Both the position numbers and the translations under genes were made by a program. A stretch of DNA of 64,000 nt from Betaproteobacteria bacterium (GTDB lineage Bacteria; Pseudomonadota; Gammaproteobacteria; Burkholderiales; SG8-39): contig CANKMT010000005.1 in assembly GCA_947482825.1 (NCBI GenBank), positions 15,250 to 79,249 of the forward strand, in the 5' to 3' direction. Positions within the stretch are counted from its first letter, which is position 1; every line of letters begins with the position of its first letter. The notes under the pieces are model-generated. The model made no database searches. It was not told the origin of the DNA and saw only the letters and a program-made list of their open reading frames with translations. Shown here piece after piece: positions 1 through 64,000 of this stretch.

Positions 1-2
1 GC

Positions 3-1451
3 GAGCGCTTCACGCGCACGGGTGAGGCGGTTGAGACCCGCGCGGACGATCCTTCGCCGCTGATCGTGATCGGCTGCGGCACGCCGATCCCGGGGCACGA
101 CATCCGCACGGTCGACGGGGCGGGGCTGGAATTGCCCGACCGCCAGGAAGGGCTGCTGCAATTCCGCGGGCCTTCGTCCACGTCCGGGTACTACCGCAAT
201 CCGGAAGCAACTAAGACGCTGTTCGACGGCGAATGGGTGAATACCGGCGACCGGGCCTACCTCTCGGAAGGCGTGCTGTTCCTCACCGGGCGCGAGAAGG
301 ACATCATCATTCGCGGCGGGCGCAATATCAGCCCGTACGAACTGGAGCAGGCGGTGGGCGACCTGGCCGGCGTGCGCCGCGGCTGCGTCGCGGTCTTCGG
401 CAGCCGCGACGCGGCGGCCGGCACCGAGCGCGTGGTGGTGCTCGCGGAGATGCGCGAGCGCGACCCTTCGCGCCATGACGACCTCAAGCGCATGATCAAC
501 GACCTCGCCGTGAGCCTTATCGGCGCGCCGGCCGACGACATCGTCCTCGCGCCGCCCGCAACGGTGCCCAAGACTTCGAGCGGAAAAATCCGCCGGGTGG
601 CGGCGCGCGAGTTCTACGAGCGGGGTCCCTCGGCGGTCAAGCCGAACGCAGTGTGGCTGCAGTTTGTGCGCCTCATGCTCTCGGGTGCCGCGCCGCAGTT
701 GCGTCGCGGGCTGCGCACGCTGGAGGGCATCGTGTTTGCGCTGCGCGGCTACCTGGCATTCGGGCTCCTGTTCCCGTTCGCGGTGCTTGCTGCGCTAGTG
801 GCTTCAGGCAAGACTTGCTGGAACGTCGGCAGGCAAGTGGCCAAGTGGTTCCTGATCCTTTCGGGTCTCCCCGTCGCGGTGCGCGGCCTGGAGCACCTCG
901 ATCGCTCCACGCCGGTCGTGCTCGCCGTCAACCATACGAGCTACCTCGATGCGCTCGTGCTCCTGTCGCTGCTCGAGTATCGCGGCTATGCGTTCGTCGC
1001 CAAGCGCGAGTTCCAGGACAACCCGCTGATGCGCGGATTGCTCGCCGGATACGGCACCCAGTTCATCGAGCGCTTCGACGTGGCGAAAAGTGCGGAACAC
1101 GCGAATGCGCTGGTCGAGGTGGCCAAGCGCGGCATTTCGCTGATCGTGTTCCCGGAAGGAACGCTCACCCGCAGCACCGGGCTCATGGATTTTAGAACCG
1201 GCGCTTTCCAGGCGGCCGCGCAGGCCGGTGTTCCCGTGGTGCCGGTGTCGCTGCGCGGCGTGCGCTCGGTGTTGCGCGACGGGACGTGGTATGTGCGGCG
1301 CGCGGCGATCACCGTGACGATCGGTGCGCCCATTACGCCCGAAGGTGAAGATTGGGCGGCGGCGGTGAAGCTGCGCGACGCCGTGCGCGCCGAGATCCTG
1401 CGCTCTTGCGGGGAGCCGGACATCGGGGCCGCGCATGCTCACAGGGAGTAA
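3..1451 (+). CDS. Aas-like fusion: AMP-dependent acyl-CoA/ACP synthetase (C-terminal part) + PlsC-type lysophospholipid acyltransferase; 5' end cut by window edge
   Basis: The frame is open from nt 3 with no upstream stop. The N-terminal part has AMP-binding motifs GYYRNPEAT, WVNTGD, GREKDIIIRGGRNISPYELE and PKTSSGKIRR. Two hydrophobic segments follow. The C-terminal part has acyltransferase motifs NHTSYLD (HX4D) and FPEGT. Confidence 0.8.
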   Translation, partial: ERFTRTGEAVETRADDPSPLIVIGCGTPIPGHDIRTVDGAGLELPDRQEGLLQFRGPSSTSGYYRNPEATKTLFDGEWVNTGDRAYLSEGVLFLTGREKDIIIRGGRNISPYELEQAVGDLAGVRRGCVAVFGSRDAAAGTERVVVLAEMRERDPSRHDDLKRMINDLAVSLIGAPADDIVLAPPATVPKTSSGKIRRVAAREFYERGPSAVKPNAVWLQFVRLMLSGAAPQLRRGLRTLEGIVFALRGYLAFGLLFPFAVLAALVASGKTCWNVGRQVAKWFLILSGLPVAVRGLEHLDRSTPVVLAVNHTSYLDALVLLSLLEYRGYAFVAKREFQDNPLMRGLLAGYGTQFIERFDVAKSAEHANALVEVAKRGISLIVFPEGTLTRSTGLMDFRTGAFQAAAQAGVPVVPVSLRGVRSVLRDGTWYVRRAAITVTIGAPITPEGEDWAAAVKLRDAVRAEILRSCGEPDIGAAHAHRE

Positions 1452-1671
1452 AAGGTGCTTTTCCCGGGATTGGAATTGCTGCCATTTTTTGCCAGACCAC
1501 CGCGTGGATATTGGGTTTGCGGGCCAAATGCTGCCATCACCGTATGTTCCAGCTGAGCACCTGCAAGACGCGCTCCACTTTTTGTGAGGAGATCGGGGAC
1601 TCCACTCAAACGGCAAACCCGCGGACTCATGTAAAAATACGCGCCATCTCATTTTCGTTCACCGCCATCGG

Positions 1672-2847
1672 ATGTCGCAGCGCCCCTTGTATCTTGTCAG
1701 CGCTGCGACCGCGCTGTCCCTGCTTGGCGACCAGGCGCTCTATTCGGTACTGCCGGTGTATTACGCCGAGCTGGGGCTGAGCGCCGTACAGGTCGGGATT
1801 CTGCTCTCGGCCAACCGCTGGATCCGATTGTTCACCAACGAACTGGCGCATCGGGTCGGCGGCGGACGCGGCTGGTTCGCGGCGGCCTTCGTGCTCGGCA
1901 GTCTGACCACCGCAGCCTACGCCTATACGCACTCGCTCGCAGTGCTGCTCGCGGCGCGCGTGCTGTGGGGCCTGGCCTGGTCGTTCATCCGTCACATCGG
2001 GGTCATCACGATCATGCTGCATACACCCGCAACGGCCAGCGGCCGCGCGATGGGAACCTACAACGCCTTCTCGCGGGTGGGCTCGATCGCGGGTCTGTTC
2101 GGCGGCGCCCTGCTGGTCGATCTGTTCGGCTTTGCACCCGCGATGCTGGTGCTGGCCGTACTGTCCGTGCTCGCGGTACCGCTTGCCGTCCTGGGTTTCG
2201 ATGGCGTCCGACACGCGGTGGCGGCGACGGCGCGGGCCAGCGTCCCGTGGCGATTCGTGGTGCTTGGCTTCGTGCTCGGCTGCGTAGGTCCCGGCCTCGT
2301 GATGGCAACGCTCGGCAGCGTTCTCAATGCGCAGGCGCACCCTGTGCCCGGGTTCACCGCCGCGAGCCTGACCGGGGCCCTCCTCGCGGTGCGATTCACG
2401 CTCGACACCGCAGTAGCGCCGGCGCTCGGGGGATTGACCGACCGCCACGGCCTGCGCCACACCGGCATCGGATTTTTCGCCCTGGGTGCCGTCGCGCTTG
2501 CCTTCGCCAGCGTCGTCAACGGCATCTGGCTGATCAGTGCCTGCGTGCTGGTGTTCTTCGTGGCCGGCACCGCGTTGCATGCCGGCGTTGCCGGCCGTGT
2601 TGCGCAGCTCGGCTCGGGCGCCTATGCCCGTTTCGTTACCGGCGCCGACTTCGGCGCGGCTTGCGGACCGATGATCGGTTGGCTGGCCTTTGACTGGCTT
2701 GGCATGCCAAACATCGGCATGGCCATCGGCGCGGTTCTGTACGGCGTCTGCGTGCTGATCCTGGTCCATGCGCCGCCGCATGCCATGGAAGGCGGCGTGC
2801 AGTTTGGCGCAGGTGGCGGGGCGCATCCGGGGCGCGTTGCACAGTAG
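1672..2847 (+). CDS. MFS-type transporter (possibly LplT-like partner of the Aas-like gene)
   Basis: 391 aa, about 12 hydrophobic segments with a two-halves organisation. Same strand, 220 nt downstream of the Aas-like gene. The antisense 399-aa ORF is Arg/His-rich junk. Confidence 0.7.
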   Translation: MSQRPLYLVSAATALSLLGDQALYSVLPVYYAELGLSAVQVGILLSANRWIRLFTNELAHRVGGGRGWFAAAFVLGSLTTAAYAYTHSLAVLLAARVLWGLAWSFIRHIGVITIMLHTPATASGRAMGTYNAFSRVGSIAGLFGGALLVDLFGFAPAMLVLAVLSVLAVPLAVLGFDGVRHAVAATARASVPWRFVVLGFVLGCVGPGLVMATLGSVLNAQAHPVPGFTAASLTGALLAVRFTLDTAVAPALGGLTDRHGLRHTGIGFFALGAVALAFASVVNGIWLISACVLVFFVAGTALHAGVAGRVAQLGSGAYARFVTGADFGAACGPMIGWLAFDWLGMPNIGMAIGAVLYGVCVLILVHAPPHAMEGGVQFGAGGGAHPGRVAQ

Positions 2848-2884
2848 ATCGAATGTACCGACGGGACACGTCGTCTGCGCGCCA

Positions 2885-2904
2885 GTGATACCATGGTGAT
2901 ACCA
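2885..2904. promoter_or_regulatory. Candidate antitoxin operator: direct repeat GTGATACCA x2 in 11-bp register, centred on palindrome ACCATGGT
   Basis: GTGATACCA occurs at 2885-2893 and 2896-2904, 18-37 nt upstream of the RHH antitoxin ATG (2922). Confidence 0.35.
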
Positions 2905-2921
2905 GAGTTCCGGAGTTCGCG

Positions 2922-3203
2922 ATGTCCATCTCGATCAAGCTCCCCGAAGACCTCAGAAAGCGCATCGCGCGCGTGGTCGAAGGCACCGACCAGAGCGCGC
3001 ATGCCTTCATGGTGGAGGCGATCCGGCAGGAAACGGAACGCGCCGAGAAGCGCCGCGGGTTTCTTGCCGATGCGTACGCCGCACGCGCGGAGTTCCACCG
3101 CACCGGCATGGGCTATGCGCTGGCGGAAGTAAAAGCGCATTACCGCGCGAAATTGCAAGGCAAGAAGACGCGCAAGCCGAAGTTGCGTTCGTGGCCGAAG
3201 TAA
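2922..3203 (+). CDS. Ribbon-helix-helix (CopG/ParD-like) antitoxin
   Basis: N-terminus MSISIKLPEDLRKRIARVVEGTDQSAHAFMVEAIRQ is a typical RHH. It overlaps the downstream ParE-like ORF by 13 nt. Confidence 0.7.
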   Translation: MSISIKLPEDLRKRIARVVEGTDQSAHAFMVEAIRQETERAEKRRGFLADAYAARAEFHRTGMGYALAEVKAHYRAKLQGKKTRKPKLRSWPK

Positions 3204-3499
3204 TCGTTTCGAAGGGTGCGGACGCAGATCTCGAAAGGCTGGTGATATTCCTGAGCGAGGCGGAGCCTGCCGCGGCGCTGGCGACCTACGACCTTGTGCT
3301 CGGCGCGCTCGAGGTGCTGCAGACGTACCCCACGATCGGCAGGCCCGTAGACGATGTTTTGAGAGAGTTGGTGATCTCACGCGGCCGCACGGGCTATCTG
3401 GCGCTCTACGAGTACGATACGCAAGCTGACCGGGTCGTGGTTCTTGCATTGCGCCACCAGCGCGAGGCAGGCTACCTGGAGCGGGGCGCGCTGGAATGA
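3191..3499 (+). CDS. RelE/ParE-family toxin
   Basis: 102 aa with GTG start. Pattern DLERLVIFL...PTIGRPV...RELVISRGRTGYLALYEY...VVVLALRHQRE is typical of ParE plasmid-stabilisation toxins. Confidence 0.75.
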   Translation: MAEVIVSKGADADLERLVIFLSEAEPAAALATYDLVLGALEVLQTYPTIGRPVDDVLRELVISRGRTGYLALYEYDTQADRVVVLALRHQREAGYLERGALE

Positions 3500-3542
3500 A
3501 GCGGGTTAACATGTCCATATAGATGGCCATCTTGGAGGCAGC

Positions 3543-3779
3543 ATGGAAAGGGATTACCCGATTGGCCGCGCCAAGCAGGGTCTGCCCGCGATCATTCACG
3601 AGGTCGAGCGCACGGGGCGCGCCACAATCACGCGCCGCGGCCGGCCGGTGGCGGTAGTGCTTTCGATTGCCGAATTGGAGCGGATCGAGTCATTCCGGCG
3701 CAAGGCGCTCGAGTGGAGCGCCGCCACCCTCGACACGCGCAAATTCAAGTTCGACCGCGAAGAAGCGAATGCCCGCTGA
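3543..3779 (+). CDS. Phd/YefM-family antitoxin
   Basis: 78 aa. GRAKQGLPAIIHEVERTGRATITRRGRPVAVVLSIAELERIE matches the Phd/YefM N-terminal fold pattern. Confidence 0.75.
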   Translation: MERDYPIGRAKQGLPAIIHEVERTGRATITRRGRPVAVVLSIAELERIESFRRKALEWSAATLDTRKFKFDREEANAR

Positions 3780-4272
3780 CCCGGTCCGCGCCGCGGACAA
3801 GGTCACGGCCAAGGTCGAGCGTATTTTTCTGGACTCGAACGTCCTCCTGTATGCGTTTTCGTCGACCGATCCGCTAAAGCGCGAACGGGCGCGCGCACTG
3901 GCGGATGCTCCCGGCGCTGTGATCAGCACCCAGGTTCTGTCCGAATTCGCCAACGTCGTTCTGCGCAAATTCAGCATGCCGGTCGCCGAAGCGCGTAGGC
4001 GAACGGCCGAATTGGCCGCCCGCTGCGATGTGGTGGTGGTGACTGCGCCGCTCGTGATCGAGGCGTTTCGCATCCGCGAGCGCTTCGGGTTCGGCTTTTT
4101 CGACAGCCAGATCGTGGCCTCCGCGCTGTCCGCAGGCGCGACGACCCTCTACTCAGAAGATCTGCATCACGGTCAATTGATCGAAGGCGCTTTGCGCATC
4201 CTCTCGCCTTTTGCGCCTGCCGCCAGACAGCGCCGCGCGGCCTACAAGGTACGCCGTTCGAAGCGGGCGTAG
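3769..4272 (+). CDS. PIN-domain toxin (VapC-like)
   Basis: The ATG at 3769 overlaps the antitoxin 3' end. IFLDSNVLLYAF (first catalytic Asp), STQVLSEF and FFDSQIVASA are PIN signatures. Confidence 0.8.
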   Translation: MPADPVRAADKVTAKVERIFLDSNVLLYAFSSTDPLKRERARALADAPGAVISTQVLSEFANVVLRKFSMPVAEARRRTAELAARCDVVVVTAPLVIEAFRIRERFGFGFFDSQIVASALSAGATTLYSEDLHHGQLIEGALRILSPFAPAARQRRAAYKVRRSKRA

Positions 4273-4323
4273 GCACGCTTGCGAAAAACGCGTCACGGTC
4301 GCGCCCGGCCCGCCTGGATGCCG

Positions 4324-4352
4324 TTGCCATATTTTGCCAAAGTGCCTAAGAT
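4324..4352 (+). promoter_or_regulatory. Candidate sigma70 promoter TTGCCA-17 nt-TAAGAT for the parDE pair (near-leaderless)
   Basis: TTGCCA at 4324-4329 and TAAGAT at 4347-4352. The ATG is at 4359, only 7 nt after the -10 element. Confidence 0.3.
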
Positions 4353-4358
4353 CGACCC

Positions 4359-4598
4359 ATGAGCACGATGAACATCTCCCTGCCGGATTCGCTCAAGGCC
4401 TTCGTCGATGAACAGGTCACTCAGCGCGGTTATGGCACGAGCAGCGAATACGTGCGCGAACTGATCCGCAAGGATGCCGACCGCCTGCACTTGCGAGGCC
4501 TGCTGCTCGAGGGCGGCGCCTCCGCTCCGGCTGCGCCGGCGGGCGCGGAGTATTTTGCGTCGCTCAAGAAGCGCGCCCGGCGGCACGCGCCAGGTTGA
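4359..4598 (+). CDS. parD: ParD-family (RHH) antitoxin
   Basis: MSTMNISLPDSLKAFVDEQVTQRGYGTSSEYVRELIRKD is the canonical ParD-type N-terminus. Confidence 0.8.
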   Translation: MSTMNISLPDSLKAFVDEQVTQRGYGTSSEYVRELIRKDADRLHLRGLLLEGGASAPAAPAGAEYFASLKKRARRHAPG

Positions 4599-4915
4599 AA
4601 CCAAAGCCGGTCATCCCGCGCGCGTTGGCGAACCGGGATGTAGAGGATGCGATCGATTATTTTCTTGGCGAGAAGGCCCGGTCTGCCGCGCTCGGTTTTG
4701 TCGAAGCGCTCGAAGCGGCCTATGCACACATCGGACACTATCCCGCGGCCGGCTCGCCCCGCTACGCACACGAGCTGGATCTCCCGGAACTTCGCTTCTG
4801 GCCGCTCACGAACTATTCATATCTTGTCTTCTATGTCGAGCGCGGCGACCACATCGACGTCTGGCGCGTGCTCCATGCGCAGCGGAACATTCCGGCCTGG
4901 CTTTCAACGGACTAG
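4595..4915 (+). CDS. parE: ParE-family toxin
   Basis: TTGA start/stop overlap with parD. DVEDAIDYF...YLVFYVERGDHIDVWRVLHAQRN is typical of ParE/RelE. Confidence 0.8.
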   Translation: MKPKPVIPRALANRDVEDAIDYFLGEKARSAALGFVEALEAAYAHIGHYPAAGSPRYAHELDLPELRFWPLTNYSYLVFYVERGDHIDVWRVLHAQRNIPAWLSTD

Positions 4916-5030
4916 AGTGGGACGAATGAATAGGCGCCAAACGGTAACCTCCCGTGCGGTCGAGGTCTTCGGCTAGCGGCTTCACGAACGACCGCTTGTT
5001 CCCGGGCAGGGCGCGATAAAATCGCACGCC

Positions 5031-8000
5031 TTGATTGCCGCGCGCCTCCAGGCGGAGCGCCTCGCCCGCCTACCCAAACCCGAATTCGATCCCGCGCTGC
5101 CGGTCAATGCGCGGCGCGAGGACATCCGCGCCGCCATCGAGGCGCACCAGGTCATCATCGTCTGCGGCGAAACCGGCTCGGGCAAGACCACGCAGCTGCC
5201 GAAGATCCTGCTGGAGATGCAGCGCGGCGTGAAGGGCTGGATCGGCCACACGCAGCCGCGCCGGATCGCTGCACGCTCCGTAGCCGCACGCATCGCTCAG
5301 GAGCTCAAGGCCGAGCTCGGAAACCAGGTCGGCTACAAGGTGCGCTTCAACGACAAGGTCAGACGCGAGTCGTACGTCAAGCTGATGACCGACGGCATCC
5401 TGCTCGCCGAGACACAGGGCGATCCGCTCCTCGAGGCCTACGACACGATCATCATCGACGAGGCGCACGAGAGAAGCCTCAACATCGACTTCCTGCTCGG
5501 CTACCTCAGGCAGGTCCTGCCCAGGCGCCCCGACCTCAAGGTGATCATCACTTCGGCCACCATCGACGCGGAAAAGTTCGCGCGCCATTTTAACGGCGCC
5601 CCTGTCATCGAAGTCTCCGGGCGGCTGTACCCGGTCGAGGTTCGCTACCGGCCGGTGGAGGGCGATGCCGAGGACACCACCCGCGACGAGGAGGAGGCCG
5701 CGCTGGTCGATGCGGTCGAGGAGCTGTGCAACACCGGCCCGGGCGACATCCTGGTGTTCCTGCCCGGAGAGCGCGAGATTCGCACCGCTGCTGACATTCT
5801 CGGCCGCAATCTCAAGGCGGGGAGCCGATCCGCAGCCGAGATCCTGACATTGTTCTCGCGTCTTTCGGCCGCCGAGCAGGACCGCGTGTTCCGCCTGGGC
5901 AGCCAGCGGCGGATCGTGCTGGCGACCAACGTGGCGGAAACCTCGCTCACCGTGCCGGGCATCCGTTACGTCATCGACACCGGCTATGCGCGCGTCAAGC
6001 GCTACAGCTACCGCAACAAGGTCGAGCAGCTGCAGGTCGAGAAGATTTCGCGCGCCTCGGCCGCGCAGCGCGCAGGTCGCTGCGGGCGCGTGTCCGACGG
6101 CATCTGCATCCGGCTCTACGACGAGGACGATTTCAGGAAGCGCCCGGAATTCACCGACCCGGAAGTATTGCGAAGCTCGCTTGCCTCGGTGATCCTGCGT
6201 GCCAAGAGCCTGCACCTTGGCGACCCGTCCGACTTTCCGTTCGTCGATCCGCCTGCGCCGCGCGCGATTGCGGACGGCTATGCGCTGCTGGCCGAACTCG
6301 GTGCAGTCGACGACCAGAACGAACTGACGGGCACCGGCAGGGAGCTTGCGCGGCTGCCGGTCGATCCGCGCATCGCGCGAATGCTCGTGGCCGCCACCGC
6401 CGAGCGCTGCCTCGAGCAGGTGCTCGTGATCGCGGCAGCGCTGTCGGTGGCCGATCCGCGCGAGCGTCCGATGGAAAAGCAGGCCGCCGCCGACCAGGCG
6501 CAGGCGAAGTTCGACGATCCGCGCTCGGATTTTGTTGCCTACCTGAAGCTGTGGCAGTTCTTTGCCGAAGCGCTTGACGAAAAGCTCACGAACCGAAAAC
6601 TGGCCGTGCTTTGCCGCCAGCATTTCCTGTCGATCGCGCGCTTGCGCGAGTGGCGCGAAGTGCACACGCAGTTGCGCGTCGTTGCCGATGATCTTGAATT
6701 CAAGCCTTCGAGCGCCGATCCCGCGAAGCCCGAGGGGTATCGCGCCATCCATCGCGCGCTGCTCACCGGGCTGCTCGGCAACATCGGCATGAAAGCCGAA
6801 GACGATTCGGCCTACACCGGCGCACGAGGGATCAAGTTTTGGCCTCACCCCGGGTCCGGCACCAGGAAGCCCGGAAAATGGATCATGGCCGCCGAGCTGA
6901 CCGAGACCACGCGGCTATTCGCGCGCTGTGTGGCCGCGATCGAGCCGCAGTGGCTGGAGGAACTCGGCGCCCACCTGTTGAAGAAGACGCGCGAGAACCC
7001 GCATTGGGAGAAGTCGCGTGCCCAGGTGGTGGCGGTGGAGCGGGGCGTGCTTTACGGCTTGCCCGTCTACGCGAACCGCCGGGTGCATTACGGCCCTTCG
7101 GACCCGGTGCTCTCGCGCGAGATCTTCATCCGCTCGGGCCTCGTTGAAGGGGAGTTCGAAACGCGCGCGCCGTTCTTCGCGCACAACCAGAAGCTGATCC
7201 ACGAGATCGAGCGGCTGGAGCACAAGTCGCGGCGGCCGGACATCCTGGTGGACGACGCATTGATCTTCGCCTTCTACGAAAGCCGCATCCCGGAGGGCAT
7301 CCACAACGGCGCGGACTTCGAAAAGTGGCGCAAGGAGGCCGAGCGCGAGAATGCAAAGTTGCTGTTCCTCTCGCGCGAGGACCTAATGCGCCATGAGGCG
7401 GCGGGCATCACGACCGGCAACTTTCCGCCGACGCTGAAGCTCGGGGCCAACGAGTTCAGGCTCGAATACCACTTCGAGCCCGGGTCGGCCAGGGACGGCG
7501 TGACGATGGCCGTGCCGGTCGCGTTGCTAAACCAGGTGAGTGCGGCCCGCTGCGACTGGCTGGTGCCCGGCCTGCTGAAGGAAAAGGTGCACACGCTCGC
7601 GAAGTCGATCCCGCAGCGCCTGCGCCACAAGCTCGGGCCGCTGGCCGAGTTTGCCGAAGGCTTCGCGGCAGTCGCAAAGCCTTCGGATGTGCCGCTGGCC
7701 ACCGCGATCGCCCGGCATATCCGCGCCGAGATGAACCTCGATGTGCCGATCGACGCTTTCCGGCCCGACTCGGCGCCGCCGCACCTCTCGATGAACTATC
7801 TTGTCATCGACGAGCACGGCCGCCAGCTCGCCGTCGGCCGCAACCTCGCGGAACTGAAGACCGCGCTGCGCGAGGAGACCGAAGCGGTGCTGCAGGACGA
7901 AGCGCCGATGACCGAAGGTGAAAAATTCACCGGCTGGACCTTCGGCGATCTCGAAGAAATGATGGAACTCGAGCGCGGCGGGCACACGCTGGTGGGCTAC

Positions 8001-8741
8001 CCGGCGCTGGTTGATGCCGGCGACGGCGTCACGCTGCAGGTGGTCGATTCCCCGGAGAACGCGCAAGCGCTGCAGCGCGAGGGCGTGAAGCGGCTCCTGT
8101 CGATTGCTTTCAAGGAGCGTATCCGCGATCTCGAGAAGTCGCTCTCGCGCGATCCGGCACTCGGGCCGCTCAAGGAGGATGTGATTGCAGCGGCACTCGA
8201 CCGCACTTTCCTCGCGGAATCATTGCCGATGACCGCCAAGGATTTCGCCGCCCGGGTGGCTGAGGGCAAGAACCGTTTCAACCTGATCGCGCAGGAGATC
8301 ATGCGCCTCGCCACCGCGATCATCACCGAACAGCGCGAACTGCAGAAGCGGCTCGTGACCGCGGCCAAGGCTTTTCCGGTGGCTGCGGAGGACGTGAAGC
8401 AACAGCTTGCGCGGTTGCTCGCGCCGCACTTCGTCGCGCAAACTCCGTATGAGCGGCTACAGCATTTCCCGCGCTACCTGAAGGCGGTGGGCTTGCGCCT
8501 CGACAAGCTGCGCACCGATCCCTCGCGCGACGCTAGGTTGATGAGCGAATTCGCGCCGCTGCACTCGGCCTGGCAGCGCGAATATGCCGCACGTGCCAAG
8601 CAGGGCACTGTCACCGACGAGATCGGGCAGTTCCGCTGGCTGCTCGAAGAGTTGCGCGTGTCGCTGTTCGCGCAGGAGTTGAGGACGCCGGTGCCGGTTT
8701 CAGTGAAGCGGTTGGTGAAGCTGTGGCAGGGGATTCGATAG
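5031..8741 (+). CDS. hrpA: ATP-dependent RNA helicase HrpA (DEAH box)
   Basis: 1236 aa with GETGSGKTTQLPK (Walker A), DEAHERS, TSATID and the long HA2/OB/C-terminal region. TTG start assumed, since no ATG or GTG lies upstream in frame after the stop at 4974. Confidence 0.95.
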   Translation: MIAARLQAERLARLPKPEFDPALPVNARREDIRAAIEAHQVIIVCGETGSGKTTQLPKILLEMQRGVKGWIGHTQPRRIAARSVAARIAQELKAELGNQVGYKVRFNDKVRRESYVKLMTDGILLAETQGDPLLEAYDTIIIDEAHERSLNIDFLLGYLRQVLPRRPDLKVIITSATIDAEKFARHFNGAPVIEVSGRLYPVEVRYRPVEGDAEDTTRDEEEAALVDAVEELCNTGPGDILVFLPGEREIRTAADILGRNLKAGSRSAAEILTLFSRLSAAEQDRVFRLGSQRRIVLATNVAETSLTVPGIRYVIDTGYARVKRYSYRNKVEQLQVEKISRASAAQRAGRCGRVSDGICIRLYDEDDFRKRPEFTDPEVLRSSLASVILRAKSLHLGDPSDFPFVDPPAPRAIADGYALLAELGAVDDQNELTGTGRELARLPVDPRIARMLVAATAERCLEQVLVIAAALSVADPRERPMEKQAAADQAQAKFDDPRSDFVAYLKLWQFFAEALDEKLTNRKLAVLCRQHFLSIARLREWREVHTQLRVVADDLEFKPSSADPAKPEGYRAIHRALLTGLLGNIGMKAEDDSAYTGARGIKFWPHPGSGTRKPGKWIMAAELTETTRLFARCVAAIEPQWLEELGAHLLKKTRENPHWEKSRAQVVAVERGVLYGLPVYANRRVHYGPSDPVLSREIFIRSGLVEGEFETRAPFFAHNQKLIHEIERLEHKSRRPDILVDDALIFAFYESRIPEGIHNGADFEKWRKEAERENAKLLFLSREDLMRHEAAGITTGNFPPTLKLGANEFRLEYHFEPGSARDGVTMAVPVALLNQVSAARCDWLVPGLLKEKVHTLAKSIPQRLRHKLGPLAEFAEGFAAVAKPSDVPLATAIARHIRAEMNLDVPIDAFRPDSAPPHLSMNYLVIDEHGRQLAVGRNLAELKTALREETEAVLQDEAPMTEGEKFTGWTFGDLEEMMELERGGHTLVGYPALVDAGDGVTLQVVDSPENAQALQREGVKRLLSIAFKERIRDLEKSLSRDPALGPLKEDVIAAALDRTFLAESLPMTAKDFAARVAEGKNRFNLIAQEIMRLATAIITEQRELQKRLVTAAKAFPVAAEDVKQQLARLLAPHFVAQTPYERLQHFPRYLKAVGLRLDKLRTDPSRDARLMSEFAPLHSAWQREYAARAKQGTVTDEIGQFRWLLEELRVSLFAQELRTPVPVSVKRLVKLWQGIR

Positions 8742-8753
8742 AGGGAGGAGAAG

Positions 8754-8996
8754 CTATCCCTTCGCTTTCAACGTCTTTTCGTTCGCCGCAATGAAGGCAC
8801 GGATTTCATCGGACATGTCGAGGAGCTTGAGCCACTGCTCCTTGTACAAGGTGATCGGGAAACGCCCCATGCCGTAGACCGAGAGCCCGCCCTTTTCGCT
8901 GACCTTCATGCTGATTCCCGCGGCAGCGCCTTTCTTAAGCGCGGCGTTTTCTTTGCGCAGTTGCTCGAGTTCGTTCTTCAGGTCATCGTCGGACAT
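8754..8996 (-). CDS. Hypothetical 80-aa protein (acidic coiled-coil N-terminus + KVSEKGGLSVYGMGRFPITLY segment)
   Basis: Compact ORF with AAGGA 7 nt upstream of the ATG, in a lower-GC pocket. No family recognised. Confidence 0.5.
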   Translation of the reverse strand: MSDDDLKNELEQLRKENAALKKGAAAGISMKVSEKGGLSVYGMGRFPITLYKEQWLKLLDMSDEIRAFIAANEKTLKAKG

Positions 8997-9064
8997 GGTC
9001 GATCCTTGCCGGTTGGGGAGAAGGCCTTTCGGCTGAAGAGTCTATCGGGGTAAGCGCTCATCGT

Positions 9065-9397
9065 TCAAGCGGTTTTGGAGAACTTTCTCCACGCTTTCAG
9101 CCAGCGCAATTCGGCCGGCGTCATGCCGTGGAAGTTGACCGACTCGAGCGCCACCCGCGCGGAATTCTTTCCCTCTTTGCAAATCACAACGACCGCCCGC
9201 CCTTGCGCAAGATCGAACCCGGCAAGCGTGACTTGCCGTCCCATCACTTCAACCTGCTTGAAGCGGCCGAACATTTCCTCGATGCAGGTCAGCCAGGCGA
9301 CGACTTGCTCCTCATCGCCCCAGGCGTCCGTGAGGGCCAGTTCAATGCAGGCATCGATTGACCTGCATTCGAGCATTTCATCCAGGAGGCTGTTCAT
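9065..9397 (-). CDS. Hypothetical 110-aa protein
   Basis: ATGA overlap with the upstream 51-codon ORF. Pattern DAWGDEEQ...VEVMGRQVTLAGFDL...VVVICKEGKNSARVALESV...ELRWLKAWRKF recalls a widespread ~100-aa family that some annotations label calcium-binding protein. This is recollection only. Confidence 0.55.
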   Translation of the reverse strand: MNSLLDEMLECRSIDACIELALTDAWGDEEQVVAWLTCIEEMFGRFKQVEVMGRQVTLAGFDLAQGRAVVVICKEGKNSARVALESVNFHGMTPAELRWLKAWRKFSKTA

Positions 9398-9549
9398 TGC
9401 GATCCGCAGTGACCACTTTGAAATGCCCCCTTGACCAAACTCATTTCCGCATAAACCTCAAATCCGTAACGAAATCCATCGGCCCGCCTATCCAAATCCT
9501 TGCGGAGGCCGGTTGCGGCGGATTGATCAGGTAGCCAGACGGTGAGCAT
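9394..9549 (-). CDS. 51-codon ORF translationally coupled on both sides (not in supplied track)
   Basis: MLTVWLPDQSAATGLRKDLDRRADGFRYGFEVYAEMSLVKGAFQSGHCGSQ. Its ATG overlaps the antitoxin stop (TGATG). Its TGA overlaps the next ATG (ATGA). Confidence 0.4.
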   Translation of the reverse strand: MLTVWLPDQSAATGLRKDLDRRADGFRYGFEVYAEMSLVKGAFQSGHCGSQ

Positions 9550-9953
9550 CAAGCAAAGACGCCGTGCTCGATTCGCCCCAGACTATCCACCACGCTTTCC
9601 GCGCCTATATCGGTGTCCAACAGGGATAGCGGGGTAGTGCCGGACAGGGCAGGATTCGGGGACTTCATCCACTTGAGAGCTGTATCGTGATCCTCGAATG
9701 TTTCGATTGCTCTCCAGAGGACACGGGCGAGCCGAACGACCTTGGCCGATTGGTCGCTGTTGAGCGTGCCCTCTTTTCTGCGCCGCGCCAACGTGCGCTC
9801 GGGGATGCCGAGGGCCGCAGCCAGTTCGGATTGCGTAATGCGCATGGCCTTGGCCAGCGAATCCAACGCCGCGGAGGATAGGCCCCGACTGGCGGGCCGC
9901 GAAATCGCGCCTGCTGTACTGATCGCGGCTCTCCTATGGCTGCCATATGGCAT
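9549..9953 (-). CDS. Xre-HTH + DUF2384 antitoxin (ParS/MbcA type)
   Basis: HTH segment ITQSELAAALGIPERTLARRRKEG. C-terminal ALKWMKSPNPALSGTTPLSLLDTDIGAESVVDSLGRIEHGVF is the ParS/MbcA toxin-binding domain pattern. Confidence 0.75.
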   Translation of the reverse strand: MPYGSHRRAAISTAGAISRPASRGLSSAALDSLAKAMRITQSELAAALGIPERTLARRRKEGTLNSDQSAKVVRLARVLWRAIETFEDHDTALKWMKSPNPALSGTTPLSLLDTDIGAESVVDSLGRIEHGVFA

Positions 9954-9990
9954 AGATCATACGTAATTGTGGCGTAGATCGTTTCTGCGG

Positions 9991-11262
9991 TCACGATGTC
10001 CGGGTTGGGCAATTCCGAATCCCCCCGCAGATCTCCACCGGCGTAAACAACTCCTGCCTGCCCCCCGCCACTCCGCGCAGGTCGAACTCCCCGACGCTGC
10101 GCAGCGGACGTTTCACCAGCTTCGCAAACGGCCGCGACAGGAGCAGCGGCTCGCCGGTCTCCTTGCTGAGCGACTGGATGCGCGCGGTCATGTTCACGGC
10201 CGGCCCGACCACATTGAAGGCCAGGCGCGCAGGCGAGCCCACGTTGGCATGCGTGACCTGGCCAAGGTGCAGTCCGAGGCCGAACTCGATTGTCGGCAGT
10301 CCCGCGTGCTTGCGCCGGTGGTTGACCACTGCGATGGAATTAAAAGCGTCGATGGCCGCGTCGAGCGCCGACTCGCACACTTCGGCTTCCTTGTCCGGCG
10401 ACTTGATCTCGAAAACGATCAGGATCGCGTCGCCGATGAATTGCAGGATTTCGCCGCCGCGCGGCGCCGTGGCGGCCGCGCAGTACTCGAAATAGTCGTT
10501 CATGAGGCGCAGCAGTTCCTGTGTCGGGAGCGATTCGGACAGTTCCGTGAATCCGCGCAGGTCCGAGTACCAGAAGGCCGCTTCGATGCGTTCGCCGTCG
10601 CCGCGCTTGACCTGCCCCTGCAGGATGCGCTCGCCGATGCGCGGGCCGACAAAGGCATCGAGCAGGCCGAGCGTCACGCGGCGCGTGGCAAGGATTTCGA
10701 TTACGGGGGCGACCAGGTTGGCCAGCGCGGAGAACCGGCCGAGGTCCGCGTCGCTGAAGCCAGCGCTCGAGCGCGTGGCCAGCGTGAGGACGTTGGAGAT
10801 GCCCGAGCCGAACACCACCGGAACCGCGAAATAATCGACCATTCCTTCGGCGCGCAGGTCTGCCATGGTCGAGTGGTCTTCCGGGGCGACAGGCACGTCG
10901 AGCCGCTTGCGGAACGAGCGCTTTTCGTCGCGCACGAACTGGTTGGGGCTGCCGATGTAGGAATCGAGGTTCTGCACGCCATGCTCGGCTTTCCACGGTC
11001 GTGCGCCGACGTCGCGGTCCCAGAGAACACTCCACGCAAGCAATTGCGGGTGCAGGGTCGCGATGGACAGCCTGGACAGCCGCACACGGTCGATCCGCGC
11101 GCCGGCAGTGTCGAGCTTGCTCATGAGCGCGTTCATGAGATCGACCGGGTCCTCGAGGCTGCGCCCCTGGGTCAAGAGCCATGCGGCGACCGGCTCGTGC
11201 GACCATCCTTCGCTCGTGCCGAACAGGGATTCGCGCGGATGAAGGACCGGATCGTTGTCCAA
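9991..11262 (-). CDS. Class III adenylate/guanylate cyclase with uncharacterised N-terminal sensor-like domain
   Basis: C-terminal catalytic domain: AAFWYSDLRGFTELSE, GGEILQFIGDAILIVF, GLHLGQVTHANVGSPARLAFNVVGPAVNMTARIQS. Confidence 0.85.
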   Translation of the reverse strand: MDNDPVLHPRESLFGTSEGWSHEPVAAWLLTQGRSLEDPVDLMNALMSKLDTAGARIDRVRLSRLSIATLHPQLLAWSVLWDRDVGARPWKAEHGVQNLDSYIGSPNQFVRDEKRSFRKRLDVPVAPEDHSTMADLRAEGMVDYFAVPVVFGSGISNVLTLATRSSAGFSDADLGRFSALANLVAPVIEILATRRVTLGLLDAFVGPRIGERILQGQVKRGDGERIEAAFWYSDLRGFTELSESLPTQELLRLMNDYFEYCAAATAPRGGEILQFIGDAILIVFEIKSPDKEAEVCESALDAAIDAFNSIAVVNHRRKHAGLPTIEFGLGLHLGQVTHANVGSPARLAFNVVGPAVNMTARIQSLSKETGEPLLLSRPFAKLVKRPLRSVGEFDLRGVAGGRQELFTPVEICGGIRNCPTRTS

Positions 11263-11312
11263 GGTGCATTGTTCCGCAAAAGGCAGAGGGCGCGAATGTT
11301 AGCATCGGCGCC

Positions 11313-12104
11313 ATGACCGGCATCGGCAGATCCCTTTTCCTCGCGTTCGTGAGCCTCTTCAACCGCGGCATGCTCTGGCTGATGATCTGGCCGGTGCTGG
11401 TGTCGCTAGTGTTCTGGGGCGCGGTGGGGATTGCTTTCTGGGTAAAGACGGCAGTCTGGACCGCCGGGCTGCTGGGCCGGATCGCCGAGCCGGTTACGGC
11501 GTGGATACCGTTCGATGTCACCGGCATCGCGCTCTTTTCGGCGCATGTGATGCTGATCCTGCTGTTCGTCCCGCTCGTTTACCTCACCGCCCTGGTGATC
11601 CTCGGCGTTTTCGGCATGGATGCGATGGTCGAGCATGTGGCTTCCCGCCACTACCCTGCGCTGGCCCGACGCAATGGCGGTGGGACGGTAGGCAGCGTAT
11701 GGAACAGCGTGGTCGCGTTGTGCGGCATGGTGCTGCTTTTCATGGTGACGCTGCCGCTCTTGCTGATCCCGCCGGTGTGGGCGATGGTGCCGGTGATCGT
11801 GATGGGCTGGGTGAACCAGAAGATCCTGCGCTACGACGCGGTGGCCGCGCACGCGACGGCCGATGAGATGCGCCGCATCTTTTCCCTGCGGCGCGGCAGC
11901 TTGTACCTGCTGGGCCTCATCCTCGCGCTGGTGGCCTATGTGCCGGTGTTCGGGTTCTTCGCGCCGATGCTGTTTGCGCTCGCTTTCATCCACTTCGGCC
12001 TGGGCACGCTCGCCGAGTTGCGCGGCGAGACGGGCAGCGTGCCGCCTGCGAGCCGCCCGTCCCGAGAGGTGCGGGTGATCGAGGGGGAAGTCGTGCGGGA
12101 CTGA
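11313..12104 (+). CDS. EI24/CysZ-like integral membrane protein
   Basis: 263 aa from the ATG at 11313 (the upstream part of the track ORF is Arg-rich junk). Multiple TM segments resemble EI24 domain proteins by recollection. Confidence 0.55.
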   Translation: MTGIGRSLFLAFVSLFNRGMLWLMIWPVLVSLVFWGAVGIAFWVKTAVWTAGLLGRIAEPVTAWIPFDVTGIALFSAHVMLILLFVPLVYLTALVILGVFGMDAMVEHVASRHYPALARRNGGGTVGSVWNSVVALCGMVLLFMVTLPLLLIPPVWAMVPVIVMGWVNQKILRYDAVAAHATADEMRRIFSLRRGSLYLLGLILALVAYVPVFGFFAPMLFALAFIHFGLGTLAELRGETGSVPPASRPSREVRVIEGEVVRD

Positions 12105-12245
12105 CCCCGCTCCAAGACGAGAGATCAGGCACGGAACGCCACGCGGCGAACGGGAGATGGCGCCAGAAATATTTCCAGCTATGCAAAATAAACCGTGAGT
12201 GTTTTCGCAAGCGTGCAAAAAAAGACGTGCGTATAATGGCGTCCC

Positions 12246-13373
12246 ATGGATGCTCAGGCGCGCTACCCGCGATATCTCCTGTCGACGCTCAAGGACGACC
12301 TCTCCCGCAAGATGGTGTTCCTCGGAGGGCCGCGCCAGGTCGGCAAGACGAATCTGGGCAAGGTACTCATTCCCGACCCGGCCGCTTACCTCAACTGGGA
12401 CGTCGCCGCACATCGCGCGGCGATCCTGAAGCATCAGCTGCCGGCAGGCGACGCCTGGTTGTTTGACGAGATTCACAAATATCGTCAGTGGCGCGGCTTC
12501 CTCAAAGGCCTGTTTGACATGCATGGCAACGCAAGGCGGATTCTGGTTACAGGCAGCGCGCGCCTTGATTACTATCGCTACGGTGGCGATTCGCTGCAAG
12601 GGCGCTATCACTATCTGCGCTTGCATCCATTCTCCGTGGCCGAGCTGGGAATCGAGTCGCAGGCCGATCTTGAGCAGCTGCTGCGCCTCGGCGGTTTTCC
12701 GGAACCCTTCTTCTCAGGTTCGGAGCGGCAGGCTCGTCGCTGGGCGCGCGATTACCGTGACCGGCTGATGCGCGAGGAAGTCGCCAGCCTGGAGCGAATC
12801 GACGACCTGGGGCAACTCGAATTGCTGGTGATGCGTTTGCCGGGACTGGTCGGCAGCCCGCTTTCGATCAATGGCCTGCGTGAGGATTTATCGCTGTCGC
12901 ATCGCACGGTCAGCAGTTGGATCGACGTGCTCGAGCGTCTCTACGCGATCTACCGGATTGCGCCATTCGGTGCGCCGCGCATTCGTGCCGTGAGAAAGGC
13001 GCAGAAACACTATCACTTCGATTGGTCGGTAGTCGAAGAGGAAGGTGCGCGATTCGAGAATCTCGTGGCCAGCCATTTGCTCAAGTGGGTGCACTGGCAA
13101 AATGACGTTGAAGGGCGCGACGCCGAGTTGCGCTACTTCCGGGACACCGATGGGCGCGAAGTGGATTTCGTGGTGATGCTGGGGCGCCAGCCCGTGAGTT
13201 TTATCGAGTGCAAGATGAGCGATGGGCCGCTGGGCACCGGCATGCGCTATCTGAAGCAGCGTTTTCCGCAAGTCGATGCCTGGCAGGTAGCCGCGCGGAC
13301 CACGCGCGATTACGTTACGCGCGAAGGCGTGCGTGTCGCGCCGGTTCTGCGATTGCTCGAAGCGTTGAAATAG
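12246..13373 (+). CDS. AAA-family ATPase with DUF4143-type C-terminal domain
   Basis: Walker A in FLGGPRQVGKTNL; Walker B-like WLFDEIH. C-terminal EVDFVV...FIECK has the restriction-endonuclease-like pattern typical of this family. Confidence 0.8.
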   Translation: MDAQARYPRYLLSTLKDDLSRKMVFLGGPRQVGKTNLGKVLIPDPAAYLNWDVAAHRAAILKHQLPAGDAWLFDEIHKYRQWRGFLKGLFDMHGNARRILVTGSARLDYYRYGGDSLQGRYHYLRLHPFSVAELGIESQADLEQLLRLGGFPEPFFSGSERQARRWARDYRDRLMREEVASLERIDDLGQLELLVMRLPGLVGSPLSINGLREDLSLSHRTVSSWIDVLERLYAIYRIAPFGAPRIRAVRKAQKHYHFDWSVVEEEGARFENLVASHLLKWVHWQNDVEGRDAELRYFRDTDGREVDFVVMLGRQPVSFIECKMSDGPLGTGMRYLKQRFPQVDAWQVAARTTRDYVTREGVRVAPVLRLLEALK

Positions 13374-13405
13374 AACTACCGGGTTGCCGGATCAGGAAAT
13401 GAGGA

Positions 13406-15523
13406 TCATGCCCGGCTGATCCGGCAAGGCACCCCGCGCGTGTCAGCCGACCCGCTGGCCGGGTCGTAAGGACCGGCATAGCTCAACGCCGCATTGATGT
13501 TGACCTCGAGCGCGCCGAACTCCGGCCCCGGCGACTCGGGCAGCCACCAGCCCATGCCGGTGACGACCACGCCGGGGGCGGTCGCATCCGTCAACGAAGC
13601 TTTCAGCCGGCACGCACCCTGTCCGCGCGGCGTCTCGACCCTGACCCATTCGCCATCGGCAATGCCAAGCGAGCGTGCCGTATCCGGATTGATCTTCAGC
13701 AACGGGTCCGGCGAGACCTTGCGCGCCCACGCCTGCTCGCGAAAACGCGAGTGGTGATAGGTCTTCTCGCGCAGCCCGGTCTGCAGCGTGAAGGGATAGG
13801 CCGGGTTGTTTTCCTGCGATGCGCCGGTCGGCAGCCAGTCCGGCAGCGGATCGAGGCCTGCGTCGGCCATGCGCTGCGACCAGAGTTCGACCTTGCCGCT
13901 GGGCGTCTTGAAAACCTGTTTCGCGAAATCGCCTTGCGCGTAATCGAACTCGGCGTAGCCGTCGCTTGCGAGTTTCCCGAGGTCCAGGTTGGTGTCCTTC
14001 ACGAGGAACTCGTTGAATTCGCGCTGCGTGTTCCACGGCATGAGTTTGCGGTCGGCCGCGCCCCGCGCCGCCATGCGCTCCAGCAGGCCGGCGGCAATCT
14101 CGATGTCTGGTCGCGCCTCGCCCACGCGCGCGGCAAGCGCCGCGGTCCAGGTGACGCACGGGCCGTGCGCGTTGATCGAGACGTCCTCCTCTTCGAGCGT
14201 GGTGGTCTTGGGCAGCACGATGTCGGCCACGGCGGCGGTCGGATTCATGCTGTGTGCAGCCACCACGAGGAAATCGAGCGAGCGCAGCGCCGCCAGCGTC
14301 CGCTGCGAATTCGGATAGGTGACCGCGATGTTCACGCCGGAGACATACATCGCTCGCACTGGGTACGGCTGGCCGGTGAGCATTGCCTCGATGACCGTCG
14401 GGTTGTGGCAGGCGGTCTGCCAGCCTTTGGGTCCGGCCCAAAGCGGGAACCGGTCGGCGCCCAACGTCTTTGCAGCGACTTCGGGCGGCAACTGGAATGC
14501 CGGATCGTGGATCACGTCGAGATAATTCCTGAAGCCCCTGGGCCGCTTGGCGCGCCGGTTGCCGCCCGCGCGGTCGAGGTTGCCGCTGATCGCGACCAGG
14601 CAATGGAATGCCCGGAAAGTCTGCACGCCATTGGTGACCGCATCGATACCGTGTCCGGAAACGAAAGCCGACGGGCCCTCTGCGTAGGCGCGTGCAGCAG
14701 CGAGGATCAGGTCAGCGGGCACGCCGCTCACGGACGCTGCGCGCTCCGGGGTCCAGTCTTGCACGCGTTCGGCAAGCGCTTCATACCCGCGTGTCCACTG
14801 ATCGATAAAGGCCATGTCGTGCCGGTTCTCGGCAATCAGCACCTGCATCATGGCCAGGCCGATCGCGGCATCGGTGCCCGGATGCGGCCGCAGCCAGAGG
14901 TCGGCGATCTTCGCGGCCTCCGAGCGCAGCGGGTCGAGCACCACGATCTTCGCGCCGCGCGCCTTGGCCTCCTTGATCCGCGCCCATTGCACCGGGTTGG
15001 CCGCATGCGGGTTCGCGCCGACCATCAACACGGTCTTCGCGTGCTCGACGTCTTCGCCGCTCTGGATCGCCAGTCCTGTCACCATGTCGGACACGCCGCG
15101 GCATCCGCCGCACAGGTCCTGGTTGATGAGAAAGTTCGGCGAGCCCATCGCGCGCAGGGCGAGGGCCATGATCGCTCCGCGCGAGAAGAATGCGCCGCCC
15201 GTTGCGCCGGCTAGCGAGAGAGGGCCGTGTTTGGAGCGCGCCGCCGAGAAGCCTTCGGCCATTGCGTCCAGCGCGGCGTCCCAGGAAATCTCTTCCCACC
15301 GGTTCGAGCCGCGTTCGCCGATGCGCCGCAGGGGATGCAGGAGGCGCGTCGCCCCATAAGTGATCTCAGCGAGGCCGCGGATTCCCTTCACGCAGAACGC
15401 GCCGCGCGAGGCCGGGTGCGCGGGATTCGGGTCGATGCGCGTGACGCGCCCGCCTTCGACATGGGCAATCGCCCCGCAGCAGGTGGAGCATTCCCAGCAG
15501 GTGGTCGGCACGGTCCGATTCAT
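13406..15523 (-). CDS. Molybdopterin (bis-MGD) oxidoreductase, DMSO reductase/formate dehydrogenase superfamily
   Basis: The N-terminal Fe-S motif CWECSTCCG...C(VKG) is followed by molybdopterin oxidoreductase and C-terminal dinucleotide-binding regions. 705 aa. Confidence 0.85.
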   Translation of the reverse strand: MNRTVPTTCWECSTCCGAIAHVEGGRVTRIDPNPAHPASRGAFCVKGIRGLAEITYGATRLLHPLRRIGERGSNRWEEISWDAALDAMAEGFSAARSKHGPLSLAGATGGAFFSRGAIMALALRAMGSPNFLINQDLCGGCRGVSDMVTGLAIQSGEDVEHAKTVLMVGANPHAANPVQWARIKEAKARGAKIVVLDPLRSEAAKIADLWLRPHPGTDAAIGLAMMQVLIAENRHDMAFIDQWTRGYEALAERVQDWTPERAASVSGVPADLILAAARAYAEGPSAFVSGHGIDAVTNGVQTFRAFHCLVAISGNLDRAGGNRRAKRPRGFRNYLDVIHDPAFQLPPEVAAKTLGADRFPLWAGPKGWQTACHNPTVIEAMLTGQPYPVRAMYVSGVNIAVTYPNSQRTLAALRSLDFLVVAAHSMNPTAAVADIVLPKTTTLEEEDVSINAHGPCVTWTAALAARVGEARPDIEIAAGLLERMAARGAADRKLMPWNTQREFNEFLVKDTNLDLGKLASDGYAEFDYAQGDFAKQVFKTPSGKVELWSQRMADAGLDPLPDWLPTGASQENNPAYPFTLQTGLREKTYHHSRFREQAWARKVSPDPLLKINPDTARSLGIADGEWVRVETPRGQGACRLKASLTDATAPGVVVTGMGWWLPESPGPEFGALEVNINAALSYAGPYDPASGSADTRGVPCRISRA

Positions 15524-15608
15524 GGGTCGAGACTAGGAGCGGGATTCATCGGCTGTCAACCGCGATTCGACTTGAGCGGGGGGCGGCCTTCGCGTAGCGT
15601 AGGCGCAA

Positions 15609-16550
15609 ATGCCTGCCGCCATCGAAGTTTCCGGCCTCCTGTTCGAGTATCCCGGCGTGCGCGCGCTGGAGGACGTTTCGTTTGCCGTGGCCTCCGGCAG
15701 CGTGACCGCGCTGGTCGGCCCGAACGGCGCCGGCAAGACCACGCTGCTGCGTTGCCTGGCGGGCCTCGAATTGCCTCTTGAGGGCAGCATCCATGTGGCC
15801 GGCGTCGACGTCCTCGAAGAGCCGCGAGCAGTGCACCGGCGTATCGGCTATCTCTCGGACTTCTATGGCTTGTATGACGCGCTCACGGTGCGCCAGTGCT
15901 TTGCACACGCGGCCGCGGCACACGGTGTCGAGGAGAGCGGTCTGGACAAGGCCGTCGAGCGCACCGCCCAAAGGCTCGACCTGGCCGGCCTCGTCGGAAG
16001 GCGCGCCGCCGAGCTTTCGCGCGGCCAGCGCCAGCGCGTGGCGATCGGCCAGGCGCTGATCCACGACCCGCAGGTGCTCATGCTGGACGAGCCGGCCTCC
16101 GGTCTGGACCCCGAAGCGCGCCACTCGCTTGCCCTGCTGTTCAAGCGGCTGAGCCGCGAAGGCATGACGCTGCTGGTGTCTTCGCACATCCTTGCGGAGC
16201 TGGACGAATATTCGACCGACATGCTGGTGATGCGCGAAGGGCGCCTGCTCGAGGCGAATCCGATCGCGGACGTTGCGGCGAACGCGCGCCGCGTGCGGGT
16301 CGGGTTTGTGCATGAGATCGCGGATTGCGCCAGCCTCCTCGGGGCGATCGGCGGGATGCGCGTGATCGAGGCGCGCGCGCGCCAAGCGCTGGTCGAAATC
16401 GCCGATAGCGACGATGCGCAGGGCGAGGCTCTGCGGGCACTGGTGATGGCCGGCGTCGCCGTCAGTTCGTTCGCGCCGGAGCGCGAGAACCTGCACGAAT
16501 CCTATCTTCGCACCATGGCGGGCGAATCGCGACCGGGGCCGGCACAATGA
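15609..16550 (+). CDS. ABC transporter ATP-binding protein
   Basis: GPNGAGKTTLL (Walker A), LSRGQRQRVAIGQAL (signature), LMLDEPASGLD (Walker B). Confidence 0.9.
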   Translation: MPAAIEVSGLLFEYPGVRALEDVSFAVASGSVTALVGPNGAGKTTLLRCLAGLELPLEGSIHVAGVDVLEEPRAVHRRIGYLSDFYGLYDALTVRQCFAHAAAAHGVEESGLDKAVERTAQRLDLAGLVGRRAAELSRGQRQRVAIGQALIHDPQVLMLDEPASGLDPEARHSLALLFKRLSREGMTLLVSSHILAELDEYSTDMLVMREGRLLEANPIADVAANARRVRVGFVHEIADCASLLGAIGGMRVIEARARQALVEIADSDDAQGEALRALVMAGVAVSSFAPERENLHESYLRTMAGESRPGPAQ

Positions 16551-17845
16551 ACGCGGAACTCCGCCGCAACCTCTGGCTCGAACTCACGCTGCACCGGATG
16601 CTCGCGCTGCCGATAGGCCTTGCGCTGATTTTCATGCTGGTCTATGCGATGGCAAACGAAGACCCGCGTGGATCGATCGCGGCAACCGCGGGCTCGCTCT
16701 TTGCCGCATTGGCGATTTGGGGCGCCGTCCATGTGGGCGACTCGGTCATGGGTGAAGTGCGCGGACGCACCTGGGACGGCCAGCGCATGTCGGCGCTGGA
16801 GCCCTGGGCGATGACTTGGGGAAAACTCGTCGGCGCACCGGCGTTCACCTGGTGCGGCGGCGCGATCTGCCTGGCGGTCTACCTGGTGTTCTCGCCGATC
16901 GCCAGCGCCCTGAAGACATCGGTGTTGATGTTTTCCGCCGCCGTCCTGCTTCAGTCGATTACCCTCATCGGCAGCGTAATCGCATCGCGCAGGGCGGTCG
17001 TGCGCGGCTCATCCACCGCTTGGGTGCTGGGCATCGTGCTCTTTTTCGTGGTTCCCTGGATGTCGATCCTGCGCTCGGGCGAGGCCGATGTCGGATGGTG
17101 GGGGCGAGGCTGGACGCGGCTCGATTTCCTCATGACCTCCACAACCGTCTTTGCAGTGTGGGGTGTGTTCGGGGCGCATCGCCTCATGTGCCAGGAACTG
17201 CGCGTGCGCACGTTGCCGTGGGCCTGGCTGGCGTTCCTTGTGTTCGCCGGCGTGTATATCTCGGGTTTCGGCATCCGACCGAACGACACCGCGAGCCAGC
17301 AGCGCACCGTGTTCCTGATCGCAGGGCTCGTCGTTTCGATTGCGGCGCTGTATCCCCTTCTCCTCACGGAGTCCGGCGGCGCCATGGCCGTGCGACGCCT
17401 GCTGCTGCGCGGATCGAACGCCGAATGGCGCCGGCTGCTCGAGGAGATTCCGCTCTGGGCCGTGACGCTGGCATTGGCGTTTCTGTTCTGCCTGCTGACT
17501 TTCCTGCTGGCCGGTGGGCGCGCCGATTCGGATGAACTGCTGCGGGCGGCAGTGCTTGCTCCGGTGCCGCTTTTCCTGCTTGCCGCGCGCGATGCGGCCT
17601 TGTGCCTGTTCTTTGCGTTTGCCCGGCAGCCGCGAAGAGCGGAAGCCGCGGCGTTGTTCTACCTGCTGCTGCTGTACTGGCTCGTGCCGATGTTGTTGCG
17701 CACTACGGGTGCGAAAGGCGTTGCGGACCTGGTGCTCCCGCCCTTCTGGGAGCGACCGGGATTCGCCGCGATGGTGGCGGCGGTGCAGGCGGCGGCCATG
17801 ATCGCGGCCGCGGTCTGGCGCTGGCGCAGGAATTACGGGAGCTGA
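16547..17845 (+). CDS. Polytopic membrane protein, probable permease partner of the ABC ATPase
   Basis: ATGA overlap with the ATPase gene. 432 aa, about 12 hydrophobic segments. No family recognised. Confidence 0.55.
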   Translation: MNAELRRNLWLELTLHRMLALPIGLALIFMLVYAMANEDPRGSIAATAGSLFAALAIWGAVHVGDSVMGEVRGRTWDGQRMSALEPWAMTWGKLVGAPAFTWCGGAICLAVYLVFSPIASALKTSVLMFSAAVLLQSITLIGSVIASRRAVVRGSSTAWVLGIVLFFVVPWMSILRSGEADVGWWGRGWTRLDFLMTSTTVFAVWGVFGAHRLMCQELRVRTLPWAWLAFLVFAGVYISGFGIRPNDTASQQRTVFLIAGLVVSIAALYPLLLTESGGAMAVRRLLLRGSNAEWRRLLEEIPLWAVTLALAFLFCLLTFLLAGGRADSDELLRAAVLAPVPLFLLAARDAALCLFFAFARQPRRAEAAALFYLLLLYWLVPMLLRTTGAKGVADLVLPPFWERPGFAAMVAAVQAAAMIAAAVWRWRRNYGS

Positions 17846-17850
17846 AAAGT

Positions 17851-18603
17851 ATGGGATTCGGGGCACTGATCATCGGCGACGAGATCCTCGTCGGCAAGCG
17901 GCAGGACAAGCACTTCAGCGTCCTCGTCGCTGCGCTGGCCAAGCGCGGACTGCGCCTTTCGTTCTGCGAATACCTCGCGGACGATCCGCCGCGGCTCACC
18001 GAGGTGCTCACGCGCACTTTCGCATCCGGCGACGTGGTCTTCAGCTATGGCGGGATAGGCGCGACGCCGGACGACCATACGCGGCAATGCGCGGCCGATG
18101 CGCTGGGTGTCTCGCTCGCGCTTCACCCGGACGCGGAGCGCGAGATCAGCGCGCGATTTGGCGGCGAGACCACGCCGCAGCGCCTGAAGATGGGCGAGTT
18201 TCCGGCCGGCTCCGAGATCATCCCGAACCCGGTGAACCGGGTGCCGGGGTTTTCGATCCGCAGCCATCATTTCGTGCCCGGCTTCCCGCAGATGGCCTGG
18301 CCGATGATCGAGTGGGTGCTCGACGAACGCTACCGCCACCTGCACAACTCGCACGCGCTCAAGGAAGAGTCGATCTTCGTTTTCGAGGCGGGCGAGAGCA
18401 TGCTCTCGGACCTCATGTACGGAATCGAAGCGAGGTGGAAGAAGTTGAAACTCTTCTCGCTGCCGACCATGGGCAAGGACGGCAGTCGCGGGCACATAGA
18501 GCTTGGCGTGCGCGGCGATCCGGCGGAAGTGGCGCAGGCGATGCAGGAGATCCGCGCCGAGATCGAACGCCGTGGCCACCCCTACAAGGAAACGCTTGGG
18601 TAG
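17851..18603 (+). CDS. CinA-like / MoCF-biosynthesis (molybdopterin-binding) domain protein
   Basis: The ATG at 17851 lies 6 nt after the permease stop. ALIIGDEILVGKRQDKH...VVFSYGGIGATPDDHT is typical of the CinA N-terminal domain. Confidence 0.7.
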   Translation: MGFGALIIGDEILVGKRQDKHFSVLVAALAKRGLRLSFCEYLADDPPRLTEVLTRTFASGDVVFSYGGIGATPDDHTRQCAADALGVSLALHPDAEREISARFGGETTPQRLKMGEFPAGSEIIPNPVNRVPGFSIRSHHFVPGFPQMAWPMIEWVLDERYRHLHNSHALKEESIFVFEAGESMLSDLMYGIEARWKKLKLFSLPTMGKDGSRGHIELGVRGDPAEVAQAMQEIRAEIERRGHPYKETLG

Positions 18604-18626
18604 TAGGCGCGGTACCGGAAAAGCAA

Positions 18627-18646
18627 AACCCCGCCGGAGCGGGGTT
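18627..18646. terminator. Bidirectional rho-independent terminator
   Basis: AACCCCGC-CGGA-GCGGGGTT hairpin. T-rich on the minus-strand side (TTGCTTTTCC) and CTGTTT on the plus side. It lies between the convergent cinA-like gene and the phasin operon. Confidence 0.8.
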
Positions 18647-18656
18647 CTGTTTGGCG

Positions 18657-18773
18657 CTACTTCTTTTTTGCCTTGCCCTTCGGCTTGCTGCCGGTGGGCT
18701 TGGCGACGAACCTTGCAACCGGCTTCTTAGCCGGTTTCGTGGCGCGCTTGCCCGGGGGCTTTACACGCGCCAT
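18657..18773 (-). CDS. Lys/Pro/Ala-rich basic ORF (38 aa from the ATG); it is also the distal part of the -1 frame extension of the phasin
   Basis: MARVKPPGKRATKPAKKPVARFVAKPTGSKPKGKAKKK with no acidic residues. The frame is open upstream back into the phasin A7 tract. See the phasin finding (18657..19360). Confidence 0.4.
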   Translation of the reverse strand: MARVKPPGKRATKPAKKPVARFVAKPTGSKPKGKAKKK

Positions 18774-18817
18774 GCTTACCGCGCTAACTTTCCGGCGCTT
18801 GGCCGGCTTCGTAGCGC

Positions 18818-19360
18818 TTACGCGGCTTTTTTTGCTTTCGCGAAGCCTTTAACCGTTTCCGTTGCGGCCGAGACATTGGCTTCGGCCATTTCGGTGGCCT
18901 GCTTGGCGGCTTTGCTGAACGTGTCGTAGGCCGAGTTGGCCGCCGACAGCATCGACTTGACCGCGGCGACGCCGACGTCCGAGCCGGCCGGGGCGTTCTT
19001 GCTCGCCTTGTCCAGCAGCGAGACGAGACCCTGGTTCAGTTCCGACGATTTCGCTTCGGCGAACTTCGACAGTTCGCTGTTGGCTTCGACGGTGATCGCG
19101 TACACGCTCTTCGAGAACGAAACGGCTTTCTCGACGGCGGGCTGCGCGAACGCCTGTTGCATCGTCATGAATTCCTGCACGTCCTTGGCGCCGGCCAGCG
19201 CGCGGGCGTTGGCGATCGAGTCTTCGAAAATCGACTTCAGCGTGGCGGACTGCAGGCCGGCCAGTTTTTCCAGCGCGGCGAATTGCGCGGCAGCGATTGA
19301 AAGGGCGGCATCAACGTTGGATTTGTTGGCCGCGGTGATCTGCTCGGGGGTAACGTACAT
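18818..19360 (-). CDS. phaP: Phasin (PHA granule-associated protein, TIGR01841-like)
   Basis: 180 aa, Ala-rich and helical. MYVTPEQITAANKSNVDAALSIAAAQFAALEKLAGLQ...FAQPAVEKAVSFSKSVYAI is typical of betaproteobacterial phasins. Confidence 0.85.
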   Translation of the reverse strand: MYVTPEQITAANKSNVDAALSIAAAQFAALEKLAGLQSATLKSIFEDSIANARALAGAKDVQEFMTMQQAFAQPAVEKAVSFSKSVYAITVEANSELSKFAEAKSSELNQGLVSLLDKASKNAPAGSDVGVAAVKSMLSAANSAYDTFSKAAKQATEMAEANVSAATETVKGFAKAKKAA

Positions 19361-19438
19361 GGTGATCTCCTTGAGGTTGGTGGTTGGTGTTCGGTTCTGG
19401 TGCTATGGATTCAGGTCTTGGCGACTGCTTTGTGCGTC

Positions 19439-19450
19439 GCAACAATTCAA
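19439..19450. promoter_or_regulatory. Candidate PhaR operator half-site GCAACAATTCAA upstream of the phasin gene
   Basis: It matches the 12-bp repeat GCAMMAAWTMMD that I recall from Ralstonia eutropha PhaR footprinting. It lies 79-90 nt upstream of the phasin ATG. Confidence 0.3.
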
Positions 19451-19650
19451 ATTCTAGGTTCGATGGTGCAGTGCGTCAAGAGGTTTTTAGAGACAACGTA
19501 AGATACTGAATAAAAGTGACAAACAGATGACTGCGGATGCAAAACAGAAAAGTCAGTAAGCACTTCGTTTGAAACTCCTGCGAACGCGTGACCCGGGCAG
19601 CCGGCGAAACGGATCGGGACGCTGCCGGCGAAAGCGGCAACAATGGCGGC

Positions 19651-20556
19651 ATGACTGCGCCCGCCGTGCCGGCTGCCCATTCCTCGCCGGTCGCCGGCCT
19701 GGCCATCCCCGGTCTCTTTGTTTTGTTGTGGAGCTCTGGTTTCATCGGCGCGAAGCTCGGCCTGCCTTATTGCGGGCCGCTCACGTTCCTGGCGCTGCGG
19801 TTCGCCTGCGTGGTCCTGCTTATGCTGCCGGTGTGCTGGTTGGCGCGTGCCGCGTGGCCGGCGAGCCGGGCGGAGGCCGGGCATGTGATGGTCGCCGGCG
19901 CGCTGATCCAGGCAGGCTATCTCGGCGGCGTTTTCGTAGGCCTCAGCCTTGGCATGCCGGCGGGCGTGTCTGCGCTGATCGTCGGTCTGCAACCGATCCT
20001 GACCGCCTTCCTTTCGGGCCACATGGTGAACGAGCGTGCTTCCCGTCTCCAGTGGGTCGGCCTCTTCCTCGGGTTCCTCGGAGTCATGGTGGTGGTGTGG
20101 GACAAGATGATGCTGGGTGCGGTCACCTGGGGCAGCGCGCTTTCCGCAATCGTCGGATTGGTCGCGATCACCTACGGCACGCTGTACCAGAAACGCCACT
20201 GCGCCCACGTCGACATGCGCACCAACTCCGTGCTGCAGTTCATTGCGGCATTCGTCGTCACCGCGCCCCTCGCGCTGGCGTTCGAGTCGCTCGAAGTGCA
20301 ATGGACCGTGCCTTTCGCCCTCGCACTCGCGTGGATGGTCTTCGGCCTGTCGCTAGGCGCGGTGTTCCTCCTCTTCTGGCTGATCCGGCGCGGTGCCGCC
20401 ACCGCCGTGGCGAGCCTGATTTACCTTTGTCCGCCGACCACGGCGATCCTAGCGTGGTTCGCGTTCGACGAGGTTTACACGCCCTGGGCCGCGCTCGGCA
20501 TGGCCATCACGGTGGCGGGCGTATGGTTGGTCACCTCGAATGCTGCAAAGGAATAG
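19651..20556 (+). CDS. EamA/DMT-family transporter (1 of 3)
   Basis: About 10 TM segments in a two-EamA-repeat layout. The ATG at 19651 is preferred over 19588 because the preceding residues are non-membrane junk. Confidence 0.8.
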   Translation: MTAPAVPAAHSSPVAGLAIPGLFVLLWSSGFIGAKLGLPYCGPLTFLALRFACVVLLMLPVCWLARAAWPASRAEAGHVMVAGALIQAGYLGGVFVGLSLGMPAGVSALIVGLQPILTAFLSGHMVNERASRLQWVGLFLGFLGVMVVVWDKMMLGAVTWGSALSAIVGLVAITYGTLYQKRHCAHVDMRTNSVLQFIAAFVVTAPLALAFESLEVQWTVPFALALAWMVFGLSLGAVFLLFWLIRRGAATAVASLIYLCPPTTAILAWFAFDEVYTPWAALGMAITVAGVWLVTSNAAKE

Positions 20557-21769
20557 CGCCTTGACCCTGGAATTTCGGCCGGACCAACCGGACTACCTCG
20601 CGGATCCTTTCCCGATCTACCGGCGCATGCAGGACGAAGATCCGGCCCACTGGAGCCCGCGCATCAAGTCGTGGGTGCTGACGCGCTATGACGACGTCAA
20701 GCGCGTGTGCCTGGACAAGGACATGTCCTCGGACCGGCTGAGGCCTTTCTTTGCTTCGATGCCTGGCCCCGAAGCCGCAAAGATCGGCGACATCATCCGG
20801 TACCTCTCGCTGTGGATGGTGTTCCGCGACCCGCCGGAGCACACGCGCCTGAGAAAGCTGACCTCCAAGGTCTTCCACCTGAAGTCGATGCGCGACATGC
20901 GGCCGAACATCGAAAGCCTGACGGACATGCTGCTCGCAGACATCGGCGCGCGCGAGGAATTCGACTTCATCGACTCGTTCGCGGGTCCGCTGCCGGCGCT
21001 CGTGATCATGGACATGCTTGGCGTCCCGCGCACCGAACTCGCCAAGGTGAAGCGCATGTCCGACGACATGGCGCTTTTCATCGGCAGTTCGCGCACCTCG
21101 CCGGAAAAGTACGACATCGCCGAATCCGCCACGCAGGAGATGGCGGAGTTCTTCCGCGTGATGATCCGCGACCGCCGGGCCAACGCGCGGCCGGACCTGC
21201 TGTCGGAACTGGTTCACCTCGAAGACGACGGCGACCGGCTCTCGGAGGACGAGCTTGTCGCAACCTGCATCCTGCTGCTCTTCGCCGGACACGAAACGAC
21301 GACCAATCACCTCGCCAACTCCACGCGCTCGCTGATCCTTTTCCCGGCCGAGAGGGAGAAGCTGCGCGCCGACCCAGGGCTCGCGGCGCGGGCTGGAGAG
21401 GAACTGCTCCGCTACGACGGGCCGAGCGGCGCGCAGGTGCGCATCGTGCAGGTCGAGCACGAGTTGCACGGCAAGACGCTCAAGGCGGGCGATCGCGTCT
21501 TCATCATGCTGAACGCGGCGAACCGCGATCCGCGCGTCTATGCCGACCCGGACCGCGTCGACCTCGGGCGCGATGGCGTCGCCCACCTGACGTTCGGCTT
21601 CGGGATGCACATCTGCCTGGGCTTCCCGCTCGCGCGCCTCGAGGGCGAAATCGCGATTCCGGCAGTGGCGCGGCATTTCCGCAGCATGGAATTCGCGGGC
21701 GAACCCGAATGGATCAACTCCATGGTGTTCCGCGGCATGAAAAGCATGCCGGTGCGGGTCGCGATGTGA
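20540..21769 (+). CDS. Cytochrome P450
   Basis: I-helix LLFAGHETTTNHL, EELLRYD (ExxR), and heme-thiolate loop FGFGMHICLGFPLA. It overlaps the upstream EamA gene by 17 nt. Confidence 0.9.
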   Translation: MLQRNSALTLEFRPDQPDYLADPFPIYRRMQDEDPAHWSPRIKSWVLTRYDDVKRVCLDKDMSSDRLRPFFASMPGPEAAKIGDIIRYLSLWMVFRDPPEHTRLRKLTSKVFHLKSMRDMRPNIESLTDMLLADIGAREEFDFIDSFAGPLPALVIMDMLGVPRTELAKVKRMSDDMALFIGSSRTSPEKYDIAESATQEMAEFFRVMIRDRRANARPDLLSELVHLEDDGDRLSEDELVATCILLLFAGHETTTNHLANSTRSLILFPAEREKLRADPGLAARAGEELLRYDGPSGAQVRIVQVEHELHGKTLKAGDRVFIMLNAANRDPRVYADPDRVDLGRDGVAHLTFGFGMHICLGFPLARLEGEIAIPAVARHFRSMEFAGEPEWINSMVFRGMKSMPVRVAM

Positions 21770-22680
21770 ACGCGCGCGGCAGCAAGCCCGGCCCGCAGGA
21801 CGGGCTTCCCCGTTCTCTCTACTCGATGCTCGCAGCGCTGACGCTGATCTGGGGATTCAACTGGACGGTGCTCAAGGTGGTGATCACCGAGGTGCCGCCG
21901 TGGTTCTTTCGCAGCCTGTGCTTCCTCTCGGCGTTCGTTGGGCTCCTCGCCATCGCGTATGCGCGGGGGCTCCCGGTCCGTGTGCCGCGCGGGCAATGGG
22001 GCCGGATAGCGCTGATCGCGCTCTTCACCGTGTCGCTGCAGAATTTCTTCATGATGCTGGCCTTGCCGCTGCTGCCTTCGGGCCGCGTGGTGATCCTGCA
22101 CTACACGATGCCGGCCTGGAGCGTGCTGCTCTCCTGGGCGATCCTCGGTGAGGCACTCACGCCGCGCAGGCTGGCAGGTGTCGCTCTCGGACTCGCGGCC
22201 GTGCTCGTGCTGGTGTTCAAGGACACGCCGGGCCTGGCCGGCGGCTTCGCCGGCGTGCTCCTGATGCTCGGCTCTGCGTTTGTGTGGGCGATCGGCACCG
22301 TGCTGCAAAAGAAGCTGCCTGTCGACCTGCCGATCGCTTCGTTTACCGGGTGGATGGGTCTCATCGGCGGGATCCCGATCTTCCTGCTCGTGCTCGTGTT
22401 CGAGCGCGAGCAGGTGATGGCGCTGCAAGGAGTGAGCCTGTGGCCGGCGCTCGGGGTGCTTTACAACATGGTCCTGGTCTTCATCTTCGGGTGGTGGGCC
22501 TGGACCAAGATCGTCGATCGCGCGCCGGCGGGCGTTGCGGGCCTGTCCTCGCTGATGATCCCGGTGGTCGGCGTCTTCAGCGGGATGCTTTTCCTCGGTG
22601 AAGTGCCGGCCTGGCAGGACTACGCGGCGCTGTTCCTCGTTTCGGCCGCCATCGCCACCGTGATCGTCCCCTCCAAGTGA
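21766..22680 (+). CDS. EamA/DMT-family transporter (2 of 3)
   Basis: GTGA overlap with the P450 stop (alternative ATG at 21826). LTLIWGFNWTVLKVV...; paralogous to the next gene. Confidence 0.8.
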   Translation: MNARGSKPGPQDGLPRSLYSMLAALTLIWGFNWTVLKVVITEVPPWFFRSLCFLSAFVGLLAIAYARGLPVRVPRGQWGRIALIALFTVSLQNFFMMLALPLLPSGRVVILHYTMPAWSVLLSWAILGEALTPRRLAGVALGLAAVLVLVFKDTPGLAGGFAGVLLMLGSAFVWAIGTVLQKKLPVDLPIASFTGWMGLIGGIPIFLLVLVFEREQVMALQGVSLWPALGVLYNMVLVFIFGWWAWTKIVDRAPAGVAGLSSLMIPVVGVFSGMLFLGEVPAWQDYAALFLVSAAIATVIVPSK

Positions 22681-23576
22681 CACCGACCAGCCACCAGCGC
22701 ATGCCGAAGTCCCTGTGGTGGACGCTGCTCGGTCTCACGTTCGCGTGGGGATTCAACTGGACGGCCATGAAGGTTGCACTGGAGGAGTTCACGCCGTGGA
22801 TCTTCCGCAGCCTGTGCATCACGTTCGGGTCGCTCGTGCTGTTCGGCGTCGCCTACGCCTCCGGCAACGCCCTTCGCGTGGCAAGGCCGCTGTGGGTGAA
22901 GCTCGCGGTCCTCGCGTTCTTCAACGTCACCTGCTGGAACATGATGATCGCCTACGGCCTCATGATGATCCCTTCGGGGCGCGCGGCGATCCTCGCGTTC
23001 ACGATGCCGGTGTGGTCGGTGCCGCTTTCGGCGTGGCTGCTCGGCGAGAAGATCACCGCGCGCAAGGTCGGGGCGCTGCTGCTTGGGATCACCGGCATGG
23101 CCCTGCTGATCGGGGAAGACCTCGTAGTGATCGGGCGGGCGCCGCTCGGGGCGATGCTCGCGCTCGGCGCGGCCTTCACGTGGGCGATCGGCACGGTGCT
23201 GCAAAAGCGCTGGCCGCTCGGCCTGCCGATGGGCACCTTCACCGCGTGGACCATGTTCATCGGCGGCGTGCCGATCATCCTCGGCACGTTGGTTTTCGAA
23301 ATGGACGCATGGCGCCCGGTCGGGACGGCGGCGGTCCTCGCGCTCGTCTACAACGTCGTCGTCGCCTTTGCTTTCGCCTACTGGGCGTGGTTCAAGATCG
23401 CCTCGACCGTCTCGGTAACGGTGTCCTCGATCAGCGTGCTGTCGGTGCCGATCGTCGGGGTGATTTGCGGATTCGTGTTCCTCGGCGAGCGCCCGAGCCT
23501 GCAGGAATATGCCGCGCTTGTGTGCGTAGTGCTGGCGGTCCTTGCGGTCAATCTTCCCGCGCGGGAACCGGGATAG
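22677..23576 (+). CDS. EamA/DMT-family transporter (3 of 3)
   Basis: GTGA overlap with the preceding gene. LTFAWGFNWTAMKVALEEFTPWIFRSLC parallels LTLIWGFNWTVLKVVITEVPPWFFRSLC of the upstream paralogue. Confidence 0.8.
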   Translation: MTPTSHQRMPKSLWWTLLGLTFAWGFNWTAMKVALEEFTPWIFRSLCITFGSLVLFGVAYASGNALRVARPLWVKLAVLAFFNVTCWNMMIAYGLMMIPSGRAAILAFTMPVWSVPLSAWLLGEKITARKVGALLLGITGMALLIGEDLVVIGRAPLGAMLALGAAFTWAIGTVLQKRWPLGLPMGTFTAWTMFIGGVPIILGTLVFEMDAWRPVGTAAVLALVYNVVVAFAFAYWAWFKIASTVSVTVSSISVLSVPIVGVICGFVFLGERPSLQEYAALVCVVLAVLAVNLPAREPG

Positions 23577-24462
23577 CGCGGGCTTTCGGCGCCCGCGCCG
23601 CGTCCCAGTGCGCGACGCCCCAGGCCAGCAACTCCGCAGGTGGTGCGCCCCGCAATTCGCGCGGCAGGGTGTGACCCAGGAAGGCGAAGGCCTCGGCGAG
23701 CGATTCGCGGCCGGCCGCGATGGCGCCGGTCTGCTTGGAGAGTTTTTCGCCGCGCTCATTCACGGCCACCGGCAAGTGCAGGTATTCAGGCGTGCGAATC
23801 CCGAGCAGATGCTGCAGGTGGATCTGGCGAGCGGTCGAATCGAGCAGGTCGGTGCCCCGCACCACGTCGGTGATTCCCTGGTCGGCATCGTCCACCACGA
23901 CCGCGAGCTGGTAGGCGAAATAGTTGTCGGCGCGCAGCAGGACGAAGTCGCCGACCTCGCGCTCGATGTCCTGCACGATCCGCCCTTGCACCCGGTCGTC
24001 GAATCGGACGGGCGCATTGTTCGTTCGAACGCGAAAGGCCCGGGCTTCGCGGCCTGCGTGAAGCCCGTCGCGGCAGGTGCCCGGATAGATCCGCGCGCCG
24101 TCGATAGCAAGCGCCGAGTCGGCGATCTCCTTGCGGGTGCAGCCGCACGCATAGACCGCGCCAGAGGCGACGAGGCGCTCGAATGCATCGCGATAGAGGT
24201 CTGTGCGCTCGCTCTGGCGCACGATCGCGCCGTCCCATTCGAAGCCGCAGTCGGTAAGCGTGGCGATGATGGATTGCGCGGCGCCGGCTTGCGTGCGCGG
24301 TTCGTCCACGTCTTCGATGCGCAGCACCCACGAACCGCCTCTTGCGCGGGCGTCGAGGTAACTGCCGAGCGCGGCGACCATCGAGCCCAGGTGCAGCGGC
24401 CCGGAGGGCGAGGGCGCAAAGCGTCCGATTCGATGGTCTGCCGATTGTGCCTTTGCGGTCAC
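23548..24462 (-). CDS. gluQ: Glutamyl-Q tRNA(Asp) synthetase
   Basis: GRFAPSPSGPLHLGS (HIGH-type motif) in a truncated GluRS catalytic domain of 304 aa. Convergent 29-nt overlap with the EamA gene. Confidence 0.9.
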   Translation of the reverse strand: MTAKAQSADHRIGRFAPSPSGPLHLGSMVAALGSYLDARARGGSWVLRIEDVDEPRTQAGAAQSIIATLTDCGFEWDGAIVRQSERTDLYRDAFERLVASGAVYACGCTRKEIADSALAIDGARIYPGTCRDGLHAGREARAFRVRTNNAPVRFDDRVQGRIVQDIEREVGDFVLLRADNYFAYQLAVVVDDADQGITDVVRGTDLLDSTARQIHLQHLLGIRTPEYLHLPVAVNERGEKLSKQTGAIAAGRESLAEAFAFLGHTLPRELRGAPPAELLAWGVAHWDAARAPKARAIPVPARED

Positions 24463-24515
24463 CCTGCGTGCCTCCGATTGCGGGGTAACATTATGCTTTC
24501 CTACCAGGAGCCCGA

Positions 24516-24884
24516 ATGGCTACGGTTGAGCTGAACAAGGACAATTTCGAGAAGGTCGTCACCGGCAGCCCGATGGTAATTGTCGACTTCTGGGCCCCGT
24601 GGTGCGGGCCCTGCAGGGGGTTCGCGCCGATCTTCGAGAAGGCTTCCGAATCGCACGAGGACATCGTCTTTGCAAAAGTGAACACCGAAGAAGAACAGGA
24701 GATCGCGGCGACTTTCGATATCCGCTCGATCCCTACGCTGATGGTGTTTCGCGACAACGTGATCCTTTACTCGCAGGCCGGGGCGATGCCGGCTGGCCCC
24801 TTCTCGGAGCTCATCGAGAAAGCGAAGCAGGTCGATATGGCCGAAGTGAAGAAAGAGATCGCGGCGCGCGAAAAGCAGGCCTAG
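24516..24884 (+). CDS. Thioredoxin
   Basis: FWAPWCGPC active site and the thioredoxin fold pattern IRSIPTLMVF. Confidence 0.9.
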   Translation: MATVELNKDNFEKVVTGSPMVIVDFWAPWCGPCRGFAPIFEKASESHEDIVFAKVNTEEEQEIAATFDIRSIPTLMVFRDNVILYSQAGAMPAGPFSELIEKAKQVDMAEVKKEIAAREKQA

Positions 24885-25840
24885 GAACGCGCCTTTTTCC
24901 GTTCGTCGTCCCAGCGGATCAGGGCCTCGATCGCCAGATCGGCCATTCGAACCGTCCGCGTGCGGACGTAGGGATCCACGATCTCGCCGCGTGGAACGTC
25001 GACTTCATAGGCGCCGGGATGATCGGCCAACCGGCTGATCCAGTCGCGCGCTTTGACGGCGTCGGTTTTGCCAGTAGTCGGCGCGAGACTGGGCAGCGCC
25101 TGCAATGCGCCGGCCAATTCAGGCATGCTGGTTTGGGTCCGGAACACCCATTCGAAGGCAGGCCAGCCCTCGGCGGTTGGTTTGCCAGGTGGCTCTTGCG
25201 GGCTGGACAATTTTTCGGGCACCGGCGGGGCCCTGACGACCGGTGAGGGGGTTACCGGATCCGATCTTCGTGGCGCCACGGACGGCGGATCCTCTTCGGG
25301 CAATTGATCCCGTTCTGCGCCAAACGGCTCCTGGCCGAGCACCTGCTCGAAGTTCGCCCTGCGCTCGCCCGACAAAAGGACAAGGACCACCCGCAGCGAC
25401 GCCCACGAATAGAGCGCAAAAATCACCACCCCAAGGCACATGAGGGCGAATCGCTCGGCGAAGAAGGTGAGCGAGAACAACTCGAGTGGCCGCTGGAAAA
25501 ACGTTACCAGGCCGGCAAAGAAGAATACGGCGTAATGCCACGTCAGCCAGGCCGCCACGAAACACGAAACCACGGCGCTCAGGACGAGCGCAAGGCGGAA
25601 CAGGGGGTATCGATTGGCGCCATCGAGCCAGCGCTCGATGCACTTCCCGGCCGTGACGAGGGCGACAAACGACCACAGGACCAGGGGCAACAGGTAAATC
25701 GAATTCAACTGCCTGATTTCCCACAACGCATCGAGGTTCCATTTCAGGGCCCAGACGTAGAAGAACCATGCAACAAGGTGCCGGAACCTGAACGTCTTGT
25801 CGTCCGGGGATTCCAACTGTGCCCAGTCGTGTTTTGTCAT
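24881..25840 (-). CDS. Hypothetical membrane protein (4 TM + Pro-rich linker + C-terminal soluble domain)
   Basis: Start at ATG 25840 (MTKHDW...), where third-position GC becomes high. TM segments are followed by PPSVAPRRSDPVTPSPVVRAPPVPEKLSSPQEPPGKP. No family recognised. Confidence 0.55.
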   Translation of the reverse strand: MTKHDWAQLESPDDKTFRFRHLVAWFFYVWALKWNLDALWEIRQLNSIYLLPLVLWSFVALVTAGKCIERWLDGANRYPLFRLALVLSAVVSCFVAAWLTWHYAVFFFAGLVTFFQRPLELFSLTFFAERFALMCLGVVIFALYSWASLRVVLVLLSGERRANFEQVLGQEPFGAERDQLPEEDPPSVAPRRSDPVTPSPVVRAPPVPEKLSSPQEPPGKPTAEGWPAFEWVFRTQTSMPELAGALQALPSLAPTTGKTDAVKARDWISRLADHPGAYEVDVPRGEIVDPYVRTRTVRMADLAIEALIRWDDERKKARS

Positions 25841-25912
25841 GTTTGACGGGCAACGCGCTGCGCCCGCTGAATTCGTGAGTGTTGCGAAAAGTCTACCCGG
25901 ATCGACCAAAAA

Positions 25913-25958
25913 AGCCACGCGCAAAGCCACGCGCAACAGTTGCGGGGCGCGCAACTGT
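25913..25958. promoter_or_regulatory. Repeat cluster in a divergent intergenic region: 12-bp perfect tandem repeat x2 plus 9-bp inverted repeat
   Basis: AGCCACGCGCAA at 25913-25924 and 25925-25936. ACAGTTGCG (25936-25944) pairs with CGCAACTGT (25950-25958). The cluster ends 19 nt before the ATG at 25977. Confidence 0.4.
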
Positions 25959-25976
25959 CGGGAAGAATGCATCGTC

Positions 25977-27686
25977 ATGCAATCCGACTGCCCCGTATGC
26001 CTCAGCTACAAGGATGATGGCCTGCCCGGGGCGAATTTCCCGGAAGGCTGGAAGGAAATGCCCTCGAGCGGCGCGGTGTACGCGTCGTGGGTGCCGGTCC
26101 TCCACGGCAAGAGCCACCTTCGCGCGTGCCAGGCGTGCGGCACGGTCTGGAACATCGGTTGGAACCCGCGGGACAGCGTGTACGAAGGGTGTTCGAAGAT
26201 CCCCAAGGGTGCGCAGGCCATACTGCAAGCCGGAACCAGCGCGGCGCAGGTGCTGCGCGACGGGCTTGCGAACGACGTGGTCCGCTCCCTGGTCTCGACA
26301 TGGTTCGAAAATTCGGCCGCCAGGCGCGCGGAAATGATCGACGCGATCGAACGCGCGATCGGCGGTCACCATGGAGCGCTGGACGGCCGGTCGCTCCAGC
26401 AGTGCCTCGTGTGGCTCGACAATATCGCGGGCCGGGACCTTAACGCGGCCAAGACCCTCGGAGAGAACCGCGTGTTGCTCGAATTGTTGGCTGCGCTCCC
26501 GGACCGGCCCCGCCCGGTGGCCGACCGGCTGGCGGTTCGCACGAGTGTCCTGACTGCAGCCGTAGAGCGCATCGGCAAGCGGCTGCAGCAGGCGGCCCCC
26601 GAATGGGCGGCACGCCTGTGCGGCCTCCACTCGCTGGGCGCGCGGCGTGAACGCGCGCTTGCGATTCTGCGCCAGAGGCTCGAGGACGACGCCTTTCCGC
26701 ACGAACTCGTGTTGCAGGCCATCACTGAACTGGCCTCGCGCGAGGCCGGGACGGAGCCGCTCGAGGGCGGCCAGGTCGATCTGATGATCGAGGTACTGGA
26801 GAGGGCGCGCGCCCCGGGGCCCGGGCGCTCGAGCGCCATCGCGTGCAACCTCCTTATCGGACTCAACGCAAAGCTGCGTGCCGGCCTGGTGCCCGGGCGC
26901 CGATTTCAGGTGACCCAGGCCCTCGCCACGGACGAGGAGGGCAAGCCCATGCCCTCGATCCGGGATGCCTACGGCCATGCGCCGGCCAGCTTGCGCCTGC
27001 TGCAGACCTGGACCGTGGACGAAATCGAGCATGCGGCGTTCCACGATGCCGACAACGGCACGATCGTCGAAGTCCACGATCCGTCTTGCGGGTTGACGAG
27101 CTTCATGTCGATGGTGGTGAAGTACCACGCGATTGCGGATCTGGGAGCGCCCGGGGTTCGCGCGGCCACGCGCCTGCCGGTCGAGGTGTTCGCGATGCTG
27201 GAGTCGGATCCCGCGCGGCCACGCGCGCAAATTACAGGCACAGCGGCGCCGATCGCCGGTGCCTTCGTCCAGGGCAGCGCACGCGAAGAGTTCCTCGCCT
27301 CGTGGCGCGTGAGCGAGGAATTCGAGTTCGAAATGGAATACCGTGCGTTCTACGACGTGCTCACCGACACCGTCGTCGTCTACTCCAGAAGGGCCGGCGT
27401 CACGGAGCCGGGAGCGCAACGCCCGAGAGCGCAACCCGCAACCCTACGGCGAGCCTTCGTTGGGGGACAACGGCGCCGGCCGCGGCATGAGAACCAAGAT
27501 GCGCAAGTTCAGCGGCAGGATGATCGTCGAGGACGGCAAGCGCGACGACCCGCAGTTGCATCCGGACCTGGTCCGCGAACTCACCCGGATCCGGCCGCCG
27601 AGGTGGCGGCCCACTGGAAAGATACCGCTGGTTTACGCGAGGCGGCCGCGTCCGGGCGCATCCCGGCCGTAAATTTCGGTCGTTGA
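25977..27686 (+). CDS. Hypothetical large protein with N-terminal CxxC...CxxC zinc-ribbon-like motif; 3' end ambiguous (apparent frameshift near 27410)
   Basis: MQSDCPVC...(42 aa)...CQAC, then a helical-repeat-like middle. Third-position GC is high in this frame up to about 27419. After that the +1 frame carries the coding signal, to the stop at 27672. Confidence 0.55.
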   Translation: MQSDCPVCLSYKDDGLPGANFPEGWKEMPSSGAVYASWVPVLHGKSHLRACQACGTVWNIGWNPRDSVYEGCSKIPKGAQAILQAGTSAAQVLRDGLANDVVRSLVSTWFENSAARRAEMIDAIERAIGGHHGALDGRSLQQCLVWLDNIAGRDLNAAKTLGENRVLLELLAALPDRPRPVADRLAVRTSVLTAAVERIGKRLQQAAPEWAARLCGLHSLGARRERALAILRQRLEDDAFPHELVLQAITELASREAGTEPLEGGQVDLMIEVLERARAPGPGRSSAIACNLLIGLNAKLRAGLVPGRRFQVTQALATDEEGKPMPSIRDAYGHAPASLRLLQTWTVDEIEHAAFHDADNGTIVEVHDPSCGLTSFMSMVVKYHAIADLGAPGVRAATRLPVEVFAMLESDPARPRAQITGTAAPIAGAFVQGSAREEFLASWRVSEEFEFEMEYRAFYDVLTDTVVVYSRRAGVTEPGAQRPRAQPATLRRAFVGGQRRRPRHENQDAQVQRQDDRRGRQARRPAVASGPGPRTHPDPAAEVAAHWKDTAGLREAAASGRIPAVNFGR

Positions 27687-27687
27687 T

Positions 27688-28443
27688 CTACTTGCCGAGC
27701 TGGGCGGCGCCCTCGTCCTGCCAGAACGAAGGGTAATACTTCGGGCACACGCAATACTTGTCGTCTTGCGGAGGTTCGATCAGCATTTCGACCAACGGCT
27801 CGAGCAGGGTCTCGACCGAACGCGCAGCATCGACGGCGGCCTGGGTGACTTCCCAGTCTTGCTCGCTGTCCCTGATCGAGAGTTCCAGTTTGCCGCCCGA
27901 GTCATGGATATCGACTTTCACGCCGCGGACCCTAACGAAGTCGCTGGAGCGTGATAGGGGCGCTGCCGGGTCCGATGCGGCCAGCGCCGTGAGAATCCGT
28001 TGGATGTCCTTTCCATAGTCCGCCTTCAATACGACAGCGAGGCGGTCGCCGTAGTCGTCCATCCCGCCGCCGGAGCCGCGGATGAAGCGAAAATAGCGCA
28101 TCGATCGTGCCCATTCGCGCAGCTGCCTTTTCGGATGCTCCTTGAACAGCAACTCGCACCACTGCGGATTCTTCAGGCTGTCCCCGGGCGCCTCCATTGC
28201 CCACGAGATGAAAAGGAAGAACAGGCCGGCGAATCCGGCTGCCGCAGCAAGCACGAAACTAACCGCCAGGAGTACACCTGAAACGAGCGTCAACCATTGC
28301 AGCCAATGGCCGGGCCCCCCGTAGCGCATGAGGTCGGCGTAGTGCCCTTGAGTCCAGCCGGCGGAAAGCCAGGCCAAACCCGCCAGCGCCAGCGCGATCA
28401 GCACATAGACGGCTCGCTCGATCAAGTATCCTCTGGAAAGCAT
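27688..28443 (-). CDS. Hypothetical membrane protein (3 TM N-terminus + soluble C-terminal domain), coupled to lysR
   Basis: The ATG at 28443 overlaps the LysR stop (TAATG). MLSRGYLIERAVYVLIALALAGLAWL.... No family recognised. Confidence 0.55.
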   Translation of the reverse strand: MLSRGYLIERAVYVLIALALAGLAWLSAGWTQGHYADLMRYGGPGHWLQWLTLVSGVLLAVSFVLAAAAGFAGLFFLFISWAMEAPGDSLKNPQWCELLFKEHPKRQLREWARSMRYFRFIRGSGGGMDDYGDRLAVVLKADYGKDIQRILTALAASDPAAPLSRSSDFVRVRGVKVDIHDSGGKLELSIRDSEQDWEVTQAAVDAARSVETLLEPLVEMLIEPPQDDKYCVCPKYYPSFWQDEGAAQLGK

Positions 28444-29360
28444 TACACGACCTTCCTGCGCACCAGTGCGCCGCAGGCCGCTGCGTCCAGGCGCTCGACG
28501 AACCACGCCAGCGCCTTGCCCTTGTTGGCGGTCTTCCACGCAAGGTACTGGAACGACTCGAGCCGGGGCTCGGCCACATGCCGGATCACCAGGCGCCCCG
28601 CGTCGTGTTCGTCGCGCGCGATCGGTTCCGGCAGGTAACCGACACCGAGACCTGCGCGCTGCGCCGCCACTTTGGCCGCCAGGTCCGGCATGGTCAGCGT
28701 CTCCTGACCGAGCAGCAATCCCGTGCTGCGCGCAGGCTGGCTGCGGGAGGTGTCCGCAACTGCAATGGCCCGGTACTTCTGGATCTGCGCGGGGGCGAGC
28801 GGCTCGGGTTCCGCGGCAAGCGGATGCCCCGGGGCGACCGCGAACAGGAAGGGGATCGGGTTCATGCGCCGCACGCTGTACCCGGCCTGGCTCAGGGGTT
28901 CGCCGCCTGCGCCGATCGCGAGGTCGGCGCGGCCGGTTTGCACCGCCTCCCAGGTGCCGCCGAGCACTTCGTAGGAGAGGCGAATGCGGGTGCCGCTTTG
29001 CGCCCCGTCGAACTCGGCGATCAAAGGCAGGAGCGCTTCCGCGGTCAGGGTGATGTCGATCGCGATCCGCAGTTCGACCTCCCAGCCGTGCGCGACCTGT
29101 TGCACCCGGCGTTCGAGTTCTCCCGTGAGCGAAAGGAGGCCGCGCCCCTGCTCAACCAGTTCCCGGCCGGCCGGCGTCAGGGCGGCGCGGCGTCCGCTGC
29201 GGTCGAAGAGCCGGGCGCCGAGGTCTTCCTCGAGCCTGGCCATGGTGTAGGTCAGGGCCGAGGGCACGCGGTGTAGTTCCGCCGCAGCCGCCGCAAAGCT
29301 GCCCTTGCGTTCGATCGCGTCGAGTACCGTGAGTCCATCGAGGGAAAGCTTGGGGAACAT
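28443..29360 (-). CDS. LysR-family transcriptional regulator
   Basis: N-terminal HTH LTVLDAIERKGSFAAAAAELHRVPSALTYTMARLEEDLGARLFDRSGRR plus a LysR substrate-binding domain. Confidence 0.9.
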   Translation of the reverse strand: MFPKLSLDGLTVLDAIERKGSFAAAAAELHRVPSALTYTMARLEEDLGARLFDRSGRRAALTPAGRELVEQGRGLLSLTGELERRVQQVAHGWEVELRIAIDITLTAEALLPLIAEFDGAQSGTRIRLSYEVLGGTWEAVQTGRADLAIGAGGEPLSQAGYSVRRMNPIPFLFAVAPGHPLAAEPEPLAPAQIQKYRAIAVADTSRSQPARSTGLLLGQETLTMPDLAAKVAAQRAGLGVGYLPEPIARDEHDAGRLVIRHVAEPRLESFQYLAWKTANKGKALAWFVERLDAAACGALVRRKVV

Positions 29361-29372
29361 AGGTTAAAGAAA

Positions 29373-29389
29373 TTGAATCAATTGTTCAA
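29373..29389. promoter_or_regulatory. Candidate LysR-type binding site TTGAA-N7-TTCAA
   Basis: Interrupted inverted repeat TTGAATCAATTGTTCAA in the AT-rich lysR/pirin divergent intergenic region. Confidence 0.35.
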
Positions 29390-29476
29390 AAGTTTCCGCT
29401 TTATTTCCCTGTGAGGCAATAGGATACTAAGTCTATATGATTCAAATTCTATGAACTTAACGAACTGGAGGCATCG

Positions 29477-30172
29477 ATGATCGAGGTTCGCAAGGCGGCC
29501 GACCGTGGCTTCGCCGACCATGGATGGCTGCGCTCTTTCCACACCTTTTCATTTGCCGATTACCACGACCCGGCGCACATGGGGTTCGGCGCGCTGCGCG
29601 TGATCAACGAGGACCGGATCAACCCGGACCAAGGCTTCGGCACGCACGGGCATCGCGATATGGAAATCATCAGCTACGTGCTGGAAGGTGAACTCGCCCA
29701 CAAGGACTCGATGGGCAACGGCTCGACCATCGTGCCGGGCGACGTGCAGCGGATGAGCGCCGGCACCGGCGTACGGCACAGCGAATACAACCACGCCAAA
29801 GCGGTGACGCATTTCCTCCAGATCTGGATCGAACCCGGCGAGCGGGGTATCCCCCCGGGCTATGAACAGAAGCATTTCGACGCGGCGTCCAAGCGCGGCC
29901 GGCTGCGCCTGATCGCTTCGCCCGATGCCCGCGACGGCTCGGTGAAGATCCACCAGGACGCGAGCATCTATGCCGCACTAATCGACGGTACCGAAAAGGC
30001 GGCGCATGCGCTCGCCAACGGGCGCAGGGCCTATCTGCACGTGGCGCGCGGTGAGCTGACGGTGAACGGCACGGCGCTCCAGGCGGGGGACGCGCTCAAG
30101 GTGACGGACACGGCCGAACTGGTGTTGGAGAAAGGCCGCGACGCTGAAGTCATTCTTTTCGACCTGGCCTGA
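29477..30172 (+). CDS. Pirin-family protein
   Basis: RGFADHGWLRSFHTFSFADYHDP...GFGTHGHRDMEIISYVLEG is the canonical pirin N-terminal cupin. Confidence 0.9.
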   Translation: MIEVRKAADRGFADHGWLRSFHTFSFADYHDPAHMGFGALRVINEDRINPDQGFGTHGHRDMEIISYVLEGELAHKDSMGNGSTIVPGDVQRMSAGTGVRHSEYNHAKAVTHFLQIWIEPGERGIPPGYEQKHFDAASKRGRLRLIASPDARDGSVKIHQDASIYAALIDGTEKAAHALANGRRAYLHVARGELTVNGTALQAGDALKVTDTAELVLEKGRDAEVILFDLA

Positions 30173-30316
30173 TCGCGCCACCGCAGACCGATCAGAGGCT
30201 GTCGATCCTGCTCTTCGATAGGGCCAGGCAATTGCCGCAATGAATCAATTTCACTGGCTCCCACGCGCGCGATGCGTAGACTGAGGCCAACCGCATCGAA
30301 CCCAAAGGACGTCATC

Positions 30317-30796
30317 ATGGCCCTCCCGATGAACACCGGAATCAACACCAAGGATCGCGCGAAGATCGCGGAAGGGCTGTCCCGCCTGCTGGCGGACACC
30401 TACACGGTCTACCTCAAGACGCACAACTTCCACTGGAACGTCGAAGGGCCGATGTTCCAGACGCTGCATATCCTGTTCATGGAGCAGTACACCGAGGCGT
30501 GGAACGCGATCGACCTGATCGCCGAACGGATCCGGTCACTGGGCCACTATGCGCCCGGCACCTACAAGCAGTACCAGAAGCTCGCCTCGATCAAGGAGAC
30601 CGACGGAATCCCGAAGGCGACCCAAATGATCGAGTTGCTGATCGAAGGGCAGGAGGCGATCGTGCGCACTGCGCGCTCGGTGCTGCCGGTGGCCGACAAG
30701 GCCAGCGACGAGCCCACGCTCGACCTGCTCACGCAACGGATGCAGATCCACGAGAAGAACGCGTGGATGCTGCGCTCGCTGCTGCAGAAACAGTAG
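30317..30796 (+). CDS. dps: Dps (DNA starvation/stationary-phase protection, ferritin-like)
   Basis: [34 protein letters not shown]...DLIAERI. ATG at 30317. Confidence 0.9.
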
Positions 30797-30813
30797 CTGC
30801 GCGCCAACCAGGC

Positions 30814-32217
30814 ATGGCCGGAACACGCACAGAAAAAGATTCATTCGGGCCGATCGAAGTCCCGGCCGACCGGCTGTGGGGCGCGCAGACCGAGCGCAGC
30901 CGGCAGTTCTTCCGCATCTCCACCGAGCGCATGCCCCTCGAGGTGGTGCGCGCGCTTGCGATGACCAAGCGCGCCGCGGCGCGGGTCAATGAGACGCTCG
31001 GGCTGATCGCGACGGACAAGGCGAGGGCGATCGAGGCTGCGGCGGGTGAGGTCTTGGCTGGCAAGCTCGATGATGAATTTCCGCTCTCCGTCTGGCAGAC
31101 CGGCTCCGGGACCCAGAGCAACATGAATGTCAACGAGGTGCTCGCGAATCGCGCCTCGGAATTGATGGGCGGCGTACGCGGGCCGGAACGGCTCGTGCAT
31201 CCGAACGACGACGTCAATCTCGGCCAGTCCTCGAACGACGTGTTCCCGACGGCGATGCACGTAGCCGCGGTGCTCGCCATCGAATCCAGTCTCCTGCCTT
31301 CGTTGGCCAATCTGCGCGGCACTTTGGCCGCGAAGCGGGACGCCTTCGACACCATCATCAAAATCGGACGCACGCATTTGCAGGATGCGACCCCGCTCAC
31401 GCTGGGCCAGGAGTTCTCGGGCTATGTCGCGCAACTGGACCAATGCGAGCGTGCGATTCGCGCGACGCTGCCGGGGCTCTGCGAACTGGCCGCCGGCGGT
31501 ACCGCGGTCGGCACCGGGCTCAATACGCACCCGGAATTCGCAGTGAGGATCGCGGCCGGCCTCGCGGCCGAAACCGGTTTGCCTTTCGTGAGTGCGCCGA
31601 ACAAGTTTGCGGCCCTGGCCGGGCACGAAGCGCTGCTGTTCGCCCATGGGGCGCTCAAGACGCTCGCCGCCACGCTCATCAAAGTCGCCAACGATGTGCG
31701 TTTGCTCGCCTCGGGGCCGCGCTCGGGACTGGGTGAAATCTCGATTCCCGAAAACGAACCGGGCAGTTCGATCATGCCCGGCAAGGTCAACCCGACGCAG
31801 TGCGAGGCGCTGACCATGCTCGCCGTGCAGGTGCTCGGCAATGACGTCGCGGTGAACGTCGGGGGTGCATCGGGCAATTTCGAGCTCAATGTGTTCAAGC
31901 CTCTGCTGATCAACGGCTTCCTGCAGAGCGTGCGCCTGCTGGCCGACGGGATGGCGAGTTTCGAGGCGCATTGCGCGCGCGGGATCGAACCGAACGTCGA
32001 CCGAATCGGCGAACTCGTCGGCAACTCGCTCATGCTGGTCACCGCGCTCGCGCCACATATCGGTTACGACCGCGCGGCCCGCATCGCCAAGCACGCGCAT
32101 GCGAGCGGAAGCACGCTGCGCGAAGCGGCGCTCGCGCTCGGATTCGTCACGGGCGAGGATTTCGACAAATGGGTGAGGGCGGAAGACATGCTCAAGCCGC
32201 AGGGGCGCGCGCAATGA
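30814..32217 (+). CDS. fumC: Fumarate hydratase class II
   Basis: [26 protein letters not shown]... and the signature [16 protein letters not shown]. Confidence 0.95.
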
Positions 32218-32747
32218 GGCGCCGCGATTTTCTCGCGGCCGTGCCGGCGCTGGCGCTGGCAGGCTGCTCGACGCCGGGGATCAAGCTCGACGCCCCCTAC
32301 GTATCGACACCGCAGCCGGTCGTCGAGGAAATGCTGCGGCTCGCGAAAGTGGGACCCAAGGACACTGTCTACGATCTCGGATGCGGCGACGGCCGGTTCG
32401 TCATCACGGCCGCCGAAAAATTCGGCGCGCGCGGCGTGGGCATCGATCTCGATCCCCGGCGACTGGCCGAGGCGGTCGCCGGCGCTCGTCGCGCGGGTGT
32501 CACCGGCCGCGTGAGTTTCCGCCAGGAAGACCTCTTCCAGACCGATTTCTCGAGCGCGACGGTGGTCACGCTGTTCCTGTTCTCCGAGCTGAACGAGCGC
32601 CTGGCGCCGAGGCTGCGCGCGAACCTTCGCCCGGGCGCGCGGATCGTCGCGTACCAGTTCGGCATTCCCGGATGGGCGCCGGACGAGCAATCGCTGGTCA
32701 GTATCGACGGCAACAGCCACAGCATGTTTCTCTGGCAGATCCGCTGA
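32214..32747 (+). CDS. Class I SAM-dependent methyltransferase-fold protein with Tat-type signal and lipobox
   Basis: ATGA overlap with fum[19 protein letters not shown] (RRxFL + LAGC), then motif [12 protein letters not shown]. Confidence 0.7.
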
Positions 32748-32798
32748 GCCTTCGTCTTTGCGTTGTGACGAGGGCCGGCTGCTAAACTGCGGCCCGCC

Positions 32799-33419
32799 AT
32801 GTCCATCGTCATCCTCATTTCAGGCCGGGGCAGCAACATGCAGGCGATCCTCGACGCCGGCCTGCCTGTCTCCGCGGTCATCAGCAACAAGCGGGGCGCC
32901 GCAGGCCTCGCGATCGCTTCCGGCCGCGGCATTCCGACGGCCGTCGTGCAGGGCAACGACTACGGGACCCGCGAGGGATTCGACGCGGCGCTGGCCGCTG
33001 AAGTGGCCAGGCACTCGCCGGCCGCCGTGGCGCTGGCCGGATTCATGCGTATCCTGACGCAGCGGTTCGTCACCCGCTACGCCGACCGCCTGCTCAATAT
33101 CCATCCGTCGCTCCTGCCTTCGTTCACCGGCCTGAACACGCATGAACGCGCGCTCGCCGCCGGTGTCAAAGTGCATGGCTGCACAGTCCATTTCGTTACC
33201 GCGGAGCTGGACCACGGCCCGATCGTCGCGCAGGCGGCGGTGCCGGTATTGCAGGGGGACACCGCGGACGAACTCGCCGCGCGGGTGCTCCGGCAGGAAC
33301 ACAGGATCTACCCGCAGGCGTTGCGCTGGCTCCTCGAGGGAAAGCTTTCCGTCGTGGACGGCCTGGTGCAGGTAAAGGAACCCGATGCGCAGCAAACGCT
33401 CTTTTCCGAACAGCCTTAG
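32799..33419 (+). CDS. purN: Phosphoribosylglycinamide formyltransferase
   Basis: IVILISGRGSNMQAILD, NIHPSLLPSF and VHFVTAELDHGPI. Confidence 0.9.
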   Translation: MSIVILISGRGSNMQAILDAGLPVSAVISNKRGAAGLAIASGRGIPTAVVQGNDYGTREGFDAALAAEVARHSPAAVALAGFMRILTQRFVTRYADRLLNIHPSLLPSFTGLNTHERALAAGVKVHGCTVHFVTAELDHGPIVAQAAVPVLQGDTADELAARVLRQEHRIYPQALRWLLEGKLSVVDGLVQVKEPDAQQTLFSEQP

Positions 33420-34101
33420 CGCGTCCGCGCTGGCTGCAGTCGTTGCGTGTGTTCCGTACGCATCGGCGGCGCCGGCGCATCGCGTCGAGATCGCCTACGA
33501 CCTCACCCGCAATGGAACACCGATTGCGGAGCTTGTGGAAAGGCTCGAGCACGACGGCAAGACCTACCGCCTTTCGGCGCAAATGAAAGGCAAGGGTCTG
33601 TTCGCGCTGCGCGGCGACGCCACGCGCACCAGCCGCGGCTCGATCGCGGCCGACGGGCTGCGTCCTGCCGAGTTCGAGGACAAGAGGACCGGGCGCGACG
33701 CCGTGCGCGCCACGTTCGATTGGCCCGCAAAGGTCATGACCCTGCACGGGAAAGACGGTGCGGTCGAAACCCGGCCGCTTCCCGCAGACCTGCAGGACAG
33801 GCTGTCGTTCGCCTACAACTTTTCTTTCCGCGTGCCGGGCCCCGCGCCGGTCGGCGTGAGTGTGACCGACGGCAAGGGGACCTCGACCTCATCGTACAAG
33901 GTGGCGGGGCGCGAAAAAGTCGGCACACCCGCCGGTGAGTTCGACGCCCTCAAGCTCGAGCGGGAGAAGAAAGCGCCGGAGGACCGCACCTCGGAAATCT
34001 GGCTCTCGGCAAAACACGGGTATGTGCCGGTACGCGTGCTCGTGGTCGAAAAGGACGGCACGCGCATCGACCAGGTCGCCACGCGGGTGACAGTGCAGTG
34101 A
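33385..34101 (+). CDS. DUF3108-type secreted protein
   Basis: Signal peptide, then the pattern EIAYDLTRNG.PIAE..E.LEHDGKTYRL. The purN-DUF3108-rsmB order is common in betaproteobacteria (recollection). Confidence 0.65.
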   Translation: MRSKRSFPNSLSASALAAVVACVPYASAAPAHRVEIAYDLTRNGTPIAELVERLEHDGKTYRLSAQMKGKGLFALRGDATRTSRGSIAADGLRPAEFEDKRTGRDAVRATFDWPAKVMTLHGKDGAVETRPLPADLQDRLSFAYNFSFRVPGPAPVGVSVTDGKGTSTSSYKVAGREKVGTPAGEFDALKLEREKKAPEDRTSEIWLSAKHGYVPVRVLVVEKDGTRIDQVATRVTVQ

Positions 34102-34120
34102 CTTCCTGCCTGGCCAATCG

Positions 34121-35377
34121 TTGAAACCGACCAAGGCGCTGATCGCCCATGCGTCGGAAGCGTTGTCCGACGCGTTGAGATTCTCCGGGCCGGCCGACCA
34201 GGCCGTGTCGCGCCACTTCCGCAACAATCGCGAACTCGGCCAGTCGGATCGCGCCTTTGTGGCCGAGACCGTTTTCGGGGCGCTGCGCAGGCGGCGTTCG
34301 CTTGCAATGTCCGCGCAATCGGAATCGCCCTATTCGCTGGTGCTCGCTTCGCTCGTTCGCCTGCAGGGGCTTTCGGTGCGTTCCGCAGCCGATGCCGTGC
34401 GCGAGAAAGACCTGCTGTTGCTGGAGCGTGCGCTCGCATCGCGGACCGAAGATCTGCCCGCGGCCGTGCAGGCCGACCTGCCCGACTGGCTATGGGAGCG
34501 GCTCGTCTCCGAATACGGCGAGCCCGAGGCGCGAGCGCTCGCCCAAGGCCTGCTCGGTGCGGCGCCCATGGACCTGCGCGCAAACGCGATCAAGGGGTCG
34601 CGCGACGATACGCTGGCGGCCCTGCGCGCGGCGGGCATGGCTTGCGAGCCCACGCCGTATTCGCCGACCGGGATTCGCCTTGCGGGGAAGCCTGCGATCA
34701 ACAAGCAGCCGCTGTTTGCCGACGGCCGCGTGGAGGTGCAGGACGAGGGCAGCCAGCTGCTGGCGTCGGTCGTTGCGCCCAAGCGAGGCGAGATGGTGGT
34801 CGATTTCTGCGCCGGCGGCGGCGGCAAGACGCTCGCGCTCGGCGCGATGATGAGGAACACCGGTCGCCTGTACGCATTCGACGTTTCGGCCAAGCGGCTC
34901 GCGGGGCTGGATCCGCGCCTCGCGCGCTCCGGGCTTTCGAACGTCCATCCGATCGCAATCACCACCGAGAACGACCTGCGCGCCAAGCGCCTGGCCGGCA
35001 AGATCGACCGCGTGCTGGTGGATGCGCCGTGCTCCGGCTTCGGCACGTTGCGGCGCAACCCCGACCTCAAGTGGCGGTTCGGAGAGAAGGATGTCGCCGA
35101 ACTGGTCGCCAAGCAGTCGCGCATCCTTGCGGCGGCTGCGCGGCTGCCTCGCGTTGGTGGACGGCTGGTCTACGCCACCTGCAGCGTGCTGCGCGAGGAG
35201 GGCGAGGGCATTGCAGTGCAATTTCTGGCGACACACCCGGGCTACGCGCAAGTCTCGTGCGCCGAGATCTTGCGCTCGCAGGGCATCGCGCTCGATACCG
35301 GGCCCCAACTGCGGCTGATTCCGCACCTGCATCACACGGACGGGTTCTTTGCCGCCGCGTTCGAACGCCGCCGATAA
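34121..35377 (+). CDS. rsmB: RsmB/NOL1/NOP2/Sun-family rRNA cytosine-C5 methyltransferase
   Basis: VVDFCAGGGGKT (SAM motif), DRVLVDAPCSGFGTLRRNPDLKW and LVYATCS (catalytic Cys motifs). TTG start. Confidence 0.85.
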   Translation: MKPTKALIAHASEALSDALRFSGPADQAVSRHFRNNRELGQSDRAFVAETVFGALRRRRSLAMSAQSESPYSLVLASLVRLQGLSVRSAADAVREKDLLLLERALASRTEDLPAAVQADLPDWLWERLVSEYGEPEARALAQGLLGAAPMDLRANAIKGSRDDTLAALRAAGMACEPTPYSPTGIRLAGKPAINKQPLFADGRVEVQDEGSQLLASVVAPKRGEMVVDFCAGGGGKTLALGAMMRNTGRLYAFDVSAKRLAGLDPRLARSGLSNVHPIAITTENDLRAKRLAGKIDRVLVDAPCSGFGTLRRNPDLKWRFGEKDVAELVAKQSRILAAAARLPRVGGRLVYATCSVLREEGEGIAVQFLATHPGYAQVSCAEILRSQGIALDTGPQLRLIPHLHHTDGFFAAAFERRR

Positions 35378-35493
35378 ACGTAAACTTTTATCCTAAAATC
35401 ACAAGCTGGCTAGCGGCTTTCATGCCAATCTTGTTGTGTATTCAAACAACGACAGGACTATTTGAGCGAGCCGCAATCGCTCTCAAGGCGCAT

Positions 35494-35814
35494 TCACGAC
35501 CTGGCCCTTGAGGATGCACGCCGGCGCTGAAAGTATTCCGCCCGTTGATGGATGATCCGGACAATCCCGACGCGTCGCGGGCCGATGCGATAGACGAGGG
35601 TATAGGGATATCGGTTCATCACGCATTCGCGCGTCCCCTGCCGGATGCCCGGCCGAAACTGCAGACCAAGCGCGGCGATTTTCTCCGCTTGTGACAGGAT
35701 GGCGTCAACGACGTGATCGGCCACAACGGGACCGGCGATTTCGAGGTGGTGCCTCTCTATCGCTTCGAGATCGCGCCGCGCGCGAAGAGCGTATTCAAGC
35801 TGCTTTCCGGGCAC
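35494..35814 (-). CDS. RelE/ParE-family toxin
   Basis: A GTG start at 35814 gives 106 aa. LEYALRARRDLEAI...YTLVYRIGPRRVGIVRIIHQR is a typical ParE pattern. It overlaps the antitoxin 3' end by 20 nt. Confidence 0.7.
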   Translation of the reverse strand: MPGKQLEYALRARRDLEAIERHHLEIAGPVVADHVVDAILSQAEKIAALGLQFRPGIRQGTRECVMNRYPYTLVYRIGPRRVGIVRIIHQRAEYFQRRRASSRARS

Positions 35815-36049
35815 GGCGCGCCGATTGGCGTTTTTCGAAGTGTGCCCGAATTTCACTGGCCGTCACACTGCGACCCGCGTCGAGATCGGCCAGACCTTCG
35901 TCAACGCTCTTGACGGCATATTCGCAGTATTCGAGGCCGTCGCGGATCACGAACTTCAGCATTTCGTCCGGCGTTCGGCCGGCTTCATGGGCCAGCTTCT
36001 CGATGCGCTTGGAGAGCCGCATCGGAAGCAAAATGGGTGCGGCGGACAT
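35795..36049 (-). CDS. RHH-type antitoxin partner of ParE
   Basis: From the ATG at 36049: MSAAPILLPMRLSKRIEKLAHEAGRTPDEMLKFVIRDGLEY (RHH pattern), with C-terminal DLDAGRSVTASEI. Confidence 0.6.
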   Translation of the reverse strand: MSAAPILLPMRLSKRIEKLAHEAGRTPDEMLKFVIRDGLEYCEYAVKSVDEGLADLDAGRSVTASEIRAHFEKRQSARRARKAA

Positions 36050-36223
36050 GGCGTACTCCGAAAGCGATTGATTGAGCGATGTTATCAGTAGGCTCCCGAT
36101 CGGCAAAGAGGCTGCGATCGGAGTGTGTTGCGAGCGGATCTTCGTCAGCCCGCAAGATCGCTACGACCGTCTGTCCGCCGCGCCTGCAAGAGACGCCACG
36201 TTCGTGCGCAATTGCTCAGGGAG

Positions 36224-36913
36224 CTAGAAAAGAATCCGCAGCCCGAGCGAGCGGAAACTCCTTTCCGGCGGACCTGAGTTCTGCGACCCCGCGGTGCCGT
36301 CGATCTGGACCTTGTTCGGAACGATCCAGAGGCGCAACCCGTAGTGCAGCGTGGGCTTGTCGGCGCGTTGCCCGTAGGACTCCAGGATGCCGTAGAGCCG
36401 CGCATGGAACGCGATTTCGGCGCCCAGCCCCCAGGTCGGGCGGGTCATGCCGGCCTGCCGGTCGTTGATCGCGCCGAGGTTTGCGTGGATAACCACCCGG
36501 TCGTCGGCAAAGGAAAAGCTGCCGATGGCGTTCACGTAGGCATTGGTGGTGTGCGCCGCCTGAAACGGCGACACGCGAAAGGCACCCAGCGTCAGCGCGT
36601 AGCCCGAGCCGTTGGTCTGCAGGGCTTTGAGCAGCGTTTTCGCCTGCAGGATGTTGAACCGGCTGTCGCCTGGCGCGCTGCCATCGATCCAACTGCGCCC
36701 CGCGGTCAGCTCGACTTTGCCGAAAGGATTGCATGCAGGCAGGAACCAGAACTCGCGCTCATCGAGCTTCTTCTGCCGCTTGATGAAGGTTTCGATCTGG
36801 CAGCCGCCTTCATCGACGACACGGGCGTCATCGGTAACGAAAGGCCGCGCTGCATGGGCCGCCATCGGCAAGCACAGCAGAAGGACCAGCAGTAGCAGGC
36901 CGCGCTTAAGCAT
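36224..36913 (-). CDS. Outer-membrane beta-barrel protein (unknown substrate)
   Basis: Signal peptide MLKRGLLLLVLLLCLPMAAHAA, alternating beta-strand pattern, and a terminal Phe (LRILF). Confidence 0.6.
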   Translation of the reverse strand: MLKRGLLLLVLLLCLPMAAHAARPFVTDDARVVDEGGCQIETFIKRQKKLDEREFWFLPACNPFGKVELTAGRSWIDGSAPGDSRFNILQAKTLLKALQTNGSGYALTLGAFRVSPFQAAHTTNAYVNAIGSFSFADDRVVIHANLGAINDRQAGMTRPTWGLGAEIAFHARLYGILESYGQRADKPTLHYGLRLWIVPNKVQIDGTAGSQNSGPPERSFRSLGLRILF

Positions 36914-37024
36914 AGGGTCGGGCAATACCGGATCCGGTTTGCGAAAAACAGCAGAGCATCCTTACACTGCTCATATTACAGACACGTTGCCGCCTCCGAC
37001 GAATTGCCGCGGGCGGCGCTACCA

Positions 37025-38299
37025 ATGGCCGGAAATTCGATCCAAAGCGCGCTCGCCGACCTCTGGGGTGACCTGAAGCAGCCCGACCTGCTCTGGCAGA
37101 TTGCCGCCATTGCGGCATGCATGCTGGTGGCCTGGGCGATGTCCCGCATGGCGCGCGTCAAGACTTCCGGCGAGCAATCGGCCGCCGTCAGGTGCGGCGC
37201 GGGCGGTTTCAACCGGATCATCTTCCCGCTTGTCGTCGTCGGCTTGCTGTTCGCGGCCCGCGCGGTGCTCTCGCGCTGGGGCAATTCCCACCTGCTCTCG
37301 GTCGCGATCCCGGTTTTCGGGTCGCTGGCCGGCATCCGGTTCCTCGTCTACCTGCTGCGCATGGGTTTCGCGCCGGGCGGCATGCTGGCAGCCTGGGAGC
37401 GTGGCGCGGCGGCGGTGATCTGGGCGGTGGCGGTGCTTTACCTCACCGGGCTGTTGCCCGAGATCCGGTCGCTGCTCGAAGACATCCACCTGTCGATCGG
37501 CAAGCAGAAGTTCACGCTGATGCTCGCGCTCGAATCCATTTTCTGGCTCCTCTTGACGCTGCTGCTCGCACTCTGGGCCGGAAGCGTGTTCGAGAAGCGG
37601 CTGATGGGCGCTGAAAGCCTGCACATGAGCCTGCGGGTGGTGCTCGCGCGGCTCGGGAAGGCAGTGCTCCTCGTGGCCGCGATCCTCGTGGTGCTGCCGG
37701 TCATGGGAATCGACCTCACCGTGCTGTCGGTGTTCGGCGGCGCGGTCGGCGTGGGTCTCGGCCTGGGGCTGCAGAAGATCGCCAGCAATTACGTGTCCGG
37801 GTTCATCATTCTGCTGGATCGCTCGATCAGGCTGGGCGACTGGATCACGGCCGACAACCACTATGGCGAGGTGAAGAAGATCACCACGCGCTACACCGTG
37901 GTGCGTTCGCTCGCCGGGATCGATGCGATCATTCCGAACGATGCGCTCGTCACCTCGACCGTCCTTAACAACACCTACGCGGACAAGCAGTTGCGGCTGA
38001 CGGTCAAGGTATCGGTGGCCTATGGCACGGATGTCGCGGCGGTGCTGGCGTTGCTTGCCGATATCGCGGGCGGGCATCCGCGGGTGCTCAAGGAGCCGGC
38101 GCCAAACGCCCTGGTTCTCGCGCTGGCCGACAACGGGATCGACCTCGAAGCCGGCTTCTGGATCGACGATCCCGAGAAAGGCCGCCAGAACGTGTGCTCT
38201 GAAATCATGGTCTCGATCCTGGCCGAATTCGGCGTCCGCGGCATCGAAATCCCCTTTCCGCAGCGGGACGTTAGACTGGTCGCGCGGGACGCGGCTTGA
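37025..38299 (+). CDS. Mechanosensitive ion channel (MscS family)
   Basis: Multi-TM N-terminus followed by QKIASNYVSGFIILLDRSIRLGDWI...GEVKKITTRYTVVRS, the MscS core. Confidence 0.85.
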   Translation: MAGNSIQSALADLWGDLKQPDLLWQIAAIAACMLVAWAMSRMARVKTSGEQSAAVRCGAGGFNRIIFPLVVVGLLFAARAVLSRWGNSHLLSVAIPVFGSLAGIRFLVYLLRMGFAPGGMLAAWERGAAAVIWAVAVLYLTGLLPEIRSLLEDIHLSIGKQKFTLMLALESIFWLLLTLLLALWAGSVFEKRLMGAESLHMSLRVVLARLGKAVLLVAAILVVLPVMGIDLTVLSVFGGAVGVGLGLGLQKIASNYVSGFIILLDRSIRLGDWITADNHYGEVKKITTRYTVVRSLAGIDAIIPNDALVTSTVLNNTYADKQLRLTVKVSVAYGTDVAAVLALLADIAGGHPRVLKEPAPNALVLALADNGIDLEAGFWIDDPEKGRQNVCSEIMVSILAEFGVRGIEIPFPQRDVRLVARDAA

Positions 38300-38399
38300 C
38301 TTCGCCCAAACCGCCGCCATTTACCTGTTGCACGAGAAGGCGGTTCGCGTAGAATCGCCCGCAATTCTCATTCCCATAACTACTATAAATCCCCTCCCG

Positions 38400-39578
38400 A
38401 TGCTCTTTTCCGGACTCCTCGATCTGCCCGTCTGGGGCCTTGTCGCGACTGCGCTGGTCCTTACCCACATCACGATCGCGGCAGTCACGATCTTCCTGCA
38501 CCGCCACCAGGCGCACAGGGCGCTCGACCTGCATCCGATCGCGTCGCATTTCTTCCGCTTCTGGCTGTGGCTGACCACCGGCATGGTGACCAAGGAGTGG
38601 GCCGCCATCCACCGCAAGCACCACGCCAAGTGCGAGACGGTCGATGACCCCCACAGCCCGCAGATCCTCGGCATCAACCGCGTGCTCTGGGGCGGGGTGT
38701 TCCTGTACGTGAAGGAGTCCTACAACAAGGACACCATCGAGCGCTACGGCCACGGCACGCCGGACGACTACATGGAGTCCAACCTGTATTCGGCGCACGC
38801 CGTCTGGGGCCTCATCCTCATGGGCGCGATCAACATCTTCCTGTTCGGCGTGGTGCCCGGCATGGTGATCCTGGTCGCCCAGATCGTCTGGATCCCGTTC
38901 TGGGCGGCGGGCGTGATCAACGGCGTCGGCCACTGGTTCGGCTACCGCAATTTCGATGCGGCCGACGCGAGCACGAACATCGTCCCTTGGGGCATCCTCA
39001 TCGGCGGCGAAGAGCTGCACAACAACCACCATGCGCATGCCACGTCGGCCAAGCTCTCGTCCAAGTGGTACGAGTTCGACATCGGCTGGATGTACATCTG
39101 CATCCTCGAGAAGGCGGGCCTGGCCACGGTGAAGAAAGTCGCTCCCAAGCCCCGTTTTGCCGACGCCAAGCCGGTATCGGACCTGGATGCGGACACGTTG
39201 CATGCGGTGATCGCCAACCGCTACGACGTGCTCGCGCGCTTCGCGAAATCGATCAAGAAGACTTACGCGCAGGAACTGGAGCGCCTCAAGCAGGGGTCGC
39301 CGGTGCACGCGGCCTCGCTGCGCTCGCTCAAGCCCGACCTGCTGCGCACCAGCGCGCTGCCAGCGCCCGAGAAGGAGCGCCTCATCGACGCGCTGAAGCA
39401 CAGCAAGGCGCTCGAGACGGTGCTCACGATGCGCGACGACCTGGTCGCCCTGTGGGAGCGCTCCAATGCTTCCAAGGAGCAATTGTTGCAGGAATTCAAG
39501 GACTGGTGCCACCGCGCCGAAACAAGCGGTATCGTTCCCCTTGCAGAGTTCAGCCAGCGTCTTCGCAGCTACGCATAG
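38400..39578 (+). CDS. Membrane fatty-acid (acyl-CoA/acyl-lipid) desaturase
   Basis: The ATG is at 38400. Three His boxes: HRHQAH, HRKHH, HNNHH. C-terminal extension of about 100 aa. Confidence 0.85.
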   Translation: MLFSGLLDLPVWGLVATALVLTHITIAAVTIFLHRHQAHRALDLHPIASHFFRFWLWLTTGMVTKEWAAIHRKHHAKCETVDDPHSPQILGINRVLWGGVFLYVKESYNKDTIERYGHGTPDDYMESNLYSAHAVWGLILMGAINIFLFGVVPGMVILVAQIVWIPFWAAGVINGVGHWFGYRNFDAADASTNIVPWGILIGGEELHNNHHAHATSAKLSSKWYEFDIGWMYICILEKAGLATVKKVAPKPRFADAKPVSDLDADTLHAVIANRYDVLARFAKSIKKTYAQELERLKQGSPVHAASLRSLKPDLLRTSALPAPEKERLIDALKHSKALETVLTMRDDLVALWERSNASKEQLLQEFKDWCHRAETSGIVPLAEFSQRLRSYA

Positions 39579-39595
39579 CGGTTAGCGGCAGGAAA

Positions 39596-39625
39596 GAAAA
39601 AGGCCCGCATCGCGGGCCTTTTTTC
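39596..39625. terminator. Bidirectional rho-independent terminator
   Basis: AAAAA-AGGCCCGC-ATC-GCGGGCCT-TTTTT between the convergent desaturase and rpmG genes. Confidence 0.85.
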
Positions 39626-39642
39626 ATTGCAGGGACGTCGGG

Positions 39643-39798
39643 CTATTTCAGCTTCGTTTCCTTGTACATCACGTGCTTGCGCGCCTTCGGATCGTACTTC
39701 TTGATCTCGAGCTTGTCGGGCGTGGTGCGCTTGTTCTTGGTCGTGGTGTAGAAATGGCCGGTGCCGGCGCTCGATTCGAGCTTGATCTTCTCGCGCAT
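39643..39798 (-). CDS. rpmG: 50S ribosomal protein L33 (not in supplied track)
   Basis: [51 protein letters not shown], 51 aa, 2 nt after rpmB. Confidence 0.95.
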
Positions 39799-39800
39799 TT

Positions 39801-40061
39801 TCAGGCTCCCTTGGCCTTGCCGGCCTTAGCGATCTTGCCTTCGGCGCGCAGGTCGGCGAGGACGGCGTCGATGCCGTTCTTGTCGATCGTGCGCAGTGCA
39901 TTGGTGGACACGCGCAGCCGGACCCAGCGGTTTTCGCTTTCGACCCAGAACCGGCGATAGTGCAGGTTGGGCAGGAAGGTGCGCTTGGTCTTGTTGTTCG
40001 CGTGCGACACCAGGTTACCTTTCATCGGCTTCTTGCCGGTGACTTGGCAGACTCTGGACAT
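39801..40061 (-). CDS. rpmB: 50S ribosomal protein L28
   Basis: [52 protein letters not shown].... Confidence 0.95.
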
Positions 40062-40112
40062 GGGGGGCTCCGCAGAAAAAGGCGAGAGTCTACACGGAAT
40101 CAGGTCGTGTGC

Positions 40113-40928
40113 TCAAGCTTTCCGCGCGGGTCGGAACCATCGCCGATCGGCATAGAAGTCCGGGCGGTCGCTGTCGGGCAGCCATCCGGGGTAGCCGAAT
40201 ACGGGCAGGGGCGGCATCCGGCGCGGGGCGGCGTCCGCGGGCAACTCGAGGATCCAGGCCGCTGCGGCTGCATCCAGGACCTCGACCAGGTGCGGCGATT
40301 CGAGCAGCTTTGGGTCGACCGGGAGGAACAAGGCCTTGCAGGTGATCCCCGGGTAGGGGGAAAGGGCTTTTTCGTAGGCTGAATGGCCGACCAGAACGAA
40401 CCGCAATCCGGCAAGCAGTTGCGCTCGCCGCTCCCAGAAGAGTTCCCGCCACCGGAATTCCCGGACCAGCCGTTCGAATTCGGCGAGGCAGTCCTTCGTG
40501 CAGGCAACGATCGCGCCACCCTCATCGACCAGCGTCAGCAGGTCGCGCAGCGGTCCCCGGACGTTGCCATCGGCCGGCAGGCGTGCGACGTGACGCGCAT
40601 TGATCGCCGCCTTGGTCCGCGGAAAGGCAAGCCAGGCGAGCGCATTGAAGAGATCGTGAAGGTTGTCCGCGCGCGTCTCGACCTGGCCGGAATCGAACAC
40701 CCGCTGTTCGTACTCCTTGGCGCTGGTCGATGCGGGTGGGCAAAAGCGCACCGCATGACCGGCGGCAGTGATCGGCGGCGAAACAGAGGATTCCGCCAGC
40801 GCGTTCAGGTCCTCGAGGCTTGGATACCCGCTCAGTCGCCCCAGCCACTCGCGCAGCGGGTCGAAGGCGGGGTGGGACGTCGCGCCGAGAGGAAGGAGCG
40901 GTGGCAGGATCTCTACCGGAGCTGCCAT
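40113..40928 (-). CDS. DUF3025-type protein
   Basis: 271 aa. [25 protein letters not shown] matches this family, which usually sits next to pyrC (recollection). Confidence 0.65.
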
Positions 40929-41944
40929 GCGAGCGTCTCGCCGGCGCGCATCGGCACGACTTCATTCCCGCCGAACTTGTACGAGTCCGGCACCCGCCAT
41001 TCCTTGCGCACCAAGGTGATCCGATCCTTGTTTCGTGGCAGGCCGTAGAAGTCGGCGCCATGGAAGCTCGCAAAGCCCTCCAGCTTGTCGAGCGCGTTGG
41101 CTTCTTCGAATGCGCTCGCATAGAGCTCGATCGCGGCATGGGCGGTATAGAGGCCTGCACAGCCGCACGAGGCTTCCTTCGTGTGCTTGGCGTGCGGGGC
41201 GCTGTCGGTGCCGAGGAAGAATTTCGGGTTGCCCGAAGTGGCCGCCTCCACAAGGGCTTCGCGATGCTCTTCGCGCTTGAGCACCGGCAGGCAGTAGTTG
41301 TGCGGCCGGATACCGCCCATGAAGAGTGCATTGCGGTTCATGAGCAGGTGATGGGCCGTGATCGTCGCCGCAATGTTCGGTCCGGTGACTTCCACGTAAT
41401 GGACCGCGTCGCGCGTGGTGATGTGCTCGAACACGATCTTCAGGTCGGGAAAGCGGTCGACCAGCGAGCCCAGCGTGCTCTCGATGAAAGCCTTCTCGCG
41501 GTCGAACACATCGATCTCGTGGTCGGTGGCTTCGCCGTGGATGAGCAGGGGCATCCCGAGTTCCTGCATCTTTTCGAGCGTATGGAAGCAGCGCGAAATG
41601 CGCGTGACGCCCGCATCCGAATGGGTCGTCGCGCCCGCCGGGTAGAGCTTCACGCCCTGCACGCGGCCCGAAAGCTTTGCGCGCGCGATTTCCTCCGGCG
41701 GCGTGTCGTCGGTCAGGTACAGCGTCATCAGCGGCTCGAAGCGCGAATTCTCCGGCAGCGCATCGAGGATCAGTTCGCGGTAATCGAGGGCTCGCTTGGT
41801 CGTCGTGATCGGCGGCTTGAGGTTGGGCATCACGATCGCGCGCCCAAAGCAGCGCGCCGTATGCGGCAGCACCGAGGCCATGTCGTCCCCGTCCCGCAGG
41901 TGCAGGTGCCAGTCGTCCGGGCGGGTGAGGGAAAGAATGTCCAA
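40913..41944 (-). CDS. pyrC: Dihydroorotase (homodimeric type)
   Basis: [31 protein letters not shown] and FLGTDSAPH align with E. coli PyrC. A TTG start at 41944 is assumed (343 aa); the upstream part of the track ORF is junk. Confidence 0.9.
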
Positions 41945-41991
41945 GGCGTGTCTACCGGAGTGGGTGAAGCAAGGCTGGAGGAAAGAAGATT

Positions 41992-42870
41992 CTACCGTGG
42001 CTTCGCAAGCTTGATTCCCGGCCCTGCAGCCAGTTCGAGCGCGCGCGCGTAGAGCGCGTTCTTGGATGCGCCGGTCAGGCGCGCCGCAATGCGGGCGGCT
42101 TCGCTGACCGATACCTCTTCCAGGAGGATGCGCAGGATCCGCTCGGCTTCGCCGTCTTCCTTCGCCTCGGGCGCCGCCCTGGGACCGAGCACCAGCACGA
42201 ATTCGCCCTGCTGCCGGTGCGGATTGGCAACGATCCATTCGCGCGCTGCACCGAGGGAAAGACGCGCGACTTCCTCGAACTTCTTCGTGAGTTCCCGGGC
42301 GATCACCAGTTCCCTTTCCGGGCCAAAGGCCGCGGCAAGGTCTTCGACGGTTTCGAGCACGCGGTGAGGCGCTTCATACAGCACCACCGGGCAGTCGGCA
42401 TCGAGCGCGGCGATCGACTTGCGCCGTGAACTTGCCGAAGCGGGCAGGAATCCGACGAACAGGAACCGGTCGGCGAGATAGCCGCTGGCGCTGTAGGCCG
42501 CAACCGCCGCGTTCGCGCCCGGGACCGGCACGACGCGAATGCCGGCGCGGTGCGCAGCTTCGACGACCAGGGCGCCCGGATCCGACACGGCCGGCGTTCC
42601 CGCATCGCTGACCAGCGCGACGGACTTCCCGGCCGAAAGGGCTTCGACCAGCTTGGCGCAGGCGGCGCGTTCGTTGTGCTCGTGGAGCGCCACGGTCTTT
42701 GCGTTGATGCCGTGGGCGGCGAGCAGCGGCCGGGTGGTGCGGGTGTCTTCGCACGCGACGAGGTCCGCAGCCGCGAGCACCTCCTTTGCGCGCGCCGAGA
42801 GATCCGCCAAATTGCCTATGGGCGTCGCGACGACGTAGAGCGTTCCGGCAGGCAGGGGTTCATGCGCCAT
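41992..42870 (-). CDS. rsmI: 16S rRNA (cytidine1402-2'-O)-methyltransferase
   Basis: [20 protein letters not shown]...LVACEDTR is the tetrapyrrole-methylase-like fold signature of RsmI. Confidence 0.9.
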
Positions 42871-42949
42871 GAAATCCTTCGTCAACGCCGGCAGGGCGGG
42901 TTCGTTAAGCCAAGGGTATCAGCCCAGCAACCCAGGGACGGAAAAGGTC

Positions 42950-43297
42950 ATGGACACAGCAACCGCGGGCCGCCAGGCCGAGGCGCTCGCCGAGCGCCTG
43001 CTTACCGGCGCCGGCCTCTCGATCATCGCGCGCAACTTCCGTTGCCGCCACGGCGAGATCGACCTCATCGCCCGCGAAGACGATACTTTCGTCTTCTGCG
43101 AGGTCCGCCTGCGTACCAGCGCCTACTTTGGCGGCGCGGAAGAAAGCATTACCGGCCGCAAGCAGGCCCGGATCGCCGCCGCTGCGCGCTACTTCCTGAC
43201 CGCGCGGCCCGAGGCCCCCTGCCGCTTCGACGTCCTGCTCCTGCAGACGCTGGACGCAGCGCGCATCCGCTGGATCAGGAATGCTTTCACGGTGTAG
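42950..43297 (+). CDS. yraN: YraN-family (UPF0102) predicted endonuclease
   Basis: RQAEALAERLL...IARNFRCRHGEIDLIARED.TFVFCEVRLR, with GGAAAAGG upstream of the ATG at 42950. Confidence 0.85.
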   Translation: MDTATAGRQAEALAERLLTGAGLSIIARNFRCRHGEIDLIAREDDTFVFCEVRLRTSAYFGGAEESITGRKQARIAAAARYFLTARPEAPCRFDVLLLQTLDAARIRWIRNAFTV

Positions 43298-43679
43298 CCT
43301 CGCCCTGCTTTTCGGCGCTTGCCTCGCGGCGTCGGCGCCGGTGCCGGCCGAGCCACCGCGGGACAACAGCCCCCGGATCCGGATGCTCGTGCAGACTTCG
43401 CCTCTGGCAGGCTTCCGTCACGGTGCGGCGGCGGCGGTCTGGCCGGAATTGCGTCCAGGCGATCCGCTTTCCCTGGTCCGCGATGCCGATAACCCTTTTG
43501 ATGCAAATGCGGTGCGGGTCCTCTGGCGCGGCCGCATGCTCGGCTACGTGCCCCGTCGCGACAATGCCGCTTTGGCGTGGGCCCTTGACCGCGGCGAGAC
43601 CCTGCACGCTCGCATCAGCAAAGCCCAGTGGCATCCGAACCCCGCACGCCGCATCGCTTTCGATGTCTTCGTGGAATGA
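43281..43679 (+). CDS. HIRAN-domain protein with predicted Sec signal peptide
   Basis: MLSRCSLALLFGACLAASA-PV signal-like N-terminus. HIRAN pattern LRPGDPLSLVRDADNPFDANAVRVLWRGRMLGYVPRRDNAALAWALDRG. High third-position GC across the signal region supports the long form. Confidence 0.65.
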   Translation: MLSRCSLALLFGACLAASAPVPAEPPRDNSPRIRMLVQTSPLAGFRHGAAAAVWPELRPGDPLSLVRDADNPFDANAVRVLWRGRMLGYVPRRDNAALAWALDRGETLHARISKAQWHPNPARRIAFDVFVE

Positions 43680-43705
43680 CCGGAGCGCCGAACGCAGGGG
43701 TGTAA

Positions 43706-44346
<641 letters not shown>

Positions 44347-44347
<1 letters not shown>

Positions 44348-44988
44348 TGAATAAAGCCGGATGGCTCGCGCTGGCCTGCGCAATTGCAGCGGTCCCCGCA
44401 TTGCAAGGTTGCCTTCCCTTCGCGGCCGTCGGGATCGGCACTGCGGTCTCCTCGGCGAACGACCGCCGCACCTCGGGCACCCAGATCGAGGATGAGGGTA
44501 TCGAACTGCGCGCCTCGAACCGCATCACCGAGCGCTGGGGAGACAAGGTTCACATCAACGTGACTTCGTTCAACCGGGCGGTGCTGCTCTCCGGAGAGGT
44601 CTCGAGCGCCGCGATCAAGGCCGAAGTCGAAAAGCTCGCCAGCGGCGTGCAGAACGTGCGCGGCATCACCAATGAGATCGAGGTCGCCGGCATCTCGACC
44701 CTGCCGGCACGCGCGAACGATTCCTTCATCACGTCCAAGGTCAAGGCGCGCTTCGTCGATGCAAACCAGTTCAACCCGTTCCACGTCAAGGTCGTGACCG
44801 AGAACCGCACCGTCTACCTGATCGGCATCGTCACCGAAGCCGAAGCGAAAGCGGCCACCGAACTTGCGCGCACCACAGGCGGGGCGCGCAAGGTGGTTCG
44901 TTTGTTCGAGTACTGCAAGGTGACCGACGAAGCCTGCTGGCCGCCTGCGAAGGTCCCCGAGCAGCAGCAGGTCCCGCCCAGGAAATAG
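44347..44988 (+). CDS. BON-domain lipoprotein (DolP/YraP-like)
   Basis: Lipobox ALQGC. Two BON repeats (VTSFNRAVLLSGEV..., VVTENRTVYLIGIV...). Its ATG overlaps the diaA stop. Confidence 0.85.
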
Positions 44989-44989
44989 G

Positions 44990-45493
44990 GTGGCGGGCAC
45001 GGCGCGGTTCCCGGCGCCGGCTTTCGAAAGGAAGATCCGGCCGCCGGAATCCCTCGCGAAGGGTTGCGGCGGAGCAGCGCGTCCGCTTGTCTTCACAAAC
45101 GGAGTCTTCGATATCCTGCATCGCGGACATGCGGCGTACCTTGCGCAGGCAAGGGCGCTGGGTGCGGCTCTGATCGTGGCGCTGAACAGCGATGCATCGA
45201 CCCGGCGCCTGGGCAAGGACGCTGACCGCCCGGTCAATCCGCTCGCCGACCGCCTTGCGGTTGTCGCGGCGCTCGAGTCCGTCGATTTCGTCACCTGGTT
45301 CGAGCAGGACACGCCCCTCGAACTGATCGAATCGATCCGTCCCGAGGTGCTCGTAAAAGGCGGCGATTGGGCTTTGGAAAGAATCGTCGGCGCCACCGGC
45401 GTGCGGGCACGCGGCGGGCGGGTCTTTTCGATTCCCTTCGAGCATGAGCGCTCCACGACCGCGTTGCTTCAGCGCATCAGAAGCTCGAAGTAG
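44990..45493 (+). CDS. D-glycero-beta-D-manno-heptose-1-phosphate adenylyltransferase (RfaE domain II)
   Basis: [23 protein letters not shown] and LVKGGDW are cytidylyltransferase-fold motifs. Confidence 0.85.
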
Positions 45494-45935
45494 AGGGCGC
45501 CTGCGATCGGGTTGTTGTAGTAGGCCGGGATCGGCCTGAACCCGAGCTTCCCGTAGAGCTTCACGGCTGCGTCCATTCGATCGAGCGTATCGAGCACCAG
45601 CCGCTCGTAACCGGCGGCGCGCGCCGCATCGAGGCACCGCGCCGCCAGGCGCTCGCCCAGGCCCTTGCCGCGGTATGCCGGCCGTACGTAGAGCCGCTTG
45701 ATTTCTCGGTCCTTGCGTCGAACGGGCGCAGCGCGATGCAACCTGCAGCGCCAGCCTGCGACTTCGCAATGAACAGGGCTCCGCGCGGACCTGCATAGTC
45801 TCCGGGCAACCCCGCCAGTTCGGCCTCGAAACCCTGGAAGCAAAGGTCCTCGCCAAGCCAGCCGGCGTATTCGAGGAAAAGTTCACGCAGGTCCGCGATA
45901 TCGTGCGGCTGCGCCGCCTGGAGGCTTGTTTCCAT
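45469..45935 (-). pseudogene. GNAT-family N-acetyltransferase interrupted by a 1-nt frameshift (about 45700-45720)
   Basis: The N-terminal part [26 protein letters not shown]...[12 protein letters not shown] is in one frame. The core [40 protein letters not shown]...[10 protein letters not shown] is in the -1 frame. Restoring one G (ACCGAG to ACCGGAG) joins them. Confidence 0.75.
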
Positions 45936-45984
45936 GTGCAATTCTGTGCGTTGCAGGCGCAGGTTGTCGAGGTAAACTCGGCGC

Positions 45985-46512
45985 ATGAAACTCCACCAGC
46001 TCAAGATCGATTTCAACGCCGAACAGGACCGGCTGCTGATGCTCGTATCGACCGACGACGGGGCCGAAGTGCGGATGTGGCTGACGCGCCGGTTCGTGAA
46101 ACTGTTGTGGCCCCTGCTGGTGAAGCTTGCCGAGGAAGCGAGCCCGCGCATCAAGGTCCAGGCGAACGTCGAGGCGCGCAAGGCGTTGCTCGGGATCGAG
46201 CACCAGAAAGCCGTGCAGAAGGCGGATTTCTCCAAGCCCTTCCAGGAGACCCCGCGCTCGACCCCGTTGGGCGCCGAGCCCCTGCTGCTTGCGCGCATCC
46301 AGACCGGCAACGATCCGAAGGGTCTGCCGGTGGTGTCGCTTCATCCTACGAACGGGCAAGGCATCACGCTGACCCTGGACGAAGTGCTCCTCCACTCGGT
46401 CTGCCGCCTGCTCCAGGCGGCGGTGAGCAAGAGCGACTGGGACATCGACCTGAGGCTCCCCGGGGCCGAAGCCGAGCCCGCCGAGCAAGCCGAGCCAAGG
46501 ACACTCAACTAA
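45985..46512 (+). CDS. Hypothetical 175-aa protein
   Basis: Clean ORF divergent from the GNAT gene. Possible weak internal duplication. No family recognised. Confidence 0.5.
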   Translation: MKLHQLKIDFNAEQDRLLMLVSTDDGAEVRMWLTRRFVKLLWPLLVKLAEEASPRIKVQANVEARKALLGIEHQKAVQKADFSKPFQETPRSTPLGAEPLLLARIQTGNDPKGLPVVSLHPTNGQGITLTLDEVLLHSVCRLLQAAVSKSDWDIDLRLPGAEAEPAEQAEPRTLN

Positions 46513-46537
46513 GCCTGCTTGCGGATCGGCGCGGTAA

Positions 46538-48493
<1,956 letters not shown>

Positions 48494-48531
48494 GCAGGAA
48501 ACCCCGGGGAATCAGAGGGGAACGGAGTATA

Positions 48532-50085
48532 ATGCGCGCCCTCGGCAACCTCTCGCCAAAATCACAGGCAATCGCCATCAGTTCCGGTTTCGAACAACTC
48601 GGCCTCATCCCGCCGCTCCTCCAGGCGGTTACCGATCTGGGCTACACGCAGCCTTCCCCGATCCAGGAGAAGGCGATCCCCATCGTCCTCGCAGGACGCG
48701 ACCTCATGGCCGGCGCGCAGACCGGCACCGGCAAGACCGGCGCCTTTGCGTTGCCCACTCTGCAGCGCCTCGCCCCGATGGCGACCACCAGCACGTCGCC
48801 CGCCAAGCATCCGGTGCGAGTGCTTGTGCTCGCGCCGACGCGCGAACTGGCGATCCAGGTCGAGGAGAGCTTCAAGGCCTACGCAAAGCACCTGCCGATC
48901 CGCTCCACCTGCGTCTACGGCGGTTCGGACATGCGAGCCCAGATCGCCGAACTCAAGGCTGGCGTCGAAGTGCTGGTGGCCACGCCGGGCCGGCTGCTCG
49001 ATCACGTGCAGAACAAGACCGTGATGTTCAACCAGGTGAGCGTCCTCATCCTGGACGAGGCCGACCGCATGATGGACATGGGCTTCATGCCCGACATCCG
49101 GCGCATCATCGCGCTGCTGCCGGTCGAGCGGCAGAACCTGCTCTTCTCGGCGACTTTCCCGGACGAGATCAAGAAGCTCGCCGGGTCGATCCTCAGGAAC
49201 CCGGCCGAGGTGCAGATCGCCGCGAGAAACGCGCCGGCCGAGCTGGTGACGCACATCGTGCATCCGGTCGCGCGGGAGAAGAAGCGCGACCTCCTCGCGC
49301 ACGTGATCCGCTCGAGGGACCTGAAGCAGGTGCTGGTGTTCTGCGGCACGCGGATCGGCACGAACCGCCTCGCGCACCAGCTGCGCGCTGCGCACATCCA
49401 CGCGGACGCGATCCACGGCGACAAGACGCAGGCCGAGCGCCTGATTGCGCTCGAAGCATTCAAGGCAGGCAAGACCGCCGTTCTGGTCGCCACCGACGTG
49501 GCATCGCGCGGGCTGGACATCGAAGGCCTGCCGCAGGTGATCAACTTCGACATCCCGCATTCGCCCGAAGACTATGTGCATCGCATCGGCCGCACCGGCC
49601 GCGCAGGCGCCACGGGCGAGGCGATCTCCCTGGTCTCGCCGGATGACCTCGAAGACCTTGCCGCGATCGAGAAGCTGATCAAGAAGAAGATCGATCGCGT
49701 GCTGGTGCCGGGTTACGAGCCGGACCCGGCCACGCTGACGGCACTGCTTGGCAGAGAAGAAGCCGACAAGGTGAAGCACGTGTCCACGCCGATTGCGCCG
49801 GTTTCGTCCGGTCGCCCGCGCCGCGAGTATTCGGAACGCCCGGAAAGGGATCGCTCCGAGAGGGACCGTCCGGAAAGGCAGGCGCGTACCGGGCGTCCGC
49901 ATGCAGTGCGCACGTCGCAGCCGGCACGCGCGCCCGCGGCGCCGGCCGACCCGATCTTCAGCAAGCCCTACGAGCCGGGCACTTCGCCTTCAAGCAGCCC
50001 GGCGGCGAATGGCGAATCCCGCCCCGCGTCCCAGCGGCGCGCCCGCCCGATCGGCGCGCTGCTCGGCGGATTGCGTAAAAGCTGA
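48532..50085 (+). CDS. rhlE: DEAD-box ATP-dependent RNA helicase (RhlE-like) with basic C-terminal tail
   Basis: Q-motif PSPIQ, AQTGTGKT, DEADRM, SAT and HRIGRTGRAG. GGAG lies 6 nt upstream of the ATG. Confidence 0.9.
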   Translation: MRALGNLSPKSQAIAISSGFEQLGLIPPLLQAVTDLGYTQPSPIQEKAIPIVLAGRDLMAGAQTGTGKTGAFALPTLQRLAPMATTSTSPAKHPVRVLVLAPTRELAIQVEESFKAYAKHLPIRSTCVYGGSDMRAQIAELKAGVEVLVATPGRLLDHVQNKTVMFNQVSVLILDEADRMMDMGFMPDIRRIIALLPVERQNLLFSATFPDEIKKLAGSILRNPAEVQIAARNAPAELVTHIVHPVAREKKRDLLAHVIRSRDLKQVLVFCGTRIGTNRLAHQLRAAHIHADAIHGDKTQAERLIALEAFKAGKTAVLVATDVASRGLDIEGLPQVINFDIPHSPEDYVHRIGRTGRAGATGEAISLVSPDDLEDLAAIEKLIKKKIDRVLVPGYEPDPATLTALLGREEADKVKHVSTPIAPVSSGRPRREYSERPERDRSERDRPERQARTGRPHAVRTSQPARAPAAPADPIFSKPYEPGTSPSSSPAANGESRPASQRRARPIGALLGGLRKS

Positions 50086-50294
50086 ACTTTCGGTTTTGAA
50101 GGCCCGCGCGGATACTGGCTCTCCCGCCAGTTGGCGTATCAGTACAGGTTCATCGTGGGTCATTCAATCGCTGTCGCAGTTGCCCGCTTAGGGCCGACTG
50201 CCGCCCCCGGGTGCCCAGTCCGGCAAATCCTTGGATACGATGCACGCTCTCCTGTTTCCAACGGAGGAGCATCCCCCTGAGGACTCCGAAAATC

Positions 50295-50405
50295 ATGGCT
50301 CGTGCTAAATCGAACGGCTCCAAGGACTTCTCCGCCGATCTCGGCTTCGAGGCCAAGCTCTGGCTGGCGGTCGGAAGCCTCATTTGGGGTACCACGATTC
50401 GATAG
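50295..50405 (+). pseudogene. Probable 5' stump of a type I restriction-modification methylase gene (hsdM)
   Basis: MARAKSNGSKDFSADLGFEAKLWLA matches the usual HsdM N-terminus (..LGFE.KLW.AAD.LR..). Similarity stops after about 25 codons and the frame ends at 50405. Confidence 0.4.
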
Positions 50406-50802
50406 TGCCACCGCCGTCCAGGCCCTTTGTACTTCTCGACGACGAGCCTGATCGATATACCTTGGCAATATAGGGAGGCGTGTGTCGTTCCAGGCAGGCT
50501 TCAATTTTTGGCAGAGTTCGCACGAAATTCTCCGCCAGTACTGGAAACGGCGCTTTCCCACTCACGATCAATAGCCGGACCCTATGCTCAATGACCGCGG
50601 CCAGTTCATTGGGGGTATACCGGATACGCTCATTGTGGGACAGCGCAACGCGGTCGTTCTTGCCACAGTGTTCGAGCCACTGCTCGTCGGGCCCATCTGG
50701 CGGAAACAAGTCGAGATGCCGCTCTACTTTCAACCCGGCCGCCACAAGAATTGCAGGAAAACGCTTGCCTAAATCACGATCCGTGAAATAAACACGGCTC
50801 AA
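50380..50802 (-). CDS. PIN-like / DUF5615-type putative toxin
   Basis: 140 aa. VYFTDRDLGKRFPAILVAAGLKVERHLDLF..D..DEQWL is the pattern seen in partners of DUF433 proteins (recollection). 4-nt overlap with the upstream DUF433 gene. Confidence 0.55.
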   Translation of the reverse strand: MSRVYFTDRDLGKRFPAILVAAGLKVERHLDLFPPDGPDEQWLEHCGKNDRVALSHNERIRYTPNELAAVIEHRVRLLIVSGKAPFPVLAENFVRTLPKIEACLERHTPPYIAKVYRSGSSSRSTKGLDGGGTIESWYPK

Positions 50803-51488
50803 GCGGCGCGCTCATACAGAACCGCTTGCTCGACCTCCTGCAGGGTGAGGTCGTAGTCCGCGGCAACGTCCTGCGGAGACTCTTCGGCATCGATGCGCTC
50901 GGCGATCACAGCCGTAGACACCCCAGCCCTGATAACCACCGGACGGCCAAACGCGATCTGCGGATCGATGGCAATCGGCTTGGGCGCCAAAGTCTGCCCC
51001 GAAACGAAAGGGTAGAGCCGAACCGGGAATTGCCATTTGTCCCATTCGACCCGCTGCAAGTGCTCTTCCAAAAGCACGCGCATGGCGAGCTGTCCAGACG
51101 CGGTTAGTTTGATCAGTTTGCCGTACTCATCCAGGAACACACGGCCGCCGTGAGTGCTGAGGTCTTTGCGCAACAGCAAGCGATCGACCTTGAGCGTCTT
51201 TTCCGCATACGCGATCGCCTTGCGCAACTCGCGCACGGCCACTCCGTGCTCGGTCCTGAGAGAGCGCAGCACATGCGCCTCGATCAAGTTGTAGAACGAC
51301 AGAGTCGGCGGCGCCTTGACCGAGGGTTGAATCAGCGGGCGGAAATGCCGGGCATCGCCCTTCCTGGTGGCATACGGACGGCCGACCACCCAAGAGCGCA
51401 GCGTCGCAGGCGGCAGCTTGAGGTAGCGCGCGGCCTCGGCCAGCGTGTAGGCCGCCTTGTCGCGAAAGGTCTGGTCTCGGGTATCCAC
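50799..51488 (-). CDS. DUF433-domain protein with N-terminal HTH-like region (putative antitoxin)
   Basis: The C-terminal IDPQIAFGRPVVIRAGVSTAVIAERIDAEESPQDVAADYDLTLQEVEQAVLY fits DUF433. GTG start with GGAG 8 nt upstream. Confidence 0.7.
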   Translation of the reverse strand: MDTRDQTFRDKAAYTLAEAARYLKLPPATLRSWVVGRPYATRKGDARHFRPLIQPSVKAPPTLSFYNLIEAHVLRSLRTEHGVAVRELRKAIAYAEKTLKVDRLLLRKDLSTHGGRVFLDEYGKLIKLTASGQLAMRVLLEEHLQRVEWDKWQFPVRLYPFVSGQTLAPKPIAIDPQIAFGRPVVIRAGVSTAVIAERIDAEESPQDVAADYDLTLQEVEQAVLYERAA

Positions 51489-51675
51489 CGGGGAACTCTC
51501 CTAGGGCATCATTTTAGACGCATCCTGCGGTGAGATTGCTAATGCAGGCTGAACTGCTCCGCGCAGATTGGGTGCCAGCTTGACGATTCCGCCATCGAAT
51601 AGTCGAAGAATAACTTCCTGAGACCCAATATCCGCGAGGTTCTCCAGCCAATTCGTATTACAAAATTTGGATACC

Positions 51676-52437
51676 TCAGACGCAGCGCGCGCCGTCCACC
51701 TCGATGCACGACCCGCTGATCATCGAGGCCTCGTCCGAGGCCAGGTAGAGGCAGGCGTTCGCCACATCCAAGGGCGTCGAGAAACGCCCCAGCGGGATCG
51801 TGGCGAGGTAAGCCTTGCGAGCTTCAGGAGTAACTGCGCCGCCGGCAAACTCTGCGGACAAGCCCGTCTCGGGGCTGAACACCGGGTTCACGCAGTTGAT
51901 CCGTACGTTGTCCGGCCCGAATTCGCCGGCCATCGACTTGCTCATCAGGATCACGGCCGCCTTCGAACTGTTGTAGATCGCGAGTCCCGGCCGCGGGCGC
52001 AGGCCGGCGGTGGAGGCCACGTTCACGAAGTTGCCGCCGCCCTGCTTGCGAAAGACCGGCAGCGCATGCTTCACCGACTGGTAGATGCTCTTCACGTTGA
52101 CCGAGTAGACCTGGTCGAACTCGGCTTCGGTGACCTCGAGGAAGGGCTTCTTGCGATGGGTCCACCCGGCGTTGTTGATCACGATGTCGAGGCGCCCGAA
52201 GGTAGAAGTGGCCTTGTCGACCAGGTTCGCCCAGTCCGCGCCGCTGGTGACGTCGCCCTTGACGAACAGCGCGTTGCCGCCGGCTGCCTTGATTTCGCCG
52301 GCCACCCGCGCGCCGCTCTGCGCGTTGATGTCATTGACGACGACCTTGGCGCCTTCCTGCGCGAATCGCTTGGCAATGCCTTCGCCGAACCCCGAACCGG
52401 CGCCAGTCACGATCGCCACCTTGTCTTTGAGCCGCAT
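51676..52437 (-). CDS. Short-chain dehydrogenase/reductase (FabG-like)
   Basis: [12 protein letters not shown] (TGxxxGxG), NNAG and YNSSK (YxxxK). ATG at 52437. Confidence 0.9.
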
Positions 52438-52506
52438 GTTGTCTCCAGTCTTATCGTGGTGTGTCGGCGCATTATAGAATCGCCCGTCGCTTCCAGGGAA
52501 AGCCCA

Positions 52507-53055
52507 ATGAACCTCGATCGAGTCAACACCGGCCGCGACGTGCCGAAGGACGTCAACGTGATCATCGAGATCCCGATGAACGCGGAGCCGATCAAGTACG
52601 AGGTCGACAAGGAAACCGGCGCCCTGTTCGTCGACCGGTTCATGTCGACGGCGATGCATTACCCCTGCAACTACGGCTATATTCCGCGCACGCTTTCGGG
52701 CGACGGCGACCCTGTCGACGTGCTGGTGATCTCGCCTTTTCCGCTCATCAGCGGCGTCGTGCTGCGCTGCCGGCCGGTCGGCATGCTCAAGATGGAAGAC
52801 GAGGCGGGCGAGGACACCAAGCTGCTCGCGGTGCCGATCGACAAGCTGACCAGCCTCTATCGCACGGTGAACTCGCCGCGCGATCTGCCGGAATCGGTGC
52901 TCGCGCAGATCGCGCATTTTTTCCAGCACTACAAGGACCTCGAGCCGGGCAAGTGGGTCAGGCTCGAGGGCTGGGTCGGCCCCGAGGAGGCCAAGAAGGA
53001 AATCCTGGACGGCGTCGCTCGCTACAAGCGGTCGAAAAAGAAGCCGAAGTTCTAA
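52507..53055 (+). CDS. ppa: Inorganic pyrophosphatase
   Basis: NVIIEIP...[15 protein letters not shown]...[25 protein letters not shown] at 52507. Confidence 0.95.
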
Positions 53056-53073
53056 CGATCGGAGCAGGTGAAC

Positions 53074-54219
53074 CTACGGTTCCCCCGCCCCCCCTCCCTG
53101 TTCGGCTTCTCTCTTGAACGGTGAGTGCTCGTTCAGCTCGTTCACGTACTTGGCGATGCCCTCGGTCTCCCTTTCGAGGAAGTCTTCCACGGCCTTCGAG
53201 AACTGCGGGTGGGCGAGCCAGTGCGCCGACAGCGTCTCCACCGGCAGCAGTCCGCGAAAGAGCTTGTGCTGGCCCTGGGCGCCGCCTTCGAAGAGATCGA
53301 GCTTCTGCGCGATGGCAAAGTCGATCGCCTGGTAGTAGCAGGCCTCGAAATGCATCAGCGGCACATACTCGATCGCGCCCCAGTAGCGGCCGTACAGTGT
53401 GGTCGGCGTGTACAAGTTGAAGGCCGCACCGAGGGGTGCGCCGTTGCGCTCCCCGAGGATCAATAGCGTGTGCTCGGGCAGGGCCTTGCCGATGCGCTTG
53501 AAGAATTCCAGGTTCAGATAGGGCGTCGACTGGTGGGCGCGATAGGTGTTGAGGTAGCACCGGTTGAAGAACTCCCAGTGTTCATCTCGGATCTCTTCGC
53601 CTCGAAGCCAGCGGAAGGTGACGCCGGCCTCGCGCACCTTGCGCCGCTCCTGCTTCAGGTTCTTGCGTTTCTGGTGCGTCAGGCGCGACAGGAAATCATC
53701 GAAGTCCGCGTAGCCCGAGTTCTGCCAGTGGAACTGCACCGTGCGCCGCATCATCATGCCGCGCGAGTGCATGAGAACGGCTTCCGCTTCCAGGGGGAAG
53801 AGCACGTGCAGTGACGATACGCCCTTCGCGAGGTCGAGCGCCTTGCCAACCAGCAACGCGCGGTCCGCGTCGGTGGCGGCCAGCACGCGGGGACCGGTGA
53901 CGGGCGTGAAGGGCACCGCGCAGAGCAGCTTGGGGTAGTACTCGAGCCCGTGGCGCGAATAGGCGTCGGCCCAGGCCCAGTCGAAAACGTATTCGCCGTA
54001 GGAGTGCGATTTCAGGAACAGCGGCATCGCGCCGGCGAATTCGCCATCACGCTCGAGCACGATGAACTGCGGCTGCCACCCGGTGCGCGCTGAGGCGCAC
54101 CCGGTGTCGATCAGGGCGTGGAGGAACTCGTGCCTGAGGAAGGGATTGCCGCTGCACAAGCGGTTCCATGCTGCGGCGTCGATGCCGCCGAGCGTTTCGG
54201 CGATGCGGAGTTTGAGCAA
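53074..54219 (-). CDS. DUF482 / FemAB-like GNAT-fold protein
   Basis: NPFLRHEFLHALIDTGCA...GWQPQFIVL...PLFLKSHSYGEYVFDWAWADAY is typical of this family (recollection). Confidence 0.7.
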   Translation of the reverse strand: MLKLRIAETLGGIDAAAWNRLCSGNPFLRHEFLHALIDTGCASARTGWQPQFIVLERDGEFAGAMPLFLKSHSYGEYVFDWAWADAYSRHGLEYYPKLLCAVPFTPVTGPRVLAATDADRALLVGKALDLAKGVSSLHVLFPLEAEAVLMHSRGMMMRRTVQFHWQNSGYADFDDFLSRLTHQKRKNLKQERRKVREAGVTFRWLRGEEIRDEHWEFFNRCYLNTYRAHQSTPYLNLEFFKRIGKALPEHTLLILGERNGAPLGAAFNLYTPTTLYGRYWGAIEYVPLMHFEACYYQAIDFAIAQKLDLFEGGAQGQHKLFRGLLPVETLSAHWLAHPQFSKAVEDFLERETEGIAKYVNELNEHSPFKREAEQGGGAGEP

Positions 54220-54275
54220 GTGCGGATTCTTGTGGGCGCTGCGCAGCAGCCTGGGACATTGGAGAACTGCGGTGA

Positions 54276-54758
<483 letters not shown>

Positions 54759-54795
54759 ATGTACTGAATGGTCCCTCGAAGGGGAGGGGGTAACG

Positions 54796-54826
54796 GGGGA
54801 ACCGCATTGAGGTTCCCCTGTTCGTT
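54796..54826. terminator. Rho-independent terminator (bidirectional position)
   Basis: GGGGAACC-GCATTGA-GGTTCCCC followed by TGTTCGTTT, between the convergent glnB and smr genes. Confidence 0.7.
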
Positions 54827-55347
54827 TACCTCGACTTAAGCAGTACCAGCAGCGCGCCGCCGCCGCCCGCGTGCGGCGGGGCCTGGCAGAAAGCCAGCAC
54901 TTCGTCGCGCGGCGTCAACCAGCCCCGCAATTTCGCCTTCAGGACCGGCTCGCGGTTCTTCGACCCGTGGCCCTTGCCGTGGACGATGCGCACGCAGCGC
55001 CGCCCGCGTTGTGCGGCTTCCTTCAGGAATTCCGCGACCATCGCCGAGGCCTCGTGCCGGTTGAGTCCGTGCAGGTCGAGTTCGGCCTGCACGACCCAGT
55101 GACCGCGCCGCAGGCGCCGCAGCACCATGCGCGCCAGCCCTTCCCGGAGGTAGACGAGTTCTTCCCCGGTCTCGAGGGCTTCCTCGGGCGTGACCGGCCT
55201 CTCGATGCTTTCGACCAGCGCGGCTCGCTCGTCGCGCAGTGTCTGCACCGGGATCGGGGGCGCCGGCGGCTTGGGCGCGTGGGCCCGGCGAGCCGCCTTC
55301 AGTGGCCGGACATCGGCGACCGCTTTGCGGAATTCGTCGTCCGGCAT
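54826..55347 (-). CDS. Smr-domain protein
   Basis: ELDLHGLNRHEA...VRIVHGKGHGS is the Smr nuclease domain signature. Confidence 0.85.
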   Translation of the reverse strand: MPDDEFRKAVADVRPLKAARRAHAPKPPAPPIPVQTLRDERAALVESIERPVTPEEALETGEELVYLREGLARMVLRRLRRGHWVVQAELDLHGLNRHEASAMVAEFLKEAAQRGRRCVRIVHGKGHGSKNREPVLKAKLRGWLTPRDEVLAFCQAPPHAGGGGALLVLLKSR

Positions 55348-55351
55348 TGCA

Positions 55352-56470
<1,119 letters not shown>

Positions 56471-56520
56471 TCACCAACCGGCGCACCATCCCGCGTGCAT
56501 CGACGAGGAGTGGAACGGCC

Positions 56521-57198
56521 ATGGCTGCAATGTCGACTACGGTATCAACGGCGGTACTCAAGAACGTGCCCATGTTCGCGAGCTTCCCCGACGAGCCGCT
56601 CCGCGTGCTCTCGACCCTAATCACGCGCAAGAGCACCCCTCGGGGGACGACCGTCATGTCGGCGGGCGATCCGGTCGATTCGCTCTACATCGTGATCTCG
56701 GGCCGCCTCAAGGTCATGATGAGCGATGCCGAGGGCAAGGAAGTGATCCTCAGCATCCTCGGGTCGGGGGAATTTTTCGGCGAGATGGGATTGATCGACG
56801 ACAGCCCGCGCTCGGCGAGCGTGGTGGCGATCGAGACCTGCGAATTGCTTTGCGTGACCAAGCGCGACTTCAACCGATGCCTTGCGGAAAACTTCGAGAT
56901 GGCCATGGCCGTGATGCGCGGGCTGGTCAAGCGCCTGCGCGAGGCCGACCGCAAGATCAACAGCCTTGCCCTGCTCGACGTGTACGGCCGGGTTGCGCGC
57001 CTGCTTATCGACATGTCCGAACAAGTCGACGGCCAGAAAGTGGTGACCAAGCGCCTGCCCAAACAGGACATCGCGAAAATGATCGGCGCCTCGCGCGAGA
57101 TGGTGAGCCGCGTGATGAAGGACCTGCAGCTTGGCGGCTTCATCGAGGTGCGCGGTTCGACCATCGTTCTTCGCGACTCGATCCTGCTGCCTTCATAG
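56521..57198 (+). CDS. Crp/Fnr-family transcriptional regulator
   Basis: cNMP-binding beta-roll (LYIVISGRLKV...GEFFGEMGLID) plus C-terminal HTH (QDIAKMIGASREMVSRVMKDL). Confidence 0.85.
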   Translation: MAAMSTTVSTAVLKNVPMFASFPDEPLRVLSTLITRKSTPRGTTVMSAGDPVDSLYIVISGRLKVMMSDAEGKEVILSILGSGEFFGEMGLIDDSPRSASVVAIETCELLCVTKRDFNRCLAENFEMAMAVMRGLVKRLREADRKINSLALLDVYGRVARLLIDMSEQVDGQKVVTKRLPKQDIAKMIGASREMVSRVMKDLQLGGFIEVRGSTIVLRDSILLPS

Positions 57199-57256
57199 AG
57201 CGCCCGCCGCCGCCAGAGGGACTGCAAGAACCCCTCTCAGCAATCGGGCCTAACTC

Positions 57257-57277
57257 CTCGCTTCGGCGGGATTTTTT
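57257..57277 (+). terminator. Small hairpin with TTCG tetraloop and T6 tail after the crp-like gene
   Basis: CTCGC-TTCG-GCGGG (one G:U pair), then ATTTTTT. Confidence 0.45.
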
Positions 57278-57349
57278 GATTCCTTTTCAAGTGCCTGCCG
57301 GGGCGCGGCCCAGGTAGGGGGGGGTATAATCCCGCAACCCGGATCCCGT

Positions 57350-59641
57350 ATGAGCGTAGCCGAAAAAGCCGACGGCGCTTCCCCCCGAACCGCTCCGCTG
57401 CCCGCCAAGCTCGGCAACCTGTTGCGCGAGGCGAAATGGCTGGCGCTCGTCGCCGTCGCGGTCTACCTGCTGCTGGCGTTGGCGACATTTCACCGTAGCG
57501 ATCCGAGCACTTCGCACAGTGCCACGGGGGCGACGGTTCAGAATGCGGGAGGGCAGTTTGGCGCGTCCGTGTCCTCGCTACTGCTCGAACTATTTGGTGT
57601 CTCGGCGTATTGGTGGGTGTTGCTTTGCCTGTACCTGGTTGTTTGGGGGTATCGACGCCTTGACGGAAGCTCGCTGATCGATCGGCGCTCAATCCTGATC
57701 GCGCTGGCGGGCTTCACACTGGTGTTGTTTTCCAGCGCTTCGCTTGAGGCCCTGCGCTTTCACTCGCTGCACGTCGAGCTTCCCCAGTCGCCGGGCGGGA
57801 TCTTTGGGGCAATATTCAGCTCAATTGCTTCTGGAGCGTTGGGATTCACGGGTTCAACGCTGCTCCTTCTCACGCTTGCGGCAGTCGGGTTCAGCCTCTT
57901 CACCGGAATTTCCTGGATCGCCGCTGCCGAATTCACCGGACTCGTGCTCGAGGGCCTGTATGGCCTGGCCAAGCGAGCGCGCGAAAGCCGGGAGGATCGC
58001 AAGATCGGCGAGATGGCGCGCGAGGAACGCGAGCACGTCGTCGAGATCGAAAAAAAGCGCGAAGAGAACCACGAGCCCATTCTCATCGCGCCGCCAGTGG
58101 TGGAGATCAGGAAATCCGAGCGCGTGCAAAAGGAAAAGCAGGCGACCCTGTTCGAGCACCTGCCGGACACGCCGCTGCCGCCCCTGAAGCTGCTCGACGA
58201 CGCGCAATCCGATGCCGAGCAGGTCAGCGTGGAAACGCTCGAGTTTACTTCGCGCCTCATCGAGAAGAAGCTTTCGGATTTCGGCGTCGCCGTCAAGGTT
58301 CTGGCCGCTTATCCGGGGCCGGTGATCACGCGCTACGAAATCGAGCCGGCGGTCGGGGTCAAGGGTAGCCAGGTGGTGAACCTCGTGCGCGACCTTGCGC
58401 GCGCGCTGTCTGTGGTCTCGATCCGCCTGGTCGAGACGATCCCGGGCAAGTCTTGCATGGGCCTCGAGATCCCGAATCCGCACCGCCAGACGGTGCGCCT
58501 GTCGGAAATCCTCGGGTCCGAGGCGTACCACGCCATGGCCTCGCCGCTGACGATGGCGATGGGCAAGGATATTGCCGGCAACCCGATCGTCGCCGACCTC
58601 GCCAAGATGCCCCACCTGCTCGTCGCGGGCACGACCGGCTCGGGCAAGTCGGTCGGCATCAACGCGATGATTCTTTCGCTGCTCTATAAAGCCGAGCCGA
58701 AGAACGTCCGCCTGATCCTGATCGATCCGAAAATGCTGGAGCTCTCGGTCTACCAGGACATCCCGCACCTGCTGGCGCCGGTCGTGGTCGACATGAAGCA
58801 GGCCGCCAACGCGCTCAACTGGTGCGTGGCCGAGATGGAGCGGCGCTACAAGCTGATGTCGTGGTACGGCGTGCGCAACCTGTCGGGCTTCAACCAGAAG
58901 GCCACCGACGCCGAGAAAAAAGGTCATCCGCTCGACGACCCGGCGACGATCGAGTCGGGCAATCCGCAACCGCTCACCGCGTTGCCGCATATCGTCGTCG
59001 TCATCGATGAACTCGCCGACCTCATGATGGTCGTAGGCAAGAAGGTCGAGGAGTTGATCGCACGGCTGGCGCAAAAAGCGCGCGCTTCCGGCATCCACCT
59101 CATCCTTGCCACCCAGCGGCCTTCGGTGGACGTCATCACCGGGCTCATCAAGGCCAACATCCCGACCCGCGTTGCTTTCCAGGTGTCTTCCAAAGTGGAT
59201 TCACGCACGATCCTCGACCAGTCCGGCGCCGAAGCGCTGCTCGGGCAGGGCGACATGCTCTACCTGCCGCCGGGCACCGGGTACCCGCAGCGCGTGCACG
59301 GCGCCTACGTGGCCGACCACGAAGTGCATGCGGTCGTCGACTACCTCAAGAAGCTCGCCTCGCCCGAGTACATCACCGCCATCCTCGAGCCCGAGATCGG
59401 CGAGGACGGCAACGGCGGCGCAGAGGCCGGCCCCACGGGCGAAAAGGACCCGCTCTACGACCAGGCCGTGGAGATCGTGCTGCGCACGCGCAGGCCCTCC
59501 ATCTCTCTCGTGCAGCGCCACCTGCGCATCGGCTACAACCGCGCGGCCCGGCTGATCGAGGACATGGAGCGCGCGGGCATGGTGTCGCCAATGCAGTCGA
59601 ACGGTAATCGCGAGGTGCTGGTCCCCGCGAAGCCCGAGTGA
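57350..59641 (+). CDS. ftsK: DNA translocase FtsK
   Basis: N-terminal TM segments and a linker, then the motor domain with [14 protein letters not shown] and [12 protein letters not shown]-terminal winged-helix gamma domain (LYDQAVEIV...[21 protein letters not shown]). Confidence 0.95.
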
Positions 59642-59648
59642 GGCCTCA

Positions 59649-60272
59649 ATGCGCCTGATGGTGCGATTCGCTTTTGCACTGGCTGCGTGTTTCGCGGTCG
59701 TTCCGCCGGCTTCGGCCACGGCCCTGGAACGCTTCCAGTCCTTCATCCGAACCACGCAGTCGGCGAGCGCCGATTTCGAGCAGAAGGTGTATGACCGCAA
59801 CAAGAAGCTCGTGCAGGAGTCAAAGGGCAGCTTCGCTTTCCTGCGTCCCGGGCGATTCCGCTGGGCGTTCGCCAAGCCGTATTCGCAACTCATCGTCGGC
59901 GACGGCGAAAAAGTCTGGGTCCACGACGAAGACCTCAACCAGGTCACCGTGCGCAAGCTTTCCCATGCGCTGGGCGCCACGCCGGCTGCGTTGATCTCGG
60001 GGAGCGCCGATGTGGAGAAGGCGTTCGTGTTTACCGAATCGGGCGACCAGGACGGGCTGCAATGGCTCGATGCAACGCCCAAGGACAAGGAGGCGGGCTT
60101 CGAGCGCATCCGCCTGGGATTCAGCGCGACCGGCCTGCAGGCGATGGAACTCTCCGACCAGTTCGGCCAGGTGACGATGCTGCGCTTCGCCAACCTGCAG
60201 AGAAACCCGAAGCTCGACCCGGGCACCTTCAGGTTTACGCCGCCCAAGGGCGCGGACCTGCTCGGCCAGTAG
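59649..60272 (+). CDS. lolA: Outer-membrane lipoprotein carrier LolA
   Basis: Signal peptide, then F.Q.......ESKG.F...RPGRFRW....P..Q.IV.DG.K.W.YD.DL.Q pattern. Confidence 0.85.
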   Translation: MRLMVRFAFALAACFAVVPPASATALERFQSFIRTTQSASADFEQKVYDRNKKLVQESKGSFAFLRPGRFRWAFAKPYSQLIVGDGEKVWVHDEDLNQVTVRKLSHALGATPAALISGSADVEKAFVFTESGDQDGLQWLDATPKDKEAGFERIRLGFSATGLQAMELSDQFGQVTMLRFANLQRNPKLDPGTFRFTPPKGADLLGQ

Positions 60273-60288
60273 GCGCCGGGCTTCGTCG

Positions 60289-61602
60289 ATGGCCGATCTT
60301 TTCGCACCGGCGGTTCCGGCCGCGCCACTGGCGGAGTTGTTGCGCCCGGCGTCCATCGGCGAAGTCGTCGGCCAGCAGCACCTGCTCGGACCGGGCAAGC
60401 CGTTGAGGCTCGCGTTCGAGTCCGGCAAGGCCCACTCGATGATCCTCTGGGGGCCGCCGGGCGTGGGCAAGACCACGCTCGCGCAGTTGATGGCCAAGGC
60501 TTTCGACGCCGAATTCGTCGCGCTGTCGGCGGTTTTTTCCGGCGTCAAGGACATCCGCGAAGCGATGCAGGCCGCACAGAACGAGCTCGACCGCAGCGGC
60601 CGGCCGACCATCCTGTTCGTCGACGAGGTGCATCGGTTCAACAAGTCGCAGCAAGATGCCTTCCTGCCCTACGTCGAGAAGGGCCTTGTCACGTTCATCG
60701 GAGCCACGACGGAAAATCCTTCCTTCGAAGTCAACGGCGCGCTCCTGTCGCGCGCCAACGTCTACGTGCTGGAGAGTCTTTCCGCGGCGGACCTCGTCAC
60801 CCTTTTCGATCGTGGCGCCGCGCGCATTCTGCCGGGCGTCCCGATCGATGCGGGGGCCAGGGAGCGCATCGTCGGATATGCCGACGGCGATGCGCGGCGC
60901 CTGCTGAACGCGATCGAGATCCTCGCCACCGCCGCGCAGACGGTGGGCGTGGCCGCGGTCGATGCCGATTTCGTCGAAAAAACGCTCGCCCAGAACCTGC
61001 GCCGGTTCGACAAGGGCGGCGAGCAGTTCTACGACCAGATCTCGGCCCTGCACAAGTCGGTGCGTGGCTCGAACCCGGATGCGGCGCTCTATTGGTTCGT
61101 GCGCATGCTCGACGGCGGCGCCGAGCCCCTGTACCTGGGCCGGCGCATTGTGCGCATGGCTGCGGAGGACATCGGCCTGGCCGACCCACGGGCGCTGCGC
61201 CTCGCGCTCGATGCCTGCGAAACTTTCGAGCGCCTCGGCTCGCCCGAAGGCGAACTGGCGTTGGCCGAAGCCGTCGTCTACATGGCCTGCGCGGCCAAGT
61301 CCAACGCAGTCTACGCAGCCTATAATGCCGCCCGTGCATTTGTTTCAGGCGACCAGACGCGGCCGGTGCCGCTGCGGTTGAGGAACGCGCCGACCAAGCT
61401 GATGAAAGGCCTGGGCTACGGCAAGGACTATCGCTACGCGCATGACGAAGAAGGCGCCTACGCGGCCGGGGAGGATTACTTCCCGGACGGCATGCCGCCG
61501 GTCCAGTGGTACGTGCCTACCGACCGGGGGCTCGAAGGAAAGATCCGCGAAAAGCTCGAATACCTGCGCTCGCTGGACGCCGAAAAGCGCAGGAATTCTT
61601 GA
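60289..61602 (+). CDS. rarA: Replication-associated recombination protein A
   Basis: MILWGPPGVGKTTLA, ILFVDEVHRFNKSQQDAFLP, and the C-terminal MgsA domain HYDQISALHKSVRGS. Confidence 0.95.
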   Translation: MADLFAPAVPAAPLAELLRPASIGEVVGQQHLLGPGKPLRLAFESGKAHSMILWGPPGVGKTTLAQLMAKAFDAEFVALSAVFSGVKDIREAMQAAQNELDRSGRPTILFVDEVHRFNKSQQDAFLPYVEKGLVTFIGATTENPSFEVNGALLSRANVYVLESLSAADLVTLFDRGAARILPGVPIDAGARERIVGYADGDARRLLNAIEILATAAQTVGVAAVDADFVEKTLAQNLRRFDKGGEQFYDQISALHKSVRGSNPDAALYWFVRMLDGGAEPLYLGRRIVRMAAEDIGLADPRALRLALDACETFERLGSPEGELALAEAVVYMACAAKSNAVYAAYNAARAFVSGDQTRPVPLRLRNAPTKLMKGLGYGKDYRYAHDEEGAYAAGEDYFPDGMPPVQWYVPTDRGLEGKIREKLEYLRSLDAEKRRNS

Positions 61603-61664
61603 CTTTAATTTATGTAGACTTAATAACTGCGCGCCTCTCCGGGCAGTTTGTATATGAGAAATGA

Positions 61665-62951
<1,287 letters not shown>

Positions 62952-63018
62952 GGGGCGCGCGGTCGCTGCCGTGCGGCGTCCCACCTGTTAAAATTCGCCC
63001 CGAATCGTTCGGCATACC

Positions 63019-63106
63019 GGAGAGGTGGCAGAGTGGTCGAATGCGCCAGACTCGAAATCTGGTTTACGGAAACGTAACGTGGGTTCGAATCCCACCCTCT
63101 CCGCCA
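63019..63106 (+). tRNA. tRNA-Ser (anticodon CGA), CCA encoded
   Basis: GGAGAGG acceptor pairs with CCTCTCC. Anticodon stem-loop CCAGA-CTCGAAA-TCTGG. Long variable arm, T-arm GGGTTCGAATCCC, terminal GCCA. Confidence 0.95.
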
Positions 63107-63223
63107 AGGGTGGTGGCCGGCGACATCGTTACGGGCACAGGATTCACCATCTTCGCGCTTGCAAATGCGGGTCGAGCATATGGACTGTGGACCGTGGCCT
63201 GGGTTTGGAATTAGGAAAACACA

Positions 63224-63859
63224 ATGGCGATTCAACTGATTGGGACAGGTGCGGCGGTTCAAGAGGTGGATACCGCCTTCAAGGCTGCGCGGGTCAGCAT
63301 CCGCCCGGTCGACGTCATCAACTGGCTGTCTTATGGGGCGGCGTCTGGTGCACTGACCGGCGTGGCCGCCAACGGGCCGGTGTTTTCATTGCGCAATACG
63401 GGTGCGAACCTGCTGATGGTGCGCCGGGTGCAGGTGGGGTTTGTGACGACCACCGCGTTCACGGCAGCGCAGGGCCTGGTCTACCAATTGCTCAAGGCCA
63501 ATGGATTTACGACGTCTGATACCGGCGGCACGGCGCTGTACGCGGCCGGGCAGAACAAGCATCGGCTCAGCTTCACGAACATAACGGCGGCACCGGACAT
63601 CCGTATTGCCTCCACCGCAGCATTGGGGGCTGGCACGCGGTCGCTGGAGACCGTATCCATGGGCATCGCGGGCGGCACGAGTAACGGGCTGGGAACTTCC
63701 ATGCCGATGACGGCGCTGCTTTCACACGACGCGGGAGACCATCCGATCATCCTGGCGCAGAACGAAGGCCTGGTGATTGCCAACGGAATTGCCATGGGCG
63801 CAGCGGGTGTCATCCAATGGCACGTGAACATTGAACTTGCCGAAGTGACCAGCTACTGA
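63224..63859 (+). CDS. Hypothetical 211-aa Gly/Ala/Thr-rich, beta-rich protein (structural-protein-like)
   Basis: AGGAAA lies 6 nt upstream of the ATG. Codon usage differs visibly from the core genes, with many A/T-ending codons. No TM segment, no signal peptide, no family recognised. Confidence 0.55.
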   Translation: MAIQLIGTGAAVQEVDTAFKAARVSIRPVDVINWLSYGAASGALTGVAANGPVFSLRNTGANLLMVRRVQVGFVTTTAFTAAQGLVYQLLKANGFTTSDTGGTALYAAGQNKHRLSFTNITAAPDIRIASTAALGAGTRSLETVSMGIAGGTSNGLGTSMPMTALLSHDAGDHPIILAQNEGLVIANGIAMGAAGVIQWHVNIELAEVTSY

Positions 63860-63911
63860 CGTGGATGATCCGTCGGGGACGCCAACGCCCGGCACTGTGA
63901 AGAGGTAGACC

Positions 63912-64000
63912 ATGTCCTTGCTGCTGTCGGCGGGCGCTGGCAGCCCTGTACCCGTTGCGGGTGTAGCGCTCACTGCCCAAGGTGGCCAGGGGTCCGCGGC
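63912..64000 (+). CDS. Start of a further ORF (MSLLLSAGAGSPVPVAGVALTAQGGQGSA...), truncated by window end
   Basis: The ATG at 63912 is preceded by GAAGAGG. Only 29 codons are visible. Confidence 0.3.
   Translation, partial: MSLLLSAGAGSPVPVAGVALTAQGGQGSA

Follow-up and report, generated by a model that had tools for sequence, protein, structure and literature searches.

Probable pseudogenization of a RES-Xre toxin-antitoxin module beside two unrelated accessory genes in a betaproteobacterial genome

RESULTS

Four open reading frames in a low-GC pocket

The DNA analyzed here, called the window throughout, is a stretch of 64,000 nucleotides from a Betaproteobacteria bacterium (contig CANKMT010000005.1). 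Between an HrpA-type helicase gene and a PF00211 cyclase gene lies a pocket with a GC content of 0.56 to 0.60, compared with 0.63 to 0.69 in the flanks, and rereading of the window sequence placed four open reading frames (ORFs) there, all on the minus strand (Table 1). The stop codon of the first, an antitoxin ORF, overlaps the start of a 51-codon ORF in the sequence TGATG (9551-9547), and the stop of the 51-codon ORF overlaps the start of a gene for a 110-amino-acid (aa) protein in the sequence ATGA (9397-9394). A spacer of 68 nt separates the 110-aa gene from an 80-aa gene, which has the motif AAGGA 7 nt 5' of its ATG. The ORFs, the lower-GC pocket, both overlaps, the spacer and the AAGGA motif had been described in the first-pass annotation, and all were confirmed in the sequence. 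Consensus scans of the region for promoters and terminators returned no sites, and thus transcripts that start at the antitoxin promoter may run on through the 110-aa and 80-aa genes.

For comparison, we used a sister contig, L025, which is 97% identical to the window at the nucleotide level and has the same synteny, and two loci with intact modules, L027 and L028, the second of which has an EI24 and molybdopterin-enzyme neighborhood in common with the window. At a further locus, L037, the 110-aa, 80-aa and hrpA genes occur in the same synteny without an Xre gene, and homology to the window sets in precisely with the 110-aa start codon. Gene calls in neighborhoods were GC3 filtered; a clustering of all neighborhood ORFs was set aside because it was swamped by spurious high-GC ORFs. 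The dN/dS values given below for genes of the locus compare the window with L025, rest on few substitutions and are not individually significant.

Table 1. Features of the locus, with positions in the window
Feature	Position	Strand	Basis
Xre/ParS/MbcA-type antitoxin ORF, 134 aa as open in the window	9549..9953	-	PF20432, PF09722, NF049845
Native ribosome-binding site and mutated native start of the antitoxin	9921..9935	-	Comparison with L025, sequence reading
Junction of the 27-codon in-frame deletion in the antitoxin	9888..9893	-	Protein alignment; homology start at 9889
Former RES toxin codons 1-5, MLTVW	9535..9549	-	Same as L027/L028 toxin starts and junction
RES toxin 3' relic, codons ~122-153 and TGA	9441..9534	-	Smith-Waterman, tblastn
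51-codon ORF, probable chance open frame	9394..9549	-	No family match; frame differs in L025
110-aa protein gene, predicted CcbP-like fold	9065..9397	-	173 homologues, AF2 model, dN/dS
80-aa protein gene with its own AAGGA ribosome-binding site	8754..8996	-	At least 8,000 homologues, dN/dS

The antitoxin ORF is damaged

An Xre helix-turn-helix (HTH) and a C-terminal DUF2384 pattern had been read in the 134-aa product from the letters alone, and this assignment was borne out by matches to PF20432 (E = 5.8e-16), PF09722 (E = 1.5e-16) and the NCBIfam model NF049845, "type II RES/Xre antitoxin" (131.6 bits, with a cut-off of 90). The score against TIGR02293 was 112.8 bits. Among the closest 120 homologues, 88 were 151 aa long, and the window protein is a damaged copy of such a 151-aa antitoxin. 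Protein alignment revealed an in-frame deletion of 27 codons that removes canonical residues ~13 to 39, LSIEALLGGRKVLQVKQRTALDWVLVIR, a strongly conserved N-terminal part of the protein. The deletion, common to the window and L025, also takes the opening positions of the Xre-like HTH domain; in the intact L027 protein, the PF20432 match begins at residue 33. DNA homology of the window antitoxin to the modules of L027 and L028 begins at 9889. The native start codon at 9923-9921 now reads ATC where it was ATG, and the native ribosome-binding site, AGGAG, is still present at 9935-9931. L025 retains the ATG at this position, and its product begins with MSTADAISRPA, as in the intact homologues (MSTAS.IS.PA). 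In the window, the only ATG left to open the ORF lies upstream, at 9953, and lacks a Shine-Dalgarno sequence; the N terminus of the product is non-native.

The antitoxin gene had a dN/dS of 0.79 to 0.92 relative to L025, a value that comes from few substitutions (5 synonymous and 11 to 13 nonsynonymous) and is not individually significant. At the 62 alignment columns with conservation of 95% or more, the window protein carries 3 changes, compared with 0.85 ± 0.91 in 119 homologues. The ORF remains open in L025 as well as in the window; since it is still open, its Pfam domains score well and only 3 core substitutions are unusual, the loss is probably recent. The product may possibly retain some function, either in DNA binding or in neutralizing a RES toxin encoded elsewhere.

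A relic of a RES toxin gene follows the antitoxin

The intact antitoxin homologues closest to the window protein (82 to 85% aa identity across the core that they share with it) precede a PF08808 RES gene. The TGATG junction in the window is identical to the antitoxin/toxin junction of the intact L027 module, and the codons that come after it (ATG CTC ACC GTC TGG, 9535-9549) encode MLTVW, as at the start of the L027 and L028 RES toxins (MLTVWRLL...). At 9534 the blastn homology to these two loci ends. RES codons ~122 to 153 and a TGA stop (9443-9441) were found beyond this point in a frame shifted relative to the toxin ATG. The relic translates as SGYLINPPQPASARIWIGGPMDFVTDLRFMRK, compared with TNYLLNPLHPSFARIEIGKPEEFVTDLQLRRK in the L027 RES protein, both running to the stop codon. 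The Smith-Waterman score of this pair was 90, whereas shuffled sequences scored 21.9 ± 3.9 (z ~17.6) and none of 2,000 shuffles reached 90; tblastn gave E = 2e-7. Because the 3' relic lies in another frame than the ATG, it is not translatable as RES. An out-of-frame deletion of ~353 nt has thus taken toxin codons ~6 to 121, and the residues R28, E49 and S115 of the L027 toxin, which were assigned by reading the R-E-S motifs in the L027 sequence and not by alignment to MbcT, fall within the deleted segment. L025 has an additional in-frame TAG within the relic.

The first-pass annotation had stated that no RES-like ORF exists here in any frame. This holds for a complete RES ORF, as only 5 + ~32 codons in two frames were found at the locus, and no second RES gene was detected elsewhere in the 64-kb window. 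However, the stretch 9549-9441 is a clear relic of a RES gene that combines its start codons with its C terminus in a shifted frame.

The 51-codon ORF is probably a fortuitous frame

The 51-codon ORF spans the toxin relic and a 43-nt spacer up to the 110-aa gene, and its product had no match above chance level in Pfam, NCBIfam, PADLOC or PHROGs. Between the window and L025, this ORF has 9.1% substitutions and an indel of 1 nt, whereas substitutions in the 110-aa gene amount to 2.4%; in L025 the frame continues into the 110-aa gene to form an ORF of 161 aa. The suggestion that this ORF is coding is thus contradicted by a frame that is not conserved even at 97% nucleotide identity and by the toxin relic that occupies the same sequence; it appears to be a fortuitous open frame and no gene. 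The double overlap had been taken as translational coupling of real small ORFs, and this did not hold either: the TGATG comes from the original antitoxin/toxin junction and the ATGA, absent from L025, is an accident of frameshifted read-through, so neither overlap evolved as a coupling device.

As the 51- and 110-codon ORFs together amount to 161 codons, about the size of the toxin, we also considered whether they are a frameshifted full-length RES gene. This was rejected: the 110-aa protein has a conserved family of its own and no similarity to RES, and RES-derived sequence is limited to 9549-9441.

The 110-aa protein has a predicted CcbP-like fold

The 110-aa protein has 173 homologues at 55 to 85% identity. 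Its family has four invariant cysteines, and the gene had a dN/dS of 0.17 relative to L025 on few substitutions. As read from the sequence, the protein is acidic in its N-terminal half and mildly acidic overall. Searches against NCBIfam, PADLOC and PHROGs gave nothing beyond chance, and no Pfam family, PF11535 included, matched at E ≤ 1; a sequence-profile search of the PDB found nothing, and a fold search of BFVD was uninformative. The AF2 model had a pLDDT of 93.4, and its top Foldseek matches in the PDB were 3urg (TM 0.61/0.55, rmsd 2.7 over 100 columns) and 2p0p (TM 0.65/0.58); the E-values against these CcbP structures were modest, from 9e-3 to 2.5e-2. A profile of the family retrieved 10 distant relatives, 6 of which pass the PF11535 gathering score of 21.5 bits (28.0 to 34.4 bits), with two more just under it at 21.4 and 19.2 bits. 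On the strength of the model, the protein is predicted to have a CcbP-like fold, unlike that of any known toxin, and its gene appears to be real, under purifying selection and unrelated to the toxin-antitoxin module.

The resemblance is to the calcium-binding protein CcbP of Anabaena (3urg, 2p0p; PF11535), with which the model superposes at TM 0.61 to 0.65 and whose Pfam threshold is exceeded by proteins that the family profile retrieves. In contrast, the 110-aa protein itself does not match PF11535 and is set apart by its own four invariant cysteines; calcium binding by it, through acidic surface residues, would be conceivable. The settings also differ, since CcbP acts in heterocyst regulation in cyanobacteria (PMC7065334), while the 110-aa family occurs in Burkholderiales as a solo gene or as IS66 cargo.

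The 110-aa gene does not travel with DUF2384 or RES genes

We surveyed the neighborhoods of 110-aa homologues for DUF2384 genes, a check proposed in the first-pass annotation, and found no co-occurrence: neither DUF2384 nor RES was a neighbor in any of 21 loci outside the lineage of the window. Pfam scans of 93 and 138 ORFs neighboring 110-aa homologues contained no DUF2384 or RES domain, and tblastn around the 110-aa homologues of the 20 genome loci returned no relatives of the Xre, RES, 51-codon-ORF or 80-aa products.

IS66-family elements carry tnpA-tnpB-tnpC, terminal repeats with GTAAGCG, and 8-bp target duplications. In 9 of the 20 genome-scan loci, the 110-aa homologue adjoins IS66 transposase genes, and in 7 of them tnpC flanks it on one side and the right inverted repeat on the other, which marks it as cargo. 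Both inverted repeats were seen in L005, L006, L010, L012, L018 and L020, where the homologue sits within the element, and the right repeat alone in L011; three of the elements carrying the homologue have perfect 8-bp target duplications. Outside the window the gene is found either solo or as cargo of IS66-family elements. The window copy differs from these in having no transposase genes and no convincing terminal repeat; no IS66 transposase homology was found in the window, and its DNA is homologous to the IS copies precisely from the 110-aa ATG onward. A CGCTTAC motif 9 nt past the stop codon was considered as the truncated right end of an IS66 element and rejected, since the rest of the inverted repeat is missing, the motif is not conserved in L025 or L037, and real elements place it ~45 to 50 nt past the stop. 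The motif in the window is a chance match.

The 80-aa protein belongs to a widespread family

The 80-aa protein has at least 8,000 homologues, the best 120 of which are 86 to 100% identical to it, and the gene had a dN/dS of 0.28 relative to L025 on few substitutions. The AF2 model (pLDDT 73) combines a helix at the N terminus with a small beta unit; a fold search of the PDB gave no significant match, and Pfam, NCBIfam, PADLOC and PHROGs returned nothing beyond chance. Its genomic contexts vary and include unrelated and housekeeping ones. We considered the gene as a fixed neighbor of hrpA or a partner of the 110-aa gene and rejected both: its surroundings are not constant, and the 20 loci of the 110-aa gene have no 80-aa relative nearby. 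The 80-aa and 110-aa genes do recur together in the wider lineage of the window (L025 and L037). The 80-aa protein is independent of the other ORFs and comes from a small-protein family that is very widespread and highly conserved.

DISCUSSION

The locus is very probably a pseudogenized type II RES-Xre toxin-antitoxin module that lies beside two unrelated accessory genes. Its ancestor would have consisted of a gene for a 151-aa Xre/DUF2384 antitoxin overlapping, in TGATG, a gene for a RES toxin of ~153 aa that targets NAD+; this toxin is reconstructed from relatives, as the exact lineage of the window gave no intact copy. An out-of-frame deletion of ~353 nt destroyed the toxin by removing codons ~6 to 121 and with them the catalytic Arg, Glu and Ser, and joined the first 5 codons to the frameshifted last 32. 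The antitoxin would then have drifted because no toxin remained to be neutralized; it has lost 27 N-terminal codons in frame and, in the window, its native start. The 51-codon ORF would be a frame that starts at the former toxin ATG, happens to run through the relic without a stop and overlaps the next ATG with its own stop by chance, and the 110-aa and 80-aa genes would have been neighbors of hrpA already before the antitoxin was present, or regardless of it.

The module resembles known RES-Xre systems (MbcTA of Mycobacterium tuberculosis, ParST and the Pseudomonas putida RES-Xre pair; PMC6436930) in that its antitoxin has an Xre-like HTH and a C-terminal toxin-binding domain, comes first, overlaps the next ORF start to stop, and has close homologues paired with PF08808 toxins. 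It differs from them on both sides of the pair: what is left of the toxin is 5 + 32 codons without the R-E-S catalytic residues, and the antitoxin lacks 27 N-terminal codons and the native start codon. The module in the window thus appears to be unable to work as a toxin-antitoxin pair. The locus would have no toxin-antitoxin activity, and we infer that whatever role the antitoxin still has would be regulatory at most. The first-pass annotation had offered an orphan antitoxin whose toxin was replaced as one of two readings. The toxin has indeed been lost, but by an internal deletion that destroyed it in place, and the antitoxin itself is degraded.

A different reading is that the antitoxin was retained as a functional orphan, either as a regulator, possibly of the 110-aa and 80-aa genes, or as an "anti-addiction" factor against RES toxins that arrive on mobile elements. 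The ORF is open in two sequences, its 27-codon deletion kept the frame, its toxin-binding domain and most of its HTH are intact, and just 3 highly conserved columns have changed; the four ORFs are also co-oriented, and scans of the region found no terminator motif. Against this, the dN/dS is 0.79 to 0.92, the conserved N-terminal segment with the start of the HTH is gone, the window has lost the native ATG and uses a replacement that lacks a Shine-Dalgarno sequence, the 110-aa/80-aa pair stands without Xre in L037, and no further RES gene occurs within the 64 kb. We regard retention as quite unlikely.

That the antitoxin was recruited to new effectors, with the 51-, 110- and/or 80-aa products forming a translationally coupled novel toxin or complex, is refuted by the computational checks proposed in the first-pass annotation and is extremely improbable: the tight TGATG and ATGA overlaps, the lack of a family match assigning a function to the 110-aa and 80-aa proteins and the occurrence of the 110-aa gene on mobile elements would fit it, but the 51-codon ORF derives from the frameshifted remains of the toxin and loses its frame in L025, the 110-aa gene is beside DUF2384 or RES in 0 of 21 other loci and its predicted fold is that of no known toxin, the 80-aa protein is conserved in housekeeping contexts, the antitoxin decays and the 110-aa and 80-aa genes next to it remain under constraint, and these two genes and hrpA occur without the antitoxin in L037. 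Both proteins are probably neither toxins nor partners of the antitoxin.

With pseudogenization as the preferred reading, the locus may serve as a clean, datable case of the death of a chromosomal RES-Xre module, in which the toxin would have gone first through a large frameshifting deletion and the antitoxin drifted afterward. It is also a caution, as what appeared to be a toxin-less antitoxin coupled to uncharacterized small ORFs suggested a candidate new effector class and is probably a module in mid-decay. Toxin relics of this kind yield spurious "translationally coupled" small ORFs, which could contaminate catalogues of small proteins.

We also put forward, as an unlikely idea, that the CcbP-like 110-aa gene is an unrecognized accessory ("fourth") gene of a Burkholderiales IS66 subgroup, which would either influence transposition or be of use to the host. 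Elements would repeatedly have shed it on the chromosome, or hosts domesticated it, as a solo gene, in the window as well. A still weaker addition is that the crippled Xre antitoxin might survive as a regulator, with read-through now driving both the 110-aa and the 80-aa gene. No account of a CcbP-like IS66 cargo gene was found in the literature, the coverage of which was incomplete and hence no proof of novelty. The only mildly new by-product of the analysis is this CcbP-like gene family that is carried as cargo by IS66-family elements, and its presence within them is the single lead that points forward.

Toxin-antitoxin genes around hrpA

The four minus-strand ORFs between the helicase gene hrpA and the cyclase gene occupy a variable pocket of lower GC content (0.56 to 0.60, versus 0.63 to 0.69 in the flanks). 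Very probably, this pocket holds a canonical RES-Xre module that has lost its toxin through a frameshifting internal deletion and whose antitoxin is now eroding, beside two unrelated accessory genes. Reading the sequence confirmed the features described in the first-pass annotation: two overlaps (TGATG and ATGA), a spacer of 68 nt, and an AAGGA motif ahead of the 80-aa ATG. The 134-aa product matched PF20432 and PF09722 (E values of about 1e-16) and the NCBIfam model NF049845 ("type II RES/Xre antitoxin"; 131.6 bits), and it is clearly predicted to be an antitoxin of the Xre/MbcA/ParS type. The 51-codon, 110-aa, and 80-aa products had no match in Pfam, NCBIfam, PADLOC, or PHROGs.

The helicase gene has toxin-antitoxin loci on both sides, and the genome is rich in such modules; beyond hrpA, three more type II modules are clustered. 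An AAA_14/DUF4143 ATPase gene between EI24-family and molybdopterin oxidoreductase genes is missing at the corresponding position of contig L028, which makes it another variable spot in the neighborhood.

Coordinates of the features in the window and in related loci
Feature	Sequence	Position	Strand	Remark
Antitoxin ORF, 134 aa	Window	9549-9953	Minus	
51-codon ORF	Window	9394-9549	Minus	Counted from ATG
110-aa gene	Window	9065-9397	Minus	
80-aa gene	Window	8754-8996	Minus	
HrpA-type helicase gene	Window	5031-8741	Plus	Flank
Cyclase gene	Window	9991-11262	Minus	Flank; PF00211
Three type II modules	Window	3190-4915	Minus	ParE toxin + 76-aa partner; PIN + Phd/YefM; second ParE + partner; converted from L001 gene calls
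AAA_14/DUF4143 ATPase gene	Window	12246-13373	Plus	
RES frame leaving consensus	L028	3456-3629		
IS66-family element with 110-aa gene	L005	1209-4378		
IS66-family element with 110-aa gene	L018	1212-4378		
IS66-family element with 110-aa gene	L020	1205-4377		
IS66-family element with 110-aa gene	L010	535-3686		
IS66-family element with 110-aa gene	L012	469-3413		
IS66-family element with 110-aa gene	L006	414-3669		
110-aa homologue and TOTE primase gene	L014	1223-4101		
110-aa homologue and TOTE primase gene	L023	4001-6803		
110-aa homologue and TOTE primase gene	L024	4001-6624		
Partial second 110-aa copy	L008	4809-5000		

A RES toxin relic in the 51-codon ORF

Most of the antitoxin's closest homologues are 151 aa long (88 of 120), and in the contexts obtainable, contigs L027 and L028, intact copies are followed with the usual overlap by a PF08808 RES toxin gene. 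L028, which has the EI24 and molybdopterin-enzyme neighborhood in common with the window, carries the 5' part of the toxin gene. Its RES frame, next to an intact 151-aa antitoxin, leaves the family consensus after residue 42, near the contig end; this may be an assembly-end artifact or an independent toxin-inactivating frameshift.

The L027 toxin has 153 aa and begins with MLTVWRLLTARF.... The first five codons of the 51-codon ORF (MLTVW) are the same as the RES toxin start, as is the junction sequence before them. Directly after MLTVW, in another frame, the window DNA reads SGYLINPPQPASARIWIGGPMDFVTDLRFMRK and a stop, and the L027 toxin ends with TNYLLNPLHPSFARIEIGKPEEFVTDLQLRRK and a stop. 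This relic aligned with the L027 toxin end at a local score of 90, compared with 21.9 ± 3.9 for 2,000 shuffles, and matched the RES toxin by tblastn with an E value of 2e-7. The window has 109 nt between the old toxin ATG (9549) and the stop of the relic (9441), while the L027 gene has 462 nt; thus, approximately 353 nt are missing, and, because this is not a multiple of three, the frame changes. On our own reading of the L027 toxin sequence, the missing part would have contained the residues for which RES is named, Arg (GGRWN), Glu, and Ser (VPS); PMC6436930 lists their counterparts in MbcT. The blastn homology between the window and intact modules spans 9889 to 9534 and ends there. The toxin start, the shifted C-terminal relic, and this end of homology show that the 51-codon ORF is simply the frame still open from the old toxin ATG, running through the relic and then 43 nt of spacer, and that its stop overlaps the 110-aa ATG by chance. 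The "double translational coupling" claimed earlier has two separate origins: the TGATG junction is inherited from the original antitoxin/toxin pair, and the ATGA junction is accidental.

The sister contig L025 (97% nucleotide identity) has the same order, cyclase-Xre-110-80-hrpA. In the relic stretch it differs from the window at 9.1% of positions and by a 1-nt indel; divergence in the 110-aa gene is just 2.4%. The indel joins the old toxin ATG in frame to the 110-aa gene, generating a 161-aa ORF, and a new TAG lies inside the relic's own frame. The relic is decaying with no conservation of frame, and a 51-codon ORF without coding conservation is an outcome that the first-pass annotation itself named as refuting its inference.

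Erosion of the antitoxin

Relative to the 151-aa homologues, the window and L025 antitoxins lack 27 codons (canonical residues ~13 to 39); the lost segment is strongly conserved and takes in the first HTH-profile positions. The native ATG, which L025 keeps behind AGGAG, is ATC in the window (9923 to 9921), and the window ORF is open only from an ATG farther upstream (9953), which lacks a Shine-Dalgarno sequence. Between the two contigs, dN/dS was 0.79 to 0.92 for the antitoxin versus 0.17 and 0.28 for the 110-aa and 80-aa genes, respectively; the 80-aa gene is under purifying selection. Because the antitoxin counts are small (5 synonymous and 11 to 13 nonsynonymous changes), its ratio is only suggestive. 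At 62 columns conserved in at least 95% of sequences, the window antitoxin had 3 changes, compared with an average of 0.85 ± 0.91 for 119 homologues. The decay is thus of recent date. It is unlikely that the antitoxin retains a regulatory or anti-addiction role. In the favored scenario of a disabled RES-Xre module, the toxin gene would have lost its interior to the frameshifting deletion, and the antitoxin of the toxin-less module would then have eroded. The orphan antitoxin alternative raised at first pass was essentially right, the RES toxin gene being reduced to a relic.

The accessory genes

The 80-aa protein has at least 8,000 homologues (database clusters), the best 120 of which are 86 to 100% identical, and it lacks both a Pfam model and a match among solved structures. 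In its predicted model, which is of moderate confidence (pLDDT, 73), a helix at the N terminus precedes a small beta unit. Its gene occurs in unrelated contexts (loci L029 to L036). One such setting is upstream of the queA-tgt-yajC-secDF genes, and in one lineage an IS200-like Y1 transposase fragment lies on the side of the 80-aa gene away from that cluster. No link between the 80-aa protein and the toxin-antitoxin relic was seen.

The 110-aa protein has 173 close homologues (55 to 85% identity), nearly all of about 110 aa and from Burkholderiales-type metagenomes, with four cysteines and several tryptophans invariant. The sole full-length structural matches of its AlphaFold model (pLDDT, 93.4) were to the Anabaena calcium-binding protein CcbP (3urg and 2p0p; TM, 0.61 to 0.65), which the predicted fold resembles. 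A family profile retrieved 320 cluster representatives, and 6 of 10 distant ones tested reached the gathering score of PF11535 (Calci_bind_CcbP), with two more just below. Because of this fold match and these scores, the 110-aa protein is probably a divergent member of the CcbP superfamily. In the distant relatives, the PF11535 domain is usually C-terminal to others. Among four multidomain relatives (P0470, P0493, P0441, and P0501), the partners in three are a SWIM zinc finger, DUF6933, and a cyanobacterial FRP domain; the fourth has a response-regulator receiver N-terminal to the profile-matched region and no PF11535 hit of its own. CcbP buffers Ca2+ via acidic surface residues (PMC7065334); the multidomain settings suggest a module for binding ligands or partners in general, not one devoted to buffering calcium.

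In 20 genome loci with a 110-aa homologue, tblastn found no relatives of the antitoxin, the 51-codon ORF, or the 80-aa protein, and Pfam searches found no PF09722, PF20432, or PF08808 among 93 called neighbors or among 138 ORFs of 95 to 260 aa within 1.6 kb on either side. With the relic frame unconserved and no DUF2384 or RES neighbors in these loci, the idea that DUF2384 antitoxins have gained a new class of effector is refuted, and the 110-aa protein is the product of a real gene independent of the module.

The 110-aa homologue adjoins IS66 transposase genes in 9 of the 20 loci and lies inside the IS66 element wherever the element ends are readable. These elements measure ~2.9 to 3.3 kb. 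Within their terminal repeats (GTAAGCGTCCGG...), tnpA-tnpB-tnpC (PF05717, PF03050, and related families) is followed after ~300 nt by the 110-aa gene, a fourth ORF placed between tnpC and the inverted repeat on the right. Perfect 8-bp target duplications flank the elements in L005 (CTTGATCC), L018 (CGTGGATC), and L020 (GAACACAC). In L015, the gene is reversed relative to the transposase genes, yet still lies between GTAAGCG ends. In L008, the full copy is followed 1.1 kb downstream by a second, partial one (residues 46 to 110; 46% identity), whose neighbors are a small DUF4160-like ORF and a transposase-like ORF of 478 aa. A second recurrent mobile or defense-type context was seen in L014, L023, and L024, where the homologue is convergent with and abuts a gene for an ~830- to 850-aa protein with a TOTE conflict system AEP primase domain (PF22548) and helicase domains.

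The window copy is a solo copy, with no transposase homology in the window and no real terminal repeat, and its DNA similarity to the IS-borne copies begins exactly at the 110-aa ATG. The more distant relative L037 (~80% nucleotide identity) has the same 110-aa/80-aa/hrpA order and a different, non-Xre sequence upstream, homology again beginning exactly at that ATG; hence, the antitoxin adjoins the 110-aa gene only in the window's immediate lineage. We found no description in the searchable literature of a CcbP-like cargo gene of IS66-family elements, and this gene is the one lead worth noting here.

Follow-up and report, generated by a model that had tools for sequence, protein, structure and literature searches.

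A putative dnaX-like frameshift site at the end of a phasin gene in uncultured Burkholderiales, with a tail that may link PHA granules to the nucleoid or polyphosphate

Described frameshift cassettes and tailed phasins

Conserved chromosomal -1 frameshifts that yield two useful products are few in bacteria, dnaX, csoS2 and copA being the main ones. The dnaX gene of E. coli (tau/gamma) makes two products with a common N-terminus in a set ratio, and its spacer between heptamer and stem-loop is 6 nt long. In E. coli, A_AAA_AAG is the most shift-prone heptamer and the dnaX site, while A_AAA_AAA is less shifty (PMC5009743). The dnaX gene of some bacteria is 'reversed', with the zero-frame stop right after the site so that the longer product needs the shift (PMC5009743). 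A -1 frameshift in csoS2 of the alpha-carboxysomes gives CsoS2A and CsoS2B and is predicted in 79 of 162 species (PMC5009743). Shifts of the same kind near the end of an upstream ORF, which extend a minority of the product and fix the stoichiometry, occur in the phage tail assembly chaperone G/GT and in OrfAB of the IS3 family. The heptamer of IS911 and IS3 is A_AAA_AAG (PMC5009743).

Phasins with a basic tail have been described separately. PhaF of Pseudomonas joins a phasin part to a highly positive, histone-like C-terminus that binds DNA non-specifically and serves granule positioning and segregation (PMC5658603). PhaM of the betaproteobacterium Ralstonia eutropha is phasin-like, with a Lys-rich C-terminus that attaches PHB granules to the nucleoid, as does the basic tail of PhaF with its AAKP repeats (PMC5658603). 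The PhaF tail is contiguous with the phasin part, has eight AAKP-like repeats and is present on all PhaF molecules. The tail of Ralstonia PhaM contains the motif PAKKA; PhaM is a separate gene and protein and is also an activator of PHB synthase.

The phasin gene described here lies in the window, the whole 64 kb stretch of DNA that was analysed. The A_AAA_AAG heptamer of most of its relatives is that of dnaX, even to the GCA AAA AAG context, and in both cases a stem-loop follows at a distance of a few nucleotides; an SD-like sequence some 10-12 nt upstream is a possible further likeness. Its layout is that of the reversed dnaX, in that a stop lies just past the heptamer and the long form would be made by the shift; two products with a common N-terminus in a set ratio are likewise predicted. 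It differs from dnaX in its 9 nt spacer, in the two-part helix of the stem-loop and in the nature of the product: dnaX encodes a polymerase subunit whose extension consists of folded domains, the phasin gene a granule coat protein whose predicted extension is a short, disordered polycation. The gene is like csoS2 in being chromosomal, in having a 3' stem-loop, in the two predicted isoforms of a protein that coats or scaffolds an intracellular inclusion, and in carrying the site in only part of the family. However, the csoS2 shift truncates the protein, whereas the shift proposed here would extend it, and the two genes have neither heptamer nor protein family in common. G/GT and OrfAB belong to viral and mobile contexts, unlike the monocistronic, chromosomal phasin gene.

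The predicted tailed phasin resembles PhaF in combining a granule-binding part with a strongly basic C-terminus. However, the tail lies in the -1 frame and has no regular tandem repeat, and only frameshifted molecules would carry it; the phasin lacks the contiguous, histone-like C-terminus of PhaF with its AAKP-like tandem repeats. The domains also differ. The phasin matches Phasin_2 (PF09361) over residues 6-103 with 80.3 bits, where the gathering score is 24.9 (E 1.3e-22), and Pfam gave Phasin_2 only, at E up to 1, so that the N-terminal domain of the PhaF/PhaI family is absent. The likeness to the tails of PhaF and PhaM drawn in the preliminary description of the locus is reasonable as a functional analogy but does not hold as homology, and that to PhaM is one of composition only.

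The phasin gene and its surroundings

The features of the locus are collected in Table 1. Recomputation returned the A7 run, the 180-aa ORF with its ...GFAKAKKAA-stop ending, and the 56-codon -1 frame with 21 K/R (38%) and no D/E up to its TAG exactly as they had been given in the preliminary description. The 3' end of the phasin gene reads GCA AAA AAA GCC GCG TAA on the minus strand, where the A7 run follows the X_XXY_YYZ pattern in phase with the zero frame; it is among just five homopolymers of at least 7 bases in the window. The -1 frame contains KPAK and KKP motifs.

Table 1. Coordinates of the phasin gene and of the elements around its 3' end
Feature	Position	Strand	Remarks
Promoter-like site TTGACG-17-TAGAAT	19451..19479	(-)	about 90 nt 5' of the phasin ATG
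Phasin gene, zero frame	18818..19360	(-)	180 aa and TAA 18818-18820
SD-like AAAGG	18846..18850	(-)	12 nt 5' of the heptamer; possible dnaX-like 5' stimulator
Slippery heptamer A_AAA_AAA, in phase (GC-A AAA AAA)	18827..18833	(-)	T7 on the + strand
Spacer GCCGCGUAA, 9 nt, heptamer to stem-loop	18818..18826	(-)	last two sense codons and zero-frame stop
3' stem-loop GCGCUA-cgaag-CCGGC-caagc-GCCGG-aaagu-UAGCGC	18781..18817	(-)	putative stimulator
-1 frame extension, 56 codons (SRVSATKPAKRRK...GKAKKK)	18657..18827	(-)	TAG 18657-18659
Intrinsic terminator CCCCGC-TCCG-GCGGGG, then UUUUGCUUUU	18619..18646	(-)	hairpin 18644-18629, T-tract 18628-18619

The promoter-like site matches the consensus at 10 of 12 positions and is the sole such site in 18400-19700, where the shuffled region gave a mean of 0.2. 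The claim that a single terminator lies just past the tail, with none between the phasin stop and the tail, was confirmed: it begins about 12 nt past the TAG of the -1 frame, and no other terminator-like site was found on the minus strand from the phasin gene to the next gene. The terminator is common to the phasin gene and to a convergent MoCF/CinA-like gene ending at 18603. The phasin gene is of the housekeeping type and is flanked by the latter and by an EamA transporter gene; these neighbours, like the ABC ATPase and molybdopterin oxidoreductase genes, give no clue to function. The window contains no second phasin and no tRNA-Lys gene, its sole tRNA being tRNA-Ser; slippage on AAA/AAG would be favoured by a single tRNA-Lys UUU.

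Conservation and coupled loss of the heptamer and the -1 frame

An alignment of orthologous loci, proposed in the preliminary description, bore out the conservation of the A-run heptamer together with the open -1 frame. The comparison set comprised 79 orthologous loci, and the counts of heptamers and tails cover 80 loci, all from uncultured organisms (MAGs); the group with the cassette consists of soil and water Burkholderiales. Orthologues of 64-100% identity are nearly all exactly 180 aa long and end in ...K(A/P/S)KK(A/V)A-stop. The heptamer A_AAA_AAR stands in phase at 54 of the 80 loci, and 51 of these 54 also carry an open, uninterrupted -1 frame that is 16-56 codons long, has 30% K/R or more and contains no more than 2 D/E. 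Such a frame is missing from 19 of the 26 loci that lack the heptamer, where the terminator directly follows the phasin stop. The association of heptamer and tail (51, 3, 7 and 19 loci in the 2x2 table) has a Fisher p of 6e-10, uncorrected for phylogeny. On a tree of phasin residues 1-170, heptamer and tail were jointly lost about 8 separate times, and both are missing from phasins at 49-53% identity; the shift site and the -1 ORF have been gained or lost together.

A few loci depart from this pattern. L002 and L029 have the heptamer with little or no tail, and L050 and L058 have a basic -1 frame without a perfect heptamer. Decay of the tail is visible in the relatives L002, L029 and L006. The suggestion in the preliminary description that the tail is decaying does not fit the window, where all parts are intact.

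The codons of the heptamer are unusual for these genes. The Ala codon at the heptamer is GCA in 48 of 55 cases, versus 3.6% elsewhere in the same genes, and the Lys codons are AAA in 61 of 77 cases, versus 17% elsewhere. Judged by this codon usage, the heptamer is maintained inside the phasin ORF by otherwise rare codons. Most tailed orthologues carry A_AAA_AAG (A6G), and the window and its close relatives the uninterrupted A7 of A_AAA_AAA. That the window's clade has the form that is less shifty in E. coli counts against frameshifting. The motif AAGG(G), encoded by a conserved Lys-Gly dipeptide, occurs at the spacing of the SD-like element in 54/54 slippery versus 18/26 non-slippery loci. A 5' stimulator of this kind, about 10-14 nt from the heptamer, is found in dnaX but is not a universal feature of such cassettes.

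The stem-loop begins within the 5-9 nt 3' of the heptamer at which a stimulatory RNA structure is expected, and the spacer is 9 nt long in most slippery loci. Folding gave a dG of -18 kcal/mol with a z of -2.7. Across 28 sequences the 9 pairs are 93% paired, with compensatory changes at 4 pairs, a result equalled by 0 of 500 shuffles. A covariance model built without the window's clade matched 18771-18833(-) with 30.6 bits (E 1.4e-5). The alignment to this model placed the inner stem of the window in an insert, with 4/9 pairs, and direct folding gave the full two-part hairpin. The outer stems differ in other clades, while the spacing is unchanged. The covariation support for the stem-loop is moderate, because the stems vary little within clades. 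Neither the mean fold z-score of the 70 nt 3' of the heptamer nor a count of helices (an outer stem of 4 bp or more with a stable inner fold) separated slippery from non-slippery loci, since terminators follow the stop in tailless and non-slippery loci. With the failure of the helix-count control, the case for the stem-loop was built on the number of covarying pairs and on the match to the covariance model.

The same tailed protein could be made by transcriptional slippage, in which RNA polymerase adds one A within the A7/T7 tract and translation then proceeds normally. One extra A would give a protein identical to that of a -1 ribosomal shift, the A7 run is uninterrupted in the window and its close relatives, and bacterial slippage on tracts of A or T is well established (PMC5009743). 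However, productive slippage runs are about 9 long (PMC5009743), a length that the A7 does not reach, and the six A of the A6G in most tailed orthologues are short for it. Moreover, the stem-loop at 9-nt spacing and the strict phasing of the heptamer are traits of ribosomal frameshifting that would be superfluous for a slipping polymerase. Transcriptional slippage is considered unlikely.

Coding signatures of the tail

A further alternative, and an improbable one, is that the 3' region is not translated at all but forms a structured 3' UTR or a 3'-derived small RNA, the open basic frame being a side effect of A/G-rich sequence in DNA of high GC content. Among mononucleotide shuffles of the tail, 26% remained open, and this openness agrees with the absence of translation; 0.08% were both open and acid-free. 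Openness of the frame by itself is not rare, and the comparative evidence, taken over the aligned loci, is far beyond chance. Within the window's clade the tails are homologous as protein sequences. Indels in the tail are overwhelmingly multiples of three, in 42/42 pairwise cases in the window's clade and in 896/1081 in the main clade. The tail frame has 44% K/R, 1% D/E and no stops, whereas the other two frames have 30% and 18% K/R, 4.6% and 16% D/E, and stops; GC3 peaks in the tail frame. Depletion of acidic codons and stops in this frame only, a frame that is always -1 relative to the phasin and always begins at the heptamer, and a heptamer that is kept by rare codons and lost together with the tail all speak against an untranslated region.

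An untranslated region is also suggested by the position of the best-conserved blocks of the tail (SAKPG and ARSSAK), which fall on the arms of the stem-loop and therefore are not independent evidence for a function of the peptide. At the terminator end, Rfam gave weak, sub-threshold matches to small RNAs, but no Rfam family reached its threshold. Additionally, the last codons of the tail form the 5' arm of the terminator stem in many relatives, an overlap that would suit an untranslated element. If the tail is translated, frameshifted ribosomes might also influence termination at such loci.

Less probable still is that the tail represents a small basic protein in its own right, or is translated by re-initiation after the phasin stop. 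The window does have an in-frame ATG at 18773, from which a 38-aa peptide had been proposed. However, this ATG has no Shine-Dalgarno-like sequence and is replaced by GTG or is absent in close relatives. ATG, GTG and TTG are all missing in frame from most orthologous tails, which could therefore be expressed only through a frameshift out of the phasin frame. The -1 ORF is conserved, carries coding signatures and is reachable from the upstream frame only. Furthermore, a search with the tail alone found no match at E up to 10 among 5.8 billion predicted protein clusters, and Pfam gave no match to it. The tail has no detectable homologue, so composition is the sole guide to its function.

That the site results from faulty sequencing or assembly, or from a frameshift that recently made a pseudogene of a contiguous tailed gene, is scarcely credible: although homopolymers are error-prone and the database proteins P0148 and P0140 continue from the phasin reading frame into that of the tail, both of these carry several other frame errors, the zero-frame ...KKAA-stop is kept from 100% down to 40% identity, and the A7 with the entire 281-nt region is identical in four short-read metagenome assemblies from four separate samples (one of which may be the source contig of the window itself). 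Of the 79 readable orthologous loci, 74 keep the stop at 180 aa, while four others stop after 177-181 aa and one runs off its contig; this conservation, together with the A7 in four assemblies, indicates that the site is neither a broken gene nor the homopolymer miscall suggested in the preliminary description. The phasins recovered with the conceptual fusion as query were all either 180 aa long or extended by N-terminal mis-starts, and no clean in-frame tailed relative was present among the best 150 matches from 1.84 billion representatives. P0148 was the sole full-length match among these representatives and was rejected as a contiguous gene, being error-ridden with several internal frame breaks.

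A predicted two-form phasin

It is considered likely, from the comparison of sequences, that the mRNA of the phasin contains a cassette for programmed -1 ribosomal frameshifting of the dnaX type, which would give an untailed form and a minor form with a polycationic tail. Genuine recoding had been one of the readings offered in the preliminary description, and it finds strong support in the conserved in-phase heptamer, the coding -1 frame, the 3' stem-loop and the repeated co-loss. The sequence parts of the cassette, their conservation, the coding signatures and the coupled evolutionary loss are evident from the aligned loci. The ribosomal nature of the slippage, its efficiency and the role of the tail are inferred.

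In the proposed mechanism, most ribosomes would read through GCC GCG to the TAA and make the ordinary 180-aa phasin. A fraction would be held on the in-phase heptamer by the stem-loop starting 9 nt downstream, possibly assisted by the SD-like AAAGG 12 nt upstream. Both tRNA-Lys would then slip back one base, and the 56 codons of the -1 frame would be translated up to the TAG. The product would be a fixed minor proportion of phasin with a disordered tail that has a charge of about +21 and is rich in Lys, Arg, Pro and Ala. By analogy with PhaF and PhaM, the most likely role of the tail is to tether the PHA granules to a polyanion, with nucleoid DNA as the probable partner, and the frequency of the shift would determine how much tethering protein there is relative to plain coat protein. 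The combined proposition, that an uncultured Burkholderiales clade has a dnaX-like frameshift at the end of its phasin and that the tail links PHA granules to the nucleoid or polyphosphate, is favoured with some reserve.

No prior description of two forms made by frameshifting was found for this protein family. Indexed literature treating phasins and ribosomal frameshifting together was not found; the papers retrieved for phasin and frameshift, judged by titles and abstracts, apparently concern ordinary mutations or unrelated topics. A 2016 review of recoding mentions neither polyhydroxyalkanoate nor phasins (PMC5009743).

The known chromosomal frameshifts have each taught how cells fix protein ratios without regulation. 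If the proposed frameshift is true, it would add a new gene family to them and a clear rationale, a very abundant coat protein of which a small, constant fraction carries a tether, and would be the first recoding event in the biology of PHA granules. PHA granules would also be the second bacterial inclusion, after that of CsoS2, in which the stoichiometry of a coat or scaffold protein is set by frameshifting. The conserved segment is overlooked by gene callers, as is evident from the absence of the tail from the predicted protein clusters. The cassette spans about 60 nt and could become a compact ratio-setting part for engineered PHA granules. In these Burkholderiales, the job of PhaF and PhaM would then be one that can be done by recoding the main phasin.

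A candidate frameshift cassette at the phasin 3' end

The sequence was re-read, confirming that the phasin gene stops just after an A7 run (final codons GCA AAA AAA GCC GCG TAA) and that re-reading one A opens 56 further codons in the -1 frame, with 21 K/R and no D/E, up to a TAG at 18657-18659. The 180-aa product matched Pfam Phasin_2 (PF09361; 80.3 bits, E 1.3e-22). The gene is monocistronic, with an EamA transporter gene diverging on one side and a MoCF/CinA-like gene converging on the other, and the hairpin beyond the tail is, as first described, the sole terminator-like one on the phasin strand before the next gene. Only five homopolymers of at least seven bases occur in the 64 kb window, the phasin A7 among them.

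Coordinates of the phasin locus and of other runs and slippery sequences in the window
Feature	Position	Strand	Remarks
Promoter-like TTGACG-17-TAGAAT	19479-19451	-	upstream of phasin gene
Phasin ORF	18818..19360	-	180 aa, C-terminus ...TETVKGFAKAKKAA-stop
T7 homopolymer	18827-18833	+	A7 in phasin 3' end
Hairpin GCGCUA-cgaag-CCGGC-caagc-GCCGG-aaagu-UAGCGC	18817-18781	-	9 nt past heptamer, spacer GCCGCGUAA
A_AAA_AAG in GCA AAA AAG AAG TAG	18661-18669	-	tail-frame phase, four codons ahead of stop
Terminator-like hairpin CCCCGC-TCCG-GCGGGG, then T-tract	18644-18629	-	starts ~12 nt past tail TAG
C7 run	53088-53094	+
G8 run	57317-57324	+	directly upstream of TATAAT-like sequence (GGTAGGGGGGGGTATAATCCC), near start of FtsK ORF region
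A_AAA_AAG (GA-A AAA AAG)	58051-58057	+	in phase, linker region of FtsK/SpoIIIE gene, ORF 57254-59641

The phasin genes are GC-rich (GC3 0.87), GCA making up 3.6% of Ala codons and AAA 17% of Lys codons. At the heptamer, an A_AAA_AAR slippery site in phase with the zero frame, GCA was found in 48 of 55 Ala cases and AAA in 61 of 77 Lys cases, and the non-Ala codons at its first position (CCA, ACA, GTA) all end in A too. Judged from this codon choice, the heptamer is under selection at the nucleotide level. The local phasin sequence AAAGCAAAAAAG is identical to that of E. coli dnaX. The FtsK/SpoIIIE A_AAA_AAG offers an internal contrast, its -1 frame being open for ~103 codons that are Arg/Ala/Gly-rich with acidic residues and resemble ordinary off-frame GC-rich sequence. 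The A_AAA_AAG at the tail end is not conserved (close relatives read GCG AAA AAG) and probably just follows from the Lys codons there.

The hairpin past the heptamer has a dG of -18 kcal/mol and a z-score of -2.7. The same two-part helix was found at the same spacing in a sequence-only alignment of 28 loci from the main clade. In these loci the nine helix pairs were 93% paired, compared with 17-43% when the partners were slid, compensatory double changes occurred in four pairs, and the observed values were reached by none of 500 shuffles. A covariance model seeded with the 28 sequences, the window excluded, recovered the window site at 30.6 bits (E 1.4e-5) and also matched the window's close relatives, with 9/9 pairs in loci L001, L003, L004 and L020. 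In other clades the outer stem found here differs (GUCC/GGAC, GUUCC/GGGAC, GCGGUUC/GAACCGC, GUCCGG/CCGGAC, GCGGAC/GUCCGC). The loop length shifts by multiples of three, fitting a structure within coding sequence, and since the SAKPG and ARSSAK peptide blocks are the stem arms, their conservation was credited to the RNA rather than to the peptide. The phasin 3' region matched no Rfam family at threshold.

An SD-like AAGG(G), encoded by a conserved Lys-Gly and a possible 5' stimulator, lies 12-14 nt upstream of the heptamer in 54/54 slippery loci and is present in 18 of the 26 others. A VKG to ARG change in the phasin C-terminus of one heptamer-less sub-clade (L022, L053, L054, L071, L059, L052, L062, L065) removes the AAGGG 12-14 nt upstream of the lost shift site; a 5' stimulator could have come under weaker constraint once the cassette was lost, or the change could be plain shared ancestry.

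Together, the in-phase A_AAA_AAR, 9-nt spacer, 3' stem-loop, possible SD-like element and zero-frame stop two codons beyond the heptamer have the anatomy of a dnaX-type programmed -1 ribosomal frameshift. A -1 ribosomal shift at the heptamer would give a longer, tailed phasin, as in the 'reversed' dnaX arrangement (PMC5009743).

The tail and its distribution among relatives

Tails in the window's clade are recognisably homologous in protein sequence (SAxKPAKRRxVSA...AKPxKKPxxK...GKAKKK). Pairwise tail indels were multiples of three in 42/42 cases in this clade and in 896/1081 in the main clade, the non-coding expectation being ~1/3. When 50 distinct tails were pooled, the tail frame had 44% K/R, 1.0% D/E and no stops, compared with 30% and 18% K/R, 4.6% and 15.9% D/E, and stops, when the same DNA was read in its two other frames. 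The median tail spans 31 aa and carries a net charge of +13; the longest, the window's, has 56 aa and +21. The tail is a short stretch of disordered appearance that has no acidic residues and is dominated by Lys, Arg, Pro and Ala; it evolves fast in sequence while retaining charge. The tail matched nothing in 5.8 billion protein clusters and so has not previously been annotated, either as a gene or within one. By these features the tail reads as coding sequence, confined to the -1 frame; it has no start of its own.

In many main-clade loci (L023, L034, L037, L039, L042, L044, L046-L048, L055, L056, L068, L070, L074, L077) the tail terminates ...AAA GCC CGC CGC TAG, ~100 nt past the phasin stop, and its last four codons and stop coincide with the terminator's 5' arm and loop (AAAGCCCGCC-GCTA-GGCGGGCTTT). 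Frameshifted ribosomes would therefore read into the terminator stem and might thereby influence termination or the stability of the mRNA 3' end.

The window and 79 loci, all from metagenome-assembled genomes, were compared. An in-phase A_AAA_AAG or A_AAA_AAA at Lys-Lys codons was present in 54 of the 80 sequences, and in 51 of these it is kept together with a -1 frame that starts there and is open for 16-56 codons (at least 30% K/R, at most 2 D/E), mostly finishing with a K/R run just ahead of, or within, the terminator. The heptamer is disrupted (GAAGAAA, CAAGAAA and similar) in the other 26, of which 19 lack such a frame and have the terminator ~30-45 nt or less past the phasin stop. The resulting table (51, 3, 7, 19) gave a Fisher p of 6e-10 for loci related by descent; because of this relatedness, the states were mapped on a neighbour-joining tree built from residues 1-170 of the phasin, a stretch that does not include the slip site. 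Loci with heptamer plus tail are spread widely over this tree, and the combination looks ancestral to the clade; the state without either arises in ~8 separate places. Phasins of 49-53% identity have neither heptamer nor tail, so the cassette is a trait of one uncultured Burkholderiales/Betaproteobacteria clade.

Among the exceptions, L002 retains the heptamer after loss of the tail, the tails of L029 and L006 are short, and in L073 the tail frame continues beyond the terminator, a possible indel error given a 'tig' contig name that suggests long-read assembly. In L050 and L058 a basic -1 frame follows CAAGAAA, and remnants of 16-17 codons (67 codons in L065) are present in five loci with G_AAA_AAG or GAAGAAG; these look like intermediate stages of loss.

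Probable recoding and alternative explanations

Of the options in the preliminary description, a genuine recoding site is supported by the heptamer codon bias, the coding -1 tail, the stem-loop and their joint loss in relatives, and the locus is quite probably a selected cassette in which -1 ribosomal frameshifting yields tailed phasin. RNA polymerase slippage at A7, the chief rival for the window, would make the same protein but is unlikely: most tailed relatives have only A6G, and slippage needs neither heptamer phasing nor a stem-loop. Ribosomal frameshifting was for these reasons ranked well ahead.

A tailed gene broken by a miscall had also been proposed. However, four metagenome assemblies, each from a separate sample and one possibly the window's own source contig, contain the same phasin with 281 nt identical to the window, including the A7 and the whole tail. 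Moreover, among 79 readable loci from a species-representative genome collection (64-94% identity), the zero frame closes after 180 aa as ...K(A/P/S)KK(A/V)A-stop in 74 and after 177-181 aa in four, L008 running off its contig; phasins of 40-53% identity likewise terminate ...KKAA or ...KKSG. These comparisons indicate that the site is neither an error nor a broken gene. The third option, a decaying tail, was not supported. Most tails lack an in-frame ATG, GTG or TTG, and the window ATG at 18773 has no SD sequence and is not conserved, so the suggested 38-aa peptide, or re-initiation, is unlikely.

Longer database phasins were rejected as tailed forms, being N-terminal mis-starts. The database protein P0148, the sole full-length match to the conceptual fusion among the best 150 from 1.84 billion representatives, has several further frame breaks and was set aside as noisy sequence rather than a contiguous gene. 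In two others, P0060 and P0062, the zero frame continues beyond the phasin stop (...KKVA-Y-APKRPRGPRV... and ...KKVAEAAARAPRARRK...), suggesting stop-codon substitution or error in those sequences; their extensions are moderately basic and unrelated to the -1 tails.

Relation to known systems and role of the tail

No paper joining phasin and ribosomal frameshifting was found in the indexed literature, whose journal coverage is incomplete; the indexed 'phasin' and 'frameshift' papers, from the portions available, apparently concern ordinary mutations or unrelated topics. A comprehensive 2016 recoding review (PMC5009743) mentions neither PHA nor phasins. A programmed -1 frameshift of this type is a canonical mechanism; the phasin family would be a new one for recoding.

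The contiguous tail of Pseudomonas PhaF, histone-like with AAKP repeats, binds non-specifically to DNA and serves to position and segregate granules, and R. eutropha PhaM fastens granules to the nucleoid (PMC5658603). The earlier comparison with these proteins is reasonable as functional analogy and fails as membership: the domain here is Phasin_2, whereas that of PhaF is of the PhaF/PhaI type, the tail lies in the -1 frame rather than being contiguous, and a homology search with it gave no match.

By this analogy, the frameshifted phasin would most likely be a sub-stoichiometric granule-nucleoid tether, a role judged to have roughly an even chance provided that the cassette is real; polyphosphate, RNA or acidic membranes may be other partners of the tail. 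In PHA-storing cells phasins generally rank with the most abundant proteins, and a shift of even a few per cent would therefore give many tailed molecules.

Follow-up and report, generated by a model that had tools for sequence, protein, structure and literature searches.

Probable edge of a 5'-truncated siphovirus prophage at a betaproteobacterial tRNA-Ser gene, with a mobile phage cassette that may encode a virion appendage

The DNA analysed here (hereafter the window) is a stretch of 64,000 nt from the Betaproteobacteria bacterium assembly GCA_947482825.1 (contig CANKMT010000005.1, positions 15,250 to 79,249 of the forward strand). At its right end, ftsK, lolA, rarA and serS precede tRNA-Ser(CGA), the sole tRNA that ARAGORN detected in the window, and the tRNA is followed by phage-related sequence (Table 1). 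The initial annotation had described a 211-aa open reading frame (ORF211) 117 nt past the tRNA and a second Gly/Ala-rich frame cut by the window end. Both are present: the position and the quoted translation of ORF211 match ours, and the second frame begins with an ATG at 63912 (MSLLLSAGAGSPVPVAGVALTAQGGQGSA..., also quoted as MSLLLSAGAGSPVPVAG...) and is still open where the window stops. ORF211 is indeed rich in Gly, Ala and Thr, which make up 38% of its residues versus 22-27% in ftsK, lolA, rarA and serS, and it has neither a TM segment (maximum KD19 of 1.41) nor a signal peptide, as had been stated. We found no promoter-like or terminator-like site between tRNA-Ser(CGA) and ORF211, so that any expression of ORF211 would have to come from read-through.

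Table 1 Features at the right end of the 64,000-nt window
Feature	Position	Strand	Description
tRNA-Ser(CGA)	63019..63106	+	Intact, CCA encoded; left border of phage-derived DNA; ARAGORN and Rfam RF00005, 64.9 bits
Junction microhomology TCCGCCA	63100..63106	+	Last 7 nt of the tRNA; homology to the phage C1 gene of intact relatives starts with these nt
C1 remnant	63107..63214	+	Last 35 codons and stop (RVVAGDIVTGTGFTIFALANAGRAYGLWTVAWVWN); 5' part of the gene gone
ORF211 (family C0)	63224..63859	+	Intact, 211 aa; large uncharacterised phage family; predicted jelly-roll-like beta sandwich with a flexible, conserved N-terminal arm
Repeat protein (ORF267), start	63912..64000	+	267 aa, Gly/Ala/Gln-rich, 21-residue period, N-terminus MSLLLS; gene cut by the window end

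The change in codon usage that had been reported past the tRNA is real but modest. ORF211 has a GC3 of 0.745 compared with 0.83-0.88 in the four preceding genes, which corresponds to z = -1.4 given a window mean of 0.813 (sd 0.049, ~49 predicted genes); several host genes equal this low GC3, and bulk GC shows no shift. Because the deviation is this small and bulk GC is flat, codon composition is too weak on its own to prove foreignness, and we set it aside as evidence.

The sequence beyond the window is more informative. An exact-protein look-up with ORF211 returned four independently assembled metagenome contigs (L001-L004), the longest of which, L001, differs from the window at only 3 of 10,777 shared nt and was therefore taken as its continuation (window coordinate = L001 coordinate + 53223), adding 7.2 kb downstream. 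On L001, ORF211 is followed by the complete 267-aa repeat protein (L001 10689-11492, ending at ~64715 by the L001 offset), and then by a 312-aa S49/ClpP-type protease (PF01343, 2.4e-37; phrog_53, annotated as head maturation protease). The next 2.8 kb is host-like cargo that comprises half a receiver domain of response-regulator type, a binding protein of the TctC type and a membrane protein of 250 aa. It is succeeded by a major capsid protein of HK97 type (433 aa; PF05065, 3.4e-46; phrog_10), a 149-aa protein and a head-tail adaptor (phrog_442; connector PF05135, 3.7e-5), after which the contig ends. The succession of prohead protease, PF05065 capsid and connector is the order of an HK97-like head module. 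The initial annotation had found no integrase adjoining the tRNA, and there is none at the window end or in the 7.2 kb downstream; L001 carries one copy of the tRNA 3' end and stops inside the element.

What lies past position 64000 is thus phage DNA, represented by the S49 protease, HK97-type capsid and head-tail adaptor genes, and not a run of ordinary core genes, so the objection that the element might be core genome fails. A reading in which nothing is foreign, with ORF211 and its neighbour being ordinary chromosomal genes that happen to follow a tRNA, would agree with a GC content and GC3 inside the host range. However, it is refuted by the phage protease, capsid and adaptor genes downstream, by 184 relatives of ORF211 in IMG/VR viral contigs, by the position of the closest relatives between the portal and protease genes of prophages, and by the comparison with backbone loci described below, and we give it practically no chance. 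Nor does ORF211 behave as a syntenic core gene, its relatives occurring in IMG/VR viral contigs and in prophages across many phyla.

The closest relatives of ORF211 (84-87% identity) come from Rhodoferax MAGs. In the relative L005, the gene order is TerS-TerL-portal-C10 (140 aa)-C1 (93 aa)-ORF211-311-aa repeat protein-S49 protease-short cargo-capsid-149-aa protein-adaptor, and tail genes continue after the adaptor as far as the tape-measure gene. The P0006 contig, a third relative, is arranged identically as far as the tape-measure gene, which is of lambda type, and includes genes for HK97 gp10-like, tail-completion, tail-tube and chaperone proteins. Among the genes of the relatives are Phage_HCP, HK97-gp10_like, lambda-type tail tube, tail chaperone and tape measure. 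The phage lineage is a siphovirus whose capsid is of HK97 type, whose protease is S49 and whose tail is lambda-like. Terminase and portal genes, present in L005 and in the P0006 contig, are absent from the window lineage within the reach of L001.

The point at which the window lineage departs from these relatives coincides with the tRNA. Homology between L001 and L005 (blastn) begins at L001 9877, equivalent to window position 63100, and the 117-nt 'spacer' between the tRNA and ORF211 encodes the last 35 codons of C1, this remnant being 94% identical to the C-terminus of the 93-aa C1 in L005 and L006. Aligned across the junction, the window reads ...CTCTCCGCCAAGGGTGGTG and the C1 gene of L005 reads ...GTCGATCCGCCACGGGTGGTG. 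The tRNA end and the C1 gene have only TCCGCCA in common at the crossover, the preceding bases being different, and everything to the left of C1 codon ~58 is gone from the window lineage. All four independent assemblies (L001-L004) share this tRNA/C1 junction, which is therefore not an assembly artefact. Foreign DNA begins at the 3' end of tRNA-Ser(CGA), with phage homology from 63100-63107 onwards, and the left edge of the 5'-truncated prophage makes up the final 0.9 kb of the window.

The earlier proposal that the window probably ends just inside an island or prophage-like element is thus supported by the downstream phage genes, the intact relatives and the non-syntenic ORF211, and we consider it very probable that the window end is the edge of a prophage remnant. 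Of the explanations that had been offered for the missing integrase, degeneration is the one that applies, the element being truncated at the tRNA with only the last 35 codons of C1 left; the integrase is absent because the prophage lacks its 5' part. A phage would have integrated at tRNA-Ser(CGA), and a later deletion would have taken the integrase, the early genes, terminase, portal, C10 and most of C1. That the truncation arose by deletion is likely in our view: since the 7-nt microhomology sits inside a structural gene, the present border would be a deletion scar and not an att site. Having lost the integrase, terminase, portal and other genes, the remnant would be unable to package DNA or to excise.

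We infer both the integration at the tRNA and the deletion from one junction, since no attR, integrase, empty site or intact copy at this tRNA was found. Querying metagenomes with 44 nt of the tRNA, to find an unoccupied site or an undamaged prophage, returned only two short contigs, which represent unrelated loci. At least 120 IMG/VR contigs contain the tRNA 3' end, none of them of this phage lineage, and no tRNA-Ser fragment was found within ±10 kb of capsid-lineage loci. A literature search for a Rhodoferax prophage at tRNA-Ser yielded no paper. One 'tRNA-Ser' called by ARAGORN in L005 was a false positive inside a ParB/methylase ORF.

Alternatively, a complete prophage could have integrated through an attP inside C1, so that C1 was split and the segment from int through TerS-TerL-portal-C10 to the C1 N-terminus would lie at the far end of the element, to be rejoined on excision. 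Such an event would account for a junction placed exactly at the tRNA 3' end with the tRNA kept intact, the 7 common nt could serve as the overlap region, every remaining phage ORF is intact, and the contig stops short of the right end of the element. However, tRNA-targeting integrases normally bear a longer copy of the tRNA 3' end, and the overlap between tRNA and C1 is only 7 nt with mismatches upstream; in addition, C1 is whole within a contiguous late operon in L005, L006 and the P0006 contig, and an integration that splits a late structural operon would be unusual. Given an overlap this short and a C1 gene intact in the relatives, integration via C1 appears quite unlikely. Truncation by deletion remains our preferred account, and because all phage ORFs left in the remnant are intact, the truncation would be recent or the remnant would have been kept for some reason.

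Another reading is that the remnant is a domesticated or satellite-type element (GTA-like or a capsid-forming island) that makes its own use of the protease, capsid and connector and relies on others for packaging. The protease, capsid, 149-aa protein and adaptor genes are intact, with dN/dS of 0.05-0.23 versus L005, and host-like cargo lies inside the element, both of which would fit this idea. Yet the low dN/dS over a dS of 0.3-1.0 mostly dates from the period when both lineages were phages, portal and terminase are absent, and the neighbouring genes are ordinary members of a common temperate-phage lineage, the capsid protein having 549 IMG/VR relatives at 77-92% identity. We regard domestication as highly improbable, and a decayed prophage beside a tRNA is a routine genome feature.

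In its general form, the remnant resembles phages and islands that integrate at tRNA 3' ends by means of tyrosine integrases of the P4, P22 or HK022 type, as well as their cryptic, deleted descendants, of which the defective lambdoid prophages of E. coli K-12 are an example: phage DNA starts exactly where an intact tRNA gene ends, late genes of a common temperate siphovirus lineage are present as a block, autonomy genes have been lost, and cargo has been inserted. It differs from them in that no integrase or att repeat was seen, and in that the border is a 7-nt microhomology in a structural gene and not an att core beside int. The head genes likewise follow the HK97-like module (portal PF04860, prohead protease, capsid PF05065, gp6-like connector) in the capsid (PF05065, E 3e-46), the connector (PF05135) and the gene order. 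In contrast to that module, the protease is of S49/ClpP type and not S78 as in HK97 gp4, portal and terminase are deleted in the window lineage, and a four-gene cassette stands between portal and protease in this sub-lineage only.

This cassette, consisting of C10, C1, ORF211 and the repeat protein, sets the sub-lineage apart from its relatives. All 61 IMG/VR backbone loci that contain portal, S49 protease and capsid genes lack C10, C1, ORF211 and ORF267, and in each of them the protease directly follows the portal with a gap of 62-312 nt. The cassette is an insertion of ~2.3 kb and, within this phage type, has so far been seen in the Rhodoferax sub-lineage alone. As none of the 61 relatives carries any of the four genes, it represents an accessory mobile module and not a set of backbone head genes.

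ORF211 belongs to a large family, here called C0, that is nameless in curated resources. A single-sequence search gave 512 matches and a profile built from diverse C0 members gave at least 1,710 proteins, none of them named and none with a Pfam domain, in both searches. Scanning 1.84 billion representatives with C0 recovered 1,788 clusters at 50% identity, 498 of which score below 1e-30. Nearly all members are stand-alone proteins of 205-240 aa, and those in MAGs come from Proteobacteria, Acidobacteriota, Armatimonadetes, Chloroflexi, Thermotogae, Patescibacteria and other groups. ORF211 matched zero families in Pfam and PHROGs at E <= 1 and zero in NCBIfam; the C0 profile found nothing among PDB sequences; and PADLOC at E <= 0.1 assigned no family to ORF211, C10, C1, ORF267, C2 or one distant C0 member. 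A tblastn of three diverse C0 members and C10 against 50,697 GenBank phages produced no match to either, which leaves no annotated phage context to borrow. No paper was found in the literature on the matched PHROG ids, and none of the proteins in the C0, C1 and repeat-protein families has an annotated or experimental function. The substitution pattern relative to L005 (dN/dS of 0.074 for ORF211, and 0.05-0.07 across ORF211, S49 protease and capsid) shows that ORF211, judged from its sequence, has been under strong purifying selection over its history.

To describe the surroundings of the family, we clustered the ORFs around 106 C0 members, 97 of which are preceded by at least 400 nt of sequence. 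Upstream of C0, 66 of these 97 loci have a C1-type domain, which is directly adjacent in 61 of them, mostly with gaps of 1-13 nt, and in another 20 loci C1 is replaced upstream of C0 by C4, a different fibre-like protein of 200-570 aa. C1 itself, of which more than 1,000 proteins were found, mostly stands alone at 104-140 aa; it can also be the C-terminal part of a longer protein, in some cases one with collagen repeats or a fibre N-terminus. A C1 profile search for telling fused domains was not fruitful, its top matches being stand-alone proteins of 104-140 aa without Pfam domains. Four residues of C1 (H48, D51, E52 and H53, the DH..DEH motif) are nearly invariant (at least 90% conserved), with a loop of 0-60 residues. 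C1 is often preceded by a 130-155-aa protein, either C10, which matches phrog_3758 ('virion structural protein', 4e-25), or C2, which matches phrog_644.

Immediately downstream of C0, a gene starting with MSLLL, MALLL or MLGLAPFSG is present in at least 35 of 85 non-redundant loci, and the start is followed by short lineage-specific repeats; the frame cut by the window end is of the MSLLL kind. In ORF267, an 'xQG' motif recurs with a period of 21 at residues 22, 43, 64, 85, 106 and 127; there is no tandem repeat at the DNA level, the periodicity being confined to the protein. ORF267 has two repeats fewer than its 311-aa orthologues in L005 and L006, and the repeat protein is only 58-62% identical among relatives versus 87-97% for its neighbours.

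The cassette recurs across podo-, myo- and siphovirus genomes, after the portal or in the tail-fibre region, and its genes are always co-oriented with the late-gene strand. It follows the portal in phages of at least five portal families; other sites are after a head-closure gene, a gpJ-like tail protein or a collagen-like tail fibre, and in a Mu-like myovirus it stands amid fibre-like genes that separate the baseplate genes from the lysis genes. Here, we show that the C0 and C1 families are tightly linked as a cassette, which is passed between unrelated tailed phages.

Predicted structures give some indication of what these proteins might be. The AF2 model of ORF211 (93 sequences) is confident and all-beta with 12 strands (pLDDT 83.4, pTM 0.78), in keeping with the initial description of the protein as beta-rich, and its first ~30 residues are conserved and poorly ordered. 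No solved structure matched at E <= 1e-3 when the model was compared with the PDB by Foldseek, and the top 50 matches are nearly all single-jelly-roll capsid proteins at weak scores (E of 1.5e-3 to 2e-2, low TM). The BFVD comparison reached 4e-9 (TM 0.5-0.6) for its best matches, which are unnamed proteins from both cultured and uncultured phages; capsid proteins of CRESS-DNA viruses come next. The predicted fold of ORF211 therefore weakly resembles a jelly roll, and the earlier suggestion of a jelly-roll or fibre fold fits the model to that extent, with its solved-structure matches remaining at low TM.

The best-matching capsid proteins, namely IBDV VP2, the tombus-, noda- and bromovirus coat proteins and CRESS-DNA capsids, share with the ORF211 model a similar size, a beta sandwich of at least eight strands and a flexible N-terminal arm. 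The likeness is nevertheless weak and without sequence similarity, and ORF211 sits in the late operon of a tailed phage that encodes an HK97-fold capsid of its own. C1 was modelled as a small sandwich of six strands (pLDDT 79.5), for which Foldseek found nothing in the PDB below E 0.9. Two further leads were dropped: a glycanase or lyase role for ORF211, raised by two invariant Glu residues and the jelly-roll-like fold, since no GH or PL structure occurs among the Foldseek matches, and a structural analogue in Pantoea phage LIMEzero, which was uninformative because it is probably ORF57, a hypothetical protein at the genome end.

Accessory, dispensable virion appendages include lambda Stf/Tfa, T4 Hoc and fibritin, the phi29 gp8.5 head fibres and the jelly-roll cement or decoration protein of Bordetella phage BPP-1. 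The cassette is like these in that its genes are non-essential, variably present and exchanged horizontally within late operons, and in that it joins a repeat or fibre component with small beta-sandwich subunits, ORF211 having a predicted jelly-roll-like fold. It differs in showing no sequence similarity or significant structural similarity to them (the Pfam, PHROGs and PDB profile searches are negative, and Foldseek PDB matches have E >= 1.5e-3).

From this context, we lean towards the cassette building an accessory appendage, fibre or adhesin on the virion surface, as its most likely function. The repeat protein would be the variable shaft of such an appendage, C1 would be a small beta-sandwich connector that is often fused to fibre or collagen segments, and ORF211 would be a conserved jelly-roll subunit that links or caps the shaft and C1. 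Two features stand against an appendage: conservation as strong as that of ORF211 would be unusual in a receptor-binding tip, and fibre genes do not usually lie after the portal. Considered as a whole, the explanation that the window ends in the edge of a 5'-truncated siphovirus prophage at tRNA-Ser, with a cassette that is probably an accessory virion appendage, is in our judgement a probable one.

The main rival possibility is that the cassette is a moron that does not contribute to the virion, acting in superinfection exclusion, surface modification, anti-defence or host benefit, and was perhaps kept by the host after the prophage decayed. Its accessory nature (it is missing from 61 of 61 backbone relatives), its movement between unrelated phages, its intactness within a defective prophage and its lack of homology to any known structural family all speak for a moron. 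On the other hand, the genes are co-oriented and tightly coupled in late structural operons, C10 matches a PHROG annotated as a virion structural protein, some phages have C1 fused to segments of collagen or fibre type, signal peptide and TM segment are absent, and PADLOC recognised nothing. In the window, moreover, C1 as the obligate neighbour has been destroyed, and nothing promoter-like lies ahead of ORF211. A moron thus seems rather unlikely. As for the appendage cassette that we favour, its copy in the window genome is an orphaned fragment that has lost terminase, portal and an intact C1 and shows no promoter, and ORF211 there is probably silent or dispensable.

More tentatively, the combination of C10 or C2, C1, C0 and the MSLLL repeat protein may constitute an undescribed, horizontally exchanged add-on adhesin or head/neck fibre system of podo-, myo- and siphoviruses of many phyla, placed preferentially beside the portal. 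Such a system might comprise two protein folds without solved relatives and a hypervariable repeat shaft, and would so far be found in uncultured phages only. The wider value of the locus is that ORF211 flags a family of ~1,800 clusters (50% identity) without a name in curated resources, together with a partner family, C1, for which more than 1,000 proteins were counted. Should the cassette prove to be an add-on fibre or adhesin, it would represent a new and common route by which environmental phages alter their attachment to cells, and it would offer new folds for structural study and a useful marker for the annotation of viral contigs.

A second variable site was observed between the protease and capsid genes of the 61 backbone loci, where the interval is either empty (~70-185 nt) or filled with 0.7-2.6 kb, and the cargo at this site differs among the window lineage, L005 and the P0006 contig. 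The phage lineage shows a clear and frequently used cargo slot between its protease and capsid genes.

The C1 remnant (window 63107-63214), the last 35 codons and stop of the phage gene that lies directly upstream of ORF211 in relatives, retains approximately 95% DNA identity to L005, a Rhodoferax MAG contig with intact prophage gene order, with a dS of 0.075 between L001 (the near-identical metagenome contig used as the continuation of the window) and L005, a divergence estimate that is noisy because the segment is short. In contrast, the adjoining ORF211 (63224-63859) shares only 78% DNA identity with L005, with a dS of about 1.0 in the same comparison. This contrast in identity and dS suggests that the C1/ORF211 junction is a recombination boundary. 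Tandem duplication of the ORF211-family gene, giving two adjacent paralogues, occurs in some viral contigs of low GC content (Table).

The DH..DEH motif of C1 (H48, D51, E52, and H53) is nearly invariant in alignment A5 and invariant in A6, and a loop of the C1 domain ranges in length from 0 to about 60 residues across the two alignments. These residues and the loop suggest a putative metal site accompanied by a surface that varies; the C1 domain gave no structural match.

The exact 28-nt 3' end of the window tRNA-Ser is present in at least 120 IMG/VR viral contigs (L119-L238), which fits with tRNA-Ser being a common prophage border. Neither the capsid lineage nor ORF211 was found in these contigs among the matches listed. 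An ARAGORN call of tRNA-Ser(CGA) at L005 625-704 was rejected as a false positive: a ParB-N/DNA-methylase ORF of 519 aa encloses it, and it shows no alignment to the window tRNA.

Further into the prophage, a cargo slot separates the genes of the S49 head-maturation protease and the HK97-type capsid. Its size is bimodal among 61 related IMG/VR loci, either empty (~70-185 nt) or filled (0.7-2.6 kb), and its content differs in each Rhodoferax-lineage relative. In the window lineage, the cargo comprises a pseudogene that retains half of a receiver domain, together with genes for a TctC-type binding protein and a membrane protein of 250 aa.

Coordinates of cargo slots and tandem ORF211-family pairs.
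Feature	Contig	Position	Remark
Cargo slot between S49 protease and capsid genes	L001	12432-15230	would-be window 65655-68453, outside the window
Cargo slot, L005 counterpart	L005	12564-13956	
Tandem ORF211-family pair	L055	4724-6132	
Tandem ORF211-family pair	L058	9974-11295	
Tandem ORF211-family pair	L063	9315-10651	

The window and L001 differ at only three positions, two of which (window 62620 and 62625, 5 nt apart) fall in the host gene serS and alter two residues of a ten-residue stretch that reads ELPYLTFVLC in L001. Gene calling splits the large terminase of the P0006 contig, another relative with intact gene order, into two genes of 209 aa and 773 aa (locus coordinates 4537-7504), whereas that of L005 is a single 570-aa gene; the split call could reflect a frameshift or the insertion of an intein or homing endonuclease.
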